A DNA stretch of 62,608 nt, counting the filler, from Rhabdomonas costata (lineage: Eukaryota): assembly GCA_019059605.1 (NCBI GenBank). It is 34 parts of 34 records of this genome, joined end to end, with 100 filler letters (N's around TTAATTAATTAA, not from the genome) between each part and the next. Parts side by side here need not be neighbours in the genome. Positions count along the whole stretch, not along the records: positions 51,646 to 53,389 come from JAHMHO010009716.1; 33 more parts are not named here. One strand, given 5' to 3'. Below the pieces are notes generated by a model, which worked only from the letters and a program-made list of their open reading frames with translations, did no database searches and was not told where the DNA came from. The translations under genes were made by a program, and so were the position numbers. This document shows, one piece after another, positions 1-62,608 of the stretch (position 1 is the stretch's first letter; the number at the start of each line of letters is the position of its first letter).

Positions 1-422
1 ATTGGCCTTTTCACGACCCGTCCGACCTGGATTCTTGGTTTAAGAGTGTGATATCCTGGGAAACCAATTATCGGCGGCGTTGACCTTCGTCAATACTTTG
101 TGGGTCAGACAACTTTTCTTTGGTGGTTTTGAGCTAGTGAACCCGGCTGTCTTGGATTTGTCTTCGTGGTTCTGCTTCATTGTTTGGTTGCGATGTTTCG
201 GGTTTCCTTCACCTCTATCACTGAGGGCATGATTTCGACCCCACTCGTATCGCTGAGGGCATGAAATTTCGACCCCGACTCGGATCTCTGGAATATGCTG
301 CACTGTTCCTTCACTGTGGCTCTTCGAGGGGAATGCCACTTACGACCATTCACACATTCGCTGTATTTTTCGTCTGCTTAGGTGGACTTTTGACAGTGCT
401 GGGCTGCTGACCTTCTCTCCAG

Positions 423-1185
423 CCTCGCTCAACTCAATGTTTCGGAACGCCACCGTGCCCCCGGTGGTCTCCAACGTCCGCCTGGACGAAGATAGCCCCT
501 TCTACAACCTCTTCCAGCGCCAAATCGTCGTCCCGCCGAGCGCTGCGACGGGTGGTCTTACCCTAGGGATCGTTGCGATCCAGGACTGGACCAAGACGGC
601 CTATCCCACGGTGTGCGGAGAGAGAGAAGCGCTCCTCCCCCCTCCTCCGAACATCATCATCATCAGCTCCTCTGAACCGCTGCGCGCTTTGCGCACCAAG
701 GCATGGCATCAACCCCGATGTCATGGTGTGGCTGTACAAGGCCGCATAAACCCATGGTGTTGTTGGTGGAGAGCATATGGGAAGCACTGGAGGAACCAGC
801 AGGACTCGGGGTAACGAGCGAACAGCTTTATCGTTAGTCCTCAGGCACTTATGCCAAATAGAGAGAGAGAGAGAGAGGTGTTGGCAGCACGATATGTGCC
901 ATTGCGCCCCTGATCGACTTCCTCCCACCTTGCCTTTCACTCCCCTGTCCGCAGTGTGGTTTCGCTGCCCTACTTTTCCATTTCAGTTCTACGTCACCGA
1001 GACTCTCCCCGTGACGCTCTCGCAGCTTCGAGAGCTCCATGGCACGGACATGAACATCCTCCTGCTGGCCACCCCTCTGGTGCCGGACTGGCGCGTCCTG
1101 CTGGCGTTGGACGTGGACGTCCTGGTCACTGGGTTCTCCTTCAACACCACCCTGTTCTACCCGCCGCCACCGCAGTACATCAATG
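423..1185 (+). CDS. Partial gene, exons 423-610 and 987-1185; possibly a degenerate 5'-nucleotidase/metallophosphoesterase-like domain
   Basis: AG at 421-422, GT at 611, AG at 985-986, GT at 1186. The exons splice in frame to ...PPVVSNVRLDEDSPFYNLFQRQIVV...LTLGIVAIQDW...YPT|FYVTETLP...DVDVLVTGFSF. The order VVSNV / LGIVA / DVLVTG recalls 5'-nucleotidase N-terminal domains, but the family call is weak. Confidence 0.5.
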
Positions 1186-1743
1186 GTTGCGCTTTCCGTC
1201 TCCGTTCTGCCTTCTGCTCGCTTCCTTCCTGTACCCCTCTCTTTATCTCCGTAATGGCACCAATCAAATGCCAGCGGTACTTAGAACCACAACTGGGACT
1301 GGGTGGGGGATGGGGGTGGCATTGTTCCACAAGGAGCAAGGGCAACCCCTCGGTAAAAGGGCGTCGGCTTTCGGCTGCAGAAAAAGCGGTAGAACCCACG
1401 AGGAGGAGAGAGGGTGGGATGCGGGTGAGCAAAAACAAAAACGGTGTCTGACACAAGGTGTTGGCAGCAATATGGACTACCACACCCAAAGGAGTGAAAG
1501 TCCCGCTTTGGGTTATGCTTTCACTGGGGTTTAACTGACCGGCAACGGAGCTGTCAATACTGGAGGTTCGGGTGACAACCTATCACACACACAACACACG
1601 CAACACACGGCGCCGAAGCATGAAGGCACGCACGCCTAAGGCGCGCACCTGACCCCAATCGAAGGGGTTAGTACCAAAGGGATGCGGTCATCAGCTTAAG
1701 CATACTGTGGCTGGATGTTCACGCTCCATAAGTCACCAAAACC

Positions 1744-1843
1744 NNNNNNNNNNNNNNNNNNNNNNNNNNNNNNNNNNNNNNNNNNNNTTAATTAATTAAN
1801 NNNNNNNNNNNNNNNNNNNNNNNNNNNNNNNNNNNNNNNNNNN
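1744..1843. other. Artificial contig linker (44 N + TTAATTAATTAA + 44 N); first of 33, recurring every ~1845 nt, last at 60765-60864
   Basis: Identical 100-nt spacer with stop codons in all six frames; the contigs between spacers are all ~1739-1746 nt, as in a size-sorted concatenation. Confidence 0.99.
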
Positions 1844-2901
1844 TGTTGTGAGAAGAAGAAAAAGGGATGAAGTCCCGTTCCCCCCTGGGCCCTTTAACGG
1901 ACTCGGTGGTAAAGCACTGAAACGCGACGCACACCCATCGTATCCGTATCCAGATATGACATCTGGGGCAAGGTACCTGAGCAACAGAAGTATGTGGAAT
2001 CGCCGCACCCTACCCGACTCCCATTCAATTGGGTTGCCTGCAGCTCTGGCGGCATTGCGCCACACCTCGCAATAACTTGGGTTGGGGCATCAAGGGTCAC
2101 TCCTATTTTGATCCAAGCGGTTCATGCTCAAAATGACTCGACCACAGCCCGGAAAAATGAACCGCGTGCTTGATGGACCATTCCACCATTCCACAACAAC
2201 ATTGCAGCAAAAGGCTCAGTACCTTCAAAAAAAAGACAATTCTGAAGATTCCCTCCAACTGCAGAAACTGAGACGCGAAAGCAGCCAGCGAAAAAAACAT
2301 CTGTCATACTCCGGAGTGCCCAGAATGGACATGTTGGGGTTGAAGTTGGCTGAAGACAGCAGATGAAATACAGAGGAGATCGCCAATCGAATCACATTGG
2401 GGGGGGGGGGGAACGAACGCTTCGATGCGAATGAATAATTCACTGTAAAATGGCAAACAATATTTGGAGGTGATTCCGGGGCAGTTACGGGAGGAAAAAA
2501 GTTCTGAAAGCTGAAAGATGATTTCAGATACCGAGGAGCACATTCTGATCTTTTGGACTTAAATATGCAAGACCCTCAACCACTTAATTCTAGCGTCGAC
2601 ATCTGTCATACTTTGACAATTAACACATTCGAACTCGCGGGTTTGTGTGTGCACAGGACTTCGGTGGCTCCCTCTCGTTGGCACACCGGAGGAGGGTCCC
2701 AGCATGGGACCAACGAGAAAATTCATTGTAACTATTTTCAGTCAATATTTGGAGGTAAAAGACAATGGTGTTGGTGAATTCGAGAAAATGCATGAATTAA
2801 ACACATCACAAATTTGGAGAAACCCCACACACAGCAACACAGCAAGAAAAACAAACACTTTTTGCGGAAGGTCCCAAAGGAAATAAGGGAGAGAGAGGCA
2901 C

Positions 2902-3050
2902 CCGGGTCCTGCTGCTTCGAAAACCCGAAGTCTGAGATTTTTAGGTATCCTGTGGCGTCCAGCAACAGGTTCTCTGGCTTCAGGTCGCGGTGGGCCACGC
3001 CGTTCTTGTGGACAAAGTACAACCCAAGAATGAGCTGTTGGAAGTAGTAC
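2902..3050 (-). CDS. Exon of a Ser/Thr protein kinase (CAMK group, SNF1/CIPK-like)
   Basis: [45 protein letters not shown] contains HRDLKPEN and DFG; bounded by cttcag| and |gtgcct. Confidence 0.92.
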
Positions 3051-3741
3051 CTGAAGATATGAATGGCCGCATCCCCACCAGAAAAAAGCGTGCTCGAGAT
3101 GCGCCGCCCTCTCCAACGGAAAGGCTAAATTCCAACTTTTCGCGCAAAGTGAGCGTTTAGAAACCAAAAATGAGACTGATGCCCGCTGCGCGAAGCGGTA
3201 CCCCGACGCGAGACGCAGCCAGGCAACCCAACTCAGGAGCGATATATTTGCGATTTTTGGGCAACGAAATATTTGATTTTGAACATCAAAAATGTGCTGT
3301 AATTGCACACGTTTCCAGGGTCACTGCCGAAAGGCGAATCTGCTGATTTAGACAAAGGGAGAAGTCAATCAGGATCTGGCCCTTCGATATTGTGTTTCCG
3401 TGTGTCAAATGGAAAGTTAACAGCTCACCCCCAAGACATAACGGCGAACATATTTTCGCTCTGGCGAAGTGAGTGAAAAGCACAACAAAGCCGTCTTCGG
3501 GGAAGAAAAAACCGTTACCGTACCGAACTGCACGTGCAGACAGATATAAATCGTTTGTGCCTTTTTGCTCCTGTCCACAACCAGCCAGTNNNNNNNNNNN
3601 NNNNNNNNNNNNNNNNNNNNNNNNNNNNNNNNNTTAATTAATTAANNNNNNNNNNNNNNNNNNNNNNNNNNNNNNNNNNNNNNNNNNNNGTGGGGGTTGG
3701 CGGGAGTCGATGCTCTATGCTCTGCCGCATCGTGTGCACAG

Positions 3742-5435
3742 GCTGGGGCCGTCTCTACGTCACCACGGAGCTGGGCACGAATGAGGGCTGGTGGGCTGCG
3801 GGCTTCCTGGAGGGCAGCCTGACCTCTCACCGAATCTATCAGCACTACATCAGCTGGTACGACATGAAGTACCCGAATGGCAGCAGCCCATCACAGGCAG
3901 TGTGGAAGTTCATCCAGGACCAGTACGAGTGGGCTGCCTCACAGGCCGAGGAGCATAGCGCCAAGGGCTGCAACTACTGGACCCAAGTGGCGCGAATCCT
4001 GAGCTTCACCAACGGGATGGCCGCAGGTCAGGCTTTCTTTGCCCCCGAAAAGGAGGCGCTTTCGTGGCTCGAGGTGCTGCTTCTGCAGGCCCGAGGCGAT
4101 CTCAGCGATATCGAAGACGCGGTGAACCCGAGCATGCTTGTGGACTGGGATAGCCTCTCCGAAGAGGATCACCTCATAGAATGGCACAAGCGGGTGTCAT
4201 GCTCGGTGCTTTGGAAGGTGAACGACGCGCTGACCGACGTGTTGGTGGCCCACAACTCCTGGAACGGGTACCAGACCATGCTGCGTATCATGAAGTACCA
4301 CGATTTTGCTGGGCATCCCAACGCCAGTGCCCCCAATCAGACCGTGGGCCATTACAAGGCAGTCTTGTGCTCGTACCCGGGGGAGGTGCAGAGCCACGAC
4401 GATTTCTACACGCTGCCGTTGCCCCACCAGCAGCTGGTGGTCACGGAGACCACGAATAGCATCTTCAACCAATCTCTGTACGCCTCCGTCAGTGCGAAAT
4501 CGCTGCTGGCCTGGCAGAGCGTCTTGATCAGCAACGCGCTGGCCCGCAGCTCGGCGGAGTGGACCCAGATCTTCGCGAAGCACTGCTCTGGCACCTACGC
4601 CAACCAATGGATGGGTACGCGAGAGAAGGGTGCAGGGTGGAGTAATGGTAAAGCATAATGAAATCAGTGGAGTGATTAAATGCCGAGAGGGGCAGGCCTC
4701 TTGGGAAGCTGGTCCCCGGACTGCTCTGAGTATGCATCCCTTTTTGAACGTGCATCCCTTCCAGCTGGTGGTGAGACACCAAACCTCGTGCTAAGGGATT
4801 GACTAGGTTGGGGTACACGAAGGTACCTTTCGATCGCCCCAAGCACATTTTTTACCCTTCTGGTGGCATCATCTCCACCAATGTCCGCTTTTCTCATCTC
4901 TTCCGTGCATCTTTATCTTCTCACTTCTTTCCACTGATCGCATTCACTTCTGCTCAGTGGGGGACATGAAACTCTTCACTCCGGGCGAGGGAGCCCAGCC
5001 TGGCTTCTTGCACATCATCGAGGTCTTGCCGGGGTATTCACACTTTGAGGACGTGACGTCGGTGATGGTAGCGCAGGGGAACTACTGGCCGAGCTACAAC
5101 CTCCCCTATTTCGAGGACATTTCTCAGCTTTCAGGATCCAGCGGTATCTGCTCGAAGAGGGGCCCATCCTATTGCTACAAAACATGTCCCCGAGCCGAGA
5201 TCTTTCGGCGTGACCACCACACGGTGCAGACCATGTCTGAGATGAAGCGGATGATCCGGTACAACAACTGGCAGAACGACTCGCTCTCTCAGGGAGACCC
5301 CGAAAAATCCATTGCTTCTCGGTATGACCTGCGGCCCTACCCAAAGAAGAATCGTGCTTTTGGTGCGAAAGATGCCAAGGCGAGCTCTTGGGAGATGGTC
5401 GTGCAGCAGGACGGCGCGATGGTCGTGGTGAATGG
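3742..5435 (+). CDS. Phospholipase B-like (PLBD/LAMA-type Ntn hydrolase), exons 3742-4614 and 4958-5435, partial
   Basis: Motifs AAGFLEG, SCSVLWKV (nucleophile Cys), VAHNSW, SHDDFY, VVTETTN, SGTYANQWM, YWPSYNLPYF, PRAEIFRRD, RYNNWQND, SIASRYDL, FGAKDAK. A GT-AG intron at 4615-4957 joins the two ORFs in frame. Confidence 0.93.
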
Positions 5436-6164
5436 NNNNNNNNNNNNNNNNNNNNNNNNNNNNNNNNNNNNNNNNNNNNTTAATTAATTAANNNNNNNNN
5501 NNNNNNNNNNNNNNNNNNNNNNNNNNNNNNNNNNNTTGTTGAGTGTGTTTGGGTTGTGGGGGAGCCACCAGAGAGGTCAGGTCGCTGGTGCACGACAGCA
5601 AGGGGATCGACCAGTCGCCTCTGGAAAGGAGGCAGATGGGAGGGTGAAGGTGTTTACGTGTGCGTGAGAGGGTGTGTCCACGGTCATGTGGCTTGGTCTG
5701 TCACCATCGCCCTCTGGCCTATGTCTCGCACCGGTGTGGTGTGTGAAGTGTGGTGGCTGGCTGGTCGCCCCCTTGTCCCTTGCTCAATAGCATACAAGCA
5801 TACGGATATGAGTAATCATATGTCGCAAAGAACGAAGCTGACAGTTCGAAATAAGAAAGGAACTCACAAGCAAACATTTTAGTCATAATTTAGTTAGTTT
5901 GCAGATAAGATGTGTCACAAACTGTCGTTCGCGACCTGCTTAACGACATCTTAACGACAAACTAACAGCCCATGCCAATGAATATGCAAGCAAGCTGTCT
6001 TTGTGCAAGGGGAAATATCCACACATGTCATATATCTTTCAACACACACCCAATGCATTTGCATACATAAAGAAGTATATACGGTTACAAAGTGCAAGGG
6101 GCTCCATCCCAGGTTCGTCGATCACCTAACGTACCGCTACACACTGAGCAGCGCATGACAGTGC

Positions 6165-7006
6165 CTGGACTGATACTGCAGCATCAACGGCCCAGGCACC
6201 AGTCGCGCCACGTGCACCAGCTTCAGGCCTTGGTTGCACTCCGAGGTAAATGGCCCCAGAGTGGTGTACCCCAGCTGGAACATCGCCATGGAGTGCAGAG
6301 TGTCCATCATCCTCTGCCTCTGCGCCACACGGGACTCCACGTGCACCCCCATTTGAGACGCCAGCTGGGCCACCAGCGACCCCACCAGAAAGCCCTCCAT
6401 GCTGCTCGCCGAGCCCGAGGACAGCGTACTAGCGTTGGAGCCCGCGAGGGCCTGGTAGTACTGCCGCAGCAGGGGGTCTGCCAACCCGGCAATGCTGGCC
6501 GCGTCTCGATCAAGGTCCGGGGTCACCTTTCGGTAGATAAGCAGAAACAGAAAAGCAACGGGAAAGCCACCCCCTCTGTTTTGCACTGGCCCGCGGGAGT
6601 GGCACGCAAACCTCCAGAGCCCAAAGGTCGATAACAGTCGGAGGGCGGTAAGGTGGGATGTTGGGAAAGGGACAAAGTAAGAGCGAAGCAAAAGCAACCT
6701 GAAGCTGACCATATCGATTGTGTCGGAAAGTCCTATTAGAGGGGTTATTTCGACAGAGGAGATAGAGAGAGACGGAATGGAATAAAACGGGGTGCGGACC
6801 TGGGAGATGAACACGTTGTCCTGCGTGCCCAGCTGCAGCTGCGCCCAGAACCCAGGCACGTCCATCGCCCCGGTGACCACAACATAGGAAAGTGTGGGCG
6901 GGAGCTGTGCCTTGGCCGCGGCCACAAAAGCCCCCAACAAGGTGGCGCTCTCCTGCCCCATTACCACCAGGGCCTGCACAGGGCCCTGGGTTCGGGCTGC
7001 CACAAC
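6165..7006 (-). CDS. Periplasmic-binding-protein type 1 (Leu/Ile/Val-binding-like) ectodomain, typical of receptor adenylate cyclases; exons 7006-6800 and 6526 to ~6165
   Basis: NVFISQ|VTP...LLRQYYQAL...SSMEGFLVGSLVAQL...FQLGYTTLGPFTSECNQGLKLV matches the PBP1 C-terminal pattern (vy.tqvvP ... slEGf ... G..f...nqG..V). GT-AG intron 6799-6527. The 3' exon end is uncertain. Confidence 0.7.
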
Positions 7007-7493
7007 CTGAAACGCATCCAACCCATCCTTCCAGTGCCGACCAAACGAATTGGTGGATGAATTTTGAACTGAGAGAGTTTGAGAGAGTTTGTTTTTTCTC
7101 ATACGGCTAACTTCAAAAGAAGAATAACAACAGAGCTTCATTCAAAGAAGAAATGGAGGAGCTCAGCGAATTATGGTGGGAGGGATTACCAAGGGGAACG
7201 GCAAAAGGAAATGAAAAGCAAGCAAGAGGCACACACTGCACACCGCTCCAGATGCTGCGTACACACAAATCCCACCACACNNNNNNNNNNNNNNNNNNNN
7301 NNNNNNNNNNNNNNNNNNNNNNNNTTAATTAATTAANNNNNNNNNNNNNNNNNNNNNNNNNNNNNNNNNNNNNNNNNNNNTAGTGGTTCATGCTACTCCA
7401 CACCATAAGGCGGTACGTAGCATTCGCAAAGTAATAGATCAAATGCTCGATGCCTTACACGCTCCTTCTACGTACCACACTACACCTCCAAAG

Positions 7494-7648
7494 GTGGCAC
7501 TTTCCACATGAAGACGTCGTCGCCTCCAACCCTAATGTGGTACGCTCCTCTTCTACCTCCATCCCTACCCATACATCACACAATGTGGCACACTCCACCT
7601 GAAGACGTAGTCGCTCCCCACCGTAGGGTGGTACGCTCCTCCTCTACC
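7494..7648. repeat. Diverged ~64-nt direct repeat (7494-7557 and 7585-7648) in a contig with no recognisable exons
   Basis: gtggcactttccacatgaagacgtcgtcgc...gtggtacgctcctcttctacc versus gtggcacactccacctgaagacgtagtcgc...gtggtacgctcctcctctacc. Confidence 0.75.
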
Positions 7649-9277
7649 CTATCTGCACTCTCGGTACCATTCCTTTTGCAACAGTGTTTTAGTGCTTGGA
7701 TTTGTCCCCTAAACTTTTTTTACGTATCTCTCTTGTGTTTTTTTTGGGTTTTTCACATCGTGGTAATCGCGACTCCAATTAATGCCTCCATCGCAGTTGC
7801 GAAGAACTCAACCTCCTGTCGGTTTCATGTGCAGGCACGAGTTACCCACTTTCGCCTGTACTTTGACCCTTTTGATAGCTCTTCTCATTTCGGTGGTACA
7901 GTGTCAGCGTTTTCCCATATCATTCCCATACCACATCTGGATCTCGCCCGCTTCCACCAGCTCCACTTCTTTTGCGACTGAGTTTTCAGTACAGATAAAA
8001 ATCAAAGTGTTACGCTGCTCTTTCCTGTGCACTGGAGGCTTTTTGCCTGGAGACGCGCTCGTTGTTGCTGCTCCTGCGTCTCCAAATACCTAGCTTTTTT
8101 CGATATCACTCTCATATACATCGTGGGTTCACCAGTTTTTGCCTTTCCAGCAGAAAATAGAGCCGCATTTTCACTTGCCTACAATACAGCAACTCTTCGT
8201 GGCGCCAAATTCATATGCTTGCAATTTTCAGAGTTTTTTCACTACTCTCAACCACAGCCCCACACCTCCACATGTTGTTCCGGGTTCTTTATGGTCCTCT
8301 GCTGCCTTGAAAACTGTTTTCCTTGTTATTTTCCTGTACAAAGTTCCCACCAATACTTCCCGCGACTACCGCCTTGGTTCATCAGATTTGCATTGTGTTC
8401 TGTGCTGGTTGTTGTTGCCTGGCTGGTGGCTGGTAGATAGATCTTCCTGCTGCTCTGACATTTGGCGAACAGTTCTTTTACCTGGTTTTTTGTTCTTGCT
8501 GAATCTTGTAGCGGGCTTAGCTGACATGCAACTTGCGCACACATGTATTGTGGGGTGGCGCCCCATTTATATCAGATCGTCGGGAGCTTGCGTTGAAACA
8601 AGATCCCCAACGATCCAGTGCATTGTGGTGCATTCTTTCGTGTACGGGAAAGTATCAGATTCAATTGGGCGTGAGCGTAACGAAGTACATCTCCCGAATG
8701 CATTAGGCGCGGGATTCATGGCCACTTTTCAGAATAGTGGCTATCACCAATTATTACCAATTGCTGACTCTGAAGTATGCTCCAGTGTACGATACCTCAG
8801 ATTTTCATCACCTCCACCTTGAAACACAACTAGAAGCACCCGCGCTCTACGCGCAGATTTGAAACGAGTCGTACCGACCTCAATTCCTACAATCAAGAAC
8901 ACTATATAATTGAATGCGATTTACGTCATGCCAACGATCCATATTATGTTCACCCATATAAACGTGAGAAAACTGACTGTTTTTCCTCTTATGACCCATA
9001 CACACAACAGCACTTACCAGTTTTTACACCTGATCCCTTTTACTACTACGAGTAACTACTGGAAATACATCATCCGATACACTAGAACCACATAAAACGA
9101 GCTACCATTGTACTGCAAAAAACCCNNNNNNNNNNNNNNNNNNNNNNNNNNNNNNNNNNNNNNNNNNNNTTAATTAATTAANNNNNNNNNNNNNNNNNNN
9201 NNNNNNNNNNNNNNNNNNNNNNNNNGTGTGTGCAGAAGGGGAAAATGTGAGTTTAAGAATCTCTGGAGAATGCTGAT

Positions 9278-9947
9278 ATGGATAATATATCAGCATTCTC
9301 CAGAGATTCTTAAACTCACATTTTCCCCTTCTGCACACACACAAAAAAAAAGACTTGTACTGTTACTGGTCCATTAGCGAGTGTGGTTGGCTGTCTGGAA
9401 TTTAGAGACTTTCCATTGCTTGCCATTTGCTCGAATTTCAGGTGCCAGGTACCAGGTTAAGTTTTTTATTCGAAATTGCTGTGAAAACAACAAGGATGAC
9501 GACAATCTAACCAATCCACCCTTGGGTGAAAGGGGCTAAAATGGATATCATACTTTCTGGTTATCAGCAGATTGTAAAATCTCCTTACTTTTCTGAGATG
9601 TCCCTCCCCCTCCCCTGCTTTCCAGAAGCACACAGAGGGGTGCGCTATAATGTAAGCGGATGAAGACGTTTGGAGAAAGGCGACTGCGAATAGTCCCCAT
9701 GGCACTCCTCTGAACGCTTTTGAGAAACCTTCACTTCCTCATAACCTCCGCTGCTGAGTTAAGCGTTGCCAAAGAATCCTCAAACATCAGTCAGTCATCA
9801 ACCGCCTGGTCTCCACCCAACTGCGGCCCAGCCCAAACCGAGTCAACTCACCACCAACAGTAACTGTCAAGTGTTTTTTTTTGTGTGTGTGCAGAAGGGG
9901 AAAATGTGAGTTTAAGAATCTCTGGAGAATGCTGATATATTATCCAT
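9278..9947. repeat. Long inverted repeat (arms 9278-9351 and 9874-9947, 74 bp perfect, imperfect further inward) whose right arm ends just before the Ulp1 acceptor AG
   Basis: atggataatatatcagcattctccagagattcttaaactcacattttccccttctgcacacacac(a)9 is the exact reverse complement of 9874-9947. The arms diverge inward (gacttgtactgttactggt versus accaacagtaactgtcaagtg). Confidence 0.85.
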
Positions 9948-9952
9948 CTCAG

Positions 9953-10655
9953 CTCCAAGCCGATGTCAGGCAGCGGATGATGAGCCTGCCCGTCACCATG
10001 CTGAGCGTCCCCAAGCAGCTGAATAGCGTGGACTGCGGCGTCTTTGTCCTGCAGTTCTTGGAGCTGGTGCGCCCCGTGTGTATATCTGACTCCTTTTTAG
10101 GTCATAAGCCACCACTTCTCGCTCAGTCACTCTTTCCCATAGCATCAGGCTTACGCTTGCATGATGGGGGGGGGTCTGTAATGCCCATACGGTTTTTATG
10201 TCAAAACCCTAGTCCCTGATCTGTAGCAGATTCGCACGGACACGTAAAGCATGAGGAATCCCGTGGGCATGTGCTATTTCATCGCCTGTGGCTTCTGGTT
10301 ACAGCAAGCTATGTGAACCGAGCTCGAATAGGGTTTGCCCTTTTGTCCGGATGAGTTGGTTGGTGAGGAACCGCGTTATTCTTCTATCCTTGTTTTTCTT
10401 CTAGCCCCTATCCTAGCCCTTCCCTGTAGGCATGCGGGCCACATTTTTGGTACCTCCCCACCCCTCCGCTCCCTCACCTCACAGTTCCTGAAGCCCAAGT
10501 TTCTGCAGAGCTTCTTGGACTCACCGCCGACCCACAAGAACCTCAAGGACTGGTTCTCCCCCACCCAGGCGATCCCGCAGATGCGGCGGCAGCTTACTCA
10601 AATTATCCTCGATCTAGACGCTGCCGTGGCAAAGGCCAAAGCTACCAGTACAAAG
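9953..10655 (+). CDS. Ulp1/SENP-family SUMO protease (peptidase C48), C-terminal exons 9953-10066 and 10485-10655
   Basis: VPKQLNSVDCGVFVLQFLEL|FLKP...KDWFSP...MRRQL carries the PxQxNxxDCGVF catalytic Cys motif and the downstream WF..R motif; GT-AG intron, phase 0. Confidence 0.9.
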
Positions 10656-12130
10656 GTGAGCGCTCTTGTTGTTTGACCTTATCTGGTCATGTTTCTAGCT
10701 GTAGACCCAGGTTTTGTGGACCCGGTTTGAACTTTGTTCGGGTTTGTTGTTGTATGGCTGTGCGTCTTTTTTTGCGGGATTTTTGTTTCATGAAGCTGCG
10801 TACTTCAATTGTTGGGGAGTGCATTGGCGGCATCATTTCGCCATTGTGGTGTCCGAAGGTATATGAGGTGTGCTCCTATCCCTTTTGCAAGGGCGACACT
10901 CATAAAACACTTCTGGGATGTCCTTTTGAAAGGGCTGTGGTATTTTTAAGGGACGGGATGCTCTAAGCGTTNNNNNNNNNNNNNNNNNNNNNNNNNNNNN
11001 NNNNNNNNNNNNNNNTTAATTAATTAANNNNNNNNNNNNNNNNNNNNNNNNNNNNNNNNNNNNNNNNNNNNGTTGGGTGGTGCAGTGACTGAAGTGACAC
11101 GTATAGAAGAAGAAGGTGTAGTGAGGGACTGAGCTAGTAGTGAATTACCGACATGTGAGTGGTTCTTGACGTCGCATGTCCCTCGATACGCTCCTACTCT
11201 TACTGATACACTCACTGCGCTTGTGGGTCCCCGTCTGATGGTCGATTTTAGTTGTGGAGTCCAGTGAGCACCTTGGAGGAAAAACCAGTGTGTAAGTTGT
11301 CACTTTTTTCTGAGCAAATTTGTCGCATTTTTTTCTGCTTGTTTTTTCGGCTCCATTGTTTTCTTGGAACGCACGTGCTCGAGGACAGAGTTTGCAAGCG
11401 CAGACCTTAAAAAATAGCCTATTTTGCACACTACAGCTTAGTTCCTTGCTCTGAAACGGCTTTCTGTGTAGCTCCTATTTTCTGCCGCCGGTTTATTTTG
11501 GATGGTCCAACTGGATTTCAAGTATTAAAAAGCGCTTAGTTTATTGCAATCCAGGCGCTCGGTTGTACACCGCCGGGTGCCGCTTCCACCTTTAGCCGAA
11601 AAACGTAGGCATGGCAAACATGAAAAGGGTCGCCAAAGGGCGGGCTTACCGTCAGAGAGTGGCGAGGTTTCGTGTGTTTAATGGACAGCGAACGCCGTGG
11701 GCAGAGGGGATGAAACAGACCCAGACCGGGTGGCCTCGCAGAAATTCGTCAAACTTACTGTATTACTACTCTATTACTACTCTGTATGAAAAGACGGCAG
11801 AGTCGATAAGGGAACACCTTTTAACATCTGGAAACCTGCGCAGGTGCTGGACAAGTCGTATATGTTGCCCGTTTTGCCCAACCAGCATCTTCAGATAGTG
11901 AGTTAGTGGTGCTTTCGTCCGCAAAACTTCGCTGCCATCTTCAAGAGCCAACGTTTTTCAAATTTGGGAAGGAGGGCCACGGTACAGGGCTCCCGACCTA
12001 TTGGACGCAGACGTATGAAAGGTGTGGCTGTTGACTCTAAGTTTGGCGCATGCAAACCCATGGAGATAATTCCTCTGATTCAATGCACACGGAGTTTTCT
12101 CACCCCCCGTGTGTTCTTTTTATGCGGCAG

Positions 12131-12332
12131 GGGCTGAGGTTCGAGCTGCTGGGCGAGGGCACTCTGCCCCAGGTGCACCTGGAGCCGCAGCCCGCCCCGG
12201 CGCACCTCCTGAAGACCCTCCCCGACGCCTTCCCCGCGTTGTTCTCCGAGACCCCCAGCAAGCGCAAGGGCAGCCCCTCCCCGGACAAGGGCAGACCTGC
12301 CAAGGGGGCCGTGGCTGCCAGTGCGGCGAAAG
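12131..12332 (+). CDS. Exon of a Hydin-like axonemal (ASH-domain) protein
   Basis: GC3-rich exon between cag| and |gtcttt encoding GLRFELLGEGTLPQVHLEP, which resembles the L.F.l.GEG.LP.V junction of Hydin ASH repeats. Confidence 0.55.
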
Positions 12333-13506
12333 GTCTTTTGCGCTTTCCGCCTCTTCCCTCTCCTTTTTCCCTGTTCTGTTCCCGAAACGCTATTTGGCCG
12401 GTGCTTGCACCCTCAGGCCGGACCCACCCGTTCCCGGGCGGCTCTTCCTTTTTAAATCTTGTGCCGCTTCTTTCCGCGGTTCAACGGAGGGTTTATTGAC
12501 GGCATCACAACTTGTGTAAAAAACCCACTCCCTTCCTCAAGCCACCATTTATCCCCGAGAAAGGGGGCCAGGTCAATGACTCTCGACCGCCTGATGCCCA
12601 CCGAAACGTAGCATTCATAACCAATTGGTTATAACTAGCCATTGAAACGTGCACACGCGGCGGTCCGATCCTACTGACGCTACTGACGCTACTGATCCTC
12701 CCATTCGCCAGCCCAAGAATTGCAGGTCGCGTGAGGCAACGAGGCGCTATCTAGAGCGGACGGCAAAGGGATTTTTCAAACCCTTCGAACCCCATTTTCG
12801 AAGGGTTTGAAAAACCNNNNNNNNNNNNNNNNNNNNNNNNNNNNNNNNNNNNNNNNNNNNTTAATTAATTAANNNNNNNNNNNNNNNNNNNNNNNNNNNN
12901 NNNNNNNNNNNNNNNNGGGTGGGGGGTGAGCAATGAGTATGGGAATTTCTATGCTTTGGCAACCATGTTCCTTCCTCCTTTTGAACATGCCTTTTTATCC
13001 TTTCCAATCTTCTTAACAAACGTTCAAAAAACCAGTCCCTCATTCCATCAACACCTGCTCGTCGCGCTGGTTGTACTTCCTCTTCCGCACAATCAGTGGA
13101 ACTTGGGAGTATTCTGAGATTGAGTTTCCACCGATTAATATGAGGACCCTTCGCCCCGCATGGCCCAGAAAAAAGTTGGGCGGGGCGTTGGGAAGGATGA
13201 AGATCATCACGGGCGGTGGCCTGGCTGATAAACATGCCCGCTAGCTCCTCTGCAGGCGCGGTGGGATGCATTTTAAAAAGACTTATTGAGGTTAAGCGGT
13301 GAGATACGGGACAATTCCGCATTGGTGGGGGCTTTCTTGGTATTCCTTACAGGCAGGATTGACAATTCCGATGCCACAACCGGAATGCTCGCAGCTGCAG
13401 CGAAGGTAGCAACGTATGTCACCAAAAAAAGAACTCCTTGTGAAAATGGAGAGTATGGACTCAGAAATAACGTGTAGCCCCCTCCCGCGCCCGCAACCAT
13501 GCATAC

Positions 13507-14407
13507 CCCGGCATTCTGGACGTCGATCAAGATGTTGGCGGGTTTGAGATCACGGTGAACCACGTTGCACTAAAAAAACAACGTGCCATTTTTCTTCATC
13601 ACAACCCCTGCTCACGGAAAGGCCCCCAAAGCCCGTCCCAGGCCCGTGAAAAAGAGTAAGCACCTCTTTAATACGGTCACGAAGTGGACCGTTCAGGAGG
13701 TGGAAATGCATCCAGTGCGAAGCACGCTCTGTCCGCCTCTTCACTTGGAAGCAGATTGTTCCAGAATAACTTGGGCCGCGGAGCGCAGCGGAGTAACATC
13801 GATATTAACACTCGCCCAACTATTATTTTGGAGCTCTCAGCCCTTTGGGAGGGATGGGGTTGTGGGCAGTCTTGCCTTGTGCATGAAGAGCAGGCCGTAG
13901 AGCAGCTGGTACATCATGGACTTCACCTGGTTCATCGAAAGCAAGGTGCCGTTGGCCATGAGCTTTCCCAAAATCTTGTTTTGCACAACGCGGAAGGTCC
14001 AGCAAACCATTATCACACATCGGCAATGCACATGCTATCCCAACAAACAAGCACTAACAAAGGCGCAAACCGTCACTGATCAAGTTTGTCTTCTGCACAA
14101 GCTACCTGCCTTCCTAGAATCAACGAATGGGCACCCCCCCCCCAAATTGCAACACCGGTGTCCGCGGCCTCCATGACGGCGAGGATGCAGTCTCGCTCGG
14201 GACTCATCGCGATGTCCAGCAAGGTGACGATGTTGGGGTGATTCCGGAAGTAACCCAGGAACGTCACCTCTCGCAGCGCCCGCCGCGCATAGAATGCTCG
14301 CTCCTGCGGGTTCTGTATACAGAGACCACCCGCATTACCAGACTCACTCCCCCAGCCCCATCTGCCAACCCACACAACTGTGCGGGCTCGCGGAGCGGAT
14401 CAAAGAC
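13507..14407 (-). CDS. MAP kinase (CMGC) fragment; exons 14407-14384, 14312-14156, 13974-13876 and 13569-13507
   Basis: VFDPLREP|NPQERAFYARRALREVTFLGYFRNHPNIVTLLDI...VMEAADT / LGKLM...NQVKSMMYQLLYGLLFMHK|CNVVHRDLKPANILID, with R.LRE, HPNIV and HRDLKP.N. One junction is out of frame by 1 nt (see findings). Confidence 0.88.
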
Positions 14408-16603
14408 CTCGGGAAGAAGACAGAATGCCAAGCGTGGGATGCGTTGAGTGCAAGTGAGTCCGCGTAATTGTCTCTGCAATGCTCATTTGGTCTCTTCTCA
14501 TAGGCTTTTTAACCCTGAGTATCCCACCACGACCTATTCAGGATACTGTATCTAGTCAGGTGCTGACGTTCGCACCCAACCGCCGAAGGCAGTGAGGAGC
14601 CTTCGCCCCGCACATTTTCATAGTTTTTGGGCAAACACGTTACTTTGTATTATAATTNNNNNNNNNNNNNNNNNNNNNNNNNNNNNNNNNNNNNNNNNNN
14701 NTTAATTAATTAANNNNNNNNNNNNNNNNNNNNNNNNNNNNNNNNNNNNNNNNNNNNGTTTTGTGTGTGTCACAATGTTCCTGATAACCGGCAAGTGGAT
14801 CTTTAGGTGTCTCTCAAAAATTGGATGCTATAACTGGAGGTTCAACGGCTGTATGAAGAACAATTTTGAGGTCACCATATGGGGTTGCTTCAGCCGGTCT
14901 TTGTGTGCGTCTTGGTCAGAGTAGTGGCTAAAAATGTGTCTTATTGGGGTTGTGGACATTTTAGATAATGGAGAAAGAAATTCGATCAGGCAGGTTGGAC
15001 AAAACTCTAAGCTCGGACGATAAAACGTCTGTTTGTGTCGAAGCGTCATTTACGATAAGAGCTAGTACAGAGTTCATCTTACAGATTGGTAAGCTTGACA
15101 CACAATTCAGTATGCTTGTGTGCTCGATGTGGTACAGACGGCTGTAACAACCTCAAAAATCAAAATGGCAACTCATCTGTCGTCATGTCCTCATTTTATT
15201 GCAAATGGTTCTATTCCAATCTTCTTATGGCACAACTAAAAAAGTGATTCTGGTCAAATGCTGTCGCAAGGTGGGTCTTCCGTTTTCATTACCATAGTGG
15301 CAACGGACAGCTTGAGGATGTTTTTGTGGAAACATCCTTGTGGTCCCCATATAGCAATATTGCCGAAGTAATACATTCTTGATCCATCCTGCGTTGTGAG
15401 CTAATTGCCACCTGCGGGGGACATCCGATATAACATCTTGATGGTGTATTACTTTCTCTTTATATCTTTATATTAATTTTTGGACAGTCCTTATTTTCCT
15501 CATAAACACCAATAACCCACTTGGAACTTTATCACGGACTCATCCCGTATAACCTTCTACCGTCGATAAACTGGTAGCACTGCATTTGCGTTCAAAATAT
15601 TATGTAGTCTTTTATAAGTTTCCCAACTTCTTATTTGGAGGGTTGAGAAGCTTCACACTTGTTTTTAAATTGAAATTATGAGATCGCGCAACTCCTATCT
15701 GATATGTATTTTTCCGTTCAACGCTATCTGCCCTACTAACTAAAACTGGAGACGCCTCTTTTGGAATCTCACGCCATCTTTACTGCGATATCAAACCACA
15801 ATTTCCCGTGTGCATCAAAGATGCCCTTTACTACAATGAGGCGATTACATTAGCTACTGCTTACTTTCTACTTACTCGCTCGAATCTGCGACCTTCAAAA
15901 CCTCTTGTACCACCGCTTCTTTGTCAATTTCTTGAACGCTGCCTCCCGGGTCTTGACAAGGCAACTGGCACGTCAGGTCATTTTTTAAGCCGCGCTGAAT
16001 CCAGATCACTTTTTGTCTTCAAGCAGCATTGTCATCATTTCGTAGTGTTTACCGGGTTCTCCGTAGATCCAATGGTCTTTTTAAATCATTGCAAGTGATC
16101 CCCCATTATACCAGGAGTTTGACACGTAGGGTGTAACGATCAGATGCCGCTAGGGCCCGGACTGGTACAATTGCATCGTATGATTATTCGTCGCCGCCAT
16201 TCGTTTGTTTCTTCTCTGAAAGCGCACAGGTATTTTTTTTAATGTTCATGTAAAGAAACACGTCAACCACTACAACAAAACGCGTGACAAAATTTGTGAA
16301 CATAACCACCGGAGCCTTTCACGGTCACTTTCTTTCTCAAAGGGGGCATGTGCAAATGCGACTTTTGTAAAAAAGTCACGGATAGTGTCCATAAGCTACT
16401 GGTGGTACTAGTGTCCATAAGCTGGGAAACTACTAAGAATTGCGTGGCATTATTAAACAACAACGGTTGCGCACGGGCAAGGTCAGAAATAATCCCAACA
16501 AAANNNNNNNNNNNNNNNNNNNNNNNNNNNNNNNNNNNNNNNNNNNNTTAATTAATTAANNNNNNNNNNNNNNNNNNNNNNNNNNNNNNNNNNNNNNNNN
16601 NNN

Positions 16604-17878
16604 GGGTGGGTGGGCTCGAGGAGGGCACAATATGGGGACATCAGCTCCTGGCCCAGCTCGGTGACGGACTGGCGGAAGGGCCCCCCGGCGTCGCCCGCTG
16701 CTTGGCCAGAGGTTTCCACCTGAAAAAAAGGTTGCATTGGATTGGAGGGAAGGGGTGATGATGGGATGCGATGGGATGGGTTCTGAGGTGATAATATAAG
16801 GGGGAAATGGTGCGTGCCCGTGACATCAAGCCATTTTGTCCCAGGAGCCCAGGAGGGCTATCGCTGTTATATGACCTCCCCCCTCCCCCTTCCCATTTCG
16901 GCCCCTGGGCCCCTGGGTGGTTGGAAAAACGCACAGTCCTCATGCCGGCCGCCGAGTTGGCGCAACGCACCGCCCGCATACCGGTTAGCGCACTGAAGAA
17001 CAAACAACACACACACACACGGACCCTCCAGAAGGCGTCGTTGGCGACCCCAAAGATAGAGTGAGGGCGGCGGTGGGCCCCGATCTGGGAGAAGATCTGC
17101 ACGAAGGTGCTGTACTTCCACGCCGTGAGGCCGCCGTAGCGGTCACGCGCCGAGGCCGCCTTGAAGCGGTTGATGTGCACCGTGGGCTTGTAGTGCGTCG
17201 TAGCCACGAGCTTCTCCAGTCTCTGCTTCACCACAGTGGTGGTGCTGACCTGCGCGCCGCGCGACCACCCACACAGGACTCAGGAAAACACTCGCCCAAG
17301 GGCCTGACCCGATATACAACCAGGGCTCATTGGGACAGGACAGGACTGGAGGCTGAAAACACTAACTCACCTATGGAAGCTCCCGCCCCCAGAGAGGTGC
17401 TGCAGCTGGTGGTAAAAGGGTGCCACACAAATACGTAATTGAGGGGTGGGACGATTCGCTCGTTCCTGTTCGACCCCTGACAGGGCGTCATCGCTGAAAT
17501 GTACACCATTGGCATTGCCAAACTTCCCAAACGGAGCAACTGTGCAACGGAAAAACCATTTGCCCATCGCTGTGCCAAGACGGGTGGGTTCTGTATAGGT
17601 GTGTTAATCTCCTCCCAAATGCATGACAGGGCTCTTGCGCCCTCCCTTGTTACGGTACGAAGTGCTTCACTCTTTCATGCCGATGGATGGATTCATGACC
17701 ACAGATGAGGGATGGCAGGGAGCAAGGCAAGCGTGCAAGCAGACCAGCTCCTTGAGAGGCGAGAAGGCCGTCAGCAGGGTGCTGTCCGTGGGGACGGAGC
17801 AGACCAAGCAGGGCAGCGCCAGTTCGGCCAGGCGCTGCAGCATGTGCAGGCGGTGAATCGGTAGGTGGAAGCTCGCCC
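16604..17878 (-). CDS. HERC-type HECT E3 ubiquitin ligase, start of the HECT N-lobe; exons 17878-17745, 17249-17025 and 16719-16604
   Basis: PTVHINRFKA...STFVQIFSQI...FWR|VETSGQAAGDAGGPFRQSVTELGQELMSPYCALLEPT parallels V.F.GE...DAGGPYRES...m..EL....lpll.PT of large HERCs; GT-AG introns, phase 0. Confidence 0.85.
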
Positions 17879-18468
17879 CTATAGGACCGAAAGAAGGAAA
17901 GGAAGAAACACACCCCCCCTGCCGCCCAATACACACTTCAGTTCTCGTTCTAGAGGACGATCAATGAGAGGGAGTGTCCCTCCGATACACAACCCGCTGA
18001 TGTATAACCGGCTGAAAGGCAAAATGAGCTTGTCTTCTATTCGTATCGGATTCGAGGAGAAAACTGAGACGAAAACTAATACGTCACGCATTGACAGACT
18101 CTGACAGTCTCTGAAAGCCATCGGTACCGCTGCCTGGCAACCATCCCGCAATATTCCGAAGCCAACGTACCCAAAGCTGTTCCTCCACCGCCTAATATTC
18201 GGCACCATTCCCATTGTATCATCAGATCCCCCACACACACCTCACTTGGTAAGGGTGACTTTCTGCGGAGGACTTTAGATCCCCACAACAGGTCATGGAC
18301 TCATCGGGCCTCACCCCACACTGACGGTGCACGGTACCTTGACAACTTNNNNNNNNNNNNNNNNNNNNNNNNNNNNNNNNNNNNNNNNNNNNTTAATTAA
18401 TTAANNNNNNNNNNNNNNNNNNNNNNNNNNNNNNNNNNNNNNNNNNNNGGCTCGCGCCGTCATAATAG

Positions 18469-18759
18469 GAGCCGGAGCTATGGGTGGTGTGCACGCAGTG
18501 CAGGCAAGTGGAGCCCGCACTGCATCTCAGTGTATCTTGTGGGGTGACTTCTTCTTCTTCTTCTTCTTCTTCTTGTTTCTGGATGTGGCTTCCCTGTTTG
18601 GTCGCAATGCATGCTGGGCTTTCTCTTTTTTTGTGCGCCAGCTTTGCCCTTCCCACCGCGGAGCACGTGATACCCGTGCAAGTTGTCACTCCGGCGCTGG
18701 TGCGGATGGCCCAGATGGTTTGGGCGGTCAAGGCCTCCTGGAGGTCCCATGGGGAGTAG
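18469..18759 (+). CDS. Probable last two exons of an unknown protein (18469-18503 and 18642-18759)
   Basis: tag|EPELWVVCTQCS|FALPTAEHVIPVQVVTPALVRMAQMVWAVKASWRSHGE* splices in frame through a GC-AG intron containing a (TTC)n tract; no family recognised. Confidence 0.4.
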   Translation, partial: EPELWVVCTQCRQVEPALHLSVSCGVTSSSSSSSSCFWMWLPCLVAMHAGLSLFLCASFALPTAEHVIPVQVVTPALVRMAQMVWAVKASWRSHGE

Positions 18760-20861
18760 GCAAGCTCTTACACATTATTAAAAAGATCGAGAAGTGCGGC
18801 GGCACCCCTATGGGAACGTTGTTTAGACCTGTGGTGCTCTCCTTTGTGGATGTGATATACGGACGTGGAAGAGCACATTTTGTAGAGCTGGGATTACGGT
18901 GTTGTGCACCCTAACCTGATAGACGTTTACAGTGTGACCCTGAGCCCCATTTTGTGCTCCTTCCTTAATGGCAAAACCGCATCCCTCAAAATTTCCGTGT
19001 GTGAAATCTGTGCGCCAATGGTATAGGTAAAATTTGCCGGTTCATTTCTGTGTTTTAGAACGGAGATGCGGAATAATGGGGGAATGGTGGGGTGCTACCT
19101 GTCGTGGGGAAACCAGCCTCAAACGCAGACGAGGACCTACATCGAAACAAGATGTGTTCATCCTCATTGCCGCGCCAAATAACCCTTCCCTGTAACCTTA
19201 TATACAAAACCCCGAAACATTTCTGGTCTCCATTCCATATGTCATGTTGACTTGTCTCTCAAGCTTCTGTTGGTAACCCTATGCCGGGGTGCGCGATAAT
19301 CAAGGTACAACGGGTCAACGGGTACACGGCAAAAGTCCACAAATGTCTCTTTTTCACCTTGCTGGTGGGGGGGCAACGCAAAAAACGAGGAGCCCATACC
19401 CTGTTCGTTCCAACGCCTTTGCCGCGTCTTCGTGGCCTTGGCGGCGGCAGACAATCTGCCCAGCTCCACGGGTGTCTCAATGGGTTGTCCTCTGCCTACG
19501 TGACCCGATCATCACCAAAAGCGGGGGCAACCCACTGAGCATTTCTTTGGCGACGCGCTTTTCCTGATTTTCTCTCGCCTCTCTAAAGGCTCGGTCTTTC
19601 GCCTGGCCATCCACCCTCCAGTTGAATTCAACCGCGGGCAATAATTTGAGCTCCGCGTGTGACGCGCGTTGGGCGCCATCGTCGCTTACCTTGCGGCACC
19701 TTTCCCTCAGCCTCCTTTTGCGGAGCTCAAAATTCAGGCTTTTCATCGGTGACCAGCCCGTCGTTTTGCTATCTGCCCCTTCTCGGGTCCGCATGCCGGG
19801 TGTGGTTTCTGCCGCCTTATTGTGGGCCACTCTGGTTCATGGGTTTGATTTCTCGCAGCCGCCTTCCGCCGCGCGTATCGGGTTCCTTCGCAATTCCTGC
19901 TTTCCATCGGTGATTGTGGTGTTTTCTTCGCGGCGCGGTGTCACGAACCGGCTTGGTAACCTGTTACCGGGATGGCCCCCGGAAGCCAGAAATCCAAAAC
20001 CGAAAAGATTGGACCGCTATTCGGCCCATACCCTTTTATGAAGTACCCCGCGCCGTTCCCACCGTACTCCGTTGGGCCGGAATCTTCCGCCCCTTGGCTT
20101 GACATTCCAAACCGACGGCTTTCTTGCTTTGGCCCCCTTTTCTTCCGCCCTCCTCATGTGCCGCCGGTTAATGAACGGCCTCATGCCTTTGGCNNNNNNN
20201 NNNNNNNNNNNNNNNNNNNNNNNNNNNNNNNNNNNNNTTAATTAATTAANNNNNNNNNNNNNNNNNNNNNNNNNNNNNNNNNNNNNNNNNNNNGTTGGTG
20301 TGTCGGCAGTCCTATTCGCTTTCGAAAGCGAATAGGACTGCCGACATACCTAACCATCTGAGACCTCTTGCTACTCTTGACGTCGGCAGGTAGAAATGCT
20401 ACAACCGCGCCGCTTTACAGATATCCTAGACTAGTTCGACGGACTTAAAGTATGTCTCGGATGTCTCGGGCGGCGCCCCCGAACATTCCGCGCAAAAGAA
20501 AGAGAGGGAAATTCAGGGGGATTAACAGGGGTAGTGCCCAGGGCAATGAATGCACTCTCAAGGGAAAAGACGAAAACGTCAGCCGCGAGAACAGTGGCAA
20601 TCTTTCCACACTGCGTGATGCGGGAGTCACACATGCTGCGACCGCATCTTCGAAGGATTGTACAAGATGAAAAGTTGAAAAGACTATTTGTTTAGGCGGT
20701 TCAGGGGAAAGGGCTGCTTTCCGGTGCTAAGCATATGGATCGGAACTAATGAGGAAGGAAGAACCAATCCGATGCCAGCGAGACGTCAGCGTAAGCTGTT
20801 ACAAAAAAATTGCGATTATTCCAAAGGTCGAAAATTCAAACGCCTCCTTGGTTGTGTACAA

Positions 20862-20998
20862 TCATGCCCAGCTCGAAGTGCACATCCCCGAGGACGGGCC
20901 AGTTGAGCTCCCAGTCTTGCACGTCAACGACGACCCGCACCACCCACAGCTGCTAGCCGCCGTGCATGACGAGCACGTGGTGAGGCTCGAGCACGGGT
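20862..20998 (-). CDS. Terminal exon encoding a PSI (plexin-semaphorin-integrin) Cys-rich domain
   Basis: acag|(D)PCSSLTTCSSCTAASSCGWCGSSLTCKTGSSTGPSSGMCTSSWA* has the C..h.tC..C.....CGWC....C PSI signature. This frame is absent from the ORF track. Confidence 0.8.
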
Positions 20999-22234
20999 CT
21001 GTTTTGGAAAAAGAAACGGCAATTTATGATTATTAGAGCCTTTCAGGACGAGAGGGAGGAAGGCTGAAGCATTGCAAATTGAGCTCTCAATGTTTGACGC
21101 ACGCACACAAACACCCCACATAATAGGCGACAGCACCCAGGCACCCAGAACTGGGGTTGATCAATCCACTGGATTGCTTCCCCACCACCACATGATGCAG
21201 AGGGCGCAGAAATTTTCTTCTTTGACCTCGGGCGGTGGTGAGTGTTTGTTCGCGTTTGTGCATGTTTCTGCGATGAAAAGACGGAAAAGAAATATGTACA
21301 TACACGTGAAGGAAAGAAAGAAAAGCAGCCCCTGACCTGAGACGCGCGCAGCCAAAAGCTCTAGCCTATAGCTCTGTTGTCAGACGTGGGGGGTGCCGGC
21401 TCACCAGACAACCGGCCAAGACCCTCCGCCTGCCCCACGTGTCCCAGGATTAAAAACACCACACCTCAACCCAGGGCGTTGCTGGTCAGGACACCAAGCC
21501 ACCAGCGGAAGGCATGCAACTCACCCAAACACACGCAGAGACGCAGAGGGGAGGACGACGGGCTGGAACTCGCGCTCCTGGTCCGAGGAGCAAAGGGGAT
21601 TCTGCTGAGGCAACCCAAAGCCCCGCACGTACATCACCACGCACTCACGAAGGGAGGGGGAGGGCAAACTCCGAGTAATATGTACACTCCGGCAAAGACA
21701 AAACGCCCCAACGTTTCATCCGACACCGCTCTCATCCAGACACCTCACGAGGGGCCCGACACACGAACCCGGAAAAACACAGAGCCAGCACCCCAGTGGT
21801 GAAACGGAAGGCGACCAGAGTGGCATCCACGCACACGGCGACGAGAGAAGAGATGACCCGAACGGGCACCATCCACAAAAAGATGGCAAAAGCAGTTTTC
21901 TTCTTTCACTCAGGGGCTGTTGTTCGCGTTTGTATGTTTATGCGAGGAAAAGACAAACAAAACAAAACACAAACACACACTCACTCACACTCACACACGT
22001 GAAGGAAGGGCAAGGCATAGGGCAACAACAACCACCCCNNNNNNNNNNNNNNNNNNNNNNNNNNNNNNNNNNNNNNNNNNNNTTAATTAATTAANNNNNN
22101 NNNNNNNNNNNNNNNNNNNNNNNNNNNNNNNNNNNNNNGGGTGGTTTTACGCCCCGTTTCCTGACTGGGCCCCTGAGTTCTGCCGTAGTTTTGTGGTTGC
22201 TGACTTGGTTGCTTGACTGGGTCCCTTCTTTCAG

Positions 22235-23574
22235 GAGAACGCACGGCTGAGCCAGAACCAGGTACTTCTGCAGCAAATGCCCTTCTCGCTGCGCACGGCA
22301 TGCCAGGAGGCGTTGGCGATGGTTCAGCACGTGGCGAACCGGAAGGGTGTGGGTCTGGGTCTGGAGTACCCGCCACAGCTGCCGCTGGTGGTGGGGGACC
22401 CCTCGCGGCTGAAGCAGGCCCTTCTGAAGTATGTGTGTGTTTGTCTGCGCGTGTGTGTCAAATAGACTAATAGGAGAGATATGCATTTTCTGCATCGATG
22501 GTACACTCTATTAGCAATAGGGATCAGATAGGCTTTATTTTTGGCTTGTTGCTGTGGTCGAGGTGGTTTGGATGCAATGGCAAGAATGAGCCCCTTCCGA
22601 CACGGATCAAAACCTTCCAAACCATCTCTCGGCCACTCTCAGCCTGCTCTCCAACTCCATCAAGTTCACCTCCAAGGGCGCCGTCAGCCTGAGGGTCGGC
22701 CTCCGCCTCTGCCCCGAGCCCAGTGCGCCGAACGCCTCCCTCGCGGAGCTGGCGCAGGTACGCCTGGAGGTGGTGGACACGGGGGTGGGTCTTAGCGCGG
22801 AGCAGGCGCAGGGCCTGTTCCGGCCCTTCGCGCAGGCCACGGCGGGGACCTACGGGCAGTACGGGGGCTCCGGGCTTGGGCTGGTGATCACGCGGCAGGT
22901 GGTTGCGCTGATGGGGGGCCGGGTGTACGTGGACGCGGTTCGTACGGCGCTAGGGGTGGGTTCGACGTTTGTGGTGGAGCTTTCGCTGCCCGCGGTTGGG
23001 CCGCTCCCGGAGGTCCCTGTTCCGATTCCCGAGCCTCCACATGTCCGCGCAAGCCATAGCAACCGCGCCCCCGGTTACTATTCGATATCTCAAGAGGAGC
23101 TTTTGAAGGCGGAGTTGATCGGGTCGATGCGGCACCGCTCAGCATCCAGCTCTGGGACGAGCCCAGATGAGGTCAGCCCTGAAGCACCTGATTCGGGCTC
23201 CACGGGGCGGGTCCAGTTCGAGCTCCCTATCCTTGAGGTGATGATGGGTCTTTCCCATCCTCCTGTGCCAGTCATGAGTCCCTCCAGCGGGAGATCCGCT
23301 CGCACACGGCTCCCCGTCCTCCCTGGAACTCTCCCGAGCCTTGACCTCAACTCCTTCGACATGGCCAGGAAGAACTCCGGTGGGTCCACGTCTGTGACGT
23401 CGTCCAGCTCCTCGCTGCGCACTCAGTCCACTGCGGCTCCCTCCCAAGCCCATCCCCAGGAGGACCGGCTCTCAGGCTTCTCCGTGCTTGTGGTAGACGA
23501 CAGCATGCTGAACCTCACCCTAACGGCGCGAGTGCTTCGGTCGATGGGGTTTCTCTCGATCTTCACAGCTTCAG
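22235..23574 (+). CDS. Hybrid sensor histidine kinase (HATPase_c plus receiver), exons 22235-22428 and 22643-23574, partial
   Basis: GDPSRLKQALLN|LLSNSIKFT (N box), EVVDTGVGL (G1), LFRPFAQ (F), YGGSGLGLVIT (G2), GVGSTF, then a Ser-rich linker and receiver start VLVVDDSMLNL; spliceosomal intron 22429-22642. Confidence 0.95.
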
Positions 23575-24111
23575 GCATGACAGTTTTTGACGGCATGATT
23601 CTCGCCGGACAATCGTTACCTACACCGCATTGATCAGTTCTCTGAGCGTCAATTTTCCCCAATGCGTTTTTAGCATGTTTATCACATTTTTCCCGCGTTT
23701 AAGAGAGTGAGAGGCATGACATGGTTTGTGCTGTTATTGTCACATTCTACTGAACATCTGCGCGCCCAGAGTATGGTTTTTGAACAGGATACTTAGGTTG
23801 GCAGGATGACACTTCCCACTCGTTTGTGTACACCCACATGTGGGCGGTTTAATTGCATTGGGACTGAATTTCATTGACCTACANNNNNNNNNNNNNNNNN
23901 NNNNNNNNNNNNNNNNNNNNNNNNNNNTTAATTAATTAANNNNNNNNNNNNNNNNNNNNNNNNNNNNNNNNNNNNNNNNNNNNGGGGGTTGGTAGGGTTT
24001 GGGGTTGATAAGCTCTTGTGCCCGCAACCCTACCAACCCCAAACCCTACCAACCTCAAACTCCAGACCGTATAAAATAGCATAAAGTTTTCGGCCGCCAC
24101 GTGCTTTGCAG

Positions 24112-25522
24112 GAGGACGTGTGGGCCGCCCTTGGTCCCCACCTTGGAGCTGTGCTGGACGCTCTCCCTGCTTTGGTTCCACACCTGAGCTTTCTCCTGGG
24201 TCCCGAGATCCGGCCTTTGCTGCTGGCCTCCGCTGACGCCCTGCTGCCCCACCTGGACCAGCTGGTGCCCCACTTGCACGTTCTGGCCGAGGTTTGCTGC
24301 GCGATCTTCACGAAACTCTGGCAATGTTTTGGAGCGTGTTGCGTTGATTTACGATGAGAGATGGGTTGACAGAGCACGCAGTCGAGTGTGTCGCCAGCAT
24401 TGAGGTGGTGACTCCCCTACGGGCCTTTTGTTTGATTTTTTGACCAGGTTTGAGCCGGTAGCCAGAAGAGAGTTGCTGATTTTGTCGATATCAATCAGGG
24501 TGATAAAAGTCGCTTTTTTGTGGTTCATTCGCCAGAGGGGTCAGTGTAGGATTTTTTCGTACTCCAAACGGGTGTGGCTAAGTTTTGTAATCAGCCCCGT
24601 TCACCTTCAACCAGTGGTCATACCCACTCAGTCGAATCGGTGACAGTGACATCGTGCTCTGAAATTCTGCCTTAATCTGTTTTCTTCCTAGTTTCTGTGC
24701 ATTTCTGTCCTTTTTGCACCAGTCCCACACCGGACTATTTTTCGACATGTAATCATTGTGTGTTTCCTGCCAGCCGGAGACTTGGGCTATGCTACGCCCA
24801 CACATCGGGGAGCTGATTCCCCACATCTCCGCGCTCGGGCCTCACCTCTCCCTGTTGTTGGGGCCGGAGGTCCAGCCCTCGCTGTGGGCCTACCTGTCCA
24901 CCCTTTTGCCTGTGCTGGGGCAGCTCCTGCCCCACCTCCCTGTGCTCCTGCAGGCCCGTGCGCGCCCACCCGCAAGAAAAGCAGCACAAAGCCACATTTT
25001 TTTTTTGCAATTTTTTGTGTGCCATTCCCTGTTAATGCCATTCTTCGGTTATTTTTTTGATGGTCGACTCATTGAGCCAAGAAGTACATCATTCTCGATG
25101 CCAGTTTGTGCGCTGTTTTGATTCTCGCAGACACCAAATGACATCTGGGCAGTGATGCGTGAGTAGATGCAAAGAGTCACTGCTACGTATTTCTGAGGTG
25201 CGAGCATCGGGCTTGTCTCATTACATGTTTCTCTGGTGCCTTTGTCATACACAACAAGAAGGACTCCAGAGAAGTGCAGCAAGTGTTTTGCCCAATTCAG
25301 CACAATGCTCACTCCTTTGCGCTGCTCCTGTTACAGGACGAGGCTGTGGTGGCCACGTTACGGGGCTGCCCCGGGAATGTGCTTCCCTTTGTGCCCGCCC
25401 TGGCTCCCTTTCTGGCGCAGCTGCTGTACCCCGAGCCCACACGGCGGATGGTGCTGCCGCTGGCCCCGCGGGTGGTGCCCTTCTTGCCCATGCTAACGCC
25501 CCTTCTGCCCACAGTAATGCAG
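24112..25522 (+). CDS. Unknown Leu/Pro/His-rich repeat protein; three phase-0 exons of 180, 180 and 186 nt (24112-24291, 24774-24953, 25337-25522)
   Basis: EDVWAALGPHLGAVLDALPALVPHLSFLLGPE...; PETWAMLRPHIGELIPHISALGPHLSLLLGPE...; DEAVVATLRGCPGNVLPFVPALAPFLAQLLYPE...; each flanked by AG and GT/GC, and they align without gaps. Confidence 0.8.
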
Positions 25523-25828
25523 GTGTACACGCACGCGCACACACGCACACACACACACGACCGAAACCCCTATTGGTTCGGTGCATCCCAGTGAATATTG
25601 ATGGCTGCTTTCGGCTGCTTTTCTTTTGTTGAATGAACGTGAAAAGGGGTAAGCTGAACGTAGCAGCACCCTCGAAATGACTTTATTACATTGTTAATGG
25701 GGTTAGGTAAACTTTGCCACCAACCCACNNNNNNNNNNNNNNNNNNNNNNNNNNNNNNNNNNNNNNNNNNNNTTAATTAATTAANNNNNNNNNNNNNNNN
25801 NNNNNNNNNNNNNNNNNNNNNNNNNNNN

Positions 25829-27574
25829 GCTTCCGTGTCGTCCCCTGAGCCCGCTGAACCTTCCTCTCCTTCACCTGGGTGGACTGTGGGATTCGAAGTT
25901 AGCCGTCTTGTCCACCACTTTCTCAAAAAGCTTCCAGCATTGTGGCTCAGGTGGCTCCCCAGCTGTTGTAATTCTCTCAGAATTGCTGCTGCCTCTGACA
26001 CCCCCCGCGTTGCTTCCGGGGTTTCCTGCCCTCTGGGTGTCTCCCGTTCTGGCCTGGGGGTTGGTCCTTGCTCCTCCCAACTTTCTCCCAAGGGCTCTCT
26101 ACTTTCTGCTTGGTGGGGTTGCGAGAACCCGGTCCTCCCACTTACTGGGTTGACATTGGAGCTTGCGGGTCCATCTGCTTTTTGATGGATGGGTGTTACA
26201 CGATCGCTTCGATTCTGGCAGCTCCTTTCTAACCGGGTGTCCTCCGGGGCTTTCTCCTTTTCCGTGGCATCCGCTGTTGCTCTGCTGCAACTGCTGCCAT
26301 GCTTCCCGTGGCTTTCCTGATTCTCCGGAAGAACGCTCTGTCCCTGCCTCTTGGCGGCAGTTTCTTTGAGCTGGCCCATTTCTTGACCGCCTTGTGTGGG
26401 CTTCAGCATCTCTTCATCTTCTTCGCGCACGCTCTGCTTTGCATATTTGGTCAGGCGTCGAAACCATGCTCGAAGATACCCCCTCCTGAGCTCCCTGGCG
26501 GCCCACCATTGGCTCAGAAACTTACCCCACACTTCGTGTAGCCGCCTCCGGGGGTAACCCCTTCTGAAGGCGCACTTGACAATGTAAAGTACCGCCTCCT
26601 TGAATCCCTTCAAGTGGCTACAAATACGCTGGGCCCGTATAAACTGACCCATCACCACGCCCATGCGCTGTTCCTCAGATACTTGACTGTCCTGGGCAGG
26701 GTAACGGATGATCCTGATTGGGTACGAGGCCTCCCTTTGAAGCAGCTCTGTGAAAACCCGGCAACGCTCATTTTCCTCTTTCCACAAGAGCTTCATTCCC
26801 AAATATTCCAAAACTCCAGGCTGCTTCCTGGTACTCTTATAACCCATGCCGTAGTCCGCTTCCGTTGGGATCTTGCCCGACATTGTCAGAATGTCGTCTA
26901 TGAAGCGGTAGTTATCTTCAACATCTTCAGGGGCACAAGTTGCTGCAAAATCCCTCTCCGGGATGTAGCAGGCCAGGTTCGCCAATTGCGGGGCGCACTG
27001 CAGGCCCATCCCAAAGCCTTTCACTTGACGTTTTATACTTTGGCCCCACTTCAGGTAGCCATTATCAATCACAAAGTTGACCAACTCCATGACATCCCGT
27101 TGTGTCATTCCTTCTTGCCCCGGGGCTTCAATCTCCTGAATCCACCCTTCCCGTGACAAACGAAGTCGGCCCCCTTCTTTCTGTTCTTCATATTCCCAAG
27201 CTTCTTGTATCGCCTCGGCCACGCGCTCCTTCAGTAGGTCCTGGTCAAACATCGGATACATTGTTACGAAATCAACTGTATCGGCTGTATCTTTCCTCTC
27301 TTTCAGGGCGTCCGCTTTGAATCTGATGGGCTGCACAACCTCCTCTACACTCGTGACAAACCACACTTTTTTGGGTTCCCCCCGATCCATGCCTTCAACA
27401 TCCTTTTGCTTCAATGACTCCATCACTTGATTCAGCAGCTTTACAAGTTCCATGCCGGCCCCCGCAATAGACCCGTGCGGCTTTTCTCTGAGGCCTTTCT
27501 GCTTGTCCTCTGGGGTCTTCTTCACCCCAGATATTATCCTCAATTTCCGCTTCGCACTTTTCCAAATGCCATAT
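25829..27574 (-). mobile_element. Penelope-like retroelement reverse transcriptase ORF (Naiad/Chlamys-type), intronless and open across the whole contig
   Basis: YGIWKSAKRKLRIISG, TVDFVTMYP, RQVKGFGMGLQCAPQLANL, YRFIDDIL, YLGM, and the PLE thumb IIRYPAQDS...GVVMGQFIRAQRICS...F.EAV...FRRGYP. Confidence 0.9.
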
Positions 27575-29258
27575 NNNNNNNNNNNNNNNNNNNNNNNNNN
27601 NNNNNNNNNNNNNNNNNNTTAATTAATTAANNNNNNNNNNNNNNNNNNNNNNNNNNNNNNNNNNNNNNNNNNNNCCTCTGCTGCGACTCTTCTTTCAATC
27701 ACTTCATGCATGGTTGCTCAGTGGGTCAGAAAGACAACACCCAACAAGATGCAAAAAGGCGTGCTTCCGCGGATCTGGTTTCAGAATGAACTTGCACAAC
27801 CAACCACGCTCTATCCAGGGCCGCAGCTGCCCCAGGTCCATATGAGCCAAACGAGGGCATTTCCTCGCACCTTCCCGAAACCGTTCGTCTGTCCCTTCAT
27901 TTTGTCAGTTAAGCATATGGAACACATCTGGGACGAGCAAATGCAATTAACTTGTTGTTTCTGCAGCCAAGGCATCCCATCAAATGCACCCCTTACCCCA
28001 AACCCTCTCCTAAAAACTGTCCCCCATTGCGAAAGAACACAGGCACGCAACCCTAGGCAGTTAGATGATGAAGATGTCCGATCCATGTTAGACGGGATCA
28101 ATGAAAAGCAGAAAGAAAGATGAGGAACCGGCCACCACACTGCTCTGCTAAGTCCAGGGGCTTTGTTCTGGGGTTCGTCCCCGCCAACCCCTCCTCCCCT
28201 CCCATCGGTGCAGCCTCAGTCCTTGGGATCACTTAAACTGGATCCGGGGGAAGTAGGTGATACGCTTCGCTCGAATCCCGGGCACCCGCCCGAAGTGAGC
28301 GATATCCCTCAGGCAGTGCCTGGGACAAAAATCAAAGACATCATACTTGAAAGCACCATAGTCCTCGTATATATAGCAGCAGGAAGCAACAACCGACGCT
28401 GGCACAGCATGTGCAGAGTCGCTGTATGAGGACAAGCCAAAATTTTCGAGACGGACAGGCCGAAAAATTCGATTCATTCCGCACTGGGTTGTAAAAAGCG
28501 TTCCAACCATCCACAGTCGAGCATGAAAACGTTAATCACTGGAGCCGCGGCCCGGAAATGCTGCTGAGACTTGTCCCTGGAAGGCAACATGCTATCCAGT
28601 GGAGCAGGGCAAAAGTTTCAAGTCAAATTTAATACCCATTTTTACGGTGGGAAATGACGCATTCGGATTGGCCTGCAGTTCAGAAGGCCACAAAAAAAGC
28701 AGAAAAGGATACCGAAATAACACAGAGGAGCTGGAGCCTTGCAATTTCCTTGCCTTTTGTCCTCTCCACCGAAGCGATAGGGTTAAGAACCGCATTGATC
28801 AAGCGATGTATCCCGCGGCCCCATCTCGAGAGAATATCTGGACACTCCTCTGTTTGCAGCAAGTCCTGAAGAAGTTGGTTTGGCTTTATTTATCGAGGAC
28901 AAAACCAAAAGCCCATCAAGGGACAGGGGCGGGTAGAATAGCCAGGAAAGAGGATCCTATTGAGAGGAGTAGCTAATGACTTGACTGATAGGCCGTTCCG
29001 AGGATCCTAATGCAAATAAGCCTATCGGAGGGTAAGCAAAATGCCCCCAAAGGGTCAGCGTACAGCGTCAAGTTTCCAACACGCAGAAGAGTGGCACAAA
29101 GGAATCCGCGCTTGCAGGTATAAGAAAGGGCAGAAAAAGGAGGCTGTCCGAGGCGTCAGCAAGGTACGCAGACAGAGGGGCCAGAACAACAAAACGGGTG
29201 GGATTGGGTAATGGTTAATGGAGAACAGGGGCAGAGGCATGGGGCAGGGGCAGCCCAC

Positions 29259-29419
29259 CTGGAGACACCCCAGTCCGTGATCACGGAGGTGGTGTTGCGG
29301 GTCTCCGTGCACACCATGGGAATAATCCGACGGGGGATGGGCGGGGACTCACGGTGCAGGGCGGCGATGCGGTCCACCACGGGCCGTGGTGTGGCGGCAT
29401 CCCGGGCCAGGGCGTAGAA
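29259..29419 (-). CDS. Exon of an unknown protein
   Basis: GC3-rich open frame FYALARDAATPRPVVDRIAALHRESPPIPRRIIPMVCTETRNTTSVITDWGVS ending at a cag|gtgggc donor. Confidence 0.5.
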
Positions 29420-30499
29420 NNNNNNNNNNNNNNNNNNNNNNNNNNNNNNNNNNNNNNNNNNNNTTAATTAATTAANNNNNNNNNNNNNNNNNNNNNNNNN
29501 NNNNNNNNNNNNNNNNNNNGTTTGTGGTTCAAAGAGGCCAACAAAAAGTTGCGGCTGTGTGTTACTTACAGACCTCTTAATGCAATCACGGTTACCAATG
29601 CGTACCAGTGACTTTACTTGTTTCATATCATGTCACAATTGCTAACCATCCACCTAAAAATTTCCCTCCACTTCCATACTTCAACAACACATGGCGGTGG
29701 ATGGAGTAACCGCACACAAAACAAGTAGTTCTTGATTTCGGGCAACATGTCTCCATTCAATCAACTTTTGTTTTTAAAACATTTCTATTCTCTAATTCTC
29801 TAGAATACCAACCAAATCATTGATCTAATTATTCTCTGTCTTACACTGGTAATTGTACAATATTTACTCCACGTCTGTCGTCCACATTTTGGAATTTTCC
29901 ATCACATTCTTCATGTACCATCTTGCGTAGCTTCTTTGCGAATTCTTTCCACATCTGTAGCTGTTTTTTTTTAAAACTTTCCATGCATCTGTAATAACGT
30001 GTCTGAGTGTTGGTTTGTGCAAACGTCAGGAGGTGTTATCTGTAACTCTTACTGGCACGTGGTTGCTACATTTTCAACTCTTGGCTGAGAAACACTTGGA
30101 AGCACTCATACGAGGTAAGGAGAAACTCGCAAGCACCCAGTAGCTTAGTCAGAGCACACAATAAAACCAAAAGCGCTGTACACTATCACCTCTCACACCA
30201 CCAACGCTGTGTATTTTGGTAATAACTTCTCCTCCTCTTATCTGGCGAGTTGCTCCTTGATATGAAACTGAAAGCAAATTAAAAAGAATCAAAAGCTCGT
30301 CTCCTGCCAAGCTGCTTTTACAGTCATCTTCACTTTCCTCATTGTTAAAAAGCCACTATAACAGCTTATCTGGGTATCTATCTATATTCTACAACACTAC
30401 AACCACGCAAAAAACACTGTGTCCAGGACTTGGTCGGATATTTTTACGCGTATCAACGATACAATCTTCACTTACATCTATTAAACCTGATCTTTAACC

Positions 30500-31264
30500 A
30501 ACTTTGGTGTCAACTAAAGAAGCCCAGGTCGGCTTGCTACTCCATTCTTTCGTTTAATCTTCAGAAATGTTAGCTGAACTTCTTGGGCATTACACTTCTA
30601 CCTAATCTGTCTGTGGTGCGAATGAGTCATCGCTTCGAACGTATTAATCTGGTCCATTTACCATTTTTCACCACAATCACCATTTGTCTTGTAACATTAT
30701 CACTGTGTCTAACACACTTTAAATTACCAGATTCAATCACCAAATTTGAACATTGGATGCGCTCTCACCAGCATTTCTTTTGGAATGTCAAACACAAAGT
30801 TTGTGTGTGTAATATTCTTGACGATTGTAAGAGGTCCCACTGATTTTGGCATAAGCTTACCTGGTGGATATATTGGAAATGCTTCATGCTTCATGCTTCT
30901 TACTGATCAGCAAATCATGCAAAAAGTGAATCTGACATCTTTCGACTTGCATGGCGGCCACAAGTAGCGTACTTTTTTTAATGTAATCATAAGTAAACTT
31001 AAGCCAACTTTAGTTTACTTAAGGTACATACTCGCTAGAGTACTTGTACGTGAGGGTGTTTGATGTGTAATGAACTGTAATTCGTGTTTGCAATGAGGGC
31101 ACTACTTATCGCAATCTCCACCAACACCAAATGCCAACCAGTATTTGGATGCGAAACATAAGAGTTGTCATCACCTGCTTCATGGTCTGATTGGTATGCT
31201 CTGATTTTCTGTTGGAATGTGGATAGTACTGCGTGTATATTATGCTATAGAGGTCCACAAACAC
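30500..31264 (-). mobile_element. Decayed Ty3/gypsy LTR-retrotransposon integrase (core end, GPY/F motif, possible chromodomain remnant)
   Basis: Minus-strand frames give TQYYPHSNRKSEHTNQTMKQVM (compare TaYHPQtNGqsERtNqTleqyL), LVLVEIAISS, and GKLMPKSVGPLTIVKNITHTNFVFDIPKEMLVRAHPMF at ~30861-30747 (compare KL.Pkf.GPf.I.....y.l.lP.....HPvF). Interrupted by stops and frameshifts; AT-rich. Confidence 0.8.
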
Positions 31265-33567
31265 NNNNNNNNNNNNNNNNNNNNNNNNNNNNNNNNNNNN
31301 NNNNNNNNTTAATTAATTAANNNNNNNNNNNNNNNNNNNNNNNNNNNNNNNNNNNNNNNNNNNNGGTTTGGGTGTGCTTCCGCTGAAAGGCGGAGAACAC
31401 AGATTGTTTCCAGTATTGGACATCCCTGAAACAACAAAAAGAAGCCTTGGCATTGAATTTAGAGGGAGAATACTCCATTTTGCTGTCCATTTTAACACGT
31501 GGCAGTGATATCAAACATATCAAAGATCGGCTTTCCGGTCTCAAGGGCCTGGGGCCTTTTTGTATAACACCGGTTGTTAGACCGGTTGTTACCAGAGAAA
31601 GGTGAAACAAAAACGGTTCGAGTCTTGTTTTTAAGTTTCTTCTTTGCGTTACAAAATTTTGGCCAGGCGTGCTTGTAACACCATAGGGTTTTTTTTTCAT
31701 AGAAGGAGGGGGTATAAATAATTAGGTACGTTAGGTACACTTTGCCAGATTCCCCCTTAGGAGAGGTTCATTAGAAGCAGGGTTGGGTGTACTTTGCTTC
31801 TTTTATCCCCTGTTCTTTTATCTTGGGCCACGGAAGGCAGCGAAGCTTCGCTCGGGGGTTTAAATAATTATAAACGGGGGGTATAAATCATCAACTCACA
31901 TGTTATCAAGGAATCTCCACGTCTGGGGTCGTCTCCGGCCCTGTTTCGTTTTGATCTGCAAACAGGACCCAGCTGCAAGCCAGATTTACTCCCATTTCCA
32001 TTCCAGTACCAAGTTCCATTGGAGTATAAGTGACAAGAGAAATAAAAGCAAAGTGACCTTTGGTGTTGAAGAAGGTGGATGATTCAGCAACCTGAAAAAA
32101 TAACGTGACAATAGCAACATACGAAAAAATTCCCCAAATTCAGGAAATCCTCATGCAATTGCATACAGTGGAAGATAACTGAGCAGGAACTGCACTACAA
32201 ACAGGACCACTTGCAGCGTGAGTTAGATCCTGGGAAGAACTTCCCACACCAAACATATTTCCGACGTCTTGACGTCTGTACGAATTCGACTACTTGTTCC
32301 TCCACCAGAAACCATAATCATAAATATTTTTGTTTTAAATGTTTTTGTTTTTATCGGAGTTTTATCTTACCCAAGGGCTTTAACACTTGACAGGACAGGA
32401 GAGTCATTTGCATTTTTAGAGCATGCTGACTGATTTAAAATTGGTGAGCACTCACACACGTGAAGGAGGCGAAGATAATGGAAAGAAAAGCTGCCCAAAC
32501 GACGAAGATCTGGGCGCATGCTGTCTGACCACCCAGGGTGGGATGGCCAGATTGCCTCAGGAATTGAGACCACCAGTCACGCAACTCCACGCCTGTGAAG
32601 TGAAGCGGAGAAGATGAACAGAATTAGGGCTCCGTGACAACTTAGGAGGGAGGGAGGGAGGCAACCTGAAACCACCCGAGCACTGTGCTGCGGTCAGACT
32701 GCGCGTAATTGCACCCAAATTGCCCAGGGCAACGGCCGAAGGTTGGAATTGCTCGTTTTTTTTTTTCACAATGCTAGTTTCATGCTTCATCTCACGGAAG
32801 AGCGCAAGTCGCTGGCCCCAGTTCCACTTTGGGGGTCTGCGGTCGTTTTGCTTGCCCTCCCACCCCGGACCAAGGTGCAAAGACAACCTGGATCAGCCGA
32901 AGAAGCTGCAAGACGCAGGCCGGATGCGGTCGCTGAAGTTCCGAATTGAATGTGGACATCCATAGCTGCCGGACACCGTTGCACAGATAATACCTGCAGG
33001 GAGATCGGAGGCATCCTCCCACTATGCAAGGATATCGGCCGGCTCTCTCGCCGAACCCACCGACTCATGCTTAGAAAACCGCTGTTCGCACCTGACACTC
33101 AACACAAACNNNNNNNNNNNNNNNNNNNNNNNNNNNNNNNNNNNNNNNNNNNNTTAATTAATTAANNNNNNNNNNNNNNNNNNNNNNNNNNNNNNNNNNN
33201 NNNNNNNNNGGTGGGTTGGTTCCATATTTCTTGTGGTTTTACATTTGCTTCAGCTGAATGAAAGATTCCAAAGTGACGGTGAATAGTAAGATTTTTCAGA
33301 GGCCTGGCGGGAGATCGCACACCGGAACGGTTCGTTCGTGTGAGTTCCCAGCCGCACACAAAGCATTGCTGATCGCCTCGCGTGCGCTTGCGCGAGACAG
33401 AAGAGCAACCAGAACCACTGAGCTACCCACCTTTCTCGATGGGAATGCCCAAAAAGGTTTGGGCGACCGGTTCCCAGAGGGACAAGCGGTTGGTCACTTT
33501 TTTAAGAGAGACGTAAAATCTGGTGTTTCCGAAAATAAAAGTGTAAATTTGTTTTTTTTTAAAAAAG

Positions 33568-34596
33568 GCGAAATCTTTGGGGGTGAAAGACGATGATGTA
33601 GCGGAAATCGACCTTTGTCCACCTGTGGAGACGGTCAAGGAAATTAATTTCATTTGGCCTCTCCGCAGACCTTGTTGGATAACGTGTTGTTTTGCCAGAC
33701 CGTTGCAAAACGTTTCCGACGGTGCTTTTTAAAAGAATATGACGAATGGCACCAGCTGTCCATTTTCCTTTCACCACGGGCAGAGTGTGTCCTTGGTGCC
33801 ATGAGTTGTGACAGCCCAGGACATGCAGCAGCAGGGACCGGGTCTTCCTGTTGTGATGCCTTATGTTGGATCAGTCAATGCTGCACATCACAGCAAGAAA
33901 GCCCCTCGATGGCAGTAACTATTTGGACACGGAAAAGCGCATCGTTTTCCTGTGAGGTTATGGTTTTAGTTGATGGAGTTTATTTTTTAACATTTGCAAC
34001 GCAACAACAGCAGTGATGTTTAGCCCAAGAATAGCTGTATAAATGGAGTTATTGAGCTTGACCTCCTCCACCGCTTTCAATATGAATCGTGTGAATCGTG
34101 CTGGAATCACTGCCGTGGCCGTGAATCGTGCAATTAACGGATGGGGTACAAGGCTCTTTTTATGTGTCTTGTTTTGATTTATTTCCACTCGTTTCTGTAT
34201 GCCTTGCTTTTACTTTTTTTTTGACATTTGAAAAATCATTAAAAGCAAGAAATGACGCAAAAAAAAATTCGTTAAAACCCCGCCAAAGTCGTATAAAAAT
34301 TCGCAAAAAAAGAAACAGTGGGGAAGCGGAAATTTCCTGCCAGTGAATTCAACAGGGACGCCCTGGGCCATGGTACCTTGTCTGCTTTTTGGCAACCAAA
34401 TCGTCGCATCAACTTTTTGCAGGCAACTGCAAGGTGGCACGCCCTCTGCTTCTGAAGTATGCGAAGGATGATGCGGCCCAGCCAATCCCAACGAAGCTGG
34501 CACAGAGCCTTTTAGAGGCGATGGCCCCGAACAGCGTTGAGCTGGTCGACGTGAATTCTTCTAGTCCTGAAAAAGGACACCCGTCGGAGACCGCTG
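33568..34596 (+). CDS. Possible two exons of an unknown protein (33568-33721 and 34423-34596)
   Basis: AKSLGVKDDDVAEIDLCPPVETVKEINFIWPLRRPCWITCCFARPLQNVSD|GNCKVARPLLLKYAKDD... splices in phase 1 through GT-AG; no homology recognised. Confidence 0.35.
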
Positions 34597-35242
34597 GTGT
34601 ATCTGAAACCTATGGATTGAATGAATTCACACAGTCGGTTTTCACCCTTTTGCGATAGTGTTTGTTTTCAGCCAGTTGCATGCACGTAGTTGTTCGTTTG
34701 CTTTTTCAAAATAAAAAACTGACGGACGGGTAAAACCTATGCTTCTGGCCAGTTGTTTTCCATGCGCCTGAGCATGAACGAAAAGGTCAAGTTTCAACAC
34801 CCGTATTGTCTTTCGTTTGTTGCCAACCATTTTTGGGGGGATTGAGTGCATGCCTTCAGCAGAGCAGATTTACGATTTTCCAGACTCTGTTGGTTGAATC
34901 GTAAATCTGCTCTGCTGAAGGCATGCTCATATCTCTTCAAACACACCTAACACANNNNNNNNNNNNNNNNNNNNNNNNNNNNNNNNNNNNNNNNNNNNTT
35001 AATTAATTAANNNNNNNNNNNNNNNNNNNNNNNNNNNNNNNNNNNNNNNNNNNNGGTTGGTGGTGAAAAGAAATGCAAACCGTAAAAAAAAGTGGAAAAG
35101 TGCAACTTGCAACCGTGCAAATTTTTTCTTCGGATTTTCGACCCTTCCGATCATTTTGGCTTGAAATGCAGTTTTTTTTTTTGCATATTTTTGTTCTTTT
35201 TCGTGCCTGTTTGCATTTCTTTTCCCCTCGCTGCTCGAACAG

Positions 35243-35374
35243 CACTCCGCGGTTCCATGGCGCAAGGCGGGGGTCCGGTACGCTAACAACGAAATCTTCT
35301 TCGACGTTGTGGAGGAGCTGGACGCGATCATTGATGTCAACGGACAGCTTGTGTCCTCCGAAATCACGGGAAAG
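35243..35374 (+). CDS. Exon of an adaptor complex medium (mu) subunit, most like AP-3 mu
   Basis: HSAVPWRKAGVRYANNEIFFDVVEELDAIIDVNGQLVSSEITGK has the WR..gv.Y..NE..fD mu signature; PWR and EElDAIID point to AP3M. Flanked by AG and GT. Confidence 0.9.
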
Positions 35375-37086
35375 GTTGCTCTTGTTCTTTTCCATGTCAG
35401 TTTTGCATTAATTTGGTTGTTGGATACTCGCATACCTCGTTGAACGCCCTCCGCCTTTACACTCCAACGCGTCTTTGGTGAAAATTCGTCACAGCGGCAT
35501 TGCGAGCACCCTACGCCCCATCATTGACATCGACGGGGAGTGTTCAATCCACTTGCAAATCGTGGTCTTGACTTGTTTTTCGAACCCGCACCAGGAGCGC
35601 CTTTGGCTCAAAGCTGCCGCAAAGGCCGGAAATAAACAAAACAACCCGCACCGATGGGTCGGAAAAACACAGGAAATTGTGTGCGCTGCAAGACAATATG
35701 CCTCAACGCATTCGTTTACCTTTCAGCTCAATAAGATATGGACAGGAGCGCGTGCTCCGCGGGTTTTCGCAATTTAATGGCACCTGTTGTTCAATGATCG
35801 TTTTGTTTGGTTTAGTCGATATATGGGGCCACCAACTGGTGAATGGTGGAAAATGCGGTCTTTTTTAAAAGATTGCTCAAGGGTCTTGTAGCGAATTTTC
35901 AGCGCAATGGCGTCACCAGCGACCGTTTTCTTCACGAGGTCGAACAGGTTTTCAAGTAGATTGCCTCATGCCCTCAAAGCTGCCATGCTGGTCTCGAAGG
36001 GATCACTTCCTTGCAGAAAACAGTGCGAGGCTTTTCCTGAACAGAAACGCTTCGAGATTGGGGAGTGTCCCTAATGAACTTGGTGTAACACTCGGTCTTT
36101 TTTTTTGGACTTTTGCAAGAGCGCGAACACAGATCGTCGTATCTGCAGTGTTTGCTGTGCGACGTCTTTATGACGTTTAGCTGCGTGGATTCCTGTGCTT
36201 TTATTCACAAATCTTGCAATGGCGTCAAGAATAAGCAGGGCTTTGGTCTGGCACGGGACGCCGGTAGTCTGCAAGGCGCGTCCCGAAACACCATCACAAG
36301 GGGCTGGATATACTGCGCATGTTGGGTTTTCTTGCCAGTTGGACGGCAACCTGTGGTCCCCGCCGAAAGGCAGCTGTGAGATCATTGTCTTCACTGGATT
36401 ATCTTGCAGGGTGAAGGGAATTTTTTTTCGCGGCGGAGTCAAATGTCAAATGGCAAGTATAAATCACACACAAGGGAAAGTCGTGGTGTTGTGGATGAAC
36501 CGCGTTCACTCCGTTCACCTCCGTTAGAGGCCGTGGTCACCAGGGCTGATGTCTGCAGCTAACCTCCGCCGCGTAGGCTCAGCTCCTTCGTTTCGTTCGA
36601 GCATCGGCACATTATGCCCCTCCACAATCCCTGCTTGCAGATCTTTGCATACAGCGAGAGATGAGCTCAAGGTCACCCAGCCTCCGCACGAATGACATTA
36701 AAGAGTTCCCGATTTTCAGATCGTGGTCTCAGAAACACTAAGAACCTTCTCCCTCGTTTAGCAGCCTCTTCCGGAGATGGATGCGCTTCCCCCACACCNN
36801 NNNNNNNNNNNNNNNNNNNNNNNNNNNNNNNNNNNNNNNNNNTTAATTAATTAANNNNNNNNNNNNNNNNNNNNNNNNNNNNNNNNNNNNNNNNNNNNCA
36901 GAAAGTCGAAAGCAGTCACCGCGGCATGTGCATTTATTTGGCAAGGTGACATTAGGGCTCTACGAACGGCACTCCAGACGCCCAGACGTTTGCTCAACTG
37001 AGCGGGCAAGTACACAGAAAACTGAGGAAAAGGGGTACGGAGTGGGGAAGGATATGACGATGTGGGTGGGGTGCGAGCAGAAGAAC

Positions 37087-38162
37087 CTTAGTGCTCTCCA
37101 GCAGGGGCGAGGGCACGATCCGGGACTGCATGGTGGGGTCGTGCTTGGGGATGACGTCGGCCATTCCGCACTTCAGGAACCCGGAGTTGGTTACGGCCAT
37201 CACCCCGGCCGTGGCGGGCTTCGTGGTGGCCATGATCAGCTCACGGGCCTGCCGTCCAAACAGCGCCGAGGTGGCCAGCAGGGTGTTGAACTCTTTCAGG
37301 CTGGGCGCCATCACCGCCCCGGAGCGTTCCAGCAGACCTGCAGACGATGCACGAGAGATAGAGAAACCGAGATATAGAGAGAATGGGGGGCAGGGGTGGC
37401 AGCGATCACCACTGGTAATCGTTACGGAACGGCCGCGAACGGAAGCCTCACTTAGTTTTCCTGAATCAACGGATCAGGTAAAGCATGCCAGATGACTTTA
37501 ATTTTGTTTAAGGTGTTCAGTAAACTTTTCAGTACATTTCACGAGTGTTTATGCTCAGCAGCTCGAAACTAGATATTGTCACCATTCAAAAAGAAAGTTA
37601 ACGGTAAAGCGAGACTGTATATCAACGGCATTGTCACAATCTGAAGACAAAACGAGGGAGGGGGGGGATTGGTTTTAGGGTTGGGTCTTTTTGCATGTTA
37701 TGTACTGCGCTTTCTGTCTCATTGCGTTTAGGTGACTCGCACTGTCAATACAACGATATGGGCAGCCAGGTGGTGCCAGGGTTCCAGCGACAGGGAATTA
37801 CGCACAGATATATGCGAGCAAACTGGCCTTAATGAACTTTTGCTAGTCCCCCACTCCAAAAAACCTCGCTGAAACGCGCACACAGAGAGATAGACAGAGT
37901 AGGCGCACCAGAACCAAGCGGGGAGAACGCGGTTTGAGCACGTTAACACACACACACACATACACACCCATACACACACCTGCGAACATGGCGTAGTCCG
38001 TGGCCATGGAGGCGGTGTGAGTGGCGACGGCGTGCTGGCCCTCCTCGGAGCGACCCGCCTTGTACACCACTACAGTCATGCCCTGCTCGCGGCGCGCCCG
38101 CGCCACCAGGGTCATCAGCCGGAGCCCATCCCCGGGCGTCGTCAAGCCCTCCAGGTAAATCC
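37087..38162 (-). CDS. NDP-forming acyl-CoA synthetase (acetate-CoA ligase ADP-forming family); exons 38162-37980 and 37337-37087
   Basis: GIYLEGL...DGLRLM...VVVYKAGRSEEGQHAVATHTASMATDYAMFA|GLLERSGAVMAPSLKEF...VMAVTNSGFLKCGMAD, showing YlEg, KaGrs..g..a..sHT (phospho-His) and avtnsG...aD. Confidence 0.85.
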
Positions 38163-38742
38163 CTGCGAAGGGCACAGGCCTTGGAAATGCGGCTATGTCA
38201 AAACTGGCCTTCAGCGACCCACAAAATGCCCTCCAAAAGCCCCAGAACTCCGAGATAAGAAGCGGGCAACCATCTAATCTCAGTGATTCTGCCCCATAAC
38301 TTGAGCCAACCCGCTACTCTAGTTCTGAGGTCCATGTCAAGCCTCTGGCTCGTTGAATTCCCGGTTATGGTCCCAGCTTCGTGCAACCTTGAGGACTCCT
38401 GTGCTGTAGACATCCTTTTTCTAGCTTCTCTTTCCTCTGCACAAGCACCTTTCAATTACCACCATCTGTCTTTCGGTCTATCGGCTGCGGAGTAGTGCCA
38501 TCCTATGGTCTTCTTGACATTCCCATGGGTCTTTCCCCCAAGTTCCGCAAGTTTCCACAAAATGTTGCTAGTGACATTTTTTCTTGAGGTTTGGGGCCAT
38601 TACTTTGTGCACTGGCTGCTTTATGGATTAATAAAAACACAANNNNNNNNNNNNNNNNNNNNNNNNNNNNNNNNNNNNNNNNNNNNTTAATTAATTAANN
38701 NNNNNNNNNNNNNNNNNNNNNNNNNNNNNNNNNNNNNNNNNN

Positions 38743-40005
38743 GGTGGGGGTGGGTCCGGTGAGTGCGTCGCACGCGCAGGCGCTGAACCTCAGCGCGGTG
38801 GGCACGTTGGTGTCTGGGCTGTACAGCGTTTGCTACCAGCTGACGGGGCAGCAGACGTACTACCGGGTGAACTCCATTCTGATCGGTGTGGCCGTGCCCT
38901 ACCTTTTTTTTTTTTGCGCTTCCCGTGATGACAATCGACCACCGATAAGAAAGAGAGCAGTCGCACATGCTGGAGCTGGTCAAGACTCGGGTGCAGCATG
39001 TGCTTTCGAAACACTCGGGGGTCCATGGCTGTCGTTGACTTCCCGGATCCCTTCTGGTGTGAGATGCGGCATATCATCGCTCGCTTTCGTTCTTCGCCCC
39101 TTTTGTTTCCTCTACTCAGCGAACCCGAGCTGTGGCAGTGGCTTCGCCTGCCCCGCCTACTTCACGCCACGCAACGCGAGCACTCTCTGCGCCAACAGAA
39201 CCTGCACCTCCCTGGACTGCTGCGAAGGTGGGGCTGTGGGCGGCATGTGACACGGGGAGGGGAGCAGAGTTATATGCAATTTAGCTCCCCTTTCTCCCAC
39301 TGGACTGCAGCCCCTCATCGCTGACCCGGTCAATATCAAAGGTTTTCCCTTTCCTCGGGTCGGCAGTGCCAACCTGGGGGACGGAGTGCCAGACTGCTTG
39401 GGTCTTGTGTTCGAAAGAAATTTCAATTGAAGTTCAACAAACTGACCGAATGAATGGACACTGCTGCGAGTAGCCCTCGATGTTCCTAGATTTTTTTCCC
39501 CGACGTTCCCCTTGCCACGCAGCCAATCCGACTTGCGGGCTCTTCTCGTGCCCCGCCACGGGGTACACCTCGAAATCCACCTCCACGACATGTGCGGGTT
39601 ATTCCTGTGTCACCTCAGACTGCTGCACCGGTTTGTTGTCTTGGATTTTTCTCTTTTTGTGCCCTTTGTAGTATTTACCCAAAGGTCGCTTTTTTATCGC
39701 CTATGGCGGACCCAAAAGTCAATGCAGCTGATTAAAGGTATGTTACATCCCGAAACTCAGAGATTACTCAGAGGTATTAGGTGATGAGTTTCCGAATGAA
39801 GTCCTAGAGAGGCCCTGTAATATTCCATTAGGCTGGTGTGTATGCATGCGAAACGTACGATTTCGTTTGACGTTTTTACTTTTTTTTGTTCCCATCTCAG
39901 CAAACCCGACGTGCGGGGTGAGCGTCAGCTGCCCTGCCCACCACACGACCTACACTGCGGCCGTGTGCTCCTCGCAGTCATGCAGCTCCGCCGACTGCTG
40001 TGCAA
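38743..40005 (+). CDS. Secreted or surface protein with exon-encoded six-Cys repeats; exons 38743-38885, 39120-39227, 39523-39630 and 39901-40005
   Basis: ANPSCGSGFACPAYFTPRNASTLCANRTCTSLDCCE / ANPTCGLFSCPATGYTSKSTSTTCAGYSCVTSDCCT / ANPTCGVSVSCPAHHTTYTAAVCSSQSCSSADCCA; all introns are phase-1 GT-AG. Confidence 0.85.
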
Positions 40006-41322
40006 GTATGGGTGGACTGGGGTTCAAATACCACTATTTAGCTAACCAGAGAGATTGCCAAGTGGGGCAGAGTTCACCACTTGTTCGTGAAGGGAAAGCA
40101 AGAAGAGACAATGGTAAGCCTTCCTGTCCAACGTGTCGCCCGGGGCTCGTGAAACCTGTCCCTCTGAAATTGCGAGTGGCCCTTTTAGGCCTTTAATTCG
40201 TCCTTACACTGCCTCTTTCCGTGTAAAGAAGAAGTGGTTATTGACCCTGTTTTGGCGCGGCTAGGAAGGCGGGACAAGGCAGGAGCTGCAGCTGTTTGAA
40301 TGGGCCAGGGCTGTATACGGCTTGATGACTGGTGATTTAATTATTACTTTGCATTGGTAACGTGATCATCTTTTGGCGCGTCCTCACCGCTTCCCTTCCT
40401 GTTTGAGGTTTGTTTGGTTTCCTTTCAAAACCAACAAACGGCACGAAGTCGAAGTTGACGACTGCCAGAGCCCTGAAGTGGGGAANNNNNNNNNNNNNNN
40501 NNNNNNNNNNNNNNNNNNNNNNNNNNNNNTTAATTAATTAANNNNNNNNNNNNNNNNNNNNNNNNNNNNNNNNNNNNNNNNNNNNGGGGTGTGGGTGGGG
40601 GCAAACCTGATGAAATCAAGATCATACCACCATCGGAAGGTCCAAAGTGCATCATCACAGTGGCCTTCATTGCAACATTCACTGCGAAATCGGAGAAAAC
40701 AATTCTGACAGGACTGACGCAAGAGCTTTGATTCCAAAAGCAATTCCTGGGCTCTCTTTCAAAAGGGACGGCTCGCAGAAATGAGCTCACCACTGGGGCA
40801 GATGGTTCGTTCAATTGATGATCACGGCGATGACGATCCCCCGCCTCCTTACCGTACCATTAATTCTCTGTGTGGATAGTACTGTTCTTGTTGTGACGGC
40901 CGCCTTTGTTCTTTCCGTTGCGTCCTCTTGTTTTCTGCCCATTGCCCCTTTGGTGCTTTAGGCCGCTTTGGAATTGTTGTGAGTCGGCGTGAGTTATGGA
41001 TGATTGAGAGCTATCATACCAGGGTGGTCACCGGTGCACTCAAGCACGCGGCTGCAGATGAAAGATGGTCCCAAGGGCTCCGGCGCGGCCAAGCGTTTCT
41101 GCGCGCCCCCCCCACCACCACCACATAATAAAAGAATCAAAATGCAAGTCAAAACCAACCGATGTGGTCAATACCGCATACTATTGTCCGGACAGGAGCG
41201 AGCGACAAGAGTGTTCGAGAATGACCAGACACCAATCGCCAACTGCGAAAGAAATGGGAGACCCCCGAGGGCAATTGCTTCCAGGTTAGGAGTGGCTTAG
41301 TTCGTAGAGAAGAGGAAACAAC

Positions 41323-41672
41323 CCAGAATGACTTGCTTGTTTGCTTGCTCATGCGCACAGGCGGGAAGTCGCACGATTGCTCAGCCATGCATATTGCTGC
41401 CAAAGCTGGGTTGCCAAAAACCTGACAAGGTGACGGGAGCAAAAGTCGACGGCGACGCAAGGAAACACAGTTGATTACATTTGGAAAAGGGAAGGCACAG
41501 CAAGTGCCAAAATGAAAAGACTTCGCTCACCACTCCCAGCCGCGTCCGGTGAACAGGGCTTACAGGGGGTGACTATCAACCCACAAACCCGATCTGGAGA
41601 GCTTGACACGAACTTCTCATCGCCATGCTTGAACTGCACCGGACGAGAGCCTTCGTGGTGAAAGAGTATATC
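41323..41672 (-). CDS. Possible small exons of an unknown protein (41672-41589 and 41421-41323)
   Basis: cag|DILFHHEGSRPVQFKHGDEKFVSSSPDR|gt and cag|VFGNPALAAICMAEQSCDFPPVRMSKQTSKSFW|gt are phase-compatible; no homology recognised. Confidence 0.3.
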
Positions 41673-43662
41673 CTGAGGAGACGGGTTATAAAGTGATATG
41701 CAACACATTTAACTTGCCGATGTCTGCGAGGGGGGGGGGGGGGATTGAGACAGAGGAGTAGTAACAGGTGTCAGTTGTTTTCCAAAAACCACAGTTTCTG
41801 AGAGACCACACTTCCAATACTTGGGCGGCAGTGCTACCATTTGGAAGGATACCAAGACAGGCGCGGTAACAGCGGTGACATCCCATTGCATGGTGTGGTT
41901 GAACGACCAAGAGCTACTAACCAAAACCCGGCCTCAGTGCAAGGACAGAGAACTGGGAAATGGGACAAGGACAACTGCAAACGCTATCAGTGGTGGAAGA
42001 AAGTCGTCAAGGCCCCCCTCCAGGCGATGTCACGTCTTCGTCCCTGCGATAATTCTGTACCACACATTCGCCTCCACGGACTAAGAATACCCCTCTGGGG
42101 AGAACTGACAGTGTAATCAAAAATCGCTCGAAAACTGATCATTTCGAGGGTGCTGGCATATTTTATGAAAGCAATCTTTTCGGGCGGGGCACAGTGTAAT
42201 ACAGAGTGCCTAAAGGCAGGCGTGGCAAAGGTTCCAGTGTTCCCAACTTTAATTGGGGCTTGAAGAAAACCGCGGCAATGGGGTTCAGCGCAATGAGTCA
42301 GTCACACCAACACGCGCTCCCCCCACCCACNNNNNNNNNNNNNNNNNNNNNNNNNNNNNNNNNNNNNNNNNNNNTTAATTAATTAANNNNNNNNNNNNNN
42401 NNNNNNNNNNNNNNNNNNNNNNNNNNNNNNTTTGGGTCATTTGTAATGTGTTGAGTTCTGATGAAATCTAGGTTCCGATTGTTGCACCGCTCTGCACCTA
42501 TGCACTCTTTTTCCACCGTGCGCGCAGGGGGACGATGCGGTTTTCGCGGCTTCCCCAGAGGACGACGTGACGCGGCTTTCCAGAAAGAACGCCTTTCTGT
42601 TTCAGAGTGTTCAGGAACTTCGAACGAAAATTGAGGAGCAACGGGAGGTGTCTGCTGAGTGCAATCATTTCTGTCCGTGCGTAATTGAAGAAGGTCTTTC
42701 ATATGCATGTCTATCACTGGGTAACTCCCCCCTGCTGAATTGAGTGACTGAACCCTTCTGCAGCGGTCAGCGACGTGGGAAAGTTGGCATCACCAGAAGG
42801 TTCAATTCTGAAGTCGTAGTCGCGCCAACTGTTCATGCGACAAGGTTCGGAGCGCTTCATCGTTTGTTCTTTTGTGCTGTGCACCTGCTTTCACAGGTTT
42901 CTAGTCAGCTGGCCGGGAAATTGAAGCGAAAAGATGGTATTCTGGATTATATCCGAAAGTATGTGTGCTCCTCCCAGTCCTGGGGTCTCGCGAATTTTTA
43001 TATACCCCGCCCGCCCCGCGCTTTTGCGCGGTCCTTTAGTATCCTAGTTTCGTTTATCCGCTGCAAAAATTGAACCCTCAACGACAGTTGGAGTGGGAGT
43101 TTCAATGAGCTCCAGTCTCGTGGGATCGGGGACGGAGGTGGGAATTTTTGCTCCCGCCTGGAGGCGGTGACGCTGAGCGAACGGAGGGAGGCTGGGCGGG
43201 ATAGCGGGGTGACCACATCTGTGAAGATCTTGTGTGTTTGTGCGTGTGAACTAAGGACAGAAAGACTTCTTGCGCACAAAATGCGGTGCTTCTGTGGTGT
43301 GTGCAGGTTTTGTTTCGCTGAAGAAGTCCCTTTTGTCTTCGCGCACGCTCGCGTGTGTGGAAAAACGTCGCTTACATACCCACACACCTCTAAAAGGTAC
43401 CATAAACAGAGCGCTAAACGCCTTGACGATTCCCACTCTGCCCCTCTTTTATCTTTCCGGTTCTTTTCGCTTCGTTCGCCGACGAAAGAGGTTTCACGCA
43501 GCTTTATTTCTCTCTGGTTTTTTTCTTGAGAATTGAGCAAACTGCAGGCCAAAACCAATCGTCGCGCTCATACAACCATACCGATTCGGCAAACCATGTC
43601 ACCACGGGCCCAGGGCCCACCCGAAGCTTATCGGTAATCCCGGAAACCTCTGTCACGGAGAC

Positions 43663-44175
43663 CGTTAGGCCTGAGGGGTGAGCGGTGTTCAGCTGAGTCG
43701 GACTCAGAGGAGTCATGAAGACAGATTTGTCCTGCTCGTCCGCCAGCCGCTTCGCGCTCCGCTGCAGCAGGCTCTGCCGGTGCTCCTCCGCGAGCTCCTC
43801 GACGGCGTCCTCCAAGGGCTCAGCCTGAGCCACACGAGCCACGCATCGCCTACTGCAAGGGAAGTGGGCCACTTCACTTATAGCGCTATTGTGCTTATAT
43901 TGTGCTTACAGACACTCTCCAACCGTCCTGACAAATAATCGCCATAGTATACAACTTCACTATCAGGAAATCCAGCACACAATGAAAACCCCAACTGCCA
44001 GAAACGAACCTTCGCCCTGCAGCTCAGCTCCCGGCGCAGCTCACCCACAGCAACCCCAGTAAACAACACCATCTCCTCCGTGGTGGGAGGGCGGCCCATC
44101 TTCTCCACCACCGGAGCGATCTCCTCGGGCTGGAAGCGCTCCACAATGGCACGGCGTCTTCGAGTGGCTTCAAAA
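43663..44175 (-). CDS. Two exons of an unknown helical protein (44175-44010 and 43824-43663)
   Basis: GC3-rich frames ERFQPEEIAPVVEKMGRPPTTEEMVLF...SCRAK|AEPLEDAVEELAEEHRQSLLQRSAKRLADEQDK with GT-AG boundaries. Confidence 0.55.
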
Positions 44176-46114
44176 NNNNNNNNNNNNNNNNNNNNNNNNN
44201 NNNNNNNNNNNNNNNNNNNTTAATTAATTAANNNNNNNNNNNNNNNNNNNNNNNNNNNNNNNNNNNNNNNNNNNNTTTTGCGTGTATGCCCTGGTTTCTC
44301 CTCTGTGGTCGAAACTTTGTGTTGGAGCCACATGGTACAAGAGCCCGAGGTCCTTTCTAGAGCGCTGGTTGGAACACATGCAGTGTGCCAAGCTCTGGGC
44401 TTCTCGTCGGTAGTTCTGGTAGGGTCCTGTTGTCTACCGCGCAATGGCAGCTGTTGGGTGGCAGCACGTAGCGATGGTCCCGCTGGTGTCCTTTGACAAT
44501 GTCCAGGGTGTGAACCGCGCCGAACAATTTTTCATTCTACGCTTGGTGCCGACCTTCAACGTACAGTGTGTTTCTGAGGTATCTCCGAGCCCCATCACTT
44601 CCATCTTGCTTTCGTCGTGGTGGTCGGATAATGCCATGACCGCTGCTGCGCGTGTGCTTCGCCAAGCTCATTCCCGACTCTCATCACTGCAGTGGGCATC
44701 CCTTATTGTCACGGTTTGAGGGCTTGGAGACCGTACAACCGCTGCCAAGTTGCGTCGAACAGCTGAACAGCTGTTCGATTTTGCCCGTCACTCTTTTCTC
44801 TGCGCTCCTCTCCTAGGATCACTTTTGTCCAGAGCCCCCTTGGCTGCTTAAGGCTAAGCAACGCACTTTTCACGTCTGTGGTCAAACAGCTAACTTCGTC
44901 GCTCCAAACTCCTTGTTTTGCTGTGATCTCACACCTCAGCTTTGCACTTCAGCTTTGTGGCGCGGATCCCCTTACGGGACTTCAGTGTGAGCACCCTCGC
45001 AGGTTCCGGTGGAACGTCTTGGGCTGTGTTCCTGCAACTCAATCCATGGGCATCCTCAAATTCGTGGTCACGTTGTGACGCGAAAGTGGCATCTTCTCCC
45101 GTTTTGTGAAGCTTTGGCTGCCCTTTTGAACTCGCTTATACTTCAAATGTGTTTGTTTCATTCAACGGTCGCTTTCCACACAAATAAACGAGAGAGAGAG
45201 GTCTGGGTGCAAGTGTTGGTTATGGGCGCCTCAGGAGAAGCATTATACCGGAGAGATACGTTTCATTACTCAACAACTAATTTGTCTGACGGTGTGTTGT
45301 ATATGCAGAATTGGGACTAACTTTCAAGGCGGGGTTCGATGCTACTCCATTGGGGACGCGGTACAAGTATTATGCCCACCGGATGCATAGCCTGAATGGG
45401 AAGAAGATATCAATCTAATATAACAATGCATCTATGTATTGTTGGGTAGAGCATCGGTATTGACCACCTCGACGGATAACGATATTCTTTTTACCGTGGG
45501 TTCAAACCCCACCTCCGGTAAGTCAGTACTCCCATTCCCAATCCAAACCATAACTTCGCCAACGCAGGAGATTATGAACAGAAAGTAAAAGCGTGACATC
45601 ATGCGTGGATACGGCGACTATGTGTGCTTAATATCACATCGCAAGGATGCCGACGACATTCGCCCGGGCGCGTTCTTTCCCGACAATTTAGGGAGCTTTT
45701 CTTTTCCCTGTACGATGTTGTTCTGCTTGAAACGATGGGTTTAGAAGACTCTTGGTTTTATTCTCTCTCACATTTATTTCCGTTTTCTTCCCCTTGAACT
45801 GTCGTCAAGTCCCGTTACGCCCCCCGGCCTGAAATATCCAGTTGTCCGGTAAGGACACCCCTGGGTAGGTTTGGCCTTAAAAACGAAATGCAAGTAAAAG
45901 ATTTTAAGGTTGTTTTAAGGACGTACATTTTCCCTTGATCCCTTTGGATTTATTCAGCTAAAAACTGCCCCCGACACTTATGATCCAATGTTCATCCACG
46001 GGTACCGCCCCCCCNNNNNNNNNNNNNNNNNNNNNNNNNNNNNNNNNNNNNNNNNNNNTTAATTAATTAANNNNNNNNNNNNNNNNNNNNNNNNNNNNNN
46101 NNNNNNNNNNNNNN

Positions 46115-47318
46115 GCCATCGGGGTGAGTCATGGTGCCCACCCCGCAGGGGTGGCCGTGGGCCCATTCCCCTTCATAGACCTCCCCGTGGGCGAACGTGC
46201 ACTTGCCCACCCCGTGGCACTCTCCGCGGACGAAGTCCCCTTCGTAGACGTCCCCGTTCGCGTACTCCAGAACACCGTGGCCATGCTGCAGGTCGTTGAG
46301 GAAGTCCCCGCGGTACTTTGTGCCTGCGGCACAGCATCCATCACACCCAACAACACAAGCAAATACCTGAAACCCCATAATTGCACTACAGGTGCCAAAG
46401 ATGTACAAGTCAAATGGATGGTTGGTGGGAAGGAAGGAAAACCAGGCGGCAAATCATGCTGGAGATATTCCCTTTTAGGTCCATCTGTCCGGTCACACAA
46501 ACACGCACGCCACACACATAATACTTACACACAGATGGACAGATGGGTGCAGCTCAAAGGCCCCCCAGAACGACAGTAACAGGAATCCGTGTTCCAGCTC
46601 CATGCCACATTGCCTGATATCCCCAATAGCCGATCTGCAAATTCAAGTTGAGGTTTCAAAATCTTCACGTGTCCCTAAAAATTTGTCGGAATACCCCCTT
46701 TTCATCTCCCCAAAAACGGTGGCTTCGCGTTCCCTGGGCTGTCGTGCACCTTCATGAAATCTCGCACGTCTTTTGTCTGAAAAATGTGTAAACTGAGCTA
46801 CCTCATCAGGCGATGTAAACTTTTCTTGGGGCATGGGTTCCATTGCCATTGCCAAAGAAGTTGGTGTGAGGTCAAGATAGCGGGGTGGCCCACGCTTCTC
46901 TACGACATGAAAGTCCACATCTTCCGACAGCTTACCCTTTCATGCGTGGACCCTCAGCGCACAGGGTGTGCACTGTGGCACCTTGCGAACCCAGCGATGT
47001 CCTCGCGATGCCCATGGTTCGCATTCACACCCACTGCATGCCTTGTTGTGCACTGGCCACACCACGACGAAAGCAACAAGCAAGGACATGCACGCACACC
47101 GTCCTCCTCCTCCATTATCCCAAAGCCCTCGCGGGCGCCAGCCACAAAGCTGCCTTTGTACACCGACCGGCCCCCGGCAAAAGTGAGGACCCCGTTGCCC
47201 TCCATGTCGTCTCCACACCAATCCCCGACATACGTCCCACCGTCTGGGAGGAGCCGCAGCCCACGGCCCTTCACCGCCTCCAGCTCACGCACCGCAGGCT
47301 CGGCCGAAGCTGCGGCAA
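46115..47318 (-). CDS. MORN-repeat protein; exons 47318-47100 and 46323-46115
   Basis: Successive YxGxW/F...GxG units: TYVGDWCGDDMEGNG, VYKGSFVAGAREGFG, KYRGDFLNDLQHGHG, VYEGDFVRGECHGVG, VYEGEWAHGHPCGVG; phase-1 GT-AG intron. Confidence 0.93.
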
Positions 47319-47958
47319 CTGAGATAAGACCCCAACCGTCCTCAACCCCTCACACGGGGATGACCATATTGCATCCGCGGGCGCCACACGAGTTGGATGA
47401 GGTTGCCAGCCGCGAAGCACATAACATACACCCACCCGCCAACCATCATCGCCCGACTCTTGAAATCTCGTGCGCGTGCGTGCGGGTGGGGAGGGGTACC
47501 GGGTTCGTGATGCTCCTGTACTTCATACAGAAGTTACGCACGGAAAAGAGGGAGATGCTCCGTCCCTGTGCTTCAAGCGGATCCCTTGCACGGGACTGTG
47601 GGTGGTTTCCGGAGAATCGAACACAAGGTTGTGTAAGCGGTTAGAGGGGGAAGCACGGTTCCAGAGAAGGAAGAAGATTTCATGATAACAAGCGTCGCGA
47701 TGGAATCCACGTGACCGGGTCGACTGGAAGATGCACTAGTACTACCTAAAACAAAACTAGCTAAGGAACTGACATAGCGCAAAGCACGTGTAGCCTTAAG
47801 ATCTGATCCTTTTACAATTTGAATAGCCAATACAGTGACCACACTGACAAAAACACAANNNNNNNNNNNNNNNNNNNNNNNNNNNNNNNNNNNNNNNNNN
47901 NNTTAATTAATTAANNNNNNNNNNNNNNNNNNNNNNNNNNNNNNNNNNNNNNNNNNNN

Positions 47959-49503
47959 AGCGAGGCCCTTGCACTGCAGAAGGTGGGCTGCCGTGCCATT
48001 GGGGTACCAGTGCTGGTGACGGAGGCCGTGAAGACACAGGTGCCGTATGTTTTTTCGTCGTGCCTCGTAATGATTTGCTTTCTGTTTCTTCCAACAACGA
48101 TGTGGTGTGCCCGTTTCTTTCTAGCAGTTTGCAGTTTGCTGCGTTATCAATTTCGCTTGTCGCACCCCCATTTTTTGAAAGCTGGGCGTATGTCGTTTTC
48201 GTGGTTGAGAGTGAAGGCTTTGGAGTAAGGGGAATTGTTCTTCGTTTTCATTTACGAAGCTCGCATTCTGCTTTACTACTTCTTCGGTCATCCATGTGCG
48301 GTCACGTAACATGCTGCGAAAATAGTAACCCCCTTGTCTTCCTCCTGTTGAAATCAAACAGGTGGAGGGCCGGCTGCAGTTCAGCCCTGGGCTGGTGCTT
48401 CGGTACCCCTCTCCGGAGAAGGGGGTGCTTGTTGCCTGGCGGCCTGTCCCACGCGAGAAGCCCGCCCCACTGGAGGTGCTGGATCTTAAACTCCCCTTCG
48501 CGCAGGTGCGTTTTTTTTTGGCAAGCAATGCAAGCGCATGGTTCTTCTCTGTATGCCTTTGGGCGTTAGACGTTTAAAACCGTTATGCAGTCATATGTAT
48601 ATTTTTTAAAGCACATATATTTGCGCTATTGTAACAAACGTTTATCACCGTTAAACATCAAAGTTCAAATTTTTGCAAGACCCGCAATGGCACGTCCCCG
48701 CCTTATCCGTCCCCTCCGGCCGCGCCGCTGGCTTGCTTGCTTGCGCCCCTAAACTAATGTTTGCCCAATCGATCCACGGTATGCAAACCGTTTAGCGCCG
48801 TTGATCGGTTAACGCCGTTAATTGTTGTAAACACCGTTAAACGTTTAAAGCCTCCGTCCTCTCGAAATACAATTGCCCTACGATTTGAAGTTTTCAAGAA
48901 CCGCGTGCCACCCTAGGCAAATAGAAGCGGGGTAGAAGAGGTGGAAGCCACTTTTCCTTCATTCTGAACCACATCGCGGATCAGTTTTAAAGAGGGTGGG
49001 CGCTACTCGAGATGACATTGTTACCCGTGCACCTTCCCACGTTCGCCCGCAGTAATTGAAAAATCTCCACTGGGTAATCTGCGCACACGCACAAGGTGCC
49101 ATCGGGACCTCTCGGGGGGATTGCCAAGCTCTCCGCTGAACCTCGGCCGGGTCCTGGCTGCACCCCCGCTGATGTCTTTGCACGGTACGTTCAAGACTGC
49201 CGTCAGGCGGCTGCAGCCGCGGCATTGGCATCCGCATCCGCAACGGCTGGCGCTGTGCTTCGATATGGCAGTGAGCGCAGCCTTTCCACGGAACTGATGG
49301 AGTCCAGAGATGCCGTTCCCATGGGTCAGGCCGGGCTTCTGGGAAGTCCCTCACGCCGCAGCCCGCTGCAGGGCTCTCCGCCACACTTTCCCTCACACAA
49401 GGGCGGACATCTTCCGGCCTCTTCCGATCAGGCCGCGGCCGCTGTGCAGGCGGTGATGGAGAGGTTCCCCGGGGGCTTGGTCCTCCCGTTCGTCGAATTT
49501 TGA
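47959..49503 (+). CDS. C-terminal three exons (47959-48039, 48362-48505, 49096-49503) of an unknown protein, possibly ending a degenerate nucleotide-cyclase domain
   Basis: EALALQKVGCRAIGVPVLVTEAVKTQ|VEGRLQFSPG...|VPSGP...PFVEF* in phase 0; VLVTEAV...V...F resembles the end of class III cyclase domains (weak). Confidence 0.55.
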
Positions 49504-49800
49504 CGGTGATGGGCGAAACGTTAAGTCGTTAAAAATATCCCTGCAGAAGACTTCAGAAAAGAAAACTTTCCTCCAAGTCTTACTCTGTTTGATCCTTTTC
49601 CCTATTGCGTGTCCATGTGTGGTTTTCTTTGGATGCGTGGATGTGGATGCGGGGATATTTTTAACGACTTAACGTTTCGCCCATCACCGTCAAAAAACCC
49701 NNNNNNNNNNNNNNNNNNNNNNNNNNNNNNNNNNNNNNNNNNNNTTAATTAATTAANNNNNNNNNNNNNNNNNNNNNNNNNNNNNNNNNNNNNNNNNNNN

Positions 49801-51290
49801 GCACCCCTCACTCTCTCTTCCTTGCATCAGGGTCGTTCAGGGGTGCCTTCTACCTTGGGTCTCTTTCTCTTTTACTATAGTCAGCGTGGGTGCGTGGTTT
49901 TGGGTTTTTGTGTCCTGGGGTCAGAATTCTTGGTTAGGGTCAGGAATCGTGATTAGGTATCGGGTGTATAGGTGGGCTCAGTTGGTAGGATATCGGTATC
50001 TAGGTTGGTTCTGTGGCTAGGGTTGGGTTTAGGCGTCGGTATTTGTAGATTTGTATCGGAGTGTTGGTTCGGGATTCTGCGCCGGTAATTGTGTGTTTGA
50101 GTTACTGGTTCGGTCTTCGTGTGTTGTAATTCTACGTGTTCATGCGTGGGTTCTGTGGTCAGGTGTCAGGTCTTCGATTTAGGGACATCTCACATTCTGG
50201 GGTTAGTAGCTGGTTCTGGAGGCTTAGTGTTTCGGCCTTCTGTCTTTCTGGTTTGTTGCGTTTACTGAGATGGTTCTGGCATTTGGAGTCGTGGTTACTG
50301 GTTTGCTTTACTTGGGTTCGCTTCTCTTGCACTTATTGGTTTGGCTGGTGACTTCGTGTTCGTGTTTCTGGGTTCTACAACTGGCTTAGTGGTTAGGCCT
50401 TCGTTTCTGTGTTGGGCATTCTGGGTTTTTGGGTTATGTCTTGGACTATCTGTGCCTGTCGTCATGGTGCCTTCATGGCTCCTGGTTCGGTTTTGCGTCT
50501 CCGTTGTGTTCTAGGTCTCCTCAGCTACGATGGCTCCTGTTTCTGCGTCAGTGCGTGCTTTATTGTGCTTGCGTGGGCTTGTGCCTTTGCGGATTGGGTT
50601 TGCGTCTCTGTGTTTGGCCTTCGGTTTCTCATTTTGCGGTGCTGTGAATGTATTATGGTTCTACCTTCTGTTGTTGGTATTCGGTCTTTTTGTCTTCATT
50701 GTGTACTTGGTATCTCTCGCTGTGTCTGGTGCTTTATCTCTGTGTGTTCGTACTTGGTTGGTGATTTTGTGAGTCAGTGTGGTTTTCTTTGTGTGCGAGG
50801 TGATCTTGGCCTTCGGTCCTTCCACTTAGGTGTATTCTGTAGTCTCGTTAGTTCTGGTGGGCGCGTAAGAGTTGGGTGGGTGGCTTTCGGTGTCTGGGTT
50901 TGTAGTTCTTCCTGGTTCCATGTTGCATTCTGTAACATTCTGTGTCCGGGTGTGTGTCGGTTTTGCTACGTGTTCTTTCGCTCCTGGTGTGCCTTCGTGT
51001 CATGGTATAGATTGTGGTGGTGCTTTGTGTGGTTTGAACGTGCATGGTGGGGTGGTGGTGTCCTTGGTGTCATTGTTCGGTCCTTCCGCATAGGTAGTTT
51101 TCAAGTGTTCTCTGTGCGCTGTCGTTCGGGTTTTTGGGTGTGGGGTGGATGCAAGGTGTCGGATGTGTACGTTGGTGGAGGTTGCGTGTGTTGCTGATGC
51201 TTAGTGTTGGTGCGTATGTTGCGATGTGTTAGGGTGGTGATGCTTATGGTGTTAGAGTGTAAGAGTGGAGAAGTGAGTAGAGTACTCACG
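49801..51290. repeat. ~1.5-kb G/T-rich, A-depleted low-complexity tract with degenerate recurring words
   Basis: Visible strand skew; recurring ggccttcg, ttcggtc, tggttctgg, gttactggtt, and a few TTAGGG-like hexamers near 49930-50035. Confidence 0.7.
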
Positions 51291-51545
51291 TACTACCTGG
51301 GATGTCCACGTCATCGACAGTCATGACATCAGCCAACGAAATTGCTGTGCAGAGAGCTCCAGGAACTGTATAGCTAAGAATTTTGCAGATATCACCAGAG
51401 TACATGCTCACATCAATCAAAGTTGATCGGGTATAGCAGACATGAAGCCACAGCTTATGCAGGGTTACACCGGAGGCATCACCAGATGTGGTTAAGAGTG
51501 ACACTCTAGAGGCAAGCGTGGAGCACGTTGTGAAGAACTCGTTGT
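51290..51545 (-). CDS. Possible exon of an unknown protein
   Basis: Open frame NEFFTTCSTLASRVSLL...SLADVMTVDDVDIP ending at a donor (gtagta at 51296 or gtgagt at 51289), where composition switches abruptly to the skewed tract. Confidence 0.35.
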
Positions 51546-52344
51546 NNNNNNNNNNNNNNNNNNNNNNNNNNNNNNNNNNNNNNNNNNNNTTAATTAATTA
51601 ANNNNNNNNNNNNNNNNNNNNNNNNNNNNNNNNNNNNNNNNNNNNGGCGTCTCTTCCGTGGCGAAACTTTGTCCGCCTGTTGGGCCCACACAACGCTAAA
51701 TGCCAAAAAGAGTTTATTTTGACCTGACGGTGACTTTCTATTTGATGAGCTTCGTATTGTACAGGTTCGTATGCTTCTTCAGAAAGGATTACCTCCTGCA
51801 CACCCATCGGATTGTCCTGTGATATATTTTCACACCAAAAGCATCGAAATGCTGCCACGTTTTTTTACCTTCAAGAAGGTTTTCGTTATTGTACGTTCTG
51901 CCCGAATGCATTCACCAACCTGAAAAGTTTCGTCATCGTGGGTTGAAAAATTACGTCCACACACATTGGCGGCATCATCAGTCGACGAAATGGACTGAGG
52001 CATGCCTGAGGTGAGGCGTCTTAAATGCCGTATTTCCCTGCTGGGCCTGTGCGATGTGCATGTCACATGGCTACCCACTGGTTCCGTGTGGTTCCGTGCT
52101 GCCGCCGCTTTGTTTTTCCGTGTGATGTTATGATATGACCAGTGTAGGGAGCCCTCCCCTGACTTGGACCGCAGTTTCCAATCCCCATTCAGGAGGTTCG
52201 GATGTTTTGGTGCCATAAGGCTGGACCAAACGTGAGCTAATGGGAGGGTGGGTTGGTGTTGGGAAGTTAAATTATACTCTGTGTTCAGCAATGCCGCTGG
52301 CTCCTGCGAAAAGGGTTTGCAACTGAGCTCTCCACGCACCGCAC

Positions 52345-52961
52345 CTCGGGCCCCTTCAGCCGGAGTAAGGTGCGGGCGATCACAACGGCCAGGGCGGTGG
52401 GCTGCAGCTGCCCATCCTCCGGCAGAAGGGGGTTGCCGTCCTGGTCGGCTTTCCCAATCACCACTGGTGGGGAGGGGCGGCCGTACAGCAGGTCCTTCAG
52501 CTGCCACTCTGAGGCAAGCATGCAAAGAGAATGGGGAGAACGCGCGCACAGATTGCTCATGCCAGGACTCGCGCGAGAACGGCTGGAAAGAGTATGGGCA
52601 TGAAAGAGAGGATAGGTCGCAGGGTCTGTTTTGGGTTCGCGCCTGATCACATATCGGTGTTACGGTTGTTGGTCAGGTCACCCAGAATCGAACCAAAGCT
52701 CCTCGACCCCTCAACCCCACCCAGTCATGGACACACGTCAGAAAGAAAAGGCTCCCCCGACGCCAGGTTGCTGAATTTGCGGAGGTCTTCTGCTCTGGGG
52801 CTCCTCATTCAGAGAGATCCTCCTCCCTTTGTATCAATCCTCCCACCCATTCAAAAAAAAGCACCGATCAGGTTGCGCTTCTCCTCCACCACCAGCACCA
52901 CCTCCAGCCCGGAGCAGAACTCCCGCACCGCGGTGGGCTCCAGAGGCCACGGCATGCCCAC
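52345..52961 (-). CDS. Bacterial-type fused indolepyruvate/2-oxoacid:ferredoxin oxidoreductase (IOR family); exons 52961-52865 and 52508-52345
   Basis: Spliced product VGMPWPLEPTAVREFCSGLEVVLVVEEKRNLI|EWQLKDLLYGRPSPPVVIGKADQDGNPLLPEDGQLQPTALAVVIARTL matches the fused-IOR pattern kVGM.WPLEP..vr.Fa.GL.eilVVEEKR..iE.QlK..LY......viGK.D..G..llP..GeL.p..ia..iA.rL; phase-1 GT-AG intron 52864-52509. Confidence 0.88.
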
Positions 52962-53489
52962 CTGGGACCCAGACAAACAACACCCAGAAAAAGTGGGAAG
53001 GAGGAAGGAGAGCGACGCTGTCCTGCCTTATCTTCATACCCCATCATGGCTATGGCTCGGCGTTTGGAAATCGGGTTTGGATATTGCTCCCCACGCATCC
53101 CTCCATTTTAGACGAGCAAGAGATACTGCCTGGTCTTTTTCTTCGACTTAGGGACAGGTGTGTTACCAGAGTGGTAAAGTCCCTGAGTTCTCAGAAGAAT
53201 AGAGAGAACAGCGAAGCGAACTCCTTCCATGACCACTACCAAAAAAAACAAGTTTTCAGGTACTAATCCGCACACAAACACAAGTAGGCAAGGATTAGCC
53301 CCTTGAGGCCACATCCACTCTCACAAAAACACACGCAAATACGTAATGTGAATAGCATTCATTGGAACCGATTCTTCAACAAAGAACAANNNNNNNNNNN
53401 NNNNNNNNNNNNNNNNNNNNNNNNNNNNNNNNNTTAATTAATTAANNNNNNNNNNNNNNNNNNNNNNNNNNNNNNNNNNNNNNNNNNNN

Positions 53490-55099
53490 CCCGGGTCACC
53501 TCCCGCTGCCGGGCCAGTGCTTCCCTCTGGTAGTGCTGGAGCTGCTCCTCTGTATCCCGAACCCCAACCCCCCGCAGAAAAACTTCTCTCGCATTAGTGT
53601 GCCGTCAAGGAATGAGACGGGACGTGATGTGACGTTTGCTTTGTTTTCGCGCCCCAGTAACTAGGGACGTCTGGAAGAGAGGGAGGGAGGGACCGAGCAG
53701 TGGGACCCGCGGCTGGTGGGGGCATCCAGGCGTGTAAAGTGGTGAGCTTGCACCCCGGGGCACCTGAGAGTGCTGTAGGACCCCACCGTATTTATAGCAT
53801 CCAGGCTGCGCGCGACTCACCAGGAAACCGTTTCTTTTCTTCGCCCTTTCTTTCCTGTTATGCCCCTCCGCGTCCGTCCTTTTCTTTCGCTCACAAACAT
53901 ACTGTCCCAGTCACCCAAACCAAAAGGTTGTGACGTAACAAGTTTCAGTTCTGGTCTTTTCTTCAATTTAGTACCCCTGCTGGGAAAGCACTGGGAAGGA
54001 AAAGTTCATGGGGGAGTAATAGAGTGGTGGTAGGAAGAGAGATGCTTTGTGGCTGTGCCGGTGGTGTCGAGGTTGCTGATGGATTTATTATGACTTGCTT
54101 AACCCAAGGGCAAATGAAAACCACATGACGATACTTTTTTGTGGGGACTTCTTTTTTCTTTTGAAAGCTCGCTCTGGGTCGTCGCACCCCCGGCCCTTAA
54201 TCACTACGAGCTTGGGCAATGCCAAGACCGGGAAAAAGAAAAGGCGGGAATCCGCCATGACGATCAATGCACACCCCAAACCATGACCAAACTGTGAACA
54301 ATGACCACGCTCCATGCCAACACTGCCCCGGTATTGCAATACAACAATGGAGCCACTGGTGAAAAAAACAAAAAAACTTCCAAGAGGACAGGCAAAAGCG
54401 ATGAGAGCAGATGGCTGCCGCAGATGAGCACAACCAAAAAAAGCGCACACCTCGAAGCAAGAGCTGCTGCCGCAGGTTTTCGACGTATTCGTCATAGCCA
54501 TGTGTGGAGGGGTCCGAGAGGTGCCTTTGCTCAGCCTAAAGTGCGGATGGGAAGGGACTCATAGCTTTGCCCTCGAAGAGGCACTGCATTCTACATGACG
54601 GCTCATAAGTGGTGATGATTACCCTGCCTGACTGTATGCACATCTGCAGGGTGGACTGCTCACGTAAAGTGACCATTTGAATCTCCCGAGTCTGGATAAA
54701 CTGATTTTTTGTACATAATCAGGGGACCGGGGTGGTTCTTTCACCCGCTCAACTCCTGGTCATCCCAGGTCATGCGGAGTCGAGGTATTCTTAAATGATA
54801 TACAGCAAAATAAAACACAATCAGCGCTGTCGATTCAGCGGTCCTTCTCGATTCGTATCTAAGCAAGGAACGGTGCAAGATTGAGTTTGCATAGAACCAC
54901 TGGTGACTGGTGAAATTCGCTCCCCTCCAAAAAAGAAGCACAAGAGACGAATACAAAAGCCAGAGAGAGAGAGTGCCTGAGACGCAACGTATCGAAACCC
55001 GATGCTGAGAGGGGTGAGTAGGAAAGGTGGAGTTGTGTCAACCCTTTGCAGAGCTTTCAGACGGCGCTCAAACTGATCCTCCTCTCGAGGCGCCTCTTG
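53490..55099 (-). CDS. Coiled-coil protein fragment; exons 55099-55043, 54535-54451 and 53549-53490
   Basis: QEAPREEDQFERRLKALQR|AEQRHLSDPSTHGYDEYVENLRQQLLLR|EEQLQHYQREALARQREVTR; GT-AG boundaries with compatible phases (0, then 1). Confidence 0.55.
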
Positions 55100-56400
55100 C
55101 TGGGCGAGAGAAAGAGCGCGAAGAGGAAGGGGGCCCACCCCCCCAGCGGTGATAACTCAACCTCAAAGGCAACCTCAACAACCGCAAACTTGTCCAACTC
55201 ACTTCGAAACAACCCGGAAACCATTCTTCCCACNNNNNNNNNNNNNNNNNNNNNNNNNNNNNNNNNNNNNNNNNNNNTTAATTAATTAANNNNNNNNNNN
55301 NNNNNNNNNNNNNNNNNNNNNNNNNNNNNNNNNCTGCCAAAGCTGTACTTGTTTTCAGATTATATATATAATTCAGACCCCCAACCACAAAATGCCCGAT
55401 TGCCCGCGGCACCGTAAATTGTAGAATTTTAGGAATGTTATCAACTGTAAGCGTCTTGCCTAATGGGCAGAAAGGTTTTGTTGAAAAAGGAAGTGCACCA
55501 ATGATAGATCTGCACTGCTGCGTACCGCAAGGCTCCATTGTGACATTCTCGCAATGCTGCTCATACTTAAGCAACTAGTATTTCGACTTTCGCACACAAC
55601 AAGCATAAAACACAAGCAAATAAGCACGTTTAGCCCAGACGGGGCAAGAAAGTATCAGGACGTATGGCACCAAGTTCGTCACATACCAATACATACATAT
55701 GGATGCCAAAATCAATGTGTGGCAGCAGCCCAAAGGACACGTCAGAAGCGCGCGCCACATTACGTAGCCATTAAATTAGACGCTTTCGAAAAAATGGTTT
55801 TGAGGTGAAATGCTCACTTCGACAGGGTCTAGCGCTTCTGCTACAACTGTTATTTAACCTGACCCCGCACCAGATTTTATCGCTGAGCAGTTAATATTAT
55901 TCGGTCATTCGTATTTTAATTTTCTCTGAGCAACAACGGCAGTGCTGATGTTCGGGACTCAGATCAGAGCAGGTTTTGACAGCCTAAAGCATAGTTACAA
56001 GTTTTAAAGCAAACTATTTTTTCAAAATTTCCAGTTGCAAACCGATTGTTTTACAGTCAAATGAGCGTGAGGAAGAGGAGGCCAGAGTCAAATTATTCAC
56101 AAGGGAGGGGAGCTGCCAATCCTAAATCTGGACTCTCAAGGCCGCCATGGGCGACATCCAGGCTCACAAGGACGGATCAACCCACTGTGACCCACCCAAC
56201 AAGAGGGAGTGTGCAGAACTGGGATCCGCATACGTGGGGGAACCGCACACGCACTGAAACACCGTCTGATACCTGATAAGGTTGTGCGCTGCTCAGCAAT
56301 AATTGAACAGTTCGCAGGCAAGGCCCCCCCCCGCCCCCAGCACTCTCCACAATCTCAGGGGGGAGCGAAGGCAGCAGCAAAAGCCAGAGAAGAGAGACAC

Positions 56401-56556
56401 CTCCCGGCGCGGGAGCCGCTTCCACCATATTGGTGAAGGGTGGAGGGGGGTAGCAGAACCACCCCTCGCCCAATTTAGGGTGGCAAGGCAAACAATGCAT
56501 GTGGAAGGGCTTGCACTTGATCTCGCAAGCTTCCTTGTCTATGCAATTGGGAAGAC
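56401..56556 (-). CDS. Possible small Cys-rich exon
   Basis: gcag|(G)LPNCIDKEACEIKCKPFHMHCLPCHPKLGEGWFCYPPPPFTNMVEAAPAPG|gt; six Cys, phase 1-1. Confidence 0.35.
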
Positions 56557-57378
56557 CTGCGTGTAGGGGGGAGTGAGGAGGCCAGGAATGGGGACCAATG
56601 AAATGGCTTCGATGGCGTGAAAACAAGGGCTTTTTCTAGCGGTTGCGCCAAGCCTCCCCCCTCACTCGCCACCCCGTAGTGAAGGAAATAAGCATGGACC
56701 CAGATAAGGTCGAGGGAGGGTAAAATAAGCATTTCAAGTTTGCCCACTACTACTGACCCATCACAATCCTTTCGGTGGATTTGGGTACAGGAGTGATCGC
56801 CACTAAGACCGGGGCCGCGGCAGCCGGACCGGGCGGGTATGATTGGAACCTGGCTGGTCAACCGTATTATGCAATGGTTCAATAGGAAAAATTGGTACTG
56901 GTGGTAACTCTGATTGGGTCCGCCTTTTTGCAAGAACTTCGGTTCAGATCTTTATTTTTTTATCACGTTCCACCTCCAGAATAACTCCCGAATCCCATGG
57001 ATCACCCCCCGGAACCAGAGTTGGGGTGGGCACTCAATGGACCATTGTATATGTAGCACACGTTGTAACCACAACAANNNNNNNNNNNNNNNNNNNNNNN
57101 NNNNNNNNNNNNNNNNNNNNNTTAATTAATTAANNNNNNNNNNNNNNNNNNNNNNNNNNNNNNNNNNNNNNNNNNNNGTTGTGTGCTCGTGAGTTTCACG
57201 CTTTTTGCGCGCCGATTCTTGGTTTTCCAACTTCTTCCAATGGCGATTAACTCTTAATCTCTGTGGCAGCCCACGTAAAGTAAAGAAGAGTTACCTTCGG
57301 AATTCCCCACTGTGTTGTCTGCTATTTAGCCGCGCGCAATCCACGGGGGTAATGAGTGCGTTTGGTGGGGTGGGTCAG

Positions 57379-58493
57379 TCCCGCCAAGCAGCCGCCCGGG
57401 ATGCCCAGTGGCTCCTTTGGGCCCACCACCGCGGGTCGGATGGACACGTACGTGGGACTTTTCCAGGAGCACGGTGGGAGCATGATCATGGTTGCAAAGG
57501 GGAACCGCTCCAAACAGGCACGCAACCTCGACGCGCACTCATGGGCATCCACACTGCCAGCGGCGGTGGCAACACCTGGTGATCCCAATGGTTTAAGGGG
57601 GGGGCCTTTAGAACACAGAAAATTACCAATCACACCCCACTCCACTACACCCCACCTCAACGACGTGGTATGGTCTGCTCAGAAAAGGAAGCTAAGTAAC
57701 AGCCAACCGGATTTATCGGTGGGGACAGACCGGTTTTTCACCTGACGCTGCTTGTTGTTCAATGCTTTCGCTGTCCAGCTGTCCATCAATTCTAATAACT
57801 GCTTCATATAGGCCCAACAGAAAACACTCTTTCTTGCGCAAGCACCAACCACCAAGTGCATAGTTATCCAACATTTTCATTCAAAGAGCGCGTCCAGAGC
57901 TGGGAAGCCAAGTTCGAGAAGAGAGGAGAAGGGGAGGGGGGTTCCCAGGTCACCGATGCCTGCAAGAAGTACGGGGGCTTTTATCTGGGATCCATCGGGG
58001 GCCCTGCAGCCCGGCTGGCCCAGGACTGCATTAAGTGTGTCTGAGTGTGGGTGGTGGTGGATGGACAGGTGTGATGGCGTAGGTCGGCTGCATTGATGCG
58101 TGAAAGGCAGAGAGATTTTGTGCATTTGTGCACTTGAAATGTTTTTAGATCGTTTAGGATTTCCAGTAAGTCAGAAGTGCACATGTTGATGTGCGCGTGG
58201 TACCCACGTGTGTGTCCGTGCCTGTGTTTGCGTGTCCGTGGTGCTGCTTTGGCTTCAGGAAGGTTGAGGTTCTGGAGTACCCCGAACTGGGCATGGAGGC
58301 TGTGTGGCGCATTGAGGTCGTCTTACCGCCTGTACTCCGATTTTGTATTTCCTCTCGCTGCGTTTGGCTTCACGTTTGAAGTGGTGATTCCATTTCCCTC
58401 TGATTTTACGTACGTCTTCTTGTGTATGTTCGCCAGTTTTGGGGGAATATCTCCTTTTTCAGGTGGTTGACTTTCCCGCCTTCATTATCGTCG
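57379..58493 (+). CDS. Class I (Fe-S) fumarate hydratase, C-terminal domain; exons 57379-57517, 57949-58034, 58259-58316 and 58463-58493
   Basis: [25 protein letters not shown]...[73 protein letters not shown], the characteristic FumA/FumB-type sequence. Confidence 0.96.
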
Positions 58494-60196
58494 GTGTGAC
58501 TTTTCGATGCAGACATGCATCTTTCGTTTGGCAAGCTGCTCTGCTGAAGCTTTCGGATTTTTTACTCACGGCACCAAGTGCATGAGTTATGTGTAGGGTT
58601 GGATTTAAAACAATGCATTGGTTGCAAGGGATGCATTTTGTCGCAAAACTGCCCGCCTCCCCCATACCGGGAGATCTGAAAGCCTTCAGATTTCGTTTGC
58701 AACTTTTTTTACTTTTTTCATCACTTGATGCTAGGTTCTCGTATTCCGTATACTCGACTCTCGTGTTCCGGGGGTTTGTATTTGGGCCTTCCTTTTTGAT
58801 ATATTGTTGGTTCGGTAGTTAATGAATTACCACAGTGAAGGAGTTGAGGAACTGAATCTTGAGACGCCGACTCTACAACTCTGGCGTGTGCATTTCATTA
58901 ACTACCGAACCAACAACACAANNNNNNNNNNNNNNNNNNNNNNNNNNNNNNNNNNNNNNNNNNNNTTAATTAATTAANNNNNNNNNNNNNNNNNNNNNNN
59001 NNNNNNNNNNNNNNNNNNNNNTTTTGTTTTTGTACTTCCCAGGGATTTAGAGAATATTGACGCTTTATGATAATAGAAAATTTGCGCAGGGTTAGGTCGC
59101 CCTACACGCTCCCCAGCGGTACATGTGCGGGGAGGGGGGGTACCCTCAATATACACGGGTTCGGGAGCCATGCACTGGGGGAGCACAAAAGGAAAGCTAT
59201 GCCAATAATAATATTATTATTAAATCCACCTCATATTAATTTCTTATTTGACTTGGGACGTGTGCGTGTTTGTGCTCCTGCACGCGAGCTCCCAAATTAT
59301 CGTGGAATTGCGTTCCCTCCCCACCTCACCCCTCCGTTTCCCTGGTCGTCGTGGCCCCCAAAACTCAGCAGTTTGCCTGAAGAAGTCCCTTTTGTTTTCT
59401 TGTCTTCGCGCGCGGGTGTGCGGAAGCTCGAAAACAATCACACACACTTCAGAAAGCACGTTCTGAACAATCATAGTAGTAACGCCCATTTGCGCATCTA
59501 CGCGTGCATCCGCAAAGGCACAAGTCAGGCCGTACTGCAACAGCTCTTTGAACGCCACCCCCACTCCACCTCTGGTGCTAGTGACTCGTTCCAGATCTTC
59601 ACTCCACAGGAACTGTAGCACAGGATCCATATATCCTCGCGACCATAGGATGGTAGTGGGGACACAGCAGAGGCGATCCCATCTGCTGCTCCAATCCTCC
59701 ATTTCAGCGCGCACGCTGCATTCGTGGAGAGTGATAGGAGGAGGTCGACTGCTGGGTTCTGCTGCCAGTTCAGTCAATGGGTACGGAGACAAGGATCCGC
59801 CCGTTCACAGGGCAAATCCCTAAGGCCCTGACAATCCACTTACGGACTCGTCAGAATGCACGAGGAGTGGTTCCGCACGAAGCTCTGCAGACAGGCATGC
59901 TACCGCAATCACACATCCACACAACAACCACAAGAAGGAAGGTAGATTGCTCAACTGAAGTGAAAAATGTTATTGCGTCGTGCTGTGCCCAGTCGCATTG
60001 GCCTTCCAGTGATGCGTTTCTTGGCCTTCAGATGGGCAATCTTAACACAGAGCCTATAAAGAAATTTACTTGTTTGGTCTCAATAAACAAGGATGAATAC
60101 CTTTTTCGGTGATCGTGAATACAATTTGTGTGTGGCATTACGTTGCAAATTGTCTTGGGATTGTTTGAGCTCCAAGGCTAAAAAAAAACTGAGAAC

Positions 60197-60342
60197 CAGC
60201 AGCGCCTCTTTTGAACGCTGGGTGCCCTCGTAGGTAACAAAGGTGGTCTTGTTGTGGGCGGGGAAGAAGATCAGCTCAGGGAACCCGGCGACGGCCGAGT
60301 CCACAACTCCAGGGACATCGTGCAGCTGACAGTTGTACTCCG
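60197..60342 (-). CDS. Exon of a thioredoxin/PDI-like domain (C-terminal half)
   Basis: AEYNCQLHDVPGVVDSAVAGFPELIFFPAHNKTTFVTYEGTQRSKEALL parallels ak.d...ndvp....V.GFPtl.fFpa..K....y.G.R. Confidence 0.75.
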
Positions 60343-61316
60343 CTGCGGCCACCCGAATCCCCCCGATCAAAACGCACAAAGAGATCCACTCCAGCCCTTC
60401 TTATCCTAACACAACAAACGAATCAACTTGGTGCACTACATAGCATAGGCTGGGCTCTTGCACTGATTCGAGAAGACGAAAACAATGCACAGCGAAAAGG
60501 GCTGGATATCAGTACAGGGGAAAGTACGTCACTGTTTCACTTTAACTGGGGAAACGATATTGGAAAGGCAGAGTTAACCATGACGCCGGTCCCTCGGCCT
60601 CATCGGAAATACTCCCCTGTGAACAACATTGGATGTTGGATGTTGGCCCACTACGCATAAGTTTCAGCTCTGCAACAGAAAATAAAGTCTTCAAGTGAGG
60701 ACACCACCAACGACCAGCATTCATGGTTGGCTAAAACAGCCATTGCCAACCCAATCAACAAACCNNNNNNNNNNNNNNNNNNNNNNNNNNNNNNNNNNNN
60801 NNNNNNNNTTAATTAATTAANNNNNNNNNNNNNNNNNNNNNNNNNNNNNNNNNNNNNNNNNNNNTGTTTTTTGTTTAGACTTTGCGGTAGACAATCCACT
60901 TGACCTCGTTGTATGGAGTACCGGGGCGTTTCCTCCATAATGTTTCTCTTTCTCTTTTTTTTGCGGAAGTCTAATACTCACGAACTTTTCCCGTGGTTTC
61001 TGCAAACCCATATTCTGACAGAATAATGTTGAAACGTGAATTTTAAATCAAAACATCGGGTTTAAATCAAAACATGGGCACATTTAAGGCGCTATGGGTC
61101 ACTGACGAACTCGGTTGACGATGCTCATGTTGGAGATAATTCTCAGAAGAAAAAGATGGCCCGCTGCTTGAGATATTTCTCCCCTAAATCGTGTTTTGGT
61201 TTGGTTGACTGCGACAGTGTATACGTTATACAGCATATGTTTGGATATGCTTGTGGTACTTTACGCATGAGGGAAAAGGGATCCCTTAGTCACCTGAGCC
61301 GTGAACCAACCAAAAG

Positions 61317-62277
61317 GGTCATGCATCCCTTGGGGCGGTACTACATGTACTTTGCGGGACACTCCGCAGAGGCTATCCGAGTGGCGTACTCCGACGCCCC
61401 TCAGGGGCCGTGGATGGTCCACGGCTCCCCAGCGCTGCGTGTCGGACAGGTCCGGCGGCTGCACTTCACAATGCGTGGAGGGTTCTTTCTTGCAGAGCCC
61501 TTTTTGTTGTTTCCTTTCATGAAAACTTCTTTTTAGGAGCTCCCCGTGGTATGCCGTATGCCGATAAGCGATGAGGCGTAAGGGAGTTTTGCACTCCACC
61601 CCATTCCCTTGATGCACTACTCTCCCTCCCCCCTTTCCTCCTTACGGTAAAATCTTCGGCTGCGCAATGTCTCTTAAGGGGCAGTTTTTCACTTTTCCTG
61701 ATGCTTACCATTGAGCCTGTGCCCAACATTTGCTGACTACTTTCCAATTGCCGTCACATGAGCAGTGGGCTCTGCTGTGCTGCGGCAACGTGATTCCGTG
61801 CGGTTTCGTGAAAGCAGTCGATCGCCCAAAAATGGCATTTTTCTTTTTGGGGGGGAGGCGGGGAATGACAACGAAAACTGGCTGTGCATTGGCGGACCCT
61901 CGAATGTTGTCCGAGGGTGGTGCTGATGAAAAAAAGCAATAAATGCAGTGGGGCCCCAGATTCGCACAAATTTTGCATTTCCCTTCGCATATGAACGACT
62001 GTCTGTTTTTGTGGCCAATGAACTCCCTGGGGTTCCGAGTTTCGACCCCATCTCCTCGCCGTCCCTGTCTTTAGGGGTGTGCTGTTCTCTGCGCCACGAC
62101 AGGTGAAGCACTGCGAGGGTCACATCGCCTCCCCCGATGTGCTCGTGGAGCCCGCAGCGCGGCGGGTGGTGCTGCACTTCCACTGCATAGTGGCCCACAG
62201 CCACCCCGCGCGGGCCCGGATCCCCGCCCACTGGGACAGCCGCTCCCAGTGCACCACCACGGCAGTCTCCACAGACG
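61317..62277 (+). CDS. Five-bladed beta-propeller glycoside-hydrolase-like protein (GH43/32/62/68-like, bacterial type); exons 61317-61449 and 62103-62277
   Basis: VMHPLGRYYMYFAGHSAEAIRVAYSDAPQGPWMVH...|VKHCEGHIASPDVLVEPAARRVVLHFHC...SQCTTTAVSTDG, with YYmYF, a.sd.p.GPW, HIASPDV and a.S.DG blade motifs; phase-0 GT-AG intron. Confidence 0.75.
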
Positions 62278-62608
62278 GTGAATATCCCCCAAACCTCCAG
62301 CCTATCGCTTCTGTTTGTGAGACAGGTCCAATTACACATCGAAATATGAGCCTCTGAGAGTTGGAGGACCGGTGGCAGCAGCCTGGAAGCAGGAAATCTG
62401 ACTGCGTGATAATAGTCCCAAGGAGGATCGTCTGTTGAGATATGAGAGAATAAGACCAGTGGGTAGTCACGAATCGTATGGTCCTCGGAGAATGGGGACG
62501 CAGGCGGCGCACCGTTGACCACAACTGTTGCAACAGCGGCGACGTGAAGCCAAAGTGAGCCCAGAGCATATTATGGGCACAGGATGCGAGACCCGACGAG
62601 GTTTTGTG

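Follow-up and report, generated by a model that had tools for sequence, protein, structure and literature searches.

A short contig of the Rhabdomonas costata genome assembly holds two exons, with a phase-1 GT-AG intron between them, that encode part of a protein of the indolepyruvate ferredoxin oxidoreductase (IOR) family, and we consider it probable that these exons belong to a genuine intron-bearing gene of the assembled eukaryote. In the reading that we favor, both would be internal exons of a eukaryotic gene with introns that encodes the long, single-chain form of IOR, together covering approximately positions 324-413 of the 1170-position family profile. That the gene is complete and functional is a more tentative proposition, which we regard as somewhat doubtful.

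The stretch of DNA analyzed here (the window; 62,608 nt) is not a chromosome segment: it is a string of 34 unrelated contigs, each 1739-1746 nt long, that follow one another in approximately descending order of size. Between them stand 33 linkers (N44-TTAATTAATTAA-N44), which account for 66 runs of 44 N. Because the window is a concatenation, adjacent contigs are not genomic neighbors, and readings of gene neighborhood across a linker are unsafe. The coordinates of the gene piece, located on contig 29, and of two further coding pieces are listed in Table 1. A search of the window against Rfam gave no match, and two spliced-leader motifs (dinoflagellate and Euglena) had no matches with up to three mismatches.

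Table 1. Positions in the window of the IOR gene piece, its flanks and two other intron-containing coding pieces
Feature	Positions	Strand	Description
Contig 29 (gene piece)	51646..53389	-	1744 nt; unplaced; artificial linkers on both sides
Upstream partial intron (428 nt or more) or non-coding DNA	52962..53389	-	without IOR match; GC 0.47
Exon A	52865..52961	-	97 nt; VGMPWPLEPTAVREFCSGLEVVLVVEEKRNLI plus first base of a Glu codon; matches NF009589
Intron	52509..52864	-	356 nt; GT...AG; phase 1; read directly
Exon B	52345..52508	-	164 nt; (E)WQLKDLLYGRPSPPVVIGKADQDGNPLLPEDGQLQPTALAVVIARTLLRLKGPE, followed by GTGCGG; exact 3' end placed from the GT and the end of the profile match
Downstream partial intron (699 nt or more) or non-coding DNA	51646..52344	-	donor-like GTGCGG start; without IOR match
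Phospholipase B (PF04916), contig 3	3747-5430	+	two exon pieces, profile 29-295 and 296-444
Class I (Fe-S) fumarate hydratase, C-terminal domain, contig 32	57470-58500	+	exons; PF05683 at 57943-58035

On the minus strand, exon A is preceded by a pyrimidine-rich tract (~53012-52985) and an acceptor CAG at 52964-52962, which reads cccAG with the AG at 52963-52962. The intron opens with GTGCTTTT (donor G|GTGCTT, with the GT at 52864-52863), contains stop codons in all three frames (2, 5 and 5) and closes with a pyrimidine-rich stretch (~52540-52512) followed by CAG. At the phase-1 junction, the final G of exon A and the initial AG of exon B form a Glu codon, giving ...KRNLI-E-WQLKDLLY, and removal of the intron restores the frame and the register of homology with zero residues gained or lost, both relative to the Rhodococcus IOR (351|352) and relative to the profiles. 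The two exons and the clean phase-1 GT-AG intron of the preliminary description can thus be read from the sequence as described there. The features of a spliceosomal (U2-type) intron are present, namely the GT...AG boundaries, the pyrimidine tract before the AG and the restoration of frame and register. The exons have a GC content of 69%, with GC3 of 0.97 in exon A and 0.85 in exon B, and the GC content outside the exons is 0.54 in the intron, 0.47 in the upstream flank and 0.50 in the downstream flank.

Each exon on its own matches the NCBIfam model NF009589, "indolepyruvate ferredoxin oxidoreductase family protein": exon A at E 2.7e-8 (profile positions 324-355 of 1170) and exon B at E 1.7e-8 (positions 358-409, extending to 356-413 if the open frame is followed throughout), with the sister model NF009588 ranking next. 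The respective scores are 32 and 32.7 bits, and the curated cut-off of 816 bits, which applies to the whole protein, is out of reach for 87 residues. Our own HMM, based on 11 bacterial long IORs and applied to all 2519 six-frame ORFs of the window of at least 12 aa, detected the exon A ORF at E 3.6e-10 (HMM positions 327-359) and the exon B ORF at E 1.6e-13 (positions 360-414); just these two of the 2519 ORFs were significant, the next one having an E-value of 2.4. In a tblastn search with the IOR of a Rhodococcus opacus plasmid, residues 319-351 aligned with exon A (61% identity) and residues 352-401 with exon B (49%), the junction between the two being exact. Judged by these alignments and scores, the collinear IOR match of both exons is far beyond chance.

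This result bears out the assignment to the single-chain IOR family in the preliminary description, which had proposed to compare the spliced peptide with IOR and PFO profiles. The best match is the long IOR model, the model of the IorA subunit (TIGR03336) matches exon A at E 0.0047, and PFO profiles give nothing at E<=1. Families of the PFO, PNO, OGOR and VOR types had no match at E<=1 to either exon in NCBIfam, and no PFO-type family was matched in Pfam, where neither exon had a match to any family at E<=1. The visible part of the gene amounts to 87 of ~1170 codons, that is, ~7% of the protein, all of it in the non-catalytic middle domain, and these 87 codons contain no catalytic or cofactor-binding motif. 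The TPP-binding domain PF02775 is not found on contig 29 and had no match anywhere in the window of unrelated contigs, and the C-terminal part of the gene, with PF01558 and PF20169 (DUF6537), is likewise absent from this window. Neither tblastn nor our HMM, applied to six-frame ORFs, revealed a further IOR exon within the 62.6 kb; given that the window is made up of unrelated contigs, this absence speaks neither for nor against an intact gene.

The family is otherwise bacterial, and the exons are as GC-rich as the genes of a high-GC bacterium, as would be expected if the contig were a bacterial contaminant in which the gene had been interrupted by a chance insertion of 356 nt. However, the interruption is bounded by GT and AG, carries a pyrimidine tract and, once removed, leaves the exact frame and register. 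Moreover, the IOR likeness breaks off abruptly at the AG that precedes exon A and, on the other side, at the GT that follows exon B or close to it, and the 428-nt and 699-nt flanks show no IOR match in any minus-strand frame, whereas a bacterial gene would continue into both. We consider this explanation effectively refuted. The preliminary description had argued from the intron against contamination, and a spliceosomal-type GT-AG phase-1 intron indeed rules out plain bacterial contamination.

Additional evidence for a eukaryotic gene comes from a metagenomic relative of exon B. An exhaustive phmmer search with exon B as the query, covering 1.84 billion representative proteins, yielded 36 matches at E<=0.001. 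Six of these were treated as false matches and left out of the identity computation and the tree: the long repeat proteins P0001, P0002 and P0005, in which numerous stretches match, and P0011, P0013 and P0023, likewise long and matched in many places. P0003, a 228-aa ORF that forms a singleton cluster and originates from a 1641-nt ENA metagenome contig, is 72% identical to exon B and is the sole sequence nearer to exon B than the bacterial IORs. In a BLASTP comparison of P0003 with the stop-to-stop ORF of the window, 35 of 49 residues are identical, from ...S|EWQLKD to ...IAR. The in-frame residues ahead of this stretch (49 and 75) show no alignment, and neither do those behind it. Just upstream of the match, P0003 has an abundance of Pro, Leu, Ser and Ala, like a translated pyrimidine tract, and the P0003 ORF appears to read through the intron, exon and intron of a related eukaryotic gene. 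This restriction of the likeness to the exon suggests that the intron position is conserved and that the exon is under purifying selection. As far as can be read from the protein translation, P0003 may represent a second, diverged copy of the gene with the same exon start, in which the exon is constrained and the intron drifts. Word-index protein searches with exon B gave no scored match, a weak negative given that P0003 was missed as well.

The relationship with P0003 also bears on the possibility that the two open exons are a dead relic, i.e., a transferred IOR fragment or a processed or partial duplicate that does not belong to any complete, expressed gene. Such a relic would account for the presence of just two exons, whose flanks (428 nt or more and 699 nt or more) show no further homology, on a contig that is short and unplaced. 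However, both exons are open and retain the strongly conserved residues of the family, with exon A reaching 82% identity to bacterial enzymes, the splice signals are intact, and the codon bias is kept, with GC3 of 0.85-0.97; furthermore, the 72% identity between exon B and P0003 is found next to flanks that are unalike. Accordingly, we regard a relic as unlikely.

Another explanation is that the gene is real and intron-containing but belongs to a different eukaryote, a contaminant, prey or symbiont, that was assembled together with R. costata. This would fit a 1.7-kb unplaced contig among the leftovers of an assembly as well as the fact that the sole close relative is a metagenomic ORF, P0003. 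However, in trinucleotide composition contig 29 ranks second of the 34 for typicality, correlating at r=0.931 with the pool of the other 33. Furthermore, the splice signals and intron size of the IOR piece resemble those of two genes elsewhere in the window, which encode phospholipase B and fumarase. The phospholipase B gene is interrupted at 4615-4957 by a GT-AG intron of 343 nt in phase 1, at profile position 295|296, with a long pyrimidine tract and CAG. The fumarase exons on contig 32, as read from the sequence, are split by GT-AG introns of roughly 130-225 nt, placed partly by the fumarase consensus. GC3 in these two coding pieces is 0.75-0.80. The match in intron length, GT-AG boundaries, pyrimidine tract and GC3 is weak evidence because the contigs with the phospholipase B and fumarase genes are also unplaced. 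We regard the origin of the gene from another eukaryote as quite improbable. Class I fumarase is an enzyme type common to bacteria and protists.

We favor, then, a gene of the assembled eukaryote, and its ancestry is most likely bacterial. The 58-aa exon A ORF matched 44 proteins at E<=1 among 62 candidates, with up to 82% identity to betaproteobacterial long IORs over the exon-coded 57% of the query ORF. All 21 named proteins of these 44 are bacterial IOR family proteins, from Burkholderiales, Rhodocyclaceae, Aeromicrobium and Azotimanducaceae, and those of full length mostly combine PF01558, PF02775 and PF20169. Horizontal acquisition from a bacterium is plausible because all of the named exon A homologs are bacterial. 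The very high GC3 of the exons, taken here as a host-like trait, would however also be expected of a recent transfer from a GC-rich bacterium. Following such a transfer, the gene would have taken on the style of its host, with GT-AG introns, long polypyrimidine tracts and GC3-rich codons.

The identity of a donor is a separate matter. The nearest bacterial types are betaproteobacterial for exon A and alphaproteobacterial and actinobacterial for exon B, and the spliced 87-residue peptide is 38-57% identical to 62 bacterial-type sequences, the maximum of 57% being reached over 80-84 aligned positions. In a tblastn search of plasmids with exon B, 76 records were matched, all with less than 60% identity; among the 10 listed of the 76, six are annotated as IOR family proteins, three fall in unannotated records and one has no annotated feature at the matched site. 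A scan of prokaryotic genomes found 22 loci with 39-54% identity, mostly in Reyranella and other Rhodospirillales, but the choice of two peptide patterns for the scan skews this sample, which is therefore silent on the donor. A scan of JGI metagenomes with the alignment of exon B and P0003 returned 11 loci, all of the bacterial type and with 47-51% identity, and no second eukaryote-like locus. In a tree of 587 columns, in which the included sequences span far beyond the 87-residue region and from which P0003 was left out owing to low coverage, the window sequence falls in an unsupported polytomy, and we draw no donor from it.

Among known systems, the closest are the bacterial long IORs (NF009589/PRK13030), which are collinear with the exons over profile positions 324-413; examples are WP_269591972.1, from the Rhodococcus opacus plasmid, WP_162590044.1, from Variovorax sp. 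RA8, and proteins from metagenome-assembled genomes of Burkholderiales and Rhodocyclaceae, such as P0059. The bacterial genes, however, are uninterrupted ORFs of ~1166-1190 aa, whereas the window gene has a spliceosomal-type intron and non-coding flanks. No solved structure in the PDB matches P0059 at E<=0.001. The two-subunit IorAB of archaea and anaerobic bacteria belongs to the same superfamily, but the match of exon A to TIGR03336 (profile positions 261-290 of 595) is far weaker than that to the long form, and exon B has none at E<=1. Genetic work on ior1 has reportedly been carried out in Phaeobacter. In a figure legend of PMC6122490, IorAB is named in the phenylalanine metabolism of Phaeobacter.

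The eukaryotic PFO and PNO are one-subunit members of the same superfamily and represent an OFOR type known in protists, according to PMC13768988 and PMC10411912, but the window piece belongs to another OFOR branch and matches no PFO-type profile at E<=1. In PMC10411912, the long IOR is described as the commonest OFOR of alphaproteobacteria, and anaerobic eukaryotes are described as having mainly PFO and OGOR; of the eukaryotic enzymes, PMC13768988 discusses PFORs. Taken together, these two papers present the eukaryotic enzymes that oxidize 2-oxoacids with ferredoxin as PFO/PNO and, for some organelles, OGOR. In our full-text literature searches we came across no description of a eukaryotic long IOR, and supplementary tables of protist genomes and transcriptomes may list one.

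Should the remaining parts of the gene prove intact, its product would, by family, be a TPP- and iron-sulfur-dependent enzyme with [4Fe-4S] clusters that oxidatively decarboxylates an aryl- or branched-chain 2-oxoacid in the presence of CoA, yielding CO2 and the acyl-CoA and reducing ferredoxin by two electrons. We base this predicted mechanism on how the family is annotated and on what is generally known of OFORs, as presented in PMC13768988. The putative substrates are taken from the family name, and, judged from the family name alone, the enzyme may have a role in low-oxygen amino-acid catabolism. A broader scenario would be that a eukaryotic lineage including the host and the source of P0003 domesticated a complete bacterial long IOR, that the introns were gained before these sources diverged, and that the enzyme provides a ferredoxin-linked route from aryl- or branched-chain 2-oxoacids to acyl-CoA. 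We offer this scenario as a possibility, one that we consider a little less probable than its negation. If it is true, the enzyme would be a third kind of eukaryotic 2-oxoacid:ferredoxin oxidoreductase, beside PFO/PNO and OGOR. A gene that is intact and expressed would represent a bacterial-to-eukaryote transfer with later intron gain and would suggest that the host breaks down amino acids by an oxygen-sensitive route. Completeness, expression, substrate and horizontal origin are all features that we infer, and the present evidence, a two-exon fragment, makes the gene a credible lead rather than an established new pathway.

Three other contigs in the window show features of separate interest. 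Contig 13 contains, on the plus strand (22590-23633), an open frame of 347 aa with the ATPase domain of histidine kinases (PF02518). The end of this frame resembles the first part of a response-regulator receiver, which hints at a hybrid kinase; Pfam gave no receiver. Across the whole of contig 15, on the minus strand (25831-27573), runs an open frame of 581 aa that matches no Pfam family at E<=0.01; it includes the stretch ...YRFIDDIL..., which we take to be reverse-transcriptase-like, so the frame may belong to a retroelement. Contig 28 (49801-51545) is G/T-rich and strongly skewed, with a GC skew of +0.23 and an AT skew of -0.40 at 50001-52000, and its long open frames of Cys, Val, Phe and Gly repeats probably represent simple-repeat DNA.
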